From Isurus oxyrinchus (Eukaryota), in contig JANJGN010000151.1 of NCBI GenBank assembly GCA_026770705.1, positions 1-64,000 on the forward strand: a stretch of DNA of 64,000 nt, written 5' to 3'. How positions within the stretch are numbered: position 1 is the stretch's first letter; every line of letters starts with the position of its first letter. The translations under genes were made by a program, and so were the position numbers. The notes under the pieces were generated by a model, which did not search any database, was not told where the DNA came from, and saw nothing but the letters and a program-made list of their open reading frames with translations. Shown here in pieces: positions 1-64,000 of the stretch.

Positions 1-489
1 CATTCAGTAGTAAATCAGGCAGGGCCTAGTGTCATACAAGCAGAGACATGTCAAATGCCGCAACAAATGAGATTGTGTCTCATGTACCTTAAACAGAGAC
101 ACAGGTTATTGTAATATTAAGAGTGATATTGTCTGGTGGAACACTGAGACAGGATGTTGCTGAACACTAACGGAGATTATCTATTACAATAATAACTGAG
201 ATGTGACCTAGGGAAACACAGAAGGATATGCATCCTCTTGCAAATAACTAGAAAAAAGGACGAATGCAACATAAAGTGGGTGTGGTCTCGTGTAATTCGA
301 CTGGGGCAGTGTCTGGTGTAATATAGACGTTAGCATTAAGATGTTGTAGTTAGTAATAACAAAAATTGTGCCTGGTGGAACATAAGTGGAGGCAATCTAA
401 TGCAGAAATAGCTAGGATATCATTTAGTGTGACAGTCCAGTGCACTAATAAATGAGTATTGCTTAATTCTCGAATAATGGTTTATAATC

Positions 490-1015
490 AGGCACTGATC
501 TCAAGCCACTTATCTTCTCACCTATTTTGTGTCATCTGCAAATTTGACGATTGTACATTCACTTCCATCATCTAAGTCATTAATATATGGTATAAATAAT
601 TGAGGCCCCAACACTGATCCCTGTGGCTCCCCGCTAGTTACAGATTGCCATCCTGAAAATGCCCCCTTAACCCATCTCTCTGTCTTCTATTAGTTAGCCA
701 ATCCTTTATCCATGCTGAGATATTACCCCCAAAAACGTGGGGTGTTACCTTATTAAGTAGCCTTGTGTGAAGTACCTTACCGAACGCATTTTGGAAATTG
801 AAATACATTACATCTACTGGTTCTCCTTTTTCAATCTTACTTGTTACCTCACCAAAGAATTAAGATTAATTTGTCAGGTCCGTTTTCTCCTTCTTGAAGC
901 CATGCTGATTCTGCTTCATTAGACTATGTACTTCTAAAGGCTTTGCTATTGCATCATTTATAAAAGACTCCAACATTTTCCCAATGACAGATGTTAAGCT
1001 AACTGGCCTGTTTTT
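490..1015 (-). mobile_element. CR1-type LINE RT fragment (degenerate)
   Basis: Reverse complement matches the RT region of the CR1 copy at 1810-4400 (ttgtgtcatctgcaaattt = KFADDTK; cactgatccctgtgg = PQGSV). Confidence 0.8.
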
Positions 1016-1809
1016 CTACAAACCCCAATTCCTCTGTCAGGGCAGAAATGTAAACCCCATCCCACTCCACTGCTGATCCAACCAACATCAAAACGGGAAC
1101 AGCAGCAACATACGGAACAATGGGGGAGGCGGCCGTGCGCATCGCATTCACACATAAATCTGTCTTCTGCCTCTTAGCTTAAATCTCTGCCCCCTGGTTA
1201 TTGACTCCTCTAATAATGGAAAAATTGCCTTCCAATCCACCCTACCTGTGCCACTCATAATCATATACATATCTCTCAGGTCCCTTTCAGCCTTCATTGC
1301 TCCAAGGAAAACAACCTGTGATGACACTTTTGGCCCTCTATCACTACCTGCCTTTTTGGGGGCCTATAGTACATACCCAATCTCGTGTTTGCTCTTTTGG
1401 CGTTTCTTACTTGTACCTACGGGGTTTCATTTGATGACCCTTCTAAAATATGATCATTCCCCAAGATTCCTTGATCTATGTTGCAACCCCTCCCCCATCC
1501 CGCCCACCGCCCCCCCCTCCCCCGCCCCCCCCCCCCCAAACCAACTCTTCTATCCCTCTCACCACCTCGTTCAAACACACTATAAGCAGGAAGGTTGAGC
1601 TGCCAATCCTGGCCATCCTTTAGCCAAGCCTTGGTCATAGCTATGATATCATGCCCTTCGTGCATATCTGGGTCCACAGCTCCTCACGCTCCTAGCATTA
1701 ATTATATTCCATTTGTGTTCCATTTGAAAATGTTTAAAATGGAACATTTGAATGGAACATTTAAAATAGAACATTTTAACAAGCACACCCAGAAATTGAT
1801 TTCTGCTTA

Positions 1810-4398
1810 TCGATGAGTATAAGGAGCATAAAATGTTAGTGGAGGTTGTATATAGACCCAAAACTGCTGTGGTGAAGCTGGGACTGGAATTAAGCAGGAA
1901 ATTAGAGAAGTATCCAATAAAGAAACATCTGTAATTATGGGTGACTTTCATCTGCATATAGTTTGGCCAAATCAAATACTGTAGAGGAAGAATTCCTGGA
2001 GTGTATACGGGATGGCTTTCTGGACCAATGCGTTGAGAAACGAACTAGAGAACAGGCCATTCTTGACTGGGTATTGTGTAATGAGAAAGCAATAATTGGC
2101 AATCTAGATGTGCCAGGCCCCTTGGGGATGAGCGGCCATAAAATGATAGAATTCTTCATCAATATGGAGAGTGACATAGTTGATTCTGAAACTGGGGCCT
2201 TGAACCTTAATAAAGGAAACTACGATGGTGTGAGGCGTGAGTTGGCTATGATGGATTGGGAAACGTTACTTAAAGGGATGACGGTGGACAGGCATTGGCA
2301 AACATTCAAAGAGCACATGGGTGAACTGAAACAATTGTTATTCCTGCCTGGCGCAAAAGTGAAACAACAAACGTGGCCAAACCATGGTTTACGAGAGAAA
2401 TTAGAGATAGTATTAGATGCAAGGAAGAGGCATACAAATTGGCCAGGAAAAAAAAGACCTGAGCATTGGAAGCAGATTAGAATCCAACAAAGGAGGACCA
2501 AGGTATTGATAAAGAAGGGGAAAATAGAGTACCAGAATAAGCTTGCAGGGAACATAAAACCTGACTGTAAAAGATTCTATAGGTATGTGAAGAGAAAAAG
2601 GTTGGTGAAGACAAATGTAGGTCCCTTACAGTCAGAAACAGGGGAATTTATAATGGGGAGCAAAGAAATGGCTGACCAAGTAAATACATACTTTGGTTCA
2701 GTCTTCACAAAGAGGTCACAAATAACATACCAGAAATGTTGGGAAACTCAGGGTTTAGAGAGAGGGAGGAACTGAAAGAAATTTGTATTAGTAGGGAAAT
2801 GGTGTTGGGGAAATTGATGGGATTGAAGGCCGAAAAATCCCCAGGGCCTGATAATCTACATCCCAGAGCACTTAAGGAAATGACACTAGAAATAATGGAT
2901 GCATTGGTGATCATCTTCCTAGATCCTATAGACTCTGGTACAGTTCCTGCAGATTGGAGGGTTGCTAATGTAACCCCACTATTTAAAAAGAGAGGTACAG
3001 AGAAAACAGGAAATAAAAGGCCAGTCAGCCTGATGTCGCTAGTGGGGAAAATTCTAGAGGCCATTATAAAAGATTTAATAGCTGAGCACTTGGAAAATAT
3101 TGGCAGAATCGGACAGTCAGCATGCATTTACGACAAATTTATTGGAATTTTTCGAGGATGTCACTAGTGGAGTTGATGAGGGGGAGCCAGTGGATGCGTT
3201 TTAGTTGGACTTTCAGAAGGCTGTCGACAAAGTCCGACAGAAGAGATTAGCATGTAAAATTAAAGCGTATGGGATTGGGGAAAGTGTGTTGAGATGGATA
3301 GAAAACTGGTTGGCAGACATGAAACAAAGAGGAGGAATACACGGGACATTTTCCGAATGGCAGGCAGTGACAAGTGGGGTACCTTAGGGATCGGTGCTGC
3401 GTCCCCAGCTATTAACAATAGATATTAATGATTTAAATTAGGGAACTAAATGTAATACCTCTAAATTTGCAGATGACACAAAGCTGGGTGGGAGGGTGAG
3501 CTGTGAGGAGGATGCAGAGCTGCTTCAGTGTGACTTGGACAGGCTGAGTGAGTGGAAAAATGCATGGCAGGTGAAGCATAATGTGGATAAATTTGAGGTT
3601 ATCCACTTTGGATGCAATAACAGGAAGGGAGATTATTATCTGAATGGCTATAAATTCAGAGAGGGGAATGTGCTACGAGAGCTGGGTGTCGTCGTACACC
3701 AATCGCAGAAGGTAAGCATGCAGATGCAGCAGATGCAAAAGAGGGCAAATGGTACGTTGACCTTCATAGCAGAGGATTCCAGTACAGGAGCAGGATGTAT
3801 TGCTGCAATTGTACAGGGCCTTGGTGAGACCACACCTGGAATATTATGGGCAGGTTTGGGCTCCTTATCTGAGGAAGAATGTTCTTGCTATAGAGGGGGT
3901 GCAGCGAACGTTTATCCAACTGATTCCTGGGATGGCAGGACAGACATCTGAGGAGTGATTGATTTGGTTACGATTATATTCGCTTGGGTTCAGAAGAATG
4001 AGAGCAGAATCTCATAGAAGACTATAAAATTCTAACAGGGCCAGACAGTGTAGATGCAGGAAGGATGGTCCCGATGGCGGGGGAGTCCAGAACCAGAGGT
4101 CACAGTCTGTGGATACGGGGTAGACCATTTAGAATTGAGATGAGAAGAAATGTCTTCACCCAGAGAGTGGTGAGCCTATGGAATTCGCTACCACCGAAAG
4201 TATTTGATGCCAAAATAACGCATGCTTTCAAGAAATAGTTAGATATAGCTCTTGGGGCGAAAGGGATCAAAGGGTAAGGGCAGAAAGCGGGAGCAGGCTA
4301 TTGAGTTGGATGATCAGCCACAATCATGATGAATGGCGGAGCTGGCTCGAAGGGCCTATGGCATAGCCCTGCTCCTACTTTCTATGTTTCTATGTTTT
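1810..4398 (+). mobile_element. CR1-type LINE, 5'-truncated, frameshifted ORF2 (end of endonuclease + RT)
   Basis: ORF pieces 1963-2775, 2736-3167, 3205-3387 and 3496-3951 carry KSPGPD, DW..ANVTPLFKK, DFQKA.DKV, SGVP.GSVL and KFADDTK; ends in a (TTCTATGT)n tail at about 4380-4398. Confidence 0.93.
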
Positions 4399-4465
4399 TA
4401 TATTTTCTAAACACGAAATATTTATTTTTTGCGAGCAAACGCATTTGGGAATATGTCCAATAGAT

Positions 4466-4512
<47 letters not shown>

Positions 4513-4545
4513 ACGAGAGAGAGAGGTGGGGGGGGGGGGGGGTGG
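4466..4545. repeat. (TG)n(AG)n microsatellite plus poly-G
   Basis: Directly visible. Confidence 0.95.
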
Positions 4546-5486
4546 AGAGAGAAATAGACAGTGACCGGCAAGAATACACAGAACCCTCACACGTTCTCAA
4601 GTCCAGGTATCAGGGGCACAACAGAAGAGTTCAGGGAGACTGCTTGCGGGACCGCAGGCAGTGCTGATTGTCACAAACTGCGGCAATGATCATAGGCTTT
4701 TGGATAGATGCAGGAAGCAATGGGGGCCGATATGCTGGCGAAGACCACTCAAACTTCTCCTCCCTCCTCTCCCACCCCTGCCCCCCACCTTGATTCCGAA
4801 AGCCTCGACTGACAGGAGGCTCCAAATAAAGCGCAGGGTCCCAGAGCGCAAATAATGTGGCCAATATATCGATGGAGTTTTCACTTTTGGCTGTCAACCA
4901 ACATTGTTATTTGATTGTTTCATTCATTTTTAATTTTCGCTCTGTTTGCCCATTCCAACATTGATACGACTCTCTTTTATTCATCAATCTATAATTCTAA
5001 TTGCTTCTCTGACAAGCTTTTTATCCCAGTCAGTGTCAGCATGTACATTTATATCTGAAGCTATGTCAATCATCATATAAAATCTATCAATCTGTTTTTC
5101 CTGCTCCTTTGTCTCCGGAACGAAGAGTCCTTAAATGGCAAAAACGTTTTCTATCTATTTTATCACANNNNNNNNNNNNNNNNNNNNNNNNNNNNNNNNN
5201 NNNNNNNNNNNNNNNNNNNNNNNNNNNNNNNNNNNNNNNNNNNNNNNNNNNNNNNNNNNNNNNNNNNNNNNNNNNNNNNNNNNNNNNNNNNNNNNNNNNN
5301 NNNNNNNNNNNNNNNNNNNNNNNNNNNNNNNNNNNNNNNNNNNNNNNNNNNNNNNNNNNNNNNNNNNNNNNNNNNNNNNNNNNNNNNNNNNNNNNNNNNN
5401 NNNNNNNNNNNNNNNNNNNNNNNNNNNNNNNNNNNNNNNNNNNNNNNNNNNNNNNNNNNNNNNNNNNNNNNNNNNNNNNNNNNNNN

Positions 5487-5731
5487 CTGTATCACTGTAT
5501 CTGGAATCCCCACTTTGTTCACGTTTTCATAGAGCTCTTTCCGCGCTTTGTATCTCTATGTGTCTGTAATCCCACCATGTTCAGGTTTTTGTACAGCTCT
5601 CTCCGTGCTCTGTATCACTGTGTGTCTGTAATCCCACCATGTTCAGGTTTTTGTACAGTTCTCTCCGTGCTCTGTATCACTATGTGTCTGTAATCCCACC
5701 ATGTTCAGGTTTCTGAACAGCTCTCTCCGTG
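5487..5731 (-). repeat. 62-bp tandem array; each unit is a 23-spacer RSS plus a 23-bp linker
   Basis: Minus-strand unit CACAGTG-ATACAGAGCACGGAGAGAGCTGT-ACAAAAACC-TGAACATGGTGGGATTACAGACA. Nonamers at 5522, 5584, 5646 and 5708 (period 62); array runs into the N-gap 5168-5486. Confidence 0.93.
5584..5622 (-). promoter_or_regulatory. Perfect-consensus 23-RSS
   Basis: Plus strand GGTTTTTGT (5584-5592) + 23 nt + CACTGTG (5616-5622). Confidence 0.95.
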
Positions 5732-5732
5732 A

Positions 5733-5823
5733 TCTAACCCTGAACATTCACAGCTTCAAGTAATGGTGTCACCGACAGCAGATGTTTGTAGAGGCGGGCA
5801 CTAAGACACCAGGGAACTGGAAT
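5733..5823 (-). pseudogene. Truncated leaderless TCR V-delta exon (probable NAR-TCR supporting V)
   Basis: Acceptor tttttttattctccag, then (D)SSSLVS*CPPLQTSAVGDTIT*SCECSGL (FR1 to Cys23, two stops), fused into an RSS spacer. No leader seen upstream; phase-1 start fits the J-like donor at 7222. Confidence 0.72.
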
Positions 5824-6339
5824 CTGGAGAATAAAAAAACGAACATTAATTGTTTGTTTAGCCATGGTTTACCTGGGAGAATTTGTCAATGACATGAAAC
5901 GTTCGTTTTTCTAAACTTGAAGCAAGCCTGTTACAACCGTATTCACCATCATTGAGATGTGATTAAGTGCAGAGATGATAATTTTCTTTTGCATCGAGAA
6001 TTTTTCCAATCTGCACTGCGCGGTCAGAATGGGTGGTGCGAACAGACTCAGTGGGAACTTTCAAATGGCTGATGTACCTATACTACAACAGGAAAAATGG
6101 TAAAAATTGGATTGCACTTTGAAAGTGATAGCACCTCCACGATGGGCCGAATGTCATTCTACCTCTTGGCATGGTTCTATGTTGTATATTACATTTCTGC
6201 TTCTATTTTCCTTGGTGAGTGACACCCCGATGGAACATTTATTATCAGTATGGCAATCAGTTTCCAAAAAATGATTGTATGGGACAATCAGCATCAGCAT
6301 CACTGTGCAAAGCATGATCGAAATGAAAGTGATTGTGAT

Positions 6340-6660
6340 TAATCAGCATTGATTGAAACTTCTCTGTTCCCCATTCTAATGGCCGACCTCTTATGCTGAA
6401 ACTATGGCTCCCAGTTATAGACTTTCCAACCTGAGGAAACTCCCACCTAGAACCTTCCCTCGCAAGCTTCTTAAAGGTATCATGTGTTCTCATGAGATCG
6501 CCCTCATTACTGTAAACTCCAGGGAACACAGGTCCAGTCTACTCAATCCCTTCCCATAGGACAATCCCTTTACTTCAGGAATCAGTCTGATGAAAATTTG
6601 TTCCAAAGCATGTACAACCTTCCCTAAGTTAGATACCTGACTTTACACAGCATTCCATAC
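6340..6660 (-). mobile_element. CR1-type LINE 3' fragment
   Basis: Translates to GDLMRT....GHSFSIRGRP, the CR1 ORF2 C-terminus also seen in the longer copies. Confidence 0.7.
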
Positions 6661-7221
6661 TGGAGTCCTTCTCTCCATAAACATTGCCCACCACCCTTTG
6701 CTCGGATTGTACTTTGAACAGCCCAGAGATCATCCAATCCTTCTCTCCCATTCGATGAATTATTTCTTGCTGGTTCTAAATGAACAGTCTCTCAGTTTAT
6801 AATTTTTTCCTTATGTCCCTGTTCTCCTTTATAAGATTAATGCATCATCCTCACTCTCTCACTGCACTTTGCGTTTTTAATTCACAGTAATCAGGGATAC
6901 AGAGAAATTACAGCAATCCCATCTCTCAAACATCGACATTCAATAAAGAGAAATGTCTGCAGTTCCAAACTTTCACATTTCGATCTGAGGATGGAAAAGG
7001 AGGAAATGATTGGGTATATGAAGACAATTGAAACAAATGGCGGGTAAATGACCCGACTGTCCGATCATACCCTATTCCTAAATCGAAGCCTGCAATGGAA
7101 AAGGTCCCTTAGAAATCGTTTTTTTTAGTTTCGATGTGATTGAAACGATGTTGATCACAAGAAGCTGACTGTGAACAATATCCAGCACAGTCTGCAACAT
7201 GCGGGCTTCAGAGTCACTTAT

Positions 7222-7266
7222 CGGCTGTGACAGTCACCACCATCCTGGATCCATCTACATAATTCG
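7222..7266 (-). pseudogene. J-like segment (probable NAR-TCR J), degenerate
   Basis: Reads NYVDGSRMVVTVTA+G followed by a mutated donor ATAAGT. Upstream are TGGTGTG (7267-7273) and GGTTCTTGA (7290-7298), with a non-canonical 16-nt spacer. Confidence 0.6.
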
Positions 7267-7494
7267 CACACCACTCTCACTCTCCCAGTTCAAGAACCAT
7301 TGACAACTCAACTGCCGGGAAATCATCATCAGGCAGTAGACAATTATACAGCAGGTTTAAATGAATAATCAATATTCAATGTTTCAAAGTCTCTATCTGT
7401 TCAAACTATTCTTTCTGAGGCCCTGAGCTCTGCGTAAATGGTCCTGGGCATGAGATATTCGCTTCATATAAACAGAGAAAAATATCAAAGAAAG

Positions 7495-9604
7495 ATAACT
7501 GAATGGTGGAAATTAAAATTAAAGTGGATCGGCAATGGTTAATATTTAAGGAGCGTATGCATGAATTACAAAAATTATTCATTCCCGTCTGGCGCAAAAA
7601 TAATATGGTTCAACCATGGATTACAAAAGAAATTAGGGATAGTATTAGATCTAACGAGTAGACATAAAAAATCTCCAGAAAAAGCTTCAATCCTGAGGGT
7701 TGGAAGTAGTTTAGAATTCAGCAAAACTGGAAAAAAGACTGATCAAGAAGGGGAAAATGTAGTACGAGAGTAAACTTGCAGGGAACATAAAAATTGATTG
7801 TAAAAGCCTCCATAAATATGCAGAAGAGAAAATGATTAGTAAACAAACACTCACAAACGGGAGAAACGATAATTGGGAACAAAGAAATGGCAAAAAAATT
7901 GAAGAGATATTTTGGTTCTGCCTTCAGAAAAGGCAACACAAATAATTTCCCAGAAATGTTAGGGAACCACGGGCCCAGTGAGAGCGAGGAATTGAAGGAA
8001 ACCAGCATTAGTGAAAAACATTGTGGTGGAGAAATTAATGGGGTTAAAATCTGGAAAATCCCCAGGGCCTGATAATCCACATCCCAGATGTCTAAAGGAG
8101 GTGGCGCTGGAAATATTGGATGCATAGGTGGTCACCTTCCAAAAATCTATAGACTCTGGAACAGTTCCTACATATTGGGGGTGGCAAATGTAACCCCATT
8201 ATTTTAAAAAAAAGGAAGGAGAGCAAAAACAGATAATTACAGAGCAGTTAGCCTAACATCAGTTGTGGGCAAAATGCTAGAGTCTGTTATAAAATAACTG
8301 AACACTTGGAAAGCATCAATGAGATTAGACAAAGTCGGCATCGGTTTATGAAAGGGAAATCATGCTTAACTAATCTACTCGAGTTTTTTAGTAGGATAGA
8401 TAACGGAGAACCACTAGATCTGGTGTATTTGGATTTCAAGAAGATTTTAATAAGGTCCCACCTAAGAGGCTAGTGGACAAAAGCAAAGCACATGAGATTG
8501 GAGGTAATATACTGGCTTGGACTGAGAATTGGTTGACAGACCAGAAACTGACAGTGGGAATAATGGGTCTTTATCCCGGTGGCAGGCCTTGACGAGTGGT
8601 GTACCGCATCGATCAGTGCTTGAGCCCCAGTTATTCACAACATATATAGATAATTTGGATGAGGAAACCAAATGCAATATTTCCAAGTTTGCTGACGACA
8701 CAAAACTGCACGAGGCTGTGAGATGTGAGGAGCATGCAAGAGGGATTCAGGGCAATTTAGACAAGTTTTCTGTGTCGGCAATCACATGGCAAGTGCAGTA
8801 TAACGTGGATAAATATAAAGTTATACGCTTCGGTGTGAAAACAGAAAGTCAGAGCATTATATAAATGGTGATAAATTGGGAAATATGGGTGTACGAAGGA
8901 GTCTGGGTATCGTTGTACACCAGCCAATGAAACTAAACAGACAGGTGCAGCAATTGGGAAGGCAAATGATATGTTGGCCTTCATTTAAAGTGGATTTGAT
9001 TTCAGAAGTAGGGATGTTTTACTGCAGTTGCAAAGGGCCTTGGTGAGAACACACCAGGAGCATTGCGTGCAGATTTGGTCTCTCTACGCAAGAAAAGATA
9101 TATTTGCCGTAGAGGGAGTGGAGCGAATGTTCACGAGGTTGATACTGGGGATGGCAGGACAGTTGTATGAGGAGAGATTGGTTCAACTGGGCCTGCATTC
9201 ACTAGAGTTTAGAAGAATGAGAGGGGTTCTGATTGAAACACATATAATTCTAACAGCGCTAGACAGACTAGATGCAGGAAGGATGTTTCCCTTGGTTGGG
9301 GAGTCTAGAACCAGGGGCCACAGCAGAATACGGGGAAGGCCATTTGCGACCGAAATGAGGAAGATTCCTTCACTCTGAGGGTGGTCAACCTGTAGAATTC
9401 TCGACCAAAGAAGTCTATGGAGTCACTGAGTATATTCAAGAAAAAAATCGACATATTTCTGGATATTAGTGGCATTAAGTGGTATGGACAGAAAGCGGGA
9501 ATATGGTGTTTAGATCCAGGATCAACCATGATAATATTGAACGGCGGAACAAGATCGAAGGGCCGAACGGCCTACTCCAGCTCCTATTTCTATGTTTCTA
9601 TGTT
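7495..9604 (+). mobile_element. CR1-type LINE inserted between the NAR-like V and the J-like segment
   Basis: SGVP, KFADDTK and ESRTRGHS motifs; (TTCTATGT)n tail at about 9587-9604; same family as 1810-4398. Confidence 0.92.
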
Positions 9605-9807
9605 CCACTGTTTCACCGACACCAACCCCGGGGAAGCCTTCACCATCCACACACGCTTCGTAGTTTTAAAACTCAAGTTGTTAACGGTAATAATCCAATC
9701 TCACTACAAACTAGACTGGGGGACAGACGGTATGAGGCTGAACTCTGGGCGTTTAACGGCAGAATTAACTCCGCTTTTTTACTTGTTTTTGTGATAATCT
9801 GCATGAG

Positions 9808-9845
9808 AATGTTTGTATCCCGGGAAGCCGAGGCCAGTCGCTGTG
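9808..9845 (-). promoter_or_regulatory. 22-spacer RSS of the NAR-like V
   Basis: CACAGCG + 22 nt + ACAAACATT. Confidence 0.85.
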
Positions 9846-10311
9846 TAACGTAGTACTGAGCTTTACAGTAATAAGTGGCAGTGCCTTCAACTCTCACATC
9901 CCAAATTTCCAACGAAAATGTCTTTTCTGTTTTATCCATTGACACAAACAATGTCCCCCCGCTGGAGATCCGCTCCCGCTCTGCTCCGGTCTGGGTTTGT
10001 CTGATGAAAAGCACCGTTTGGACAATATCCCAATAACCAGCGTGGAAAACACAGGTAATGGTGAGAGACTGACATTACTTCCTGGTCACCGCTGCCGGGG
10101 TTTGTGTCACTGCTGACTGAAAACTCCTGGAAATTAAACAGAGATAGTTTCATGGACCATCAGAGCCGAATCACAGAACCGGGTTAAACCCCCTGTCTGT
10201 AATTGGGATGGACTCGGGCAGCCTTATATGAAATCCACATAATGTCTGTTTGTGTGATCGGTACTCACGGGGTAAACAGACACACAGGGTGAAAACAAAG
10301 TGGATTCCCAT
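9846..10311 (-). pseudogene. NAR-TCR (IgNAR-like) V segment with leader; pseudogene
   Basis: Leader 10311-10269 MGIHFVFTLCVCLP|GTGAGT. V exon 10126-9846 AVTQTPAAVTRK*CQSLTITCVFHAGYWDIVQTVLFIRQTQTGAERERISSGGTLFVSMDKTEKTFSLEIWDVRVEGTATYYCKAQYYV has the VNAR-type short FR2-CDR2 and an extra FR1 Cys. One stop plus a 1-nt frame mismatch with the leader. Confidence 0.85.
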
Positions 10312-10335
10312 CGTTCTGCTGCCTGGAGCTGGGGG

Positions 10336-10346
10336 TTTATATGACG
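10336..10346 (-). promoter_or_regulatory. TATA box with adjacent CRE half-site upstream of the NAR-like V leader
   Basis: CGTCATATAAA about 25 nt before the ATG; CRE-like motifs are typical of TCR V promoters. Confidence 0.55.
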
Positions 10347-11899
10347 GGGAGTTGGAGACTGCAGCCCTGGACTGCACTGGGAGGCCGGACCTCAGAGCTG
10401 GACTGAAAGATTCTAGGCACGAAAATTAGGCCACGCCTGCCGTTTAAATAAAACGAGAGTTCAAAGGGGCGGAGCTGTTGCACTCAGTCTGTTGCTGCTT
10501 CGGAACTCACGATCCCCAAATTCGGCCTCGTAACCCCACTGGGTGTCGCGTGACACACAGTTTGGGATGCCCTGCTTAATGTGGGGTAATGCTGATTTGC
10601 AGAGGGCAGTATCCGCGAGATCAGTGGTGGGCCGCAAGGATCCACGGTCTCTGGTTGTGTGTTGCGTGAATAACTCTCAGGCTGAATGAGGGAACCCTAT
10701 GACTATCTTTCGCTTCATTGGAGCTGGATGTTAAATCCCCTTCCACATTTCTCTGTTGAACAGGGCGGTGTGAGATGGGCATGATTCTGTCAGTAGGTGC
10801 TGCTGCCCTCCTTCACGCTGTAGTAAGGAGCTGGGAGGTGGTTCCATGTGTATTTACTGTGTGGTCTTACTTCCACTCATTGCAATACTGCCGGGAATTC
10901 ATTAACACCCTGAAGGGGTTGACGGGATCTGGGTTGAGTACCTGATCTGAAGGAGAGAGCCTGAGGCGCCGCTGCTTCCCTCAGTCCAGCCTCTGAGGAT
11001 CAGCTTGCAATATGATACAGCCCATTGACAACATCCAGGCAGATATATACAACATACGCGAAAAACAACCCCCCTCTCTCTTTTAAACAAATGCTTCCCT
11101 TCTCTGTTTTGCATTTAAAATGATGTTTCCATTCAGTGAGGATTGGTTTCCAGTTCTGTAATATTCAGAATTATCATTAACAGTGACAGAGTCTGCGAGT
11201 AAAGACTCCAGGACATGACAGAGTTGATGGGAAAGGGACTGTGCAATATTGCAGGCAGACCTCGAAATGTCAATAACGGAAGAAACGGGAAATTCCCGAT
11301 AGCGTCTGGCCGCACAAAAATGGATGACTGTGCGGCACACAAGCAAGGCCGACGGGAAGTCACACAGAACTAGTCGACTGCATTTCACAGAAACATATTC
11401 GATATTCTTATTGACATTCCAGCACAACAGGGTATCCGCAATGTCCTAATATTCACCCAAATACGTGACTCTCATCATAGTGCCCGTTTTTTACCATTTT
11501 TTGCTAATATCCACCAGGCTTTTTTTCCCCACCACCTATACCCATGCCGGGGTCCCGTAGTCGTGTTCGTGAGCCACCACCAGCACGCAGGCGCCTTGGT
11601 GATGACTGCAATGCTCCCAACTGCCGATCACTGGGCTGAGTATGCGCAGACTGTCACATTCAAAGGTCCCGCTGAAACCCCCAGGGAATTCTGTGCTTGT
11701 TTTCCTCCGCCTCTGCCCGGAAAATACCCCGGACAGACAGGTAAGTTCTCATCCTTAACTGGTGAAAAAAAAAATAAAACCCCTTCATGGTGTTTCTCTT
11801 CCACCAGAGTGTCTCAGTGCATAGAACTTTCTGTCACCTTACCCATAAATTGTCCGCTCAAGCTCCCACATTGGAGGCATATAAAACTCATAGTGCAGC

Positions 11900-12265
11900 G
11901 CCAACAGTCTGCTGTTATCTACACTGAAGGAATCCTGAGCGATTGTACATGCTGACTTTCTGGATGAGACGCTGAACGATGGACTCTGGCTACGCTCTCA
12001 GGTGGATTGCGAAATGTCTCTATTCAAAGATTTAAGAAAACAGCAAAGAATTCTCCCCAGTGACCTTGGCCATTATTTATCCTTCATTTAACACCACTGA
12101 AGACAGTTTTGTGCTCGTTTTTTCTCATTACGTTTTGTGGAATCTTGCTCTGCCTACCTTTTGCTGCCACGTTTCCTGCAAAGCAACAGGAAATTTCTAA
12201 TTGGCTGTAAAAGCCATTTGGGCTCCCGGAGGCCGGAAAGGACGCTCTGTAAATACCTGATTGTT
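11900..12265 (+). mobile_element. Old SINE relic, probably Deu-domain type
   Basis: gatgagacgctgaac...ctctcaggtgga...ttctccccagtgaccttggcc resembles the DeuSINE core from memory. Similar relics at about 41760-42040 and 50900-51240. Confidence 0.45.
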
Positions 12266-13469
12266 TTTCCTTCTTTCATTCATTCTTTCTCAGCACCAAC
12301 TCCACACTGCAGAGACTCGATCTCTAAGTTTAGCCCTGATACTTAAAATAAAGTATTTGATAACATGAGAAGTCATTTTTGAGTTTTGATCCCGAATGTG
12401 CTGTCCGAAAGGAAGCTGGACCCAGACTAAACAATAAATTCCAAATGGGAATTGGATAAATGCTGGAAAAGGGGGACTTGGTGAAAAAAGCAGAGGAGTG
12501 TAAGGAACTGCTAGTTATCTACTAATTCTAAAGGAAAATACAGCTAGAGTTATGGATCCAATCCATTCCTTTCATAACGTCATCTGTTGGAAAGTCGAAA
12601 CAAATTTGCAATTTACTCATCAATACAATCACGGCCGGCTTTCAGCTCATTTTTTAAAAGCCGGCAGTTTTTTTTTTTGCCCCCGCACTCCTATTCCCTA
12701 CCACTCGTCCCTCCAGACATTGTAGTCCGAGGCCATCACCTAGTTCGCCGACTGGAGGCGCCTCTCCTGCTAACTGAATAGTTCTTTCAGAAACCCGGCA
12801 AAACGCAGTTGTCGATTGGCTTCACCCGATGCTGTGTGGGTGTAAACTGCGCTTTTCGCGACGTCAGGCCAACCGAAAAGTACTTCACGGTGGCTCTGGG
12901 GGCGAGAGGTTATCGGGGATTGGCAGGAATCTCAGGCCGAGGTTACAATAAAATCAGTCATGACCTTATTGAATGGTGGAACGAACTCGAGGGGCCGAGT
13001 GGCCTATTCCTGCTTCTAGTGCGTATGTTAACATGGTCCAGTGTAATATGAGCAGCGACAGGGAAGGTCTGGTATGATAGAATGAAAAACGGTTTCAAAT
13101 GTAATATGAATAAAGATAAAAGGTGTCATGACGTAATCACTGGGGTAGTATTTAATTTGACAAGAGGAGATGTGCTTTAATGCGATGGAGGCAATGTGTA
13201 GTTGATTAATACTAGGGCCAGTAAGTAATATAATATGAACAAAGGCACGGTGTATTGCATTGATAATTGAGGCCGGGACTTCCGTTATGTAAATAAAACC
13301 GTGCTCAAGGACAATAACAATGGAAGCATGATCGTGTGTAAATTAAACAAAGGCATATCCGTTTGTAGTAATAAATGAGACAGCGTTTAGTTCAATATAA
13401 CCAGGGGCATGCATTAGTAAACATGAATAATGATGTGCTTCGCACAGACGAGCACGCTATGTCTTATAT

Positions 13470-13675
13470 CCACAGGGTGGATGTGGAAAATATGTTTCCC
13501 CTTTTGAGGGAGACTAGAACTAGGGGACAGAGTTTAAAAATAAGGGATCTCCAATTTAAGTTGAGGAGAATTTTTGTCGCTCAGCAGTTCAAGGGTCTGG
13601 GTAGCCTCTGCCCCAGAGAGTGGTGGAGGCAGGGTTATTGAATATTAGTAAAGCTGTGTTAAATAGATAATGTCA
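13470..13675 (+). mobile_element. CR1-type LINE 3' fragment
   Basis: RVDVENMFPL.RETRTRGQSLKIR. Confidence 0.75.
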
Positions 13676-13679
13676 AACG

Positions 13680-14000
13680 GCCATGGTTAGATTCTCTCTT
13701 GTTGAAGATTTTCATTGCCTGGCACTTGTGTTGCTTCAATGTTATCTGCCCCTTCTCATCCCAAGTTTTAGATCTTGCTGCATTTGGACATGGGCTGCTT
13801 CAGTATCTGAGGAGTCGCGAATGGTGCTGAACGTTGTGCAATTATCCGCCAAATATCCCCACTTCTGGCTTTATGATGGAAGGAAGGTCACTGATGAAAC
13901 AGCTGAAGGTGGTTGGGCCTAGGACACTACACAGGAACTCTTGCAGTGATGTCCTTGAACTGAGATGACTGACCTTCAACAACAACGACCATTTCAGTGA
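13680..14000 (-). mobile_element. Second LINE family, RT fragment
   Basis: VLGPTTFSCFISDLPSII; homologous to 58510-59650. Confidence 0.75.
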
Positions 14001-14914
14001 CGGTGATTGGTGGAGAAATATTGTCCAGGCCAATTTCCCTTCTCTGCTTCAAAATAGTGGTCTACTCATCCGAAAGCCGGCCCCTCTGACTGTGCATATT
14101 TCCCTGAGGACTGAAGTGATGAGTCGTTATAGATTTTGGGGGACATGTCTCCTGAAGCTTCTTGTCCAGAGGCGGTAGGGTGGGTAACTGAGCCTCGGCT
14201 GACAAGTAGTGTTTGCGGAAGGGCCTTTGTATTGTTATGCATGTGCACCTTTCTGCAAATGTATATAGTTTATATACACACTTTCAAGGAAATGAATACA
14301 AATCGTTTATAGTGGTGATCAGGCTGATGACTAACATATTGGGTGCAGTGACCTCTCGGCGACTCGATCACAGGCCCTCCTGCACGGGAAGTCAGTTTCC
14401 GTCAGGGTCTCCTCAGTAAATTCTCGGATTGTTGTTTCCGACAGATTACGCATGCCCCGTGAGCGGACAGAATCTGTGAACAGACTGGAGACAGAATCCT
14501 GGTAATCCCAGGACGTGGGGACCCCTCAACAGCATAACCCATAAAAAAGGATTGAAATGAAGAGAAGGAAATTTAAAGAAATAAACTTTACTGGCCCCCT
14601 GGAAGCAGGGAGCCATTACATTTTAACCCTGGAATCAAATATCACACGAAAAGAGAAATAGCCTCTTACAGATGCAGGATGTCAGTAAGCACTTCCCAAC
14701 CGGACGAAGTACCTTTCCAGTGTAGCCGCTGTTCTGATGTTAGTAATATTATTTACACAGTGGGCAGTGGGAATCTTTGATTCTCTGCCAGAAAGGGTTG
14801 TCTGTCTGACTCTTATAGTGGAGTGAAGGGATTTGAGTGTTCCGGTATTTTCCTGATATTTTGAAGTTGTGACCAATAGTGACCAAAATATTCGGTCACG
14901 AAAAGATGAACTGG

Positions 14915-15032
14915 TCTCTCCCTCCCTATATCTCTCTCTCTGTCTCTTTGTCTCTGTCTCTCTGTCCCGCCCTCTATCTCTCTGTCTCGCTCTATCTCTC
15001 TCTTTTTCTCACTATCTCTCTCTCTCTCTCTC
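14915..15032. repeat. (CT)-rich microsatellite
   Basis: Directly visible. Confidence 0.9.
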
Positions 15033-15679
15033 AATGCGATAACCTTTTACTTCGGACTATGCAGTTATATTGGACCAAAAAATATAATGATTTATAGGCC
15101 TCAACCTCTAAGTATCTTCTGTAATTCAGCTATCGATTCTTAACCTATATACACTATTGTTTACAGTAACATCTCACAACGCCAAAATATTTCCAGTATT
15201 CCCCAACTGTCACGTGTCAGAGCCGTGAACTGACGGCTTGCTACGTTTTCTGCAAAGATAAGGTCCTGGAGCGCCATGTAGTGGGATCCTGCCTGTAAAA
15301 CAACGACTCTCAATTTATTCTCGAATATTGCTGAATGATATTGCTGGATCACTATTCTGCCACGTGATTATGATTCTGGTAGCTTTAGTTTTACTATTAC
15401 TGGAAGTGCTATCTTTTCGATGTTTTGCGTATACTACCGTTACTAATTAATATTCATTCCTAGACTATTTGACTCAATTTTCTGACGTGCCCACGTCATT
15501 CGGACAGTACCTGTTCATTTGCATAGATAGGGGGGCATCTTGTTCGTAAATTCATAAATCCGTAACTGATGAGGTTGTGATCGATCATTTCAGAAGAATG
15601 TAATGCTTGCAAACACTTTAATCATCAAAGAACGATGTCAATCAAATTTCAGGATGCCAGATATATATGAGCATACAAA

Positions 15680-15958
15680 TACCCCGCCATCCAATAAGGT
15701 CATGTCTGATTTGATTGTAAACTCTCACCTAACCCCGGTTACCTTCCACTCCCTTGTTTATCAAAAAATGATCACCCTCTCCTTGAAAAGATTCAAAGAC
15801 GCTGTTTCCCCTGCCCTTTGAGGAAGGGGGTTCCAAACACTTACTCTTTCTGAGAGAAAATTTTCCTCTCATCTCTGATTTAAATAGGAGACCCCTTATT
15901 TTTAAACAGTGACCCCTAGTTCTAGCTTTTCCCACAAGAGGAAAGATCCTTTCCATGC
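15680..15958 (-). mobile_element. CR1-type LINE 3' fragment
   Basis: MERIFPLVGKARTRGHCLKIRG. Confidence 0.8.
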
Positions 15959-16124
15959 GTGATTTATTTTTATAGAGGTCGTTAATCTGTATGCTGTACT
16001 ATTATGAAATAATAAAAAAATATTTTTATTCAGTTACTCGGATGATGAACAGTTTTTTTTTGCAGAATCACTCCCGCTTCTTAAGCCCATGTCCCGATTG
16101 TCTCCCCAGTCCCCATGTCGAATG

Positions 16125-16444
16125 AGTTCTAGCGCAGTCTCCTCCCCTCCGTACCTCCACGTGTTTCACTGCACTGTTCTTCACCGTAGCAACTGAGAAC
16201 TTAAACGAGTGAACGGTAAGAGTGGTAGAGCCTTTCACATGGTCCACAGATACTTTAAATCTTCATTCAACTCTTTCATCACTGAATATGGAGAAGAGAT
16301 GCTCTGGGAGCGCAATTAGAGAATTGGCAGTGCAAGAATGTAAGTTCATTTGCAGCGAAAGTAGAGTTATGGTGAAGCAAAATGAATGTCCTTGCGTTCC
16401 CGATAAACCAATACCAGAATTTGTTTCCCAGTGACAAGGAGTAG
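16125..16444 (-). pseudogene. TCR alpha/delta V pseudogene with degenerate 23-RSS
   Basis: Acceptor ttttggcag; LHCQFSNCAP (from WYRQ..) / PEHLFSIFSDERVE*RFKVSVDHVKGSTTLTV...AVK; CACGTGG + 23 + GCTAGAACT. Sister of 37330-37563. Confidence 0.65.
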
Positions 16445-16729
16445 CTGCCAAAAAAAGAATGAAACTAATATAATGATACATACAAGGAAAACTAAATGTA
16501 GTGCTTGTGGAAAAAGGTAGAATAAACTGATCAGTCCACCCAACCACCTATCCACCCTGGGTCCACCTGAGTTAACGGTTCTGTAAGAATAGCCCATAAT
16601 TATCAGCTATAGGAACTCCACTTCTGAGAGATTTCATTACCTCTGTTGGCAAATCGATATTCCGAGTAAGTTCGGAACTGGTTACGCTACAAATAGCTGC
16701 ATGGAAATAGCTTGGCTTGCTTGGACACG

Positions 16730-17060
16730 ATGGTGTGCTGGTATTATCCTTACAATAGTGCTTTAAGAATCCGGGCTAACCCTTTGGGGGCTCCGGTTCG
16801 AATCCCGCTTTAGTGGAATTTAAATTCAATTTAAAAGTATAATGATGACCATAAAACGGTTGTTATAAAAACCCATTTGGTTCACTGTTGTACTTTAGGG
16901 AGGGAAATCTGTCTTCCTTACCTGGCCTGGCCTACATGTGGCTCCAGGCCCACAGCAATGTGGTTAACTCTAAAATGTCCACTGAACAAGGGCAATTTGG
17001 GGATGGGCAACAAATGCTGGCCTAGCCAGTGACGCCCACATCCCATGAAAGAACAAACAT
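16730..17060 (+). mobile_element. tRNA-derived SINE sharing its 3' tail with the second LINE family
   Basis: B-box GGTTCGAATCCC; tail gggatgggcaacaaatgctggcctagccagtgacgcccacatcccatgaa matches the LINE ends at 27170, 31930, 53000 and 59640. Confidence 0.8.
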
Positions 17061-17251
17061 TTTCCCCCCAAAACTGTCTCTATGTGGATTTAGACAAGGA
17101 CAAAAAGAGCAATAAAACTGCGGTAAATAGACCTGTCTGTTTTGCTTTTCAGGAATCCAGGATGAAACCCTTCCCATTCACAAAAGCACATAAGAAAGCT
17201 TATCGAAGCTGTAAGTTCTCGCTGAGGTATGGGGTTCTAGCTGTGATCGAA

Positions 17252-17787
17252 CGCTGTGCCTCATTGCAGAGTAATACACCGCCCCGTCCTCCACACTCAG
17301 TTCGCTTATGTTGAGGTAACCGTTCTTTTGAGACATGTCAGCAGCCGCCAGATACCGTCCTGAAATTTAATTTTTCTTCAGTGCTAAGACATTGGTAATA
17401 ATCCATCTTGGTGGCTGTGCCGTCTGCTGCCGATACCATTGCCTGTAGTTTAGATTCCGATCTGTATATTCACAATCTAACTGCACCAAACCCCCTTCCG
17501 ACACCGTTAGTGCGACCGGGGACTGAGTTACTGGATGTGCGCATCGTCCGCCTGTGAGGTAGAGGAATGAAATATCAAGCGGTTAAACAGTGTTGATCTC
17601 AATTTGTTTGTAGCTGTTTGGGTTTGCAGAACCTCCTATCTACCTAGTTATCCATACTATGGATATTTCTGATCGTGAATTCTACTAAAAACTATCGCAA
17701 TCTCTGTACACTAATCTACCGATCTGTCTTGATCAACTTAATCCAGTACTTACTGTCGAACAGCGCCGTCAGTATTATCAGCAACAT
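17252..17787 (-). pseudogene. TCR alpha/delta V pseudogene with leader
   Basis: Leader 17787-17754 MLLIILTALFD|GTAAGT. V 17551-17259 HPVTQSPVALTVSEGGLVQLDCEYTDRNLNYRQWYRQQ...KN*ISGRYLAAADMSQKNGYLNISELSVEDGAVYYSAMR (stop, Cys104->Ser). Heptamer CACAGCG; nonamer poor. Confidence 0.92.
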
Positions 17788-18889
17788 GTCAGACTGAATC
17801 TCTCTCAGCGAATGTGAATGGAATGAGCGAGAGATGGAGAAGGAAAGAGGGAACCCGGGCTCTGCCCAGCTCATTGTTCCTCCCGCACACTGCGGGGGGC
17901 AAGGCCCATTGTGACCTCACTCAGGAAACCATCCCTATTGGTTTTGCCGTTTCCACCACGTGACTTAGTGACGCCCATGCTTGAATTTGGCACCCTCCGC
18001 TGGTGATTTCGGTTAAATCAGTGTTCGATGCGGCCGTTGAATGGACTCAGGGTTTATTGAAATACATATCAAGAAACGAATGCTCCCCAGGAATCTGAAT
18101 TGGAGCTGTTCAGACAGTCATTGCGGCTGCTGATCTTTAGGTCGGGCGTGATGTTAAATCTGTAGAAATGATTGCTGGAGTTCTATGTCCAAAGCCTGAG
18201 CACTACGAAGTAGAAGGAATGTCAAGATTTTGGAGAAAGTGCGGACGCTTCACATCAGAATGGCACCAGATATGTGGACGTTTATGCGAACAGACTAGGC
18301 AAACGTGGATGCTTATCCTCGCAACAAAGAAGGTAGAAGAGAGATTCAATTGATGTGCCAAAAATTGTCCTTTATTCAGAGTAGAACTCAATTTCTTCCA
18401 TTGTCAGAAGATTCAATAACCAAATCACCTCGATTTCATGAAAAGATTTGAGGGAAAGATCTGTTTTATTTATTACATTGTATATGTTACCATCTTGAAT
18501 ACGATGCTTGAAATGTTGGAGAAAGGGGTTTCAATCATAAATTTCAATGCGGAATTGTCCTAATTTGGAAAAGGAAAACAACGTGGAAAATGCAGGCTCT
18601 GAAAGGCGATTGGGATCGGTCTTTCAAATAGACACAAATACGGTCCTCATTCCATCCCCTAACTTACAATGCTTCTGCTCCCTTCCTGCCCATCGCGCAC
18701 TATTTATTCTCAGTCACTTGATGAGTGAACAGGTGCAGGATGCTCACGGTCTCCTGGAGCTTCAACCGTCGCTATTTCCGCTCCAACACTTCCGGCTGCA
18801 GCTGTTCATCGCCGCGCACTTTGATCAGTCTTCAATCTCCTGTATCCTCGGCCATAGCTTCCGTTTGTTCCTCTCCTCAGGCCCGAATT

Positions 18890-19150
18890 TGCCAGAGACA
18901 GTTTGATCTTTACTTGATTTGACAGGTTGATAGTTAATCGATCTGAGAGACTTAAGTTGAAAAGTGAAGTACTTCCTGGAGGTGATGTGGCACATTAATC
19001 ATATGTCTAGAATTAACACAAAAAGGCGGAAAAGAGTTTAATCTTTAATGGATCTGAGAGACAGTTTAATCTTTAATCTATCATGGGAGACAGTTTTCTC
19101 TCTAATTCATCTGAGAGACAGTTTGATTTTTAATTGATCTCTCTATAGAC
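18890..19150. repeat. Short degenerate tandem repeat (about 30 bp, GATCTGAGAGACAGTTT core)
   Basis: Core recurs about 5 times; a similar unit at about 29760-29800. Confidence 0.7.
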
Positions 19151-20295
19151 ATATATCTCTCTGTGTATGTATGCTTCTCCTTGTCCTCGTGTGCCTGTGC
19201 GTGCGTGCTTGAGTTGATGCACTTCAGAGTACGTGTTTGATTTTGCATGTCTGTGTGTGCACCTGCAAGTGCTTTTATGTATTTCTCTGTGTGCTAATCT
19301 CTGCGCGTGTCCATTGTGTGGGTCTGTGCCACCAGACTTTTTCCAATGCTGTGTGCGAGGCTTCGCCTGGACACAGCAGGGCTCTACTGGGACATTTGAT
19401 GAAGAATTTTCAACCCAAATACAGTTGAATTAGGTCAGTAACTTTCTTACTTTTGTGCTAATTCTGGATATGTGATTAATGGGCCACATTACCTCCAAGA
19501 ATTACTTCACTTTTCAACTTAATAAAAAACAGGAGCGAATATTCCCACAGAGAGAAAAGACAGAGTAAAATAGGCAGAAAGTGATATCGAGAGAAAAAGA
19601 GGGAAACAAGTAGACAAAGCTAGAGGAGAAAGAGGAAGAGAGAGGGAGAAAAAAGTGGTATTGGGGGGGCGGGATATGGGGTGGTGTTGGCGGGGTGCAG
19701 AATGTGTGGCATTCTATGTAAGATCCCTCTTTATATCGGCTGAGTATTTTTCACGGTCATCGAGAAGCTTTTTTAACGGGAGACTCGAACACTGGTCAGA
19801 GAAAAACTTTAAATATTACCCATCATCGTTCCACATCAAAGATTGACCCACTTAAAGAAACTATATCGGCTTCAATGCAGTTTTCATTATTCCACACTCC
19901 AGAGCGTAGTCGCTGAGTTTATGTTAGACTGAGGTTGCTAGATCTTTGGGTTTGAAGGGAAACAAGGGACCTGGATTTAGTGCAGGAAGGTAGATGAGAG
20001 TTAGATAGGTAGATTAGAGATAGCTGGTGCTGCAGGGTCGAGAGACCGAGTGCCCGACTCCAGCTCCTGTTTCATATGTTCGTATGCTCTCTCTGCTTAT
20101 TTGGAACTCTCTGGCGACACGGATTGAAGGAACTGTGAGCTGATTGGATGAATTAAAGGACAAAGAGCTGTGAGCTCAGTCAGGAATAAACCAATCGGAC
20201 GCGGGGCCGGATATTACTCAACATCTTCTTAACTCTTCACTAAAACAATTCTGGTTGGAATCAATCTATTCAAATCCGCCATCGGCTCTGCAAAC

Positions 20296-20802
20296 ATGTT
20301 GTCTGTTCATTCTTCACAGCTGCGATTCTCTTAACTGGTAAATTGCAAAGTTACGCAATTTTCATTTTGCAGGTTATACTGGCACAGTGATCTTCCTTTT
20401 AACTATGTTTCCCTTTATTTATAAAGGGCTCCGTTAACATGATAACCCTGATTGTAACAGTGATAATAAGAAGTTGAAGTTCTGTACTTTGAATTTTCTG
20501 CAGACTCGGTGTTACAGGAGCCGGTTGCAGGAGCACAGTTTGAAGGAGACTCGCTGACCATTAATTTCAGCTATTCGACCACGATTGGTTTCTGCTTCTT
20601 GCAACTGTACCATCAGGAAGGCGAAAAAGCCCCCACAATATTGACCTGTAACCCTTACGCTGGGGTTGTTTTCAACGCAGAGGGCGCGGGGACTCGATTA
20701 TCCGCATCTCTCGACACTTCCAGAAGTGAGGAGAATTTCACGAACCGCGACCTGCGGCTGCCTGACAGCGCGGTGTATTACTGCGGGCTGAGAGACACAG
20801 TG
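20296..20802 (+). pseudogene. TCR alpha/delta V pseudogene
   Basis: Frameshifted leader 20296-20337. V 20504-20795 DSVLQEPVAGAQFEGDSLTINFSYS...LQLYHQ...DSAVYYCGLRD (no Cys23 or Trp41). CACAGTG at 20796; spacer and nonamer disrupted. Confidence 0.92.
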
Positions 20803-21852
20803 ACAGGAACCAGACGGAGCCTTCCTCGTAGAGGAACACTGCAGAAACGTGACCCGTTGAACGGAATGGCGGGTAGAGTGGGGAGGAACAAAGACTTTCA
20901 AAGCATATAACCGGAATGTGCTCATTTAAAGTAAATCCAAATAAATAACAAGCCGATAGCAACAGGTGCAGCATTTTGAATTTTTCCATTTAGATCGAAT
21001 ACATCCTGAGCATAATGTAAAATGTGTTCAGAAAAGTCATCCTATTTTTGTAAATTAAAGAATAAACGGCAGAAATGCTGAGCAAAATAGTTGAGCTTAT
21101 GTTCCAGCCGTTACAGAGGGTACACACAACACAAATGCAGCATCAGTTATATATCACTGAAGGGAGGCGCAGCAAAAAAGGACAAAGGCTTTGCATTTTC
21201 ATAAAGCCTTACCTAGTGTGTTCAGATTTCCCAAAGCGCTTTCAGTGCTCAAACTTTCTGATACTTAAAAAAAAAGCTTTAGTATTCAGTCGGTTACCTG
21301 GTCATCTGTTCCGGTGCCTAGAACACAGCAGCCTGTCCTTGTGGATTATACAATCTATTAATCATTGTTCATCAGCTTCTAATCATGTCTTGAAAATAAC
21401 CTCTTTGTGCCTGTTTATTTTATAGGTTCTTAATTTCAATATATGGAAACAACTAATATCGAGAGATGTTTAATCAGGTCATTATATTTATTCGGATTCT
21501 CCTCACCTAGTGGCCTTATGTCTCACTACTGGCTATTTCAACACAAAAGAAACATTTGTTCCTTTGCCATCAGTTGTTTCATGAACAGCAGTGCACTGAT
21601 ATAAATCGGCGCAGGCCACTTTCATGTGTTTGTATTCTCAATGGATATGGCGATCTCTCAGACATTCCCAAATAAGCAATAGGATTCTGCCCCCCACATT
21701 TAATACAGTAATCAGACTGAATCAATATTCAATGCGAGCGATTTAGATGGTGATTCCGTGGATTGTGCTCGAACAGAATGGATTGACGTGCCAGTGTCTG
21801 ACCCGCTGTTATAAACAGCCCTCAACAGACAGCAGCTGTGCTCCAGAAAGTG

Positions 21853-22061
21853 AGACTCAGTGCACAGCAATAGACCGCGGTGTTAGACAGCCACAACTCC
21901 AAGATCGTCAATCGATACAACTGCTGGACTATATTAGAAAACCGGCTCTGAGCGAAATCCGCCTTAAATACTGAACTGCCACCCATGAGCCTCCGGACTG
22001 CAAATTCGGGCTGTCTGCCTGGGTACTGCCGGTACCAGCATAAGGAATCAGCATCGTCGGT
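21853..22061 (-). pseudogene. 5'-truncated TCR V pseudogene
   Basis: DDADSLCWYRQYPGRQPEFAVRR...ADFAQSRFS...LTILELWLSNTAVYCCALS; FR1 and leader replaced by a Penelope fragment. Confidence 0.88.
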
Positions 22062-22735
22062 ACAGGGTGGAGTGTTGAAATGCATGTCCACCCTCTCATG
22101 CCCACATGTCCATCCTTGGCCTGCTGCAATGTTCCAGTGACGCTCAACGCAAACTGGAGGAACAGCACCTCATCTTCTGACTAGGCACTTTACAGCCTTC
22201 CGGACTGAATATTGAGTTCAACAATTTTAGATCATGAACAGTCTTCTCCATCCCCACCCCCTTTCCGACCCCCCTTTTTTCCAATAATTTATATAGATTT
22301 TTCTTTTCCCGCTTATTTCCATTACTTTTGAATGTATTTCCATCCATTGTTTTATCTCTATTTCGATCCCTTCCCCCCACCCCAACCCCACAAGGGCTAT
22401 CTGTACCTTGCTCGTCCTGCTTTCTACCCTTAATGTCACCTATTAGCACATTTCTTATCTAATATCACCACTGTCAACATCTCTGTGGCCTTCTGTCTAT
22501 GACATCTTCTGGAAATCTCCACCTATCACTGGCCCTCTATCCAGCTCTACTTGTCTCCACCACCGCACCCCCCACCACCACCCCCCCCCCCCGCCCCCCA
22601 TTAAACGAGCTTATATTTCACCTCTCTTTTATTTTTCCTTAGTTCTGTTGAAGAGTCATACGGACTCAAAATGTTAACTGGGTTCCTCTCTGCAGATGCT
22701 GTCAGACCTGCTGATTTTTACCAGGTATTTTTATT
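22062..22735 (+). mobile_element. Penelope-like element 3' fragment with a short 5' inversion
   Basis: AQRKLEEQHLIF*LGTLQPSGLNIEFNNFRS plus 3' UTR homologous to 48840-49490; 22062-22083 is an inverted copy of the adjacent element sequence. Confidence 0.9.
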
Positions 22736-22744
22736 GTCATATTA

Positions 22745-23024
22745 GATGGAGGTTCGGTGTAGTTATATTGTGAATAAAAAACCATGGATATTTACTACAA
22801 GCAATGGTAACGGCAGAAACCAACACATCCTCCAGGCTGGATAATCAGCAGAACAGTGGTGCTGAAAGAAGGCAAAAATCTCAGGACAATATCTGGTGGC
22901 TGCTGACAGGTCTACAAAGTCTGGTTACCTCAAAAAAAGCGGTCTGAGTATGAAGGCCAGCGCGGTCTATTATGGCGCAGTGAAACACAGCGTCAGATAA
23001 CAGCCAAGTCGCCGTATAAAATCC
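22745..23024 (+). pseudogene. 5'-truncated TCR V pseudogene with 23-RSS
   Basis: DGGSV*LYCE*KTMDIYYKQW*RQKP...ISGQYLVAADRSTKSGYL...SAVYYGAVK; CACAGCG (22986) + 23 + ATAAAATCC. Sister of 17259-17551. Confidence 0.88.
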
Positions 23025-23703
23025 TGAGTGACTACTCACAACACTGTCAAGCGTTCTTTTGCGCTTTTACCGGTGGGGAATTTGATCCCGAGGAAGCCCA
23101 TGGAGAAAGATTGGTAGGTTTATTTCTCAAATTGTTGTATTACTCTCTTGGTCCTTTCCTACGTCAACAGGGAGCTTGGATGGAAATATTGAGATCTAAC
23201 TCAATGTTTCGAGCTACACCTCCTCAGTAAATACCTCGGATCTCACCCGGAATATTAATGTGTCAGCAGAGCTAGAGAAAGTTATCAGGTATGCAGTAAC
23301 TGCAGCCTAACATCATTATCTTTTCTTCCAGACCGTTAACCCAGAGGGATGCAGGAACTCTCACTCTCTCTCTCCCTCTTGCCTGTAACAAAGCACAGAA
23401 TGCGCCAAAGTTTAGGACTAGACTTAAACATGAAATACCCAATGATTATTTCAACACTGGCCCACTGAACACATTTTCAGAAGGAACATGGGAGGCACAT
23501 GGTGTCTTATTTCCATTTTGACAGGACATAAATGAATATTAAACGGATGTTGAACCTTCTGGTCTGATCTTATAGTGTGAATTCTGATCTGGGCAGTATT
23601 CACTTATTAGGGGACTGAGGGCCCTTTTCCAGTCAGATTGTTATCAAATTCCCAGTTCTTTAATGAGGGCAGAGGCTACAAATTGTCACCCTCTCCCTCA
23701 GAA

Positions 23704-23975
23704 GGCTTTTCTATGATCCTTATTGCGAGGTAACACCTTCTGTCTCAAACGAACAGAAATAGGTGGCACCATCTGTCACTGAAGTGTTGCTAACATTCAG
23801 AGCACTTCACTATGCTAAATTGGGCCAAACTTTGATCCTTTTCCGATCGCTGGTACTTCTCGCCAGGTGCTGCACTGTTTAGTCCGGATATTGTCTGTAC
23901 CGTTGTAGGATCCGCCCTGCTACTGTGATAAAACACGTCAATGTTACAATGTCCCCTTCTGCAACAACCGCTTAC
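23704..23975 (-). pseudogene. TCR V pseudogene (short, 5'-truncated)
   Basis: AVVAEGDIVTLTCFITVAGRILQRYRQYPD*TVQHL...SALNVSNTSVTDGATYFCSFE; CAGAAGG + 23 + AGAAAAGCC. Confidence 0.82.
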
Positions 23976-24171
23976 TGTCATGTTCCATCACTGCCAGTTA
24001 CATTAGATATAATGGCACATAATTAGTAAAATATAACGCAATTCCTTATATCATACAACAATAAAATACAAAATAACAAAATACATGTTGATAGAATACA
24101 GGAAAATGCAATCCAACAGAATATAGCATAATTATATTTTTATATATATCTACATATATATACATATATAT

Positions 24172-24445
24172 AATTCGAACCCCGACAAATCCTGAAATTT
24201 GAATTCAATACAAATCTGGGAATATGACCATGAAACCACTGTCGGTTGTCGTAAAAACCCATCCGGTTCATTTATACTCTTTAGGGGAGGAAATCTGCCA
24301 TCCTTATTTGGTCTGGCCAACATGTGACTCCAGTCCCACAGCAACGTGGTTAACGCTTAAATACACTCTGAACAAGGTCACCTAGGGAGGGATGGGTAAT
24401 AAATGGTGGCCCGGCCAGCGACGCCCACACCCCATAAACGAATAA
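24172..24445 (+). mobile_element. SINE, same family as 16730-17060
   Basis: Shared body (gaccatgaaacc...aaaacccatc..ggttca) and shared tail. Confidence 0.8.
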
Positions 24446-24887
24446 TATATATTATGTTGTGGCAATATATATTGCACTATATACGATATTATAGTCATAT
24501 TGTATCTAATGTTGTGTGCCGCAATCACGTGGAGGATAGAGTGAGAAATCCAGAGAGGCCACCAATAAAATGAAGCTAAGCTTCATGTCGTGTCCTATCA
24601 ACTTCGGTAAATTAATTGTCGGCAGATCCAGGTCAGGGTAACTGCTTCTGGAGAAGTTAGTGCTGTTGTGCATCAATCTTAACGAACACAAGAACACTGT
24701 ACCCGCTAGGAACAGGCTTCTGGGGCTTCACTTCACAGAGTGAAGTATTTCTCGCTCAGCTTTGTTGGAAGATGGGAGGAGCGTCCGTTTCATTATCCTG
24801 AATCAGACCGAATAATGGAAACAGAAAGAACACAAATCGTGAGCAATGGTCTCTGTGATCCTCTCAAAGGTGACCATTTAAACCAGA

Positions 24888-24903
24888 CCACCAGGTGGCG
24901 GTG
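24888..24903 (+). promoter_or_regulatory. Candidate CTCF site
   Basis: CCACCAGGTGGCGGTG matches the CTCF core. Confidence 0.5.
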
Positions 24904-27169
24904 CCGGGTCGCTGTGTCTACCACAGGTCATGTTGTCCCAAAGAATGCGGACTGGCATTTGCTTCCATCTAAATTCACAAAATAAATTATTTTCAGTCCT
25001 TCGGTTTGAATTCATAATATTCTATCTTTGATCATGCTAAAAATTTCATACCTTACTTTAATACAAATAAGGTAGTTACCTCAAGTTGACAGTTTTGAAT
25101 TAAGTACATTTGCTGTGACAATGGATTATAATTCGGATTGGGTTGGGATTTTTCTGGTCATCCAAAATCTGCTTTCACCCGCATACTTCAACCCGAGCTC
25201 AATGGTGAAGGGATTTGCAACTATATAACAACATTGGAATTCATTTCGTGAACCTGGAACTAACATGGTTCTCATGGAGAGGTGGAGTTATATCATTTTC
25301 AATGAGCATATTATTGTTGAAGCAACTTTCTCACACTTGTTTTGTCCATGCGCTGTCTAGGTAAATGCTGCAGTTGAACAGCGACCACAGATATGATATC
25401 CTTTTAACGCTGCCAATGTCAAGGTATGGTGAAAAGATATCTCCTACTGTCAGTATGCAAGGTATTCTTGACTGCATGCCCTGCAAATCGGAACCCGCTC
25501 GACCCTCTGATCTCTTTCACATTCATCTGCAGTTATTATAGTAACACCAGCAGGTCTATATGTTCTCTATTCTACCTTCTTACTTTTCAATAATTAAGGC
25601 AATTTTACATTTTGTTTCAGCTGCATTAATTGTTTGTATTACAGCTCCACCCCCCCCCCCCCCACAACCCCACGCCCCCCTCGGCTGGGTGGATCCATTC
25701 ACCGGCAGCAATAACGCTGACGTCTCCCTTGAATTCACTAGTCCCGAGTGCCTTAAAAGGTGAACTTTCTGACTCATTGCTCAGTCCAGTCACCTTCCTC
25801 GAGAAAGGTAGGTCTGGAACCACTTTGTCTGGGCAGATTTCCACACAGAGCAGCAGTGGGTGAAGTTTGATTTCGGGCCAGATCGCGAGGACCTGACTGC
25901 GCCACCAAAGTGATTTGTCACCAATCGCTTTTGACCTTTGCAAACTGCAACCAGCCTGATTATCGGATGTGTTGTTGAGGAACACGTCGGCCACCTGGTT
26001 AGATGCCGGAGAACAAACAGATAGGAGGCTGTCGCATTAGCCGTACTCTGGAAAATTAAAAGATCAAAAAGCGAATCGATCAACAATAAGAAAAGATTTT
26101 CCAGAGAACTGATCTTGCTGGAATTTCTGAAACGATTTGCAGGATTATGGGAGGAAGGCAGGTATTCTGGCTTAGCTGCTCTCACAGAAGGTCGGCACGG
26201 ATAAAATGGGATGAATGGTCTTCCTCTGTGCTGTCACCGCTCCATCATTTTATGATTCTAACCACTGTCTTGAAATATGACGTATCCAATTGGGACATTC
26301 ACCTTTTTATCTTCATGTGACTATTCTGGTGTAAGAAGGCTAGGTTGGAAAATGAAGCTATTGAAACTTTTGCATGTTTGCCTTGCATTAAGACAGGTCC
26401 ATGGTAAGGGCCGGATACCCCAAGTTTAATTCTCAATGTATTTTCAAAGTACATCAATCACAGTCAGCAATCTATCTCTGCTTCTACCTCAACAGCAGCT
26501 CTTCCTTAATGATCCTCAGGAAGTCATAACGACGGATTAAAATCTGAAGTTAATCACTGAGCAAAGCAAGTGAGTGAAAAGTATGGAGGATAGGGAAAGG
26601 GATATTAAAATATGAAGGAAAGATACACCTGAATTGGGATTTCTGAAGAGGAGGAAAGGAATATTACACCCTGAGGTGATATTTCTCAAGAAGGGGAAAG
26701 GGATATTAAAATATGAAGGAAATATGTGATGAGATGTGATTTCTGAAGCCATTCACTGTACCGAGGGTGGGGATCGATGTTAAAGGCGTGAAGGACAATT
26801 CAAAACCGTTTTATTTTGTTTCTCTCTGCCCAACTCCTTTTCTAATCTTATTGACAGTTGTAAGTACGGAATGTTATGCACAGTGGGTTTCAAGTACTTT
26901 TTAATGAGTATGCACCCTGCACCTCCCCCTGGGAGCTTTGACCCGCCCGGAGCATTCTGCCTTCTGTAACTGGCTGCGGACAGTCGATGTGACATAATCT
27001 CTTTTCTCCCTATTTGCAAGCTCGAAGTCTGAAAGTTATGGCTGTTTAAATACATCCTTACTTGCACAAAGCTGGACAGAATTCACGACTGAGGTTTACA
27101 CAAAAGTTTACATAAACAACAGCAGGGATCAGTGCTCGAAATATTGTTTAAAATAGAGGGATAGCTGTT

Positions 27170-27502
27170 TTTTTATTCATTCACGGGATGTGGACTTCAC
27201 TGGCTGGACCAGCATTTATTGCCCTTCCCTAATTGCCCTTGAGAATTCGGTGGTGAGCTGCCTTCTTTAACCGCTGCTGACCGCATGGTGTAGACACACC
27301 CACTGTGTTGTTAGGGAGAGAGTTCCAGGATTTTGATCCAGCGACAGTGAAAGAACAGTGCCATATTTCCAAGTCAGAATGATCAATGACTCGGAGGGGC
27401 ATCTCTAGGTGGTGATATTCCCATCTATCTACTGCCCTTGTCCTTCCAGATGGTAGTGGTCATGGGTTTGGAAATTGCTGTCGAAGAAGCCTTGGTGAAT
27501 TC
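27170..27502 (-). mobile_element. Second LINE family, 3' end
   Basis: Reverse complement of the 59300-59650 tail. Confidence 0.8.
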
Positions 27503-28045
27503 CTCTCGGATTGTTTCTCTAGGTTTGTTCAATTACCTGTTCACTAATAATAGCTATCACCTTTTTAATAACACGGTTCTCAAAATCACTGAGACAAAAC
27601 ACAGAATCGTCCTTAGCTCAATAGTTAACCGATGCTTGAGGGAAATGTCAGTGGGTCACTGTTCTGACTCTCCTCCCGGACAGGTCAACCTTGTGTTTCC
27701 TGGTTAAATAATCAGCCACTGTTACGCTGGTCCCTAAAGCAGAACCATTCCCCCATTAGGGGCACTAAATATCGCCCTGGGTGATTAAATTCACTGACAG
27801 CCAGAACACCACCCTCGGTCTCTAAAGATGAGCCATTCCCCCTGTAAAAACACTGACCATAGTCCAGTTCTGGGTGTTTACATTCACTGAGGGCTAGCTC
27901 ACCACCTACCTCTCACAGCACCACTGGGGACCAAAGGAAGTGAGGTGAGAACATCCGGAGACACGAAAGCAGATTATTGAGATTGGGGGATTAAAACGAG
28001 TGTCTTTAAATATCCAAATCCCCTTTTACAGAGCGGACAGCGACA

Positions 28046-28527
28046 ATGCAACTCCTCAACATCTGGCTTGTGTGGGGACCATTTCTGACAGGTAATTTTG
28101 GACAACGCACATTTCATCTTTATTTTTCTCATTTCCCACACAGCTTTTAAATGTTCAGATTTTTTTTTCTGTTTCAGCATGTTGTTCACATCTAATTCAT
28201 GGAAATTCTGTAAGAACCGCTGTCCTCAGATGCAAAGGCAAAAGAGGAAGCAGTGACTTTAAGCTGCAGTTAATATCTGACACAAAGCAGCTATTGGCTA
28301 TACTGGTACAGGCAACATCTAGGCGCCCAGCTCCAGTTTATATTGCTGAAATCTACGAGCGATTATGAAGATAAAACAGGTTTTGCCCAAATCCGTTTCT
28401 CAGTCAAGCTCCAGACCTTCGCGAAATTCACTATTTTATCCAATTCAGATCTGCAGTTGACTGATGCTGTCGTGTACTGCTTCTCTGTTAACGATGGAAA
28501 ACAGTCTCACACCTGCGAACAAACTCT
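28046..28527 (+). pseudogene. TCR alpha/delta V pseudogene with leader
   Basis: Leader 28046-28091 MQLLNIWLVWGPFLT|GT. V from 28178: AKEEAVTLSCS*YLTQSSYWLYWYRQHLGAQLQFILLK...FAQIRFSVKL...DLQLTDAVVYCFS. Heptamer lost; nonamer-like ACAAACTCT. Confidence 0.9.
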
Positions 28528-30262
28528 CTTTGAACTGTGTCTCGGACCTCCTGTCCACTTGTGTTTATTTGTAGAATCCCGGGCAGATGCAACCACAATG
28601 TTCAGCTGTGCTATCAACCGCTCAAGCACAAACCGAGAGGAAACCACGTTCACCTCGAATCAGACGGTCAGCCAACAGTTTCAGGCAGCGACCGAGAGAA
28701 CAAACTGCAGATTGAGGATTCCTGCTGAATAATAGAATCTGCATCGCTCAGATCTGGAACACACGGTTAAAGAAAACAGAAATTAGAGATTAAAAGTTCA
28801 ACTGAACTGAACTAACGGTGAAATTTCGCAAACAATGCTACAGAAAATGATATACAAACTAAACCACAGAAAATAGCACCTTACTCAATATTTCGGTGTT
28901 TACAATTCCAGAGAGCCTATCCATTGTTATCTCACTCTCTCAGCATATCCTCCGATTCCACTCACCCTCTGTGTCACTTAAATGCATCAGTTCACTTCAG
29001 CGCCTGTTGGTGATAGTGATTCACGAATTCCATCCCACCTTTGGATAAATAAATTTCTCTTGAACTCTATGTTGGATCTTTTGGTCACTTATATACCCCA
29101 CAGTTTTGAATTAAGTACAAGTGGAAACATCTCCATGTCTACCCTTTCAAACTCCATCATTATTAAAAGAACCCTTTTTGGTTACCCATCTGTATTCTCT
29201 TTAATATAGGAAAGGAGGCCAGTCTGTGCAGTGTTTTCTTTAACTCTTACACCTGGCATCGTCAATGTAATGCCTTGCTGAATTGTGTCTATGCCTCTGT
29301 AAATTCCTCCCGTAAGGAAGAGTACAGAATTGCTCACGATAGCTCATGTATGCTCTAACCAAGATCTGCTGCATTTTTAACATGTACTCCCTTGCTTTTA
29401 AATTCATTCATCCGAAAATTAAACCCTTTTAAAACTGCTAAATTTCTTACAGACAGTGAATCTCACCCAGATCACAGCGAGAATGGAGACTCGCATTGCT
29501 GCTGCACTGGGAATTCAAGAGACTTTTTGTGCTTCAGAGATCTGCAGAGTATCGAACAAGAATAATCTGACAGCATTGGCTGAGACTGTTCTGATGTCAC
29601 TTCCTGCAGAACATAAGACTGGAGAAGCTGAGATCACTGGATCTGATTGGGACTGATGTCATTTCCATCACTATATGGTGAAAGTCTTTATTACAGAGAA
29701 CTGAGACTTCAACGTCGCATTCTGCTGATCAGAGAGAAAGACGGGTAAGTGTACTCAGCTTGATCTCTAATTGACCTGAGAGACAGTGTGAACTTTAATG
29801 AACCGGCATGAAGGTCTTCTCAAAGAAAGAAATACAGGGGTGTGAATGTAGATGGAGATTTTTAGTTATTTCACTCATAATCACAAATTAGACTGAGCTC
29901 GTTGACTGTGATGAAGTCGGGTTTAATCAGCATTCTACTGCGTTCACACAACGAGTAGATCGTAACTTGTAATTCTTGTGTTAGTGGCACACTAAATAGA
30001 GCGTGAAAATACACGGGCAATAAACAAGAGAAATTTCCTATGTATCAGACATTAACAGGTCGGGTTACCAAAAAGATCTGCACAGAGATTCTCCTGCTGA
30101 ATTTTCGAGTGGATGAATTCTGCATTTGAACTCACCTACTCAGAGTTGATGGGAGTTGCCTTGTGAACAGATTGCCTGGTGGCTTTACTTGGAGAAGAAC
30201 GTGCATTCCCTGTATATCGCTACACAGTCCGCTGCTCAATTCACTTTGAAATATTGCAGCAC

Positions 30263-30301
30263 TGTTTTTGTACGGCGCCCCTTCTGGTCCCTGTCACTGT
30301 G
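30263..30301 (-). promoter_or_regulatory. 23-RSS
   Basis: CACAGTG + 23 nt + ACAAAAACA. Confidence 0.93.
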
Positions 30302-30817
30302 TCTCTCAGTCCGCAGTAATACACCGGGCTGTCAGACAGCCGCAGGTCACTGATGGTGAAATTCCCCTCACTTTTCGAAGTGTCGAGAGATCCAGAAAAT
30401 CGAGTCCCCACGTCCCTTGCCCTGAAAACATTTGCATAATTCGGGATGTAGATTAAGAATGTGGGGGCTTTACCCCAGTGCTGACAGTATAACTGTAAGG
30501 AATATCTAGTAGCAATGGTGGAATAGCTGTAATGAATGGTCAGCGAGTTTCCTTCAAACTGCATCTCTGCATCTGACCCACGTGAGACCGAGTCTGCACC
30601 ACTTACTCCTGCAGAAATTAAAAATTAAGGAACTTTAAGATTTTATTACTTTATCCCAGTTTATTAGGTTAAGTGAGGGAACACATTCTAAATAGGAATA
30701 AGACTGAATTTTAAAAAAATATTAATGTTACCTGCAAGAGGAAATCCTATAACTAGTAGACTTACCGGGTAAGAGAGCTGCAACTGTGAGAAATGAATAA
30801 AAAATAAAACCCAACAT
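30302..30817 (-). CDS. TCR alpha/delta V segment, open frame but non-canonical (leader 30817-30766; V exon 30608-30302)
   Basis: MLGFIFYSFLTVAALLP|G-VSGADSVSRGSDAEMQFEGNSLTIHYSYS...LQLYCQH...DSPVYYCGLRD. GT/AG intact, no stops; Cys23->Tyr and Trp41->Leu. Confidence 0.85.
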
Positions 30818-31346
30818 ATTTACAGCGAGCTAATGGCGGATTGAAACAGGACAGGTTGAATCTGTAAATGTTTCAGTGAAGGGTTGGGATGATTTTCATT
30901 TGTACTCGGTCTCTTCAGCCATTGGTTAATTTCTGAAAGTCTCAAGAAGTGGTGTCCAATCAGCTGCACACACGTTGTTTGCGTCAGAGCGTGGTGCAGC
31001 AAATCAGCGAAGTCTTCGTCCCCCCCAAGGGGACTGAGCCGAGGATTGAACTGAATTCTGGATCACTCGCAGAGTCAGTGTGAAGTGGTGGCAGTGAGGG
31101 GGGAATAGTTAATGTTCTCTTTAATGTTGTCCACAATGCCGGAGACTCGCATTAAAAGAACTGCTCACTGACCATGGGAAATTCGCACAGCTGATATTAA
31201 TTGGAATATTAAACAGATGGACAATAATGGGGTCTGCAACACAGAAATGTGCAATTTCACATAACTAGTCTTTACTTTGGTTTCTGTTCCGTTAACAGTT
31301 CAGGGTCAAAACTGATTCAATGAAAAAAAAGTGAGAGTTTTCTGTG

Positions 31347-31808
31347 GCTTCTTGTGCGGTCTGACAGCGTCTCGCTAACACAGAGGCTCAGCGCACAGAG
31401 ATAGACAGTAGAGACAGAAACTAGAGAACTGGGAACGTTCAGCATCAGTTTTTTTATCTGCCTAAAACAGCAGAGAACAGGTCGAGGTAATCTCGAGAAT
31501 TATCTCTCTGTCCCTTCCCGAAGCTCTTCATTAAATACCGAGGAACTGCCCCGGGATACTGGACATATCAGTAGAGATAGGAATTACGACAGAACGTGGA
31601 ACATCTGCAGTTAATATCAGGGTCTGTCCTTCTTCAACCGTTAATTTTGGCGGTTCCTGAGCCACTAAATTTTTGCCACTCGTTCCTGTAACAAAAACAC
31701 AAAAGATTTCAGAATTCTGCGAGTAAGTATAACTAATAGAACAGAAACTCGTCATTTAACAACAGGTAGAACGGCTATTCTTGTCAATAACAAATATGGG
31801 GAGCACAT
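31347..31808 (-). pseudogene. TCR alpha/delta V pseudogene
   Basis: Leader-like MCSPYLLLTRIAVLP (donor lost). V 31685-31386 TSGKNLVAQEPPKLTVEEGQTLIL/C...YLY*YVQYPGAVPRYLMK.../STVYLCALS; CTCTGTG + 23 + ACAAGAAGC. Confidence 0.88.
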
Positions 31809-31924
31809 GATGCCTCGTGTATACAATGCTAGAGAATAACAGATTTATTAAATCGGATGACTCTTCCGCTCTGACATTAACAAGTACATTCAGAGAAAGG
31901 GGTATATGCTTATTGTGAGAACTT

Positions 31925-32567
31925 TTTTCTATCCTTTCATGGGATGTGGGTGTCGCTGGCTGGGTCCGCCTTTATTGCACATCCCTACTTGTCCTTGAGA
32001 AGGTGATGATGAGCTGTCTTCTTGAACCGCTGCAGTCCATGTGGTGTGGTACACCCACAGTGCTGTTAGGGAGGGAATTCCAGCGTTTGTACCCAGCGAC
32101 AATGAAGGAACGGCGATATATTTCGAAGTCAGGATGGTGAGTGACTTGGAGGAATATTTCCAATTAGTGGCGTTCCCTTCAATTTGCTGCCCTTGTCCTT
32201 CTAGGTGGCAGTGGTCGTGGATTTGGAATGGGCTGTCGAATGAGCCTTGGGGAATTTCTGCAACGCATCTTGTAGATGATGCACACTGCTGACACTGTGC
32301 GCTGGTAGTGGAGGTAGTGAATGTTTGTGCATGTGGTATCAATAAAGCGGGCTACTTTGTCCTGGACAGTGTCAAGTGTCTTGAGTGTTGTGGGAGCAGA
32401 CCTTATCTAGGCAAGTGGGGAGTATTCCATCTCACTTTTGACTTGTGACCTATAAATGGTGTACAGGCTTTGGGGAGCCAGGAGGTGGATTACTCGCCGC
32501 ACAATTCCAGCCTCTGACCTCCCCTTGTAGCCATTGTATTTATATGGCTAGTCCAGTTCAGTTTCTG
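31925..32567 (-). mobile_element. Second LINE family, 3' portion
   Basis: Reverse complement of about 59050-59650. Confidence 0.85.
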
Positions 32568-34918
32568 GGGCTTTTCTCTTTGTCAAGGTTGGCTGGTCTC
32601 CCAGAACCGCCTACAAATATACGCCAAACAGTGCTAGTTGTGGGCCAATTATTGATGTCTCTTGCCCAAACTTCCCCTTGCCTAGCTGCATGAGTGAGAC
32701 TCTGTCTATCTGTTTGTCTCTCACTCTCACTGTGTCTGTCCAATCTTCGGTGTCAATCCATCTCGTTAACACTTCCTCTATCTTCCTTTGACTTTATGCT
32801 TGCAGCTCTCTCTCCTCCTCCCCTTCACTTCCTCCCCATCGCGCTCTCTTTCTCTCTTTCTCTCTTCTCCCTCACTCCCCATCTTTCTATCTGTCGTGCT
32901 TTCACTCATTTTGCTTAACCATTTGGGTTTCTCTTGAATCTTTCTCTCAGCAGACTTCTTTCAGTGCTTCTCCCTTTATCTCGGGCTTATTCTGTCTGTT
33001 TAACACGTAGTTTTTCTTTCTTCCCCTCTCTCTCTATCCCCTCATCCAATCCCCCACGCTCTCTATTCGCTGACATTTGAAGCGGAAAATAATGACAATC
33101 GTTAGGATTCCCTGTCAGAACTGCCACAGCTGATGAGCTCCATTACCAGTCAAAGCGGGAGGAGATTGAGGGGCACGGTTAAGTGAGCATGACTGTGGCT
33201 GGTGAGGTATCTTTTAAAATATCACCTGAAGTCTTTGCAGCACACCCAAAAACTGACTCGTGCAGCAACTGATTCTGTTATTCATTCCGAAATCTACAGG
33301 TCTCTGCTAACACTACGGTTTGAAATATCCGAACTTGACCGTAATTTAAAATGATTGAGAAATTACACTTTTCCTTATTCTGAAAATAATGATATTAGCC
33401 AGAGAATCCCGATAGGATCAGGACGTATTTTCTCCTGTATTTTCTATGTAAATTCCCAGGTATCATTCTGACGCGACTTCTGGCTTTGGATGGGACACTG
33501 AATCCCCGTTACCCATCTCTGATAATAAACAGAGGACAAACAACGGGTTTAACGAAGCAATCACCTTGGGGTGAAGTTGGGAAATTATGCAGTTATGGGG
33601 AAATATTGTAGAGAAGTCCCAATATCACAGACCAATGGTCAGAGCAATAACCAAAAATAGGCAGAACTTCGCTTCCGTGGTGCCAGCCTGAGCTCCAGAA
33701 TCTGAAACTTTAATCACCTGGGGGAAAATAAAACTGTAACGTCGCCGAGATCTGAGCAGATAAGTGCGAATTTCTTCCATTTGCATCTCGCTGAACAGCC
33801 ACTTCCTCTAGCTGGGGATCTTGATCATTATCAAGTGATGAGAGAGCGCCCTCCGCCGGACAGCACAAGCCTCACCGTGAAAGTTGGAAACCCGCACAGA
33901 TGCAGACGGATAAATATACATTTACACATAAGCGCGTACAGAGAGATAGACACAGTCGATCACCACACAAGAGGTTGCTGCTGCTTTAATTGGCAAAGTG
34001 CATAAACCGTGGAAGGGTAATTTGCCTCACATCATCACAAGAGGCTCATTCGTGATTTTGGCGTTAACACTGTCGCATACCAATTTCAATGTCATAAGGT
34101 ACTGGCGGACGAAACAGCCGTTTAACCCATCTTAATTTGTTCTTCCAGGCAACCCAGAACCCCTACAATTCCCCCCCAGTTATTACTAAAGAAATTCTCT
34201 GGTTTTGGACTCTGTAATTTAAAGCGAAGGCTTTTTCATCCGGCTTTCAGTCTCTGTGCGACCAACAATCAGTTGGTAATAGTGCTAACAAAACTGGTTT
34301 TGTTTTTCCTCTCAACACAAACTCTTCAAACTGAAGAATCAGCCTCCTGCATCACCCCTGCACTACCACCAAGCTTCAATAACCTCATTCGTACTTGGCA
34401 GAGGTAACTAAAAACGGTGTTCATGGAGTATGGTCCGACTACGCCTTGCTACTTTTCATTCAGGGCTTCCTTTGACTTGTGTCCTTGTTGGCTGGATGTT
34501 AAACATCCCATTGGTATTGCTCACTTCCCTACTGAATTCTCTGCCCACATGGGGCATGTGTTCAGTGAGATACACCAAACAAGGCGGGCGACATTTTTGA
34601 AGTGTCACGTAGTGATGTCCAGACATTGGAGCGTTCACTTGCAGATGGACAATAAGGACCAGAATTACCATCAACGCCCGAATATACCGAGGATGCATGT
34701 TTTTATTGTTAGTTAAACATAATTTTTATCATTTACTCTCTCTTCAAATGAAATAGATAAAAAGGCAATATCTACAATATTTAACCATATTTACCACTTC
34801 AGCTAAGTGCCTCACGTAGCAGCTAATCCCTCCACAGTAAAGTAAATTTTTAAAATAGGACATTTCAGGATCTGATATCGAGTTTGACAGATTCGACTTA
34901 CCAAACTTACTCGAAAAA

Positions 34919-34933
34919 CCAGTAGGTGGCGCG
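34919..34933 (+). promoter_or_regulatory. Candidate CTCF site
   Basis: CCAGTAGGTGGCGCG. Confidence 0.45.
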
Positions 34934-36310
34934 TCTGCCCATTCGGTCTCTTCCTGCAAATAGAGGAAAGAAAGGACAATTAGTGAACGCCAGAAGAATA
35001 AATGAGAAAATGGTCCAAAGTGCAACCAAACATTTCTGTCTGTCTAAAAAAAAACACAAAATGTAAAGTAAATGAAATGCGAGAGGAACTAAGAAATAGA
35101 TATTAATCTAAACCAGTAGAGGACGAGAAATAATTCAGGATTCAGATGCTGAACGTGGGGAACAAGCTGCTGATTGCTTTAAAGAGCTAAATAATCCGAG
35201 GTTGTAAACAGGGATGTGGAATGTAGAACACAAAAAGACAAGGATAAAGCTGTACTTATCATTGCTGAGAACGCAGTTCAAACACTTGGGCCAGTTTCAG
35301 ATCTCCTCTTTCGCTTGGTGTTAACCTGAAAATCAGAGTGTAGGACTGAGTGAGAAAGATAAAGCAAGGCGAGGGATGCTAATACAAATACTTGAGCTAC
35401 TGGCGATCTTTTCACCATGAGAGGGAATGTTAAGAACTGGTCTGACAGACTTATGTCCAATGCAGGAAGGTTTTAAAAGGTCAGAAAAGAATAGCGTTAA
35501 TCCGGCTTTTCGCTCAGTGGGTAACTGGATGCCGTCATTTCAGGTTATCGAGTGTCGATTATTTATGTAGTTTGAGCAGTGCACTGTTAGAAGATATGAT
35601 TGTCCATGAGAAACAGTGATGGAGGCAGAATTTTTAAGTATTATTTAAAGAGGAAATGGATAAATATTTGTCCAGTAAAAGGGAATTTAAGAAGACAAAA
35701 CTTGCAGACCACTGGCAGATAATTAAGAGTAAATGGATAACTCTTCCAGAGATTCAGCACATGGATGGTGAGCCGAATTGCCCTTCTTTTTGCTGGAAGA
35801 CTCTATGATTCTAAAATGGCGAATGGGTCTTTTCAGTTAGAAAGACAACAGAGAACAAATCTTATGAAACGATTTAACCCGTTGATACACCGGAAGCAGA
35901 GAAATTCGTGAGTTGTGACAGTTCAAGTGGTCTCTGGTTTGAGAAACTACCAATCGCTCAGTGGCACCGTGAGTTCCGTCAGATAACATCCCATAACAGT
36001 CCAGTCGGTGCGAATGTCGCCCATCAGTCTCCCGCGGTACGAGGAGAATGTAAAGCTCTCCCGTCTCCTCGTCCTCCCCTCCCCACCACTGAGGGTCCTG
36101 GGCTCGGCAGCCAGCATCACTCTGCAAATCAGACCCTGATTGTTCCGCCTTTTGCCCATCCTCATCGTCACGAACAGAAATTCCCTCAAAGGCCTGTTTT
36201 CAGTTGAAGCCCGGTTGCAGTTGATATTGTGTCAGTTTCTTTATTTCACGATTTTTTTTATAATGTCTTAATACCGTTAAGTTTGTGAGTGACTTTTCTT
36301 TTGTTCACAG

Positions 36311-36580
36311 TGTTCAGTGTGAGGATCAGAGCTCCTACCCTGAGCAGGTGTTATCTCGAGAAGGGGAACGGATTGAACTGGATTATCGGCTCTCGGTTGC
36401 CTGGTACAGACAAATACCGACAGAGGCTGCGAAATTTATCGCCTCGATTTACCAGGGGAATATGTCCAAAGGACGCTACACACTGTCCTTTGACCGAGTT
36501 AAGACGTTCAATACCATGTCTATAGTTAACACTGCGGCCCAGGGCGTCAGAGCTTGTTACTGCGCAATGGGGACACAGTG
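36311..36580 (+). pseudogene. TCR V pseudogene (CDR1/Cys23 region deleted)
   Basis: VQCEDQSSYPEQVLSREGERIELDYRLSVAWYRQIPTEAAKFIASIY...CYCAMG + CACAGTG (36574); nonamer poor. Confidence 0.85.
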
Positions 36581-37329
36581 AGACAAAGTCAGATTCTGCT
36601 TTCCAATGACTTTTTCACTGCCGTGTGTCCGCTGCACCGTTAACCTTTCCCGAACCCAGGACTTTTAGAAATGCTGGTGATATTCAGGAATTTTACGTTC
36701 CCATGTTTAAAATTAAAGTTACAACATCCTATAGCTGGTGTTACAGCTACAGATTATCGAAACATATTAAGTAAACATTCTATGTGTGGTTGTTCAACTT
36801 AGAAAATGATAAGACAGACAGAAAAATAACTCTTGCCCTCAGATACTTAGATCGATAGAGATGCGGGAGAAAGTTAGAAACACACAAAATAAATATATAG
36901 ACAGACAATTGGATAAGTCGATAGATATACAGGGAGACAGGCAGGCACACAGAAAGTAAGGCAGGCGAATAGATCGAAGGATGAATAGTTANNNNNNNNN
37001 NNNNNNNNNNNNNNNNNNNNNNNNNNNNNNNNNNNNNNNNNNNNNNNNNNNNNNNNNNNNNNNNNNNNNNNNNNNNNNNNNNNNNNNNNNNNNNNNNNNN
37101 NNNNNNNNNNNNNNNNNNNNNNNNNNNNNNNNNNNNNNNNNNNNNNNNNNNNNNNNNNNNNNNNNNNNNNNNNNNNNNNNNNNNNNNNNNNNNNNNNNNN
37201 NNNNNNNNNNNNNNNNNNNNNNNNNNNNNNNNNNNNNNNNNNNNNNNNNNNNNNNNNNNNNATCTGCAAACACTTTATTTACTTCTGCTTGCATATATCA
37301 TTAATTTAATGTTACTCTTGTTTTGGCAG

Positions 37330-37563
37330 CTGCTCTTGTCACAAGGAGACATTTCAGATATCGACGTATCGGGCCAGAACTCGTATTCAGGTGCTGGCAA
37401 TTCTCCAATTAAGCTCCCGAGTATCTTGTCTTCACATACAGAGATGAATTGGCAGAAGGTTCACAGTATCTGTGAACCGTGAGGTAGCCTCCACCACTTT
37501 CACTGTTAACACGACTCAACTGCCAAGACTCTACGTTATGTTACAGTGAAGTGAGATACCGTG
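37330..37563 (+). pseudogene. TCR V pseudogene, heavily decayed
   Basis: ttttggcag acceptor; WQFSN*APEYLVFTYRDE../FTVSVNREVASTTFTV../DSTLCYSEVR + TACCGTG. Confidence 0.7.
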
Positions 37564-38700
37564 AAACGAAGAGCATTTATGAGCATATATGAACAAGGAG
37601 CATATATGAGAACTTACTGGGCATGGGGACTGAGGAGACAACAAGTCACGGGCTTCAGGTGTGAGAGACACACAAGCCTTTAGAAATGTAATTTCGATGT
37701 GTAAAGTACACCATCTCAGTAATTCAATAGAATAACATATTATTTCAGATGATTTAGAAGATACAAGTTAATTAATTTCACAACTTCGCACGTAATCCGT
37801 GCTCATCAAACCAGAATATCTCCACATTCATTCGTGGTGAGTGGACTAGGTGTCTTTGATGGTAGAGTGTAGAGGGAGATTCACCCTGCAGCTCATCCCT
37901 GTTCTATCTGTCCTGCAATTGTTTTTAGGACAGTGCAGAGGTAGATTTTATTCTGTATTTAACCCATGCAGTAGTGACTCTTGATAAGAGTGTTTGAGCA
38001 GTGCAGAATGAGATTTATTTTGTATCATAACCGTGGAGCACCTGTCCTGTCAGTGTTTTATAGGGTAGTGTGGAGGGTGAATTTCTCGGTGAGTAACTAA
38101 TGATGACCCTGAGTGACATGCTTGGCTGGTGAACAGCACGTACACACGCATACACACACATACACACACAAACAGAGAAATAACAAATACCCATCTCCCG
38201 TAATTGATGGACCTATTCAACTTTGTGTCCACCTTTGATGCTTAATGAATTGGTCAGGCTGATTTTTTTTAACCAAATTGCAACCTAACCTTATAATGGT
38301 GGAAACATTAAGGAGAATGCAAATGAGCATATATTGTCTTAATTAATTGGGCACATAAGAGAACTGAGACAAATAATCTCACAACTGATGTAAACGAGCA
38401 ACGGCAGCGAATGGAAAAGAATACGTAGAGAAGTTATAATAACAGTATAATCAAAGTAATAACATTCATTACAGTCTCACGTAATAACAGTTCAGCAAAT
38501 TCATGCAGCAATATTCGTGTCGAAATTCAGAGTCATTGTTTTCCGCAGGTTGGCGCTCCAGCATTTCACCTTTGGTCAAAACGTGCTGAAGCACCAGTTT
38601 ACTGGTGCCAGGGAGATAACAGGAAACATCATTGTTCCGTGACACTTCACTTCATACAATGGTATATTCAGGCCAAGATCTCGTACATAATTTGCAGTTG

Positions 38701-39693
38701 GGGTGAATCTTTTAACAATCTCCGAGAAGGAAGCGGGATTAGTCCCTTATTGTGAGCGCCGAACGTTGCACTATTTAGAGACAAATGTGGTGGTGTGAAA
38801 GTCTACTAATTCACGCTGGCNNNNNNNNNNNNNNNNNNNNNNNNNNNNNNNNNNNNNNNNNNNNNNNNNNNNNNNNNNNNNNNNNNNNNNNNNNNNNNNN
38901 NNNNNNNNNNNNNNNNNNNNNNNNNNNNNNNNNNNNNNNNNNNNNNNNNNNNNNNNNNNNNNNNNTACGCATGTGTTGCATTATGCATGTTTGCATAATT
39001 CGTATGTAGAGTAGAAGTGTGTAGAAAGCACGTAACAAAGGAGGGTTAGACAATGAGCTCTGGGAATCATTGCATTTCATGGTCCAATGGCACCTGGTAG
39101 TCCGACGAAAAAGACCAGCAATTCCTTCATCCAGATTGGTTCCTCAAATAATTCATAAACAGATGTTGAGATATGATGATCATTTTGTGACAGAATGGAA
39201 TTTTTGCTATTGGCCACAAATTGAAATTTTCCAGAAACTATCTGGATTCCGCAATATCTTTATTCCCGATAGGCTCAGATTGGCAAAACTTCCTGACAAA
39301 TAATTGTACATTCCCACCTCTCCCTGTGTAAATAATATTTCTACCCTATAATATCGACTATATTTGAAAACAAGTATGAACTTGCCGCTTTCTGAGATCC
39401 TCAGGATGTAATAAGTGGTGGAGAAGCTGGGTGAATCTTTTAACAATCTCCGAGAAGGAAGCGGGATTAGTCCCTTATTGTGAGCGCCGTAAGTTGCACT
39501 ATTAGAGACAAATGTGGTGTGCAAAAGTCTACTAATTCATGTTGGTGTTCTGGCCTACCAATTCTGTGTGTGTGTCTGTGTGTGTGTCTGTATTTGTGTG
39601 TATGTGCGTGTGTAAAAGTAAACCATGTACACATGTGTTGCATTATGCATGTTTGCATAATTCGTATGTAGAGTAGAAGTGTGTAGAAAGCAC
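38701..39693. repeat. Local direct duplication (about 38701-39031 and 39429-39693)
   Basis: Near-identical gggtgaatcttttaacaatctccgagaagg... and catgtgttgcattatgc...gtagaaagcac in both copies; the first copy spans an N-gap. Confidence 0.85.
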
Positions 39694-40184
39694 AAAACAC
39701 ATCATTCTGAATGTTTACAAATGCATGTTGCTGGTAATATCGCATTAGACCCTGCCTTATTTCATAGATTGCAAGGAAATACCATTGCTTACGTCACACA
39801 AGACCTGTTTTCATTTATTATTGTAATTGAGCTTGTCTCTGTTTACGTTATGCAAGTCCCTGCATCAGTTTTCAGTGAAGTAGAGAATGTCCACTTTTAC
39901 ATTAGCTTAGTTTCTATCTCTGTTATTGAATTAATAGATCTTGGGCCTATTGGATTAAACCAGATCACTTTTTATGAGATTAGATCTTATTCTGTGATTA
40001 GGTGAGGGCACATTTTGGCTCTGTTCATGTTACATTTGACAATTGTTTAACTCTTATCAGATTAGGCTGTCCCATGTCGCTGTTTATGATATACTGGGCC
40101 ATGTCATTGTCATTCTGTGTTTCAGACCACCCGCACCCATCAACACTCTGTCGCCAAACAAATCAATATATGACTATGGGACTT

Positions 40185-40745
40185 TAAGCAAGAGTGGGCC
40201 GTTCAGCCCACAGAACCTGATCCACCATTCCATACATTCATGGCTGATCTGTTTGTGGTCCTATTCCATATTCCCGTCTGGCCCCTAACTCCCTTGCCTA
40301 TCAAAAATCTGCCTAACTTATGGTATTAGCACAACATAACTCACCCTTGAATATATTTAATGACCAGCCTCCACTGCTTTCTAAGAAAGAGAATTCCACA
40401 TACAAACAACCCTCTGAGAGAAGAATAAATCTCCTCATCTGCCCCTTAAAGGTAGGTCCCTTAATCCTAAACTCTGTCCCCTAGTTCTGGTCACTCCCGG
40501 AAGTGGAAACATGCTCCCGGTATCTACCTTGTCAAGACACAGCACCAGCCTACCCGTATTATCCCCCCTACCTCTCTCTCTCTCTCCCCCCACCGCCCCC
40601 CGCCCCCCCCCCCCCCCCCCCCCCCACCACCCACCTCCCACCCACCTCAGGCTCCTACATATTTCGCTAAGTTCATCTTTTATTATTCTAAATTCCACTG
40701 GCTATTGATCCAAATTATTCAAGATTTCTTCATAAGACAAGCTCC
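40185..40745 (-). mobile_element. CR1-type LINE 3' fragment with an inserted C-rich tract
   Basis: LDKVDTGSMFPLPGVTRTRGQSL. Confidence 0.75.
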
Positions 40746-42073
40746 TCGTCCCAAACAACGATGAACTGATCGATGGTTTTCATTGATAAGCATGATATTA
40801 GGGACCTCCAGCTGCACAAATTTGATTTAGCGTTTCTTGAAAAGCACTTTATTCACCGAGAGAGATGGTTCGTATGGCCGGAGGTCGTGAATATCGCTGT
40901 TTGCAACCATAAAGCAAAGGAGCAGATCAGTTGCCGGTCTATGAAAGAGCAACCCAGTTAGTTATTCTTACTTGTTCTTAATCAAATGTCACCCTAGAAT
41001 TTACTAAATTAACTTTTGAAACTTGTTATTGAATGTGCGTCCAGCTCCTTTTCATGCAGCAGAAGCCAGATCACAATTCAATGCTCAAAAATCCCACTTC
41101 TCATCCCATCAAATACTTTGTTTTAAGTGTTAAGAATAACGTTAGTGGAACTTGTGTCTGTGAAGTGGGAGGAATAAAACAAGAAAAAAAGACAGAANNN
41201 NNNNNNNNNNNNNNNNNNNNNNNNNNNNNNNNNNNNNNNNNNNNNNNNNNNNNNNNNNNNNNNNNNNNNNNNNNNNNNNNNNNNNNNNNNNNNNNNNNNN
41301 NNNNNNNNNNNNNNNNNNNNNNNNNNNNNNNNNNNNNNNNNNNNNNNNNNNNNNNNNNNNNNNNNNNNNNNNNNNNNNNNNNNNNNNNNNNNNNNNNNNN
41401 NNNNNNNNNNNNNNNNNNNNNNNNNNNNNNNNNNNNNNNNNNNNNNNNNNNNNNNNNNNNNNNNNNNNNNNNNNNNNNNNNNNNNNNNNNNNNNNNNNNN
41501 NNNNNNNNNNNNNNNNNNNNNNNNNNNNNNNNNNNNNNNNNNNNNNNNNNNNNNNNNNNNNNNNNNNNNNNNNNNNNNNNNNNNNNNNNNNNNNNNNNNN
41601 NNNNNNNNNNNNNNNNNNNNNNNNNNNNNNNNNNNNNNNNNNNNNNGATAAAGAAAAATGGAAAAAAAAAACGACCTCAGGATTTCCTGGTGCTTTCCTG
41701 CCAATCAAGTGTTTCCCCCCGTGTCATGTGGGAAACACGTCAGCAAATGCAAGATTCCACAAATATATCTGGAGAAATAATCAGATCGCTGTTTTCAATG
41801 GTGTTAAATGAGGGACAATTATTGTAGGAACCTGGGGAAAGCTCTTCCTGCTCCTTTTTGAAATTGCGACCATGGGACATTCACATTCCACATGAGAGGG
41901 CAGATACTCACAGTGGTTTAGTGTCTCAAACAGGCAGGCAGCAACTGCGATAGTTCAGTGTTCATTCAGGGCCAAAGGGACACTGTCAGCACTGGAGTAT
42001 GAGGCTAACATCTCTCAAGCGCTACAGCCCAGGTCTTTCTGGTTCTGGAGAAAGAGAGAGAGAGAGAGAGCGA

Positions 42074-42106
<33 letters not shown>

Positions 42107-42138
42107 GCTACATAGTGAACCATGATGATGAAAGAGAA

Positions 42139-44017
42139 TTAACGAGAGAACGTTATACCATGTTTAAAACAACCAGTGACGGTGGTGAAGGGGCACATCA
42201 GCAGCTTCTTCAGCTCCTCCCGGAACCTTTTCTGGGCCACTGCATAGATGAAGACGTTGTTGCAGGAACTGACTAACTGGAGCATGTTGGCTGTCTCCTG
42301 GAGGATGTATCGCGGGTCATTGAAATTCAGGCTGGTCAGGTAGCCCTCGCCTGTAATCCAGATGTAGAGGAAATGTCCAACAAAGGTGACCCACAGGAGG
42401 AGGAAGCTGAGGGAGATGGCGAAAAGCAGGACAATGGACCGCTTGCGGTTAGCCATCTCCTGGTCTCCGTCACCTTCGGCGCCCCGGAGCCTCCTGCGGG
42501 CTCTGCTGGCCGCTAAGATGTGCCTTATGGTCAGGGCATTGAGCAGCAGAATGAGGACGAACGGGAGGAAAGGAGTTAAGATGTGGTCCAGCCAGTCGTA
42601 GACCTGCCAGGCGGGCAAAGTGTAATAGGTAGGCTTAACTGCACAGAACCAGGGCACCCCATCCTGGATGTACAAAGGCTGGTAGGTAAAGTAATAAGGG
42701 ATGTTCCTCAAGCAGCTTAGGGCACTGACCAGCCCTATAACCAGCAACGCAGTTTTCTCAGTGCAGTATCTGGTCTTCAGACTCTGACAGCAGATGGCCA
42801 CGAAACGGTCGATGGTGAAGGCGACCGTCAGCCAGACTGAGCCATCCCGGGTGGCAAAGACCAGCACGGCACTAAGTGCGCATGCGGGAGTGGTGGACAG
42901 GACACTGTCCTGAAAGTAGATCCGGCCGATCCGATTGAGGATGACGGCGGTGATGATGACCAGGAAATCGCTCACTGCTATCGCCACCAGGTAGTAGGTG
43001 ATGCAACAGGACAGTCCGCATCGCCCTCGGGATAGGATTACAATCCCCAAAAAGTTCGCTGTGAGAGATAAAAAGAGGGGTCAAACGGACTGGAAACCTT
43101 GATTCTATTTATCTCTCTACAGATGCTGCTAGACCTGCTGAGTTTTTCCAGAGTCTCCTGATTTAATTTCAGATTTCCACCATCCACAGTGTTCTGCTTT
43201 TATCTGAATGAGCAAAAAATGTTGACCTTGTCATGGACACCTGCATCCCGCTAATGATTAAAAATATAATTAACCAAAATTCACAAGGCCTAAAATATCC
43301 ATAACAAATTAAAAATCTTGAATCTCCACTCACCTTTTTCAAACATTTCCATAATTAATTCCTAAGATCTTAATTCCTAATAAGAACGGTCCAGTGGGAA
43401 CTCATTATTCCGTAACTTTTACATTATTCTAGAGATCGCATTGTATATTTGTGTTATCATTAAAAGTATTTTATATTACAATTTATCTAATATATATGAT
43501 AACACTGTAATTATTCACTTTCTGATATACTGATAAAATCAGAGAATGCAGGAATGCAGGTCAGTACATTCAGATACTCGATGATCCCGCACAACACTCA
43601 AAACGCTGGATTGCATTTGACTGGCTTGGAATATAACGCAATGTTCAACTATATAACAGGTTAATGTCCAGGCAAAGCCAAGCTCTGCAACTCATATCTC
43701 AGCATTCTAATAAAAGGCATTTCTCTAAATGTGCAGCATAATAAATTGAATAATATTTTGTAATGCCCCACAATGCTAGCACAAATAGCGCAGCATAATC
43801 GACCATAACACAGTATAATATCATCCAGAGCACCTATATACGTTAGAGCTCGGTTTCAGATCCTATCATTCAGACCTTGAAAGTGAAGAGACCAAACTTC
43901 TGGAGATTTACATCGAGACAAACATTTATTCGGGATCCATCACTTACCAGGAGCACCAATAAGAGCGAGAATCGGATAGAAAATAGCGAAGAAGAGGCAT
44001 TTCGCTGGGCCATGCAT
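42139..44017 (-). CDS. Class A GPCR, GPR139/GPR142-like; two exons (44017-43948, 43058-42139), 329 aa
   Basis: Exon 1 MHGPAKCLFFAIFYPILALIGAP|GTAAGT; acceptor ctctttttatctctcacag; exon 2 ANFLGIVILSRGRCGLS...AVSD...IDRFVAIC...PFLPF...LLWV...SSCNNVFIY. Seven hydrophobic segments; splice phases match; no stops. Confidence 0.93.
43105..43205 (+). mobile_element. Penelope-type 3' tail relic in the GPCR intron
   Basis: gatgctgctagacctgctgagtttttccag matches the Penelope end. Confidence 0.65.
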
Positions 44018-45541
44018 CGTCTCTCAGAAACTCAAGGAATTACCGCAGCTGTGCAAAAAAGCATGCCTCCTTTATTCTAAACGAGAGTCTCCAGAGGGAC
44101 TGTTAAGAACAATCTACACCTCAGTCACAGATCAGTGAACAAACAGATCGACTCACGGGTTCTCCCAATCGTTGCCACGTGTCCCATTATATCGTGCTTT
44201 TCTGTGTCAGGTTAGTCCGTGTATTTTTTACGTTTTTAAATGCTTTAACGTTCCCTAAATATTTTAAGAGATATACAGCTGAAATGGGAATGGTCGAAAT
44301 CAATGTTAACGTTTAACAACACCTCTTCTCCCACTCTCACACACAGCCATCACAAAATAGGATTTCAAAGGAATAAGAATTGATTAAATAAGAAATAAGA
44401 ATTGATTAAATAAGAAATAGGAACAGCAGTAGACCATTCGGCCCCTCGAACCTGCTCCGATATTCAATAAGATCATGGCAGATCTTCTTGTGTTTTAATT
44501 TCCACATTCCCATCTAACCCCCATAACCATTGATCCCCTTGCCTGACAAAAATCTATCTGCCTCTGCTTTAAAAATATTCGGCTACCCCGCCTCCATTGC
44601 CTTCCAGTGCAGAGTTCCAAGGTCGTACAACCCTCTGAGAGAAGAAAATTCTCCTCATCTCTGTCCTAAAAGGGCGAACACTAATTTTGAAGTAGTGCCC
44701 GCTAGTTCTGGACTCACCCACAAGAGGAAACGTTTTTTCGATGTCTACCTTGTCAAGGCTGTTCAGGATCTTGAATACTTTAATCAAATAACCCCTCACT
44801 CTTCTAAACTCCGGTGAGAATAAGTCCAGTTTGTCCAACCTTTCCTCATAAGCCAACCCACTCATTCCAGGTATCAATCTAGTAAATCTCCATTCAACCG
44901 CCTCTCATGCATTTACATCCTCCCTAAAATAAGGAGACTAAAACAGCACACAGTATTCGAGGTGCGGCCTCACCAATGCCCTCAATAACTGAAACATAAC
45001 TTCCTTACTTGTAGATAAAAACAAAGAAAACTGCGGATGCTGGAAATCCAAAACAAAAACAGAATTACCTGGAAAAACTCAGCAGGTCTGGCAGCATCGG
45101 CGGAGAAGAAAAGAGTTGACGTTTCGAGTCCTCATGACCCTTCGACAGAACTTGATTTCGAGTCCAAGAAAGAGTTGAAATATAAGCTGGTTTAAGGTGT
45201 GTGTGTGGGGGGGCGGAGAGATAGAGAGAGAGAGAGGTGTTTGTGTAGACAAACAAGCAGTGATAGAAGCAGACCATCAAAAGATGTCAGTGACAATGGT
45301 ACAAAAGAACACATAGGTGTTAAAGTTAAAGTTGGTGATATTATCTAAACGAATGTGCTCATTAAGAATGGATGGTAGGGCACTCAAGGTACAGCTCTAG
45401 TGGGGGTGGGGAGAGCATAAAAGATTTTAAAATATTTAAAAATAATGGAAATAGGTGGGAAAAGAAAAATCTATATAATTTATAGGGGAAAAAAAGGGGA
45501 AAGAGGGGAAACAGAAAGGGGGTGGGGATGGGGGAGGGAGC

Positions 45542-47304
45542 TCACGACCTAAAGTTGTTGAATTCAATATTCAGACCGGAAGGCTGTAAGGTGCCTAGTC
45601 GGAAGATGAGGTGTTGTTCCTGCAGTTTGCGTTGGGCTTCACTGGAACAATGCAGTAAGCCACGGAAAGACATGTGGGCAAGAGAGCAGGATGGAGTGTT
45701 AAAATGGCAAGCGACAGGGAGGTTTGGGTCATTCTTGCGGACAGACTGCAGGAGTTCTGCAAAGAGGTCGCCCAGTTTACGTTTGGTCTCTCCAATGTAG
45801 AGGAGACCACACTGGGAGCAACGAACGCAGTAGACTAAGTTGAGAGAAATGCAAGTGAAATGCTGCTTCACTTGAAAGGAGTGTTTGGGCCCTTGGACGG
45901 TGAGGAGAGAGGAAGTGAAGGGGCAGGTGTTACATCTTTTGTGTGGGCTTGGGGTGGTGCCATAGGAGGGGGTTGAGGAGTAGGGGGTGATGGAGGAGTG
46001 GACCAGGGTGTCCCGGAGGGAGCGATGCCGACGGAATGCCGATAAGGGGGGTGAAGGGAAGATGTGTTTGGTGGTGGCATCATGCTGGAGTTGGCGGAAA
46101 TGGTGGAGGATGATCCTTTGAATGCGGAGGCTGGTGGGGTGATAAGTGAGGACAAGGGGGACCCTATCATGTTTCTGGGAGGGAGGAGAAGGCATGAGGG
46201 CAAATGCGCGGGAGATGGGCCGGACACGGTTGAGGGCCCTGTCAACGACCGTGGGTGGAAAACCTCCCTTAAGGAAGAAGGAGGACATGTCAGAGGAACC
46301 GTTTTTGAAGGTAGCATCATCGGAACAGATGCGACGAAGGCGAAGGGACTGGGAGAATGGGATGGAGTCCTTACAGGAAGCAGGGTGTGAGGAGCTGTAG
46401 TCGAGGTTGCTGTGGGATTCGGTGGGTTTGTAATGGATATTGGTGGACAGTCTATCACCAGAAATTGAGACAGAGAGGTCAAGGAAGGGAAGGGAAGTGT
46501 CAGAGATGGACCACGTGAAAATGATGGAGGGGTGGAGATTGGAAGCAAAATTAATAAATTTTTCCAAGTCCCGACGAGAGCATGAAGCGGCACCGAAGTA
46601 ATCATCGATGTACCGGAGAAAAAGTTGTGGAAGGGGGCCGGAGTAGGACTGCAACAAGGAATGTTCCACATACCCCATAAAGAGACAGGCATAGCTGGGG
46701 CCCATGCGGGTACCCATAGCCACACCTTTTATTTGGAGAAAGTGAGAGGAGTTGAAGGAGAAAATGTTCAACGTGAGAACAAGTTCAGCCAGACGGAGGA
46801 GAGTAGTGGTGGATGGGGATTTTTCGGGCCTCTGTTCGAGGAAGAAGCTAAGGGCCCTCAGACCATCCTGGTGGGGGATGGAGGTGTAGAGGGATTGGAT
46901 GTCCATGGTGAAGAGGAAGCGGTTGGAGCCAGGGAACTGGAAATTGTTGATGTGACGTAAGGTGTCAGAGGAATCACGGATGTAGGTGGGAAGGGACTGG
47001 ACAAGGGGAGAGAGAAGGGAGTCAAGATAACGAGAAATGAGTTCTGTGGGGCAGGAGCAAGCTGAGACGATCGGTCTACCGGGGCAGTTCTGTTTGTGGA
47101 TTTTGGGTAGGAGATAGAAGCGGGCCGTCTGAGGTTGGGCGGCTATCAGGTTGGAAGCTGTGGGAGGGAGATCCCCAGAGGAGATGAGGTCACTGACAGT
47201 CCTGGAAACAATGGCTTGATGTTCAGTGGTGGGGTCATGGTCCAGGGAGAGGTAGGAGGAAGTGTCTGCGAGTTGACGCTCAGCCTCCGCGAGGTAGAGG
47301 TCAG
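45542..47304 (-). CDS. Penelope RT + GIY-YIG endonuclease, 5'-truncated, frame open
   Basis: LPKIHK, GRPIVS, MDIQSLYT, GVAMGT, RYIDD, FLD, VYC..C..C..YIGET. Confidence 0.88.
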
Positions 47305-49008
47305 TGGACCATGACCCCACCACTGAACATCAAGCCATTGTTTCCAGGACTGTCACTGACCTCATCTCCTCTGGGGATCTCCCTCCCACAGCTTCCAACC
47401 TGATTGTCGCCCAACCTCGGACGGCCCGCTTCAATCTCCAACCCAAAATCCACAAACAGATCTGCCCCGGTAGACCGATCATCTCAGCTTGCTCCTGCCC
47501 CACAGAACTCATTTCTCTTTATCTTGACTCCCTTCTCTCTCCCCTTGTCCAGTCCCTTCCCACCTACATCCGTGATTCCTCTGACACCTTACGTCACATC
47601 AACAATTTCCAGTTCCCTGGCTCCAACCGCTTCCTCTTCACCATGGACGTCCAATCCCTCTACACCTCCATCCCCCACCAGGATGGTCTGAGGGCCCTTA
47701 GCTTCTTCCTCGAACAGAGGCCCGAACAATCCCCATCCACCACTACTCTCCTCCATCTGGCTGAACTTGTTCTCACGTTGAACAATTTCTCCTTCAACTC
47801 CTCTCACTTTCTCCAAATAAAAGGTGTGGCTATGGGTACCCGCATGGGCCCCAGCTATGCCTGTCTCTTTATGGGGTATGTGGAACATTCCTTGTTGCAG
47901 TCCTACTCCGGCCCCCTTCCACAACTTTTTCTCCGATACATCAATGATTACTTTGGTGCCGCTTCATGCTCTCGTCGGGACTTGGAAAAATTTATTAATT
48001 TTGCTTCCAATCTCCACCCCTCCATCATTTTCACGTGGTCCATCTCTGACACTTCCCTTCCCTTCCTTGACCTCTCTGTCTCAATCTCTGGTGGTAGACT
48101 GTCCACCAATATCCATTACAAACCCACCGACTCCCACAGCTACCTCGACTACAGCTCCTCACACCCCGCTTCCTGTAAGGACTCCATCCCATTCTCCCAG
48201 TTCCTTCGCCTTCGTCGCATCTGTTCTGATGATGCTACCTTCAAAAACGGTTCCTCTGACATGTCCTCCTTCTTCCTTAACCGAGGTTTTCCACCCACGG
48301 TCGTTGACAGGGCCCTCAACCGTGTCCGGCCCATCTCCCGCGCATCTGCCCTCATGCATTCTCCTCCCTCCCAGAAACATGATAGGGTCCCCCTTGTCCT
48401 CACTTATCAACCCACCAGCCTCTGCATTCAAAGGATCATCCTCCGCCATTTCCGCCAACTCCAGCATGATGCCACCACCAAACAAAATCTTCCCTTCACC
48501 CCCCTTATCGGCATTCCATAGGGATCGCTCCCTCTGGGACACCCTGGTCCACTCCTCCATCACCCCCTACTCCTCAACCCCCTCCTATGGCACCACCCCA
48601 TGCCCACGCAAAAGATGTAACACCTGCCCCTTCACTTCCTCTCTCCTCACCGTCCAAGGGCCCAAATACTCCTTTCAAGTGAAGCAGCATTTCACCTGCA
48701 TTTCCCCCAACTTAGTCTACTGCATTCGTTGCTCCCAATGTGTTCTCCTCTACATTGGAGAGACCAAACGTAAACTGGGCGACCGCTTTGCAGAACACCT
48801 GCGGTCTGTCCGCAAGAATGACCCAAACCTCCCTGTCGCTTGCCATTTTAACACTCCACCCTGCTCTCTTGCCCACATGTCTGTCCTTGGCTTACTGCAT
48901 TGTTCCAGTGAAGCCCAACGCAAACTGGAGGAACAACACCTCATCTTCCGACTAGGCACCTTACAGCCTTCCGGTCTGAATATTGAATTCAACAACTTTA
49001 GGTCGTGA
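47305..49008 (+). pseudogene. Penelope RT + GIY-YIG, 5'-truncated, frameshift near 48485, catalytic YIDD->YIND
   Basis: ORFs 47304-48521 and 47824-49008 mirror the left arm. Confidence 0.9.
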
Positions 49009-49395
49009 GCTCCCTCCCCCATCCCCACCCCCTTTCTGTTTCCCCTTTTTCCCTTTTTTTCCCTATAAATTATATAGATTTTTCTTTTCCCACCTATTTC
49101 CATTATTTTTAAATATTTTAAAATCTTTTATGCTCCCCCCACCCCCACTAGAGCTGTACCTTGAGTGCCCTACCATCCATTCTTAATGAGCACATTCGTT
49201 TAGATAATATCACCAACTTTAACTTTAACACCTATGTGTTCTTTTGTACCATTGTCGCTAACATCTTTTGATGGTCTGCTTCTATCACTGCTTGTTTGTC
49301 TACACAACCACCTCTCTCTCTCTCTATCTCTCCGCCCCCCCACACACACACCTTAAACCAGCTTATATTTCAACTCTTTCTTGGACTCGAAATCA

Positions 49396-49434
49396 AGTTC
49401 TGTCGAAGGGTCATGAGGACTCGAAACGTCAACT
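49396..49434 (+). ncRNA. Minimal hammerhead-ribozyme-like motif in the Penelope 3' UTR (variant core)
   Basis: AGTT-CTGTCGA-A-GGGTC-ATGAG-GACTC-GAAA-CG-TC-AACT gives stem I, core, stem II, GAAA and a GUC site. Mirror copy at 45114-45152. Confidence 0.6.
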
Positions 49435-50479
49435 CTTTTCTTCTCCGCCGATGCTGCCAGACCTGCTGAGTTTTTCCAGGTAATTGTGTTTTTGTTTTCC
49501 TTACTTGTATGTTGACTCCCTCTCGTAATAAAGAATATCATTCCATTAGCCTTCTTTAGTACTTGCTCTACCTGCAAATTAACTTTTTGTGACTCGTGTA
49601 CTCGAACACCTAGATCCCTCCGCCCATCAGGATTATGCAGTCATTCTCCATTTAAGTAACACTCTGTTCTTTTGTTCTCCCTGCCAAAGTAAACAACTTC
49701 ACGTTTTCTCACATTAAATTCAATTTGCCAGGTCTTTTCCCACTCACTCAATCTATCTATATCCATCTGCAACCTCCTCATGTCCTCATCGCAACATACT
49801 TTCCTACCTATCTTTGTGTCACCTGCAAATTTAGCTAGCATGTCTTCAAGCACATCGTCTAAGTCATTGATGTAAATCGTATAAAAATAAGGCCCCATAC
49901 AGAACCTTGTGGGACTCTTCTCGTCACATCCTGGCAATCCGAAAAAGAGCCATTTATGCACACTCTCTGCTGTCCGTCAGCCAGCCTGATAACTGAAGCT
50001 AACACGATCATATCCCCCTTTGACTTAACAAGCATTGGAGGTAAACCGTTGTTTTGGGTCACATAGAGCAAGAGAATAGCATTCCGACTAACATAGTGGA
50101 TTGTTTTGTTTTACGTTTTACTGAAAATAGCTGCCATTCTGAGTTTTCCGTTTTATTTTCCCAGAGAACACTGGGTCGTCAAACATCATGATTTGCAGGA
50201 TATGTGTAAACAAAACATGGAGGAGAAAGTCGAGTGTAAGTTAATGAACCTCGTTGAACTTAGGGGCAAACTGCTCTGTGCTCACTCTTCCGTTACTCGC
50301 TCAGGGAAAAATAGTTGTTTCGGGTCTCTGCTCAAATGCTTTTTGCGGATTGTTGCAAATCCTATCAGCTGCTTTGCAGGCGCAGCTCGCCATTGTCCAC
50401 GCATGAGACCCAGTCAAATAACTAACATCATCCAAGTGATTCTAGAAATTGAGACAGTTTCAGGAATTCACGCACAGAC

Positions 50480-50828
50480 TCAGAGAATCACAGAATCACA
50501 GAATCACAGAGTACAGAAGAGGCCCTTCGGCCCATCGAGTCTGCACCGACACGTGAGAAACACCTGACCTATCTACCTAATCCCATTTACCAGCACGTGG
50601 CCCATAAACTTGAATGTTATGACGTGCCAAGTGCTCACCCAGGTACTTTTTAAAAGATGTGAGACAACCCGCCTCCACCACCTTCTCAGGCAACGCATTC
50701 CAGACCGTCACCACCCTGTGAGTAAAAGAGTTTTTCCTCACATCCCCCCTAAACCTCCTGCCCCTCACCTTGAACTTATGTCCCCTCGTGACTGACCCTT
50801 CAACTAAGGGGAACAGTTGCTCCCTATT
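50480..50828 (-). mobile_element. CR1-type LINE 3' end with (AGAATCAC)n tail
   Basis: RGRRFRGDVRKNSFTHRVVTVWNALP. Confidence 0.85.
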
Positions 50829-51295
50829 ACAATGTTCAATATGTTACATATACCAACAATGGCAGCGAGAAAATCCAGTCTGCCCGACACACCTTAAAGA
50901 GTTAATGCATTAATTCGCAGGGCAGTCGTTGTTGAAATATAGAAACGCGGTAGCTAATATATACACCATAAGCTCCCACAAAAAAACAACCTGATAAGCT
51001 GTTTTAGTGATGTCGGTTGAAACATTAGAATAGGTCCAGGAAACTTGGGAGAAATCCGCTATCATTTTCCAAAATAGAGGTCTGGGATTTTTTTATCTAA
51101 GAAAGTCGTGGGACCGTCGGTTTAACCTGAGAATCAGCCTGGATGATGGACTGAACTCTCTGGAGTGAAAAATGAATTCATACCCTTATAATTCAGATGC
51201 AGCAGTCAGGCCCACTGAGCAGCGGATAGCACTGACAGAGCAGGGCATGTTCCTTTGACCTGGAGAGAACGCCTGTGCCAGTTCTATATCAGTGT

Positions 51296-51639
51296 GGTTT
51301 TTGTACAGCGGCAGATGAGTTTGAAATAATTCTGACCCCAACCAGCAGAAAGATAGAGCTGTGCCCTCTATTTCCGCTCGAGCGGTCGATGAAGAAAACT
51401 TATTTTCTGAATTAGTCTGCTTGGCTTCGATCTTCCGTTGACAATATCAGGGTCCATTTTTCTGTCGTTTTCCCGATGCAAAATAAAACTGGGAGCCGTT
51501 GTATGCTGTCTGTATTAACACAGATTGGGGTCACCGAGGTTTGTTGTGTCTATAATCTACAGTCTATAAATCACACCATCTCCTTCAGACACGTAGAGTG
51601 CTGTCAGAGCTTGTGATCCCGCATCTGCCCGAATCTCCT
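51296..51639 (-). pseudogene. TCR alpha/delta V pseudogene with 23-RSS
   Basis: EIRADAGSQALTALYVSEGDGV/IDC../DPNLC*YRQHTTAPSFILHR...EGTALSFCWLG; CAGAATT + 23 + ACAAAAACC. Sister of 62656-62985. Confidence 0.85.
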
Positions 51640-52419
51640 CTGAAATAAAAATGAACCGAGGGCTAACTATAACTTTAACTGTGTTAGAATGTCTAATAAC
51701 ACCACATAAGTGTAAACAGATACCAGGCATGGCCGTACCTACCGAACACCAATCAGAATATAACGGGATGACGGTACGACTTGAGATCTATTATGATGCA
51801 ACAACAGCTCCTTGGAAGAGCAGTTTTATTTGCTGTTGTAATCTGTTAAATAACCGTGGAAAAACGGGTTGGCATATATGTAGAGCAGGAGATGAGGAAG
51901 CAATTCTGCTGTTATCAAAATGTAACAAATCAATTATCTGGGTTTGAACAGGAGAACTGTCTCGTTCTCCTGCCGCATCTGACGGCATCACTCAGAATAT
52001 AATTCATATAGGAGCAGGAGAGACCCGGGTTGTGTAGACCACCGCGCTGGGCGGGCTTTGTGTTTGAAAATTCGCCCCGCCATCACTGCCTTGTCGTCGT
52101 GCTCAAAAAAGTAATATTTTTGCGATGTAAGGCAACTCATCATATTCCAAAAGCAGGAAAAGAATTAATGAATGAGAGTGCACGAGGGAAAGTGGAGGAG
52201 AGGAGAGAAAAAACTGGAATAGAGAAAGAACAAAAACCAAAGATTTCAAATATACAGTAAAACTGAACGAAAAACTGACAAAAGCAAGAAAGATAACGCC
52301 TGGTATTTGTCATTCTGTACCCGCTGTTTCTCGCATTGCCTTGCATCTTTTCTGGTGATGTGGAAAGCGCTATGAAGGCCCGTATTTAACACACGTTTCT
52401 ACTTCCCACCAGGGAACAA

Positions 52420-53010
52420 CCTTCTTGAACCACAGCAGCTCCTCTGCTGAAGTTGAACACACAATGCTGTCAGCTAGGATTTACAAAATTAAGAGCCAGG
52501 ATCGATGAAGGACCGGCGATATATATAAGTTGGAATTATGTTTGACTTGGAGGGGAAAGTGGATGTGATGGTTCTTACCATGTTCCCGTTGCCCTTCCAA
52601 GTGATTGAGATCATGGGCTTGGGGGGTACTTACCACCGATGCACAGTAGCAGCAGTCTGTACCATCTACAAGGTGCACTGCAGAAACTCTCCGAGGGTAG
52701 ACGACATTACCTTCCAAATCCACGATCGCTACCACCTAGAAGGACAAGGGCAGACAGATAGACCGTAACACCACCACCTGGAAGTTCCCCTCCAAGTCAA
52801 TCACCATCCGAACTTGGAAATATATCCACTAGTCCTTCAATTACTGGGTCAAAATCCTGGCACTCCTTTCCTTACAGCACTGTGGGCGTACCTACACCAC
52901 ATGGACTGCAGCGGTTAAAGAAGGCAGCTCCCCCCACCTTCTAAAAGGCAACTTGGGATGGGCAATGATTGCTTCCCCAGCCAGCGAAGCCCATAAATTA
53001 ATAAAATAAA
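52420..53010. mobile_element. Two second-family LINE 3' fragments in opposite orientation
   Basis: About 52420-52625 minus and 52630-53010 plus; both match 59300-59650. Confidence 0.7.
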
Positions 53011-54318
53011 GGCTTTGTGTGCTGCTGCAGTGCATCCTATGGGCTTCACACCCCACAGCTGCGATTGGGAATCAGGATTCAACCTCTGATGTGCTGCTGT
53101 AGCCACGGGTGCTCAGGATGTTCTTGGGGAACTGACTGTAGGTCATACCATGGAAGGTCAAATGGAGGTGGCCGTGCGTCTAATCAATGTAAGCTTACGT
53201 GGCTGTATTTTCATAGATTATTGATAGTTCGGGTCATTCGATTCGTCAAGCAAATGGATATCTTAGCTTGGAACTATATCTATACTCTCTATCACTGTTT
53301 ATGTAGCTCTTTCTCCATTTATATAATATGATTCACGGTTTCTGTTATTGCTGCACTGATGAAACACCTGTTTAAATTACAGAAGAGCCCGTAATTAAGT
53401 TTATTCTAGCATTGCATCTATTTCACGTGATATTACACAAGAACCCCGCCGCAGTTATTACTGCTGCAGAATCAGAGCTGAGTTTGTCTCAACTTGTCCC
53501 CTCGAAATTTGACCATGGTGGAATTCAAGCCCACAAGCCTTGAATGCCTTACCCATGCATAGAATAGAGTGACAACCAATTGCCCTATGCAGCTACACTT
53601 GATTTTGTAATGCTATTATAATATAGTATTTCATAATACCATGCATTGTATTATAATATAATAATTTATATTACATTTGGCCATGTGCCAGATGTTGCTG
53701 CATAAATGCATGCCGTTGTTTATGTTACATCAGACTTTGTCTCCTGGTTTTTACTATATTGGGCCCTGGCTCCGTTTATATTTCATTACGCCATGCCTCT
53801 GATTCTATCACATGAACGTCTGTCTGGTGTAATGAAAACACCTGTAAACGGGGAGTGTCGCTTGACACAATAGTCTCCGTGTTGCAACCGTGCACTGAAA
53901 ATATCTGCAAAATTTCGATGCACTCTTTGTTCGTTCCAGACGTTTACAATGCGCCATAAGAGGGGCGCAAGTGAGCCTCCGCCACAAGAAACTGAGCTGC
54001 AGCTGTTCATCCCACTCCACCGGCAGAGATGGTTTTGTTCGTTTCTTCACTGCCAGTCTCTTCCTAAGTAACTGCACACCTTCTCACGGAAGTCTTCTCG
54101 GAATTCATAACAGTAATATTGGCACTTCCATACTTAATTCCTTTTCATCTCTTGTCTCTCGTGGTTTGCGTTGAAAAACTTCACTGAGTGAAATTCACTG
54201 GCAAATTCTGAATCATTTTAGATAAACTCCGGGGCCTGTAGTAGAGGGTGTTCGTCAGCAGGTGGTGAGAGTGATTTTACTGACATTGAAAACTGAAACC
54301 AATTTTGTTGAGTGCAGA

Positions 54319-54392
54319 GATAAAAACAAAGAAAACTGCGGATGCTGGAAATCCAAAACAAAAACAGAATTACCTGGAAAAACTCAGCAGGT
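54319..54392 (-). mobile_element. Penelope extreme 3' end (74 bp)
   Basis: Matches 45014-45087. Confidence 0.9.
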
Positions 54393-55227
54393 TGAATACA
54401 GGTCATTCTGTGCGCTGTCGGCGAAAGTAATAGTATTGGTACAGAGATTGGAATTACACAAATTATTGTTTAGACTAATTGTAAACGAGCATATATCGCT
54501 GGAACTTATCTGAAGGGAAAACAGGTATTACATTTATTCGAAACCACACTTTCAGAAGCATACAATAGTATTGGAGCGGGCCCAGAAGATATTTATCCAG
54601 ATTGAACCAGAGATGAGATACCTCGGGTATCTAAAGAGATTAGAGAAACAGGGATTTCTTCCTTAGGGCAGGGAATCTTAGAGGGGGATTATACCAGAGG
54701 TTTCTAAATTTCTGAAAGGTTGTTTCACAGAATTGTTAGTGAGATGCTAATTCCACTGGCAGCAGGATCGGTAGCCAATGTTCAGACAATTCGTAGAGAA
54801 ATAAAGGGGAAAAGTCATATTTTTTTATGCAGCGAATTGTTGTGAGCTGGGCTTTATTTCCTTTAGGGGAATGGAACTATATTCAGTTGGGACTTTAAAA
54901 AGGAAATTGTACAGATGCTTGCAAGTGGAAGAGGTGCAGGGGTTTGGAGAAAGAGAAGGAGAGTACATCTAATTATAAGAATTTTTTTCCAGGGAACGGG
55001 CACAGTTTTCATGGGGTGGGTGGGCTCCATCTTTCCTTTCGGCTTGATGAGCCCATAAATTGAAATTGGATGATTTAAGGTTAGCAATTGTATTCTTCAG
55101 GCTGCTTTATGTGATATTAGCATAGGGATGCTTAACAGAAACTGTGTCAGCGAATGAAATGGTATATTTGTAAATATAAGATATGACCTCAAGCCTTTCA
55201 GCTCTTTAGTAGCGAAAATGACTTACA

Positions 55228-57520
55228 TTGAAACATAGAAACTAGGAGCAGGAGTAGGCCATTTGGCCCTTCGAGCCTGCTCCATCATTCAATATGATCA
55301 TGGCTGATCATCGAACTCAATAGCCTGCTCCAGCTTTCTCCCCACATCATTTGAGCCCTTTCACCCCAAAAGCTATGTCTAACTCCTTATTGAGAACATA
55401 CAATGTTTTGGCCTCAACTACTGTCTTTGGTAGCAAATTTCACACGCTCACTACTCTCTGGGTGAAGAAATTTCTCCTCATATCAGTCCTAAATGGTCTA
55501 CCCCGTATCCACAGACTGTGACCCCTGGTTGTAGACTCCTCCACCATCGGGAACATCCTTCCTGCATCTACCCTGTCTAGACCTGTTAGAATTCTATATG
55601 TTTCTATGAGATCCCCCCCCCCCCACCAATTCTTCTGAACTTCAGCGAATGTAATCCTAACCGACTCAATCTCTCCTCATATGTCAGTCCCGACATCCCA
55701 GGAATCAGTCTGAGTAAACATCGCCGTACTCCATCTATAGCAAGAATACCCTTCGTCAGAATGGAGACCAAAACTGCAGACAATATTCCAAAGGTGGTCT
55801 CACCAAGGCCCTGTATAATTGCAGCAAGACACCCTGCTCCTGTACTCGAATCCTGTCGCTATGAAGGCCAACTTACCATTTGCCTTCTTTACCGCCTGGT
55901 GTACCTGCATGCTTACTTTCAATGACTGATGCACGAGGACATCCAGGTCTCGTTACACATTCCCCTTCCAATGTATAGCCATTCAGATAATAACCTGCCT
56001 TATTGTTTTTGCTACCAAAGTGGATAACATCACATTTTTGCACATTATATTGCATCTGCCATGCATTTGCCTATTCACTCAACTTTTCCAAATCTTACTG
56101 AAGCATCTCTGCATCCTCTGCAAAGCTCACCCTCCCACCCAACTTTGTGTCATCGACAAATTTGGAGATATTACATTTAGCTCCTTCATCTAAATCATTA
56201 ATATATACCAATCGCTGCGGTACCCCACGAATCACTGCTGCCATTTGGAAAAAGGCCCATTTATTCCAACTCTTTGTTTCCTGTCTGCCAAACAGTTTTC
56301 TATCTATCTCAAAACACTACTCCCAGTCCCATGTGCTTTAATTTTAAACGCTAATCCCTTATGTGGGACTTTGTCGAAGCCTTCTGAAAATCCAAATCCA
56401 CTGGGCCCCCCTCATCAACTCTACTCGTTAAATTCTCGAAAACTTCCAGTAGATTTGTCAAGCATGATTTCCCATTCGTAAATCCATGCTGACTCTGTCC
56501 GAATCTGTCACTGTTTTCCAAGTGCTCAGCTATTAAATTTTTCTAATAGACTTTTGAATTTTCCCCATTACGGACGTCAGGCTGACTGGTTTATAATTCC
56601 CGCTTTTCTCCCAACTTCCCTTTTGGAATGGCGGGGTTACATTAACTAACCTCCAATCTGCAGGAACTGGTCCAGAGTATATAGAATCTCGGAAGATGAC
56701 CACCAATGCTTCCATAATATTTGGGCCACTTTCTTAAGCACTCTGGGATATAGATTATCAGGCCCTGGGGGTTTATCGGCCTTCAATCCCATCAATTTCC
56801 ACAACACCAACTCCCTACTAATACTGATTTCTTTCAGTTCCTCGCTTTCACTAAACCATGTGTTTCACAAGATTCCTTGTTATTTTTGTCCTCCATTTTG
56901 AAGGCAAAGTATGTACTTAGTTGGTCGGCCATTTGTTTGTTCCCCATTATAAATTCCCCTGTTTCTTACTATAAGGGGCCTACATTTGTCTTCACCAATC
57001 TTTTTCTCTTCACATACCTAGAGCAACTTTTACAGTCAGTTTTTATGTTCCCCGCAAGCTTACTTTCTGGCTCTATTTTCCCCTTCTTAATCAATTGCTT
57101 GGTCCTCCTTTGCTGAATTCTAGAGTGCTTCCAAACCTCAAGCCTGTTGTTTTTTCTGGCCAATATGTATGACTCTTCCTTGGATCTAACACAAACTCTA
57201 ATTTCCCCTGTAAGCCATGGTTTGGCCACCTTTCATATTTTACTTATGCGCCAGACAGGAATAAACAATTGTTTCAGTTCACCCATGCGCTGTTTGAACG
57301 TTTGCCAATGCCTATCCACCTCTGTCCCTTTAAGTATTGTTTCTCAATCCATCATAGCCAACTCGCACCTCAAACCATCGTAGTTTCCTTTATTAAGATT
57401 CAGGGCCCTAGTCTCAGAATCAACTACGTCACTCTTCATCTTGATGAAGAATTCTATCATATTATGGTCGCTCATCCCCAAGGGGCCTCGCACAAGTAGA
57501 TTGCCAATTATTCCTTTCTG
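55228..57520 (-). mobile_element. CR1-type LINE, 5'-truncated
   Basis: Reverse-complement homologue of 2090-4398. Confidence 0.92.
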
Positions 57521-58509
57521 ATTGTGCTGATTTGAGAGTCATCTCATTGTGGATTCCACCTCAAATTCAGAACCTGAGCATAACTACCAGAATTCTAATC
57601 GGGTTATTGAAAAGGTGCTATCTTTTTGGAGAGATCATGACCCTTGGCTGTTCTGGTAGGACTTAAAGCTCGCATGGTCCTACACAATATATTGGTCAAT
57701 ATCCCCCTCTTGACCTTAAATAACCAAAGATACATTGTTGGGGTCTGAGACACTTTCCTCTGTCGTTGATGTTTCTGTGCATGAAGCTCATCTTCAAGTA
57801 GTGCACTTAAAACCCATTTTACCTCCTGCGGAACGTGATGGGGTGGTAGGTCAGTGTCTGTTGACCTGCTAATCAATGACTTGCACAGCATTTGTACATT
57901 AATTACAATGTCAAATTTTGAACTAGTGCTGAAAATAAAAATGTGCTGTAGAAATAATGAGGCAGTGCTGTAGTGGCGCATTTGAAATCTGTAGACACGT
58001 ACTGGCAGCCGAACGGAGCTACTGCTCATAGTGCACAAGGACCTATCTCTGTCATTACTGTACAAGAGCATGTCATTGTCCTTAGTCCGCTCGAACTTAT
58101 CTCAGTTGCACTGTACCAAATCATATTTTTGTTTATATTACACTAAACACTGGAACACGAATGATTGCACTCAGCCACGTTTCTCTATTAATGTAAAAAT
58201 AATGAGACAGTTCTACATAAAAATATACGATATAGGAATATATTAGGCAATCAACCATTCGAGTCCTCACTACCAAGCAGTAAATTTATGGTTCATGTTC
58301 TGCCTCAGTTCCACGTTACAGGAATATCCCCATATTCTTTAATTCTTTTTGTCACCAGAAACCCCACAGTTCAATGGGTACAGAAACCTCAGTCCCAAAT
58401 TGTCAACCCTGTATGCTGAGATTGTGAGCCTTGGTACTAGATTCCCCGGTGAAGCCGACATCCTCGCAGCTCCTTAAAAATTATATGTGAGATCCCCTCT
58501 CATTATTAT

Positions 58510-59655
58510 CAGAGGACAGTTGAAAGCGACTGCCCTTGACATGAAGGCAGCATTTGACTGAATGTGGCGTCAAGGGGCCCTGGCAAAACTGGAATCAACG
58601 GGTATTTGGGAGAAAGCTCTCCGCTGGTTGGAGTCATACACAGCACAAAAGAAGATCGTTGTGGCTGTTAAAAGCCAATCATCTCAGTTCTGGGACATCA
58701 CTGCAGGAGTTCCTCAGGGTCGTGCCCTCAGCCCCACCATCTTCAGCTGCTTCATCAATGACCTTACTTAGATGAGAAGGTTAGAAGTGATGAGGTCCAC
58801 TGATGATTACACAATGTTCAACACCATTCACGACTCCTCAGGTACTGAGGCAGTCCATGTCCAAATGCAGCAAGACCTAGCCAATGTCCAGACTTGGGCT
58901 GATAAGTGGTAAGTAACATTGACGCCACACACGTACCAGGCAATGAACATCTCCAACAAGAAAGAATCTGACCATGGCCTCTTGATGTGCAAAGGCATTG
59001 CCATCTCAGAATCCCCACATATCAACATCCTGGGTGTTATCATTGACCAGAAACTGAACTGGACTAGCCACATGAATACTATGCCTGCAAGAGCAGGCCA
59101 GAAGCTAGGAGTCGTACGTCAAGTAATTCACCCCCTGACTCACTAAAGCCTGTCCACTATCCACAAGGCACAAGTCACGGGTGTTTTGGAATAATCTCCA
59201 TTTGTTTGGATGAGCACCGCAATCAAGCTTGATGCGGCCCCTGATCAAACAACCCACTTGTTTGACACCCCATCAACAAACATTCACTCCCTCCACCACC
59301 GACGCACATCAACAAGCTGCACTGCAGGAATTCACCAATGCTCCTTAGACAGCAACTTCCAAACTCAGGACCACGACTAGCAAGAAGGGCAACACAGCAG
59401 ACACATAGGATTGCCACCATTAGGAATCATCCCATCCAAGACACCCAGCATTCTAACTTGGGAAAATATCACGGTCTTTCACTGTCTTTGGGTCAAAATC
59501 CTGGAACCCCATCTGTAACTGTACTCTGGGTGTACCTGCACCACAGGGACCTCAGGGATTCCGCAAGGCAGCTCACGAACCCCTTCTCAAGGGCAATTAG
59601 GGATGGGCAAAAAATGCTGGCCCAGTCAACGAAGTTCACATCCTTTAAAAAAAAA
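58510..59655 (+). mobile_element. Second LINE family (CR1/L2-group) RT and 3' end
   Basis: LDMKAAFD*MWRQG, GVPQG..LSPTIFSCFINDL, ILGVIIDQKLNW. Confidence 0.88.
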
Positions 59656-60239
59656 AATTTAAAAAGTTCAGTGAAATGTGTGCAAAGCCGACTTAACCTC
59701 TCATCATGAGACAAGCACCTCATCCCAGGAATTAATGTGGTCAACCTTTGTCACATCCTCTCTAAGGCAAATACATCCTTCCTTAGGTTTGAAGACCAAA
59801 ACTGTACACTGTACCCGAGGTAATCTCACCAAGGCCTTATACAATTGCTGTAAGACTTCTAAACTCATACTCTAATCCATTTCAAAAATGGCTAACATAC
59901 CATTTGATTTCCTAACCGCATACTGTGCCAGAATTTTAACTTTCCGTGATCTATAACTAATGCCATGTCCCCCCGTCCCCTCAGCACCACTACCAAGTGC
60001 AGAATTTCACGCTTGGTCCGTCTTCTGTGCTGCTTCCACACTTTTAACTGGTTTGTATTCCTTTACAGAATCTTAGAGTCCTCCTGAGAGCTATCATTTC
60101 CATTAACATTGTGGCATCGGTGAACTAGGGTCATTGCATTCAGCGTCCACCCGATGGCAGTAGGACCATTCCTTCATTTGTATTTCAGCAGGCTATGTTA
60201 AAAATGTATTAGACGATGCCACTGTTTTTAAAGGTTGTC

Positions 60240-62230
60240 CTCTCTCAGTTTTTAATTCACTAGACCATGCCTCTGATCATTTTAAACCAGATCATATTTC
60301 TGTTTATATTAGACTAAGTGGTATTTTACTACAGCAGGAGAATCGCCCCCTGCTCGTATCACACTAGGTCCTGCTTTATTTAATACTGCACTAGGCTATA
60401 GTTCTGTTAACTTGCATCCTGTCTTTGTCGTAAACTGTGAAGTGTCCATTTGCAAATTATTCCAGGCCTTATCTCAGTTTTCATTATACTAGATTCTCTC
60501 TCTGTCCATATTACCACGGACATTTATCTGATTTCATATCACACTATATCATGTTTTGACATAATATCCCAGAACACCATGCCATTGTTCTATCTCCTAC
60601 AGACTCGGTCTCAGTGCAGTTCCATTGTTGCTGCACGAGATCACATGTCATTCTATGTTGGACTTGTCTCTTGCGTCTTTGCACCCGTCTCTATCTCAGC
60701 TCCTTCTACTCTTTAACATGTGTCAGGCCATCTCTTAATTGTTACTCCGCTCGACCATGTGTCTGTTTGCTTTCGGGCGGAACCGGCGTCAGTTTATTAT
60801 TATAAAAACAAAGAGAACTGCGGATGCTGGAAATCCAAAACAAAAACAGAATTACCTGGAAAAACTCAGCAGGTCTGGCAGCATCGGCGGAGAAGAAAAG
60901 AGTTGACGTTTCGAGTCTTCATGACCCTTCGACAGAACTTGAATCAAGTTCTGTCGAAGGGTCATGAAGACTCGAAACGTCAACTCTTTTCTTCTCCGCC
61001 GATGCTGCCAGACCTGCTGAGTTTTTCCAGGTAATTCTGTTTTTGTGTCAGTTTATTATTGCCGTCCAACACATCCCTTCTGACATTACTGTCGGCCAGG
61101 TCTTAGACATTAATGAATTAAATTATGCTTCAGCTATATTACACTGGGGGATGATTCAGTTAATCGTGCAGTCGGCCATGTCTCGGTTAAAATGCCAGTA
61201 GACACTGTTCCTGTTTATATTAAGCAATAGCATGACACTTCGTATGTTGCTCTGGGTATTCGTCATTATTAGATTGGATAAAGTCACTGTTTACAATAAT
61301 TGAGGACCTGCCTCTGGACTCTGTCCTTGTTCATATTACACAAGCTTCCAGCCACGTTTATATTGCAGTAGACGCTGTTCTACATATTACATTACATTGT
61401 TGAACTGTTTAAGTTACACTAATCCTATCTCAGTTATTGGTGTAAGAATATGATCTCTGTTCGTATTACACAAAACTGTGCCATAGATATTAATGCACTA
61501 GAATGTGTGTTTCAACTTATAAAAGATTCGGCCTTGCCTGTTTTTACGACAGTAGAGCACCTCGCTATTTGTGTTATGCTGGACTGTGCTTAAGCAATTA
61601 TTGCATTAGATGACCTTTCTTTGTTAGCACTGAACTATGTGAGTCGTTCTCTTATGCGTAGCGCTTTTTCTATGCTCTGCTTCAAACCATGTGGTTGCTT
61701 ATATTGCGCAAGACCCTATCTCGGTTTTCACAGCACAAGCCAATGCCATTGTTTACATTAAAATAGATGTGTATCCTTTAACATTGTTTACGGCGGTAGA
61801 CCATTTCTATCGTTATTTTACACTAGACCTTGTATCAGTGAGTACTGCATTGAAGACATTGTTTCTTTATGTTAGACCAGGGTCGGTCAGTGTTTGAACT
61901 TCACCACTGGTTGTGCAGTTATATCAGCACTAAATCGTGTCTTCGTTTAATTTACACTAGATGCTTTTTCAGTTTTCACTCCGGTATACCATGCTTATCT
62001 CACAATGCACTGAGTTAGCACTTACTTAGAAAATGTCTCTGTTTAAAATATTTGAAACATTGCTTTCATTTATATTACACAATGTCTGCCTCTGTTATTG
62101 CAGTACGACACTAAACATTTATTTATAATACTCCTGATTATGTGTCTATTTATATTACAGTGGGTTTTGTGGCACCTAGTGTTCCACTAGTATGACGTAA
62201 GCATGCACACTAGTGATCTTTGCTGTCCCA
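60240..62230 (+). repeat. Highly degenerate minisatellite of about 29-30 bp (TGTTTATATTACACTAG core)
   Basis: Core variants recur throughout, e.g. near 60301, 60355, 60480, 61135, 61330, 61460, 61815, 61950, 62070 and 62150. Confidence 0.6.
60802..61046. mobile_element. 245-bp Penelope-derived palindrome with a 14-bp TSD
   Basis: Two inverted 3' ends meeting at 60943; TSD GTCAGTTTATTATT at 60788-60801 and 61047-61060. Confidence 0.95.
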
Positions 62231-62471
62231 ACCAGACTGACGCTAACTGCGTTTGTTTCTTGCTTACGTTTATCACCTGGTAATTTCTGCTGTTTGTAAC
62301 TGAGCAACTTTCCGGATGTCATTGAGTTGATCGTGTGCCAAGGAAGCAAACCTTGATTAAGCACGTGCTCGGCAAGACTTTAACATTAGAGTCAGGAATA
62401 TTTTGCCAGGACTTTAGAGCTGACGCCTGTTGAGCTGTTCCAGATCTCCTTTTTAATAGGTATACAGGGAC

Positions 62472-62985
62472 ATGTGAGCCCTGTTTTGATGTGACTTATC
62501 ATTCTTCCCCTTTTAATCTGTAAGTATTAAAATGATTTCCCTTTCTCTGGTGTAAATTATCCAAACGCCCTTTATAATAGTTATACCGTAATTGTGGACT
62601 GGAATGCTCGTAATCACTAAGTGTGTTAACAACTGTTTTCTATATTATTTTACAGGTAAAACCCGAGGGAGTTCGGTAGTGCAGAGATAACATGAGTTGA
62701 AGTTACATGAGGAAGATAATCCGCAATTGAACTGTGAGTACAACTCCAGTTCTGATGGATCCATTTTGCTGCACCCGAACCAGGCATCCCTTTTTCTGTT
62801 GTACTGTGATAAAACCAGGCGCAGGGATGCCGAGTTTGCGAACGGAAAATTCGATGCTCGTCATTTCCGTCATTATCAAGCTTTGCGTTTGCCAATTTCT
62901 ATAGCGGAGCCTAAAGACAGCGCCATCTATTTCTGCGGATTGAGGATCACAGTATGACAAAGCCGCTCTACTCCGTACAAAAACA
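62472..62985 (+). pseudogene. TCR alpha/delta V pseudogene with 22-spacer RSS
   Basis: Decayed leader 62472-62519. V from 62656: SVVQR*HELKLHEEDNPQLNCEYN (WYRQ deleted)...FANGKF...DSAIYFCGLR; CACAGTA (62948) + 22 + ACAAAAACA. Confidence 0.9.
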
Positions 62986-64000
62986 TCGTTATACCAGAGA
63001 AAAGCTGGAGAGAGAAGCAAAGGCATCTGCCACGGAGCGACTCTTCAAAAATAAAATTTCTCATTGAGAAAATGATGAGAAACACATTTTTCATGTTCTA
63101 ACACAATGGTGTCAAGGATTACGGATATCATTTAGCTCGAGTGAATCGAGAAACCTGTTTTTCCCATGGAACAGAGAACCTAAGGGGAATTTTAATTGAG
63201 GTGACCAAAGCTATGAAAATTTTCTTATAAAGTACATGAGAGGAAATCATTTCTTCTGGCAGGAGGGTCGATAATCAGATGGTATCGATTTAAGGTAATC
63301 ATTCCGGGGAGGGCGGGGACGAAGGGTGTGTGTGAGGATTTATGAGTTGTTTCAAGGCGAGTTATTGTGATCTTGAAAGCCTTCCTGAAAGCATGATGGT
63401 AGCAGGTACAATATTAAGCAATTGGATAAATGTTTCAAAATGAAACATGCAGGTCTACGGCAAAAGAAAATAGCCTGGGGTTTATTGGATAACTCCTGCA
63501 GGCTTCAAGCTTAACCAAATGACCTCTTTATGTACTGTGTTATCAATTAATCCTACAAACCACAGTCAATTCTCATTCCGGTGTAAGCTGTACTGTGGAG
63601 CACTTTCACCATACACACTCTGGCGGTTGGAGAGAAGGCTCATCATAACATTCTTATGTGAAGCGTGGGATGGGCAATAAATGCCGATCTTGCCAGCATC
63701 GCCCATAACTGGGCAATGGCTAGAACAACACTGGGAAAAGCAGCTGTTCCCTTATGACAATCATCATGTGATTTCTTCCTCAGTGTCTCTTATTCACCCT
63801 TCCCTTCATTATTTGTGTCTCTTCCGTCTTTTTCAGTCCTGTTATTACCTCTCCTAGTTTCTCTGGTTCGCTATTTCCCTCCTGCAACATGAAGAATGTA
63901 CAATTGTTCCTTAAATGACCTCATTATTTTCTCTTCTGACCAAGAAGTCTGAGGAGGGGAGGGAGGGGCAAATTGCCAAACACAAACCCCATCCAGAATA

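Follow-up and report, generated by a model that had tools for sequence, protein, structure and literature searches.

V segments are taught as carrying one RSS. In the stretch of Isurus oxyrinchus DNA analysed here (64,000 nucleotides, referred to as the window), the remnant of a supporting V-delta gene is followed by a whole row of such recombination signals, placed head to tail. This raises the questions of how the row arose, whether it is peculiar to this one gene remnant, and whether it serves a purpose. The first-pass annotation, which was made from the sequence alone, had offered three explanations for it, i.e. (a) slippage amplification of the RSS of a V segment, (b) reserve RSSs for alternative or secondary rearrangement, or a RAG sink/deletion element, and (c) a footprint of RAG-mediated events.

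Anatomy of the array

As assessed by Tandem Repeats Finder (TRF), positions 5487-5735 form a single array, with a period of 62, 4.0 copies and 87% matches (score 356). Its units lie on the minus strand in one shared orientation and follow a common plan, in which heptamer and nonamer are 23 nt apart and a linker of 22-23 nt comes after the nonamer. From the V side outward, the array and the gap that borders it are made up as follows.

5735-5685, minus strand: U0, partial; final 19 nt of the spacer, then nonamer TCAGAAACC (5716-5708), then linker (5707-5685)
5684-5623, minus strand: U1; heptamer CATAGTG (5684-5678), 23 nt, nonamer ACAAAAACC (5654-5646) and linker
5622-5561, minus strand: U2; heptamer CACAGTG (5622-5616), 23 nt, nonamer ACAAAAACC (5592-5584) and a 23-nt linker (5583-5561)
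5560-5500, minus strand: U3, 61 nt; heptamer CATAGAG (5560-5554), 23-nt spacer, nonamer ATGAAAACG (5530-5522) and a 22-nt linker
5499-5487, minus strand: U4, partial; heptamer TACAGTG (5499-5493) and 6 nt of spacer, then a run of N
5168-5486, no strand: assembly gap of 319 N, which conceals the distal end of the array

The perfect consensus 23-RSS is that of U2 (5622-5584), and the signal consisting of CATAGTG and a perfect nonamer (5646-5684) is that of U1. Both had been recognized correctly by the first-pass annotation, as had the run of the array into the 319-nt gap. Its account of a 62-bp array with partial end units also stands as regards coordinates, V orientation and the TRF result, but it has to be amended in one respect. 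U0, which starts at spacer nt 5 (position 5735, where the TRF array ends) and has no heptamer, is a spacer-truncated unit rather than a degenerate full one.

The units differ markedly in how well they match U2. U1 is 96.8% identical to it, U3 is 72% identical, and U4, the nonamer of which is hidden by the gap, is identical at 12 of 13 nt. Exact nonamers at 23-nt spacing are present in U1 and U2, and those of U0 and U3 differ. The CAC triplet of the heptamer, which is strictly conserved according to PMC12711392, is kept in U2 and lost in U1 (CAT), U3 (CAT..A.) and U4 (TAC). The earlier statement that the RSS has been preserved better than its V is accurate for one unit in five.

A perfect RSS is a 16-base motif expected by chance ~3e-5 times in 128 kb, and an RSS scan at ≤3 mismatches returned five matches vs 0.84 expected. 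There is no second copy of the full 62-mer elsewhere in the window, nor, apart from the RSSs of unrelated V segments, does the window contain an inverted RSS partner at ≤3 mismatches. No surviving heptamer abuts a coding segment; the linker of the preceding unit stands before each. None of the three V-sense frames of the unit is free of stops, and 62 cannot be divided by 3. When proteins were searched with the plus-strand ORF that runs through the array, there was no match, nor was there one in exact-pattern scans of JGI metagenome contigs using a two-RSS pattern and a unit-specific 27-mer. No joints within the array were seen in germline whole-genome reads, which are of low depth.

The cassette around the array

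The surroundings of the array were mapped exon by exon with tblastn, using as query a basking-shark protein of 235 aa with two V domains (XP_078393577.1, here P0005), which we had found among the homologues of the NAR-type V exon upstream of the array. This identified the components of an NAR-TCR cassette, listed below in their order on the minus strand, together with a repeat recognized by read depth.

10311-10267, minus strand: leader exon (14 of 15 identities with the P0005 leader)
10131-9850, minus strand: NAR-TCR V exon (V-set, E 6e-5; tblastn with P0005)
7455-9586, no strand: very high-copy interspersed repeat, inserted between NAR V and J (read depth)
7273-7222, minus strand: NAR-TCR J segment (tblastn, 12 of 18 identities with the J of P0005)
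5840-5824, minus strand: acceptor site for splicing to the stub, with polypyrimidine tract and AG (5825-5824)
5823-5736, minus strand: supporting V-delta stub, leaderless, FR1 only, 29 codons (tblastn with P0005)

The upstream V is of the NAR type, since a leader and the a-b loop Cys are present and there is no WYRK Trp, and it shares 65 of 91 residues with P0005 and 65 of 90 with P0016. It has an in-frame TAA at 10077-10075, where most paralogous reads have GAA. At the J segment, the splice donor reads ATAAGT (7221-7216) and not GTAAGT, i.e. GT has become AT. The repeat that separates these two components reaches a read depth of 200-4300 vs 10-70 in its flanks, in all four runs mapped, which come from this species and two others. 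Ahead of the stub, the G at 5824 lies at the position where the J exon would give base 1 of a split Asp codon; in P0005, the J/V boundary falls between ...TVTA and DSSS.

The stub itself had rightly been called V-delta by the first-pass annotation. With the polypyrimidine-AG acceptor ahead of it, it is identical at 20-22 of 29 positions to FR1 of the second V domain in 12 shark NAR-TCR proteins. It contains two in-frame stops and breaks off where CDR1 begins. The rest of the V domain, including the extra cysteine of CDR1, is missing, as the V ends at codon 29, before that Cys, and is fused there directly to the spacer of U0 (deletion junction 5736/5735). Because codon 29 runs straight into spacer nt 5 of U0, we conclude that a deletion took all of the V from codon 30 onward, the V-proximal RSS with its heptamer, and an uncounted number of units. 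At least five defects leave the cassette dead, and its V-delta is a truncated pseudogene.

A longer stretch, 6082-5745, was also considered as a candidate V pseudogene of full length, with five stops in a single frame. This candidate was rejected, and only 5823-5736 is counted as V, because the P0005 alignment leaves the rest of the stretch as intron. Pieces of 6082-5745 had no match in Pfam, in PDB sequences or in a HMMER search of 1.84 billion proteins, and the similarity of the stretch to other V segments was not above shuffle.

The window contains further V segments of TCR alpha/delta type, at 17262-17531(-), 20497-20790(+), 21855-22037(-), 28247-28480(+), 30304-30609(-), 31386-31615(-), 36393-36569(+) and 62670-62942(+). 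They occur in both orientations, and many have stops or are without the canonical Cys or Trp. At the three that were checked, there is a single RSS and no repeat (30263-30301, after 20790, and after 62942). Within 45001-49509, the short repeats that TRF reported at 45216-45511 and 49039-49332 mirror each other, as would fit an inverted duplication.

The repeat in other individuals and species

Four runs were mapped onto positions 5487-10400 at 80% likeness. In X12, which consists of ~1.9 Gb of raw 151-nt reads from another individual of the same species, the summed depth was ~44 in the array bin vs ~10 in the stub and intron bins. Shark genomes generally have several Gb, hence the coverage of X12 should be well below one-fold. 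If the genome is indeed of that size, the whole cassette family is multi-copy, and the RSS units are several-fold more abundant than the V flank. In run X5, which is putative RNA, depth was 2.3 on the array and there was none on the stub.

Contigs of other species differ from the window by ~8-11%. A 156-nt contig of organism B spans 5574-5731, which corresponds to 2.5 tandem units, with 12 differences and two gaps. In organism C, a contig of 1177 nt matches 5683-6855 collinearly, through the junction of stub and array, with ~88-89% identity and no large indel. Because this contig is collinear across the junction, the truncated cassette may predate the split from organism C, or it may have been duplicated after the deletion. 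The first-pass annotation had allowed for an assembly artefact, which is excluded by the raw reads of another individual and the contig of organism B, and for an array unique to this pseudogene, which is excluded by the X12 reads, the contigs of other species and the tails of intact genes.

These tails came from a search of a protein database using the second domain of P0005 as query, in which the evidence consists of the amino-acid tails of gene models. The suggestion that the repeat might be sought behind intact supporting V-delta genes of other sharks proved fruitful, since it was found in such tails. Two-domain models were present in Cetorhinus, Carcharodon, Heterodontus, Mustelus, two Scyliorhinus species and Hemiscyllium, as well as in Pristiophorus, Rhincodon, Stegostoma, Chiloscyllium, Pristis and Heptranchias. 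Most of them terminate in ...TAQ followed by a stop, which is the end of the V plus the heptamer read as gCACAGTGa. Tails in which the frame is open are RSS units translated one after another, the frame shifting each time. The tails were scored against the three frame translations of U2, with 31 as the 99.5% shuffle threshold.

P0046, ENA contig: five consecutive units, scores 50-93
P0055, whale shark (Rhincodon): two units, scores 79 and 61
P0040, whale shark (Rhincodon): two units, scores 67 and 52
P0047, zebra shark (Stegostoma): two units, scores 47 and 47
P0031 and P0044, epaulette shark (Hemiscyllium): two to three units, scores 31-66
P0037, sawshark (Pristiophorus): one unit and the beginning of a second

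The units of P0046 start ~20-21 residues apart, their frame order yields a 61-nt period, and all five are consensus-compatible at the decodable heptamer and nonamer positions. Second units are degenerate in Rhincodon, Stegostoma and Hemiscyllium. Over all tails, the unit measures ~59-63 nt and is present in 2 to 5+ copies, with a spacer of 23 nt wherever it can be decoded. As judged from these translated sequences, the repeat trails intact supporting V-delta genes in several orders. In four rearranged-looking proteins (P0029, P0036, P0051 and P0061), the join is at the first heptamer, directly at the end of the V.

Some features of the gene models deserve mention in their own right. In the range P0006-P0060, two-domain NAR-TCR models from NCBI end in ...TAQ, the heptamer supplying the TGA stop. 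Several NAR-TCR models are misleadingly named (e.g. 'Down syndrome cell adhesion molecule-like', 'lachesin-like' or 'immunoglobulin gamma-1 heavy chain-like'). P0010 and P0012 (Carcharodon, Heterodontus) have at least two NAR-type VDJ-like domains in a row ahead of the supporting V-delta.

To compare motifs with the rest of the unit, eight tails were aligned codon-wise to a U2 tandem, with frameshifts allowed, and the changes at codon positions 1 and 2 were obtained by parsimony. In the first (V-proximal) unit, mismatches amounted to 4.3% in heptamer and nonamer vs 16.9% in spacer and linker (Fisher p=0.003), whereas in later units they amounted to 11.4% vs 12.6% (Fisher p=1), in a test that is small and of low power (~80 motif positions per class), sees only arrays with open frames, works via amino acids, and is polarised by parsimony toward the unit of the Isurus oxyrinchus genome, which was the source of the consensus. 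When the window array was compared with U2, leaving out the non-homologous part of U0, mismatches numbered 9 of 48 in the motifs vs 14 of 139 elsewhere (p=0.13). On these figures, only the first RSS looks constrained, and later units appear to drift. The all-consensus units of P0046 could be due to young age or to selection.

Origin of the array and its place among known systems

We consider it probable that the array represents, in a local and decayed form, an old repeat produced by slippage or unequal crossover, which is tolerated rather than purpose-built and is here a relic; that slippage produced it, that it is old and that it lacks a function are what we infer. The repeat unit would be one 23-RSS plus ~22-23 nt of its 3' flank, located behind the leaderless supporting V-delta of elasmobranch NAR-TCR cassettes. 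In an ancestor, a segment of 61-63 bp would have been duplicated via replication slippage or unequal exchange, after which the array would have been copied along with each cassette duplication, and its copy number would still be changing by the same processes. Slippage or unequal exchange is suggested because the units are head to tail, the linker is constant, length and copy number are variable, and neighbours are more alike. The 96.8% identity of U1 and U2 vs 72% for U3 and U2, seen beside the ~8-11% difference from other species, fits ongoing exchange inside the array. Of the three explanations offered at the outset, slippage amplification is therefore the likeliest, but it would not have taken place at this pseudogene, as the repeat is found behind intact genes elsewhere.

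Selection would keep the V-proximal RSS alone, as the maker of productive V-D/J joins, and leave the distal units to drift. A join at a distal heptamer would be non-productive, because every V-sense frame of the unit has a stop and units would be left behind the V. The units that remain in the window after the deletion would be relics, because the cassette is dead and the deletion removed the V-proximal RSS. U2, which has the consensus sequence, would in principle be cleavable by RAG if accessible, the product being a non-coding deletion. In mouse Tcrd, pseudogene V segments are used once they are accessible or inside a RAG scanning domain (PMC4995090). It is nevertheless likely that the window copy has no function of its own.

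Could the row be a selected device of the supporting V-delta family, of which the window copy is a dead, decaying neutral example? V-delta 23-RSSs are able to pair with several downstream 12-RSSs, which makes a rescue join conceivable, and such a device could act through better RAG capture of the V by scanning or through a second try after a non-productive join. The recurrence of the repeat behind supporting V-delta in several species and many cassettes agrees with this, as do the five units with consensus-compatible motifs in P0046 and, in mouse Tcrd, the tracking of RAG along loop domains and the heavy use of a pseudogene V after it has become accessible (PMC4995090). We nonetheless think such a device unlikely. 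Heptamers and nonamers show no surplus conservation in later units (in the low-power test described above), and second units are degenerate in Rhincodon, Stegostoma and Hemiscyllium. Moreover, each unit retained adds stops and, at 62 bp, a frame shift, the period (59-63 bp) and the copy number (2 to 5+) vary as in a drifting minisatellite, and the window copy has decayed without bias toward the motifs. It is equally improbable that supporting V-delta genes of NAR-TCR cassettes maintain such arrays as a property of their own, by which RAG would be drawn toward these doubly rearranging cassettes or a failed first join given another chance, with the five-unit array of the P0046 type as the working form. 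A reserve, booster or sink function finds no support either, considering that the cassette is dead, that its motifs are no better kept than the rest, and that only the first unit looks constrained elsewhere.

The remaining readings fare worse. Birth of the array at the window pseudogene itself, through recent slippage, would account for the 96.8% identity of U1 and U2, which implies at least one recent duplication or exchange inside the array. It is very unlikely in view of a unit that is multi-copy in an independent individual, present in contigs of two other species and translated behind intact genes in other sharks, and the 72% likeness of U3 to U2 points to an old array overall. For the germline-joined Ig genes of sharks, RAG activity in the germ line is accepted, and either the array or the joint between it and the V stub might be a footprint of such activity, as the first-pass annotation had also envisaged. 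The heptamer is near-palindromic, so a cut on its far side and trimming of ~4 nt could put a break near spacer nt 5. RAG signal joints, however, are heptamer-to-heptamer, i.e. head to head, whereas in the array one unit follows the other head to tail, always across the same linker; in addition, the junction 5736/5735 lies within a spacer and is without a heptamer, and there is no inverted RSS partner nearby, which together make a RAG footprint highly improbable. We give practically no credence to an assembly artefact or a chance resemblance to RSSs. The array does adjoin a gap of 319 N, but it is supported by raw 151-nt reads of another individual (~44x summed depth) and by the organism B contig, which crosses 2.5 units, and a perfect 16-base motif would be expected only ~3e-5 times.

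An old repeat that has been tolerated behind this V family, which is the reading we prefer, combines known and new elements. The canonical 23-RSS and the doubly rearranging NAR-TcR cassette are known; the row of RSSs behind one V family appears to be new, in that a full-text literature search found no description of it, although an earlier one is possible. With a head-to-tail row of RSSs across shark orders, nature has set up an experiment on the choice that RAG makes between identical, adjacent signals in the same orientation. It also tests how long non-selected RSSs survive beside a selected one, for which the window copy is useful as a neutral baseline. For annotation, it means that gene models of this family stop at the heptamer TGA or run into the repeat, and that RSS scanners report several signals per V.

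How does the array compare with known systems? The 23-RSS of a canonical TCR alpha/delta V (e.g. that at 30304-30609(-), whose RSS occupies 30263-30301) has the same CACAGTG, 23-nt spacer and A-rich nonamer, pointing away from the V. Whereas the canonical V segments of the window have one RSS each, in the array the signal and a 23-nt flank are repeated head to tail. Unlike with a canonical RSS, only the first unit of a tandem array abuts coding sequence, and in the window copy that unit is deleted.

The kappa deleting element/RS, deltaRec-psiJalpha and cryptic V-replacement RSSs are cut by RAG without a flanking functional coding segment. U2 resembles these isolated-RSS deleting elements in that it has the sequence needed for RAG cutting. 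Such elements, however, occur singly, are conserved and have a regulated use, whereas the array shows no sign of motif conservation or use. The ends of Transib/ProtoRAG transposons are inverted RSS-like terminal repeats, unlike the array, in which all units have one orientation and there is no inverted partner.

The doubly rearranging NAR-TcR cassette of cartilaginous fishes was reportedly described by Criscitiello et al. in 2006, and the window resembles it in having a leader, an NAR V, a J and a leaderless V-delta acceptor. Its features, as given in PMC1845163, are a leader-bearing V of the NAR type, which has a Cys in the a-b loop but lacks the Trp of WYRK, and a J that splices to a leaderless V-delta. 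The window copy differs in being a pseudogene whose V-delta is cut to FR1, and in the accessible accounts of the cassette there is no mention of repeated RSSs. Finally, the array is like a minisatellite evolving through slippage or unequal crossing-over in its head-to-tail units of 59-63 bp, in a copy number that varies by locus and species, and in the greater likeness of neighbouring units. It differs from one in that the array unit holds a complete RAG recognition signal, at a fixed place beside one gene family.
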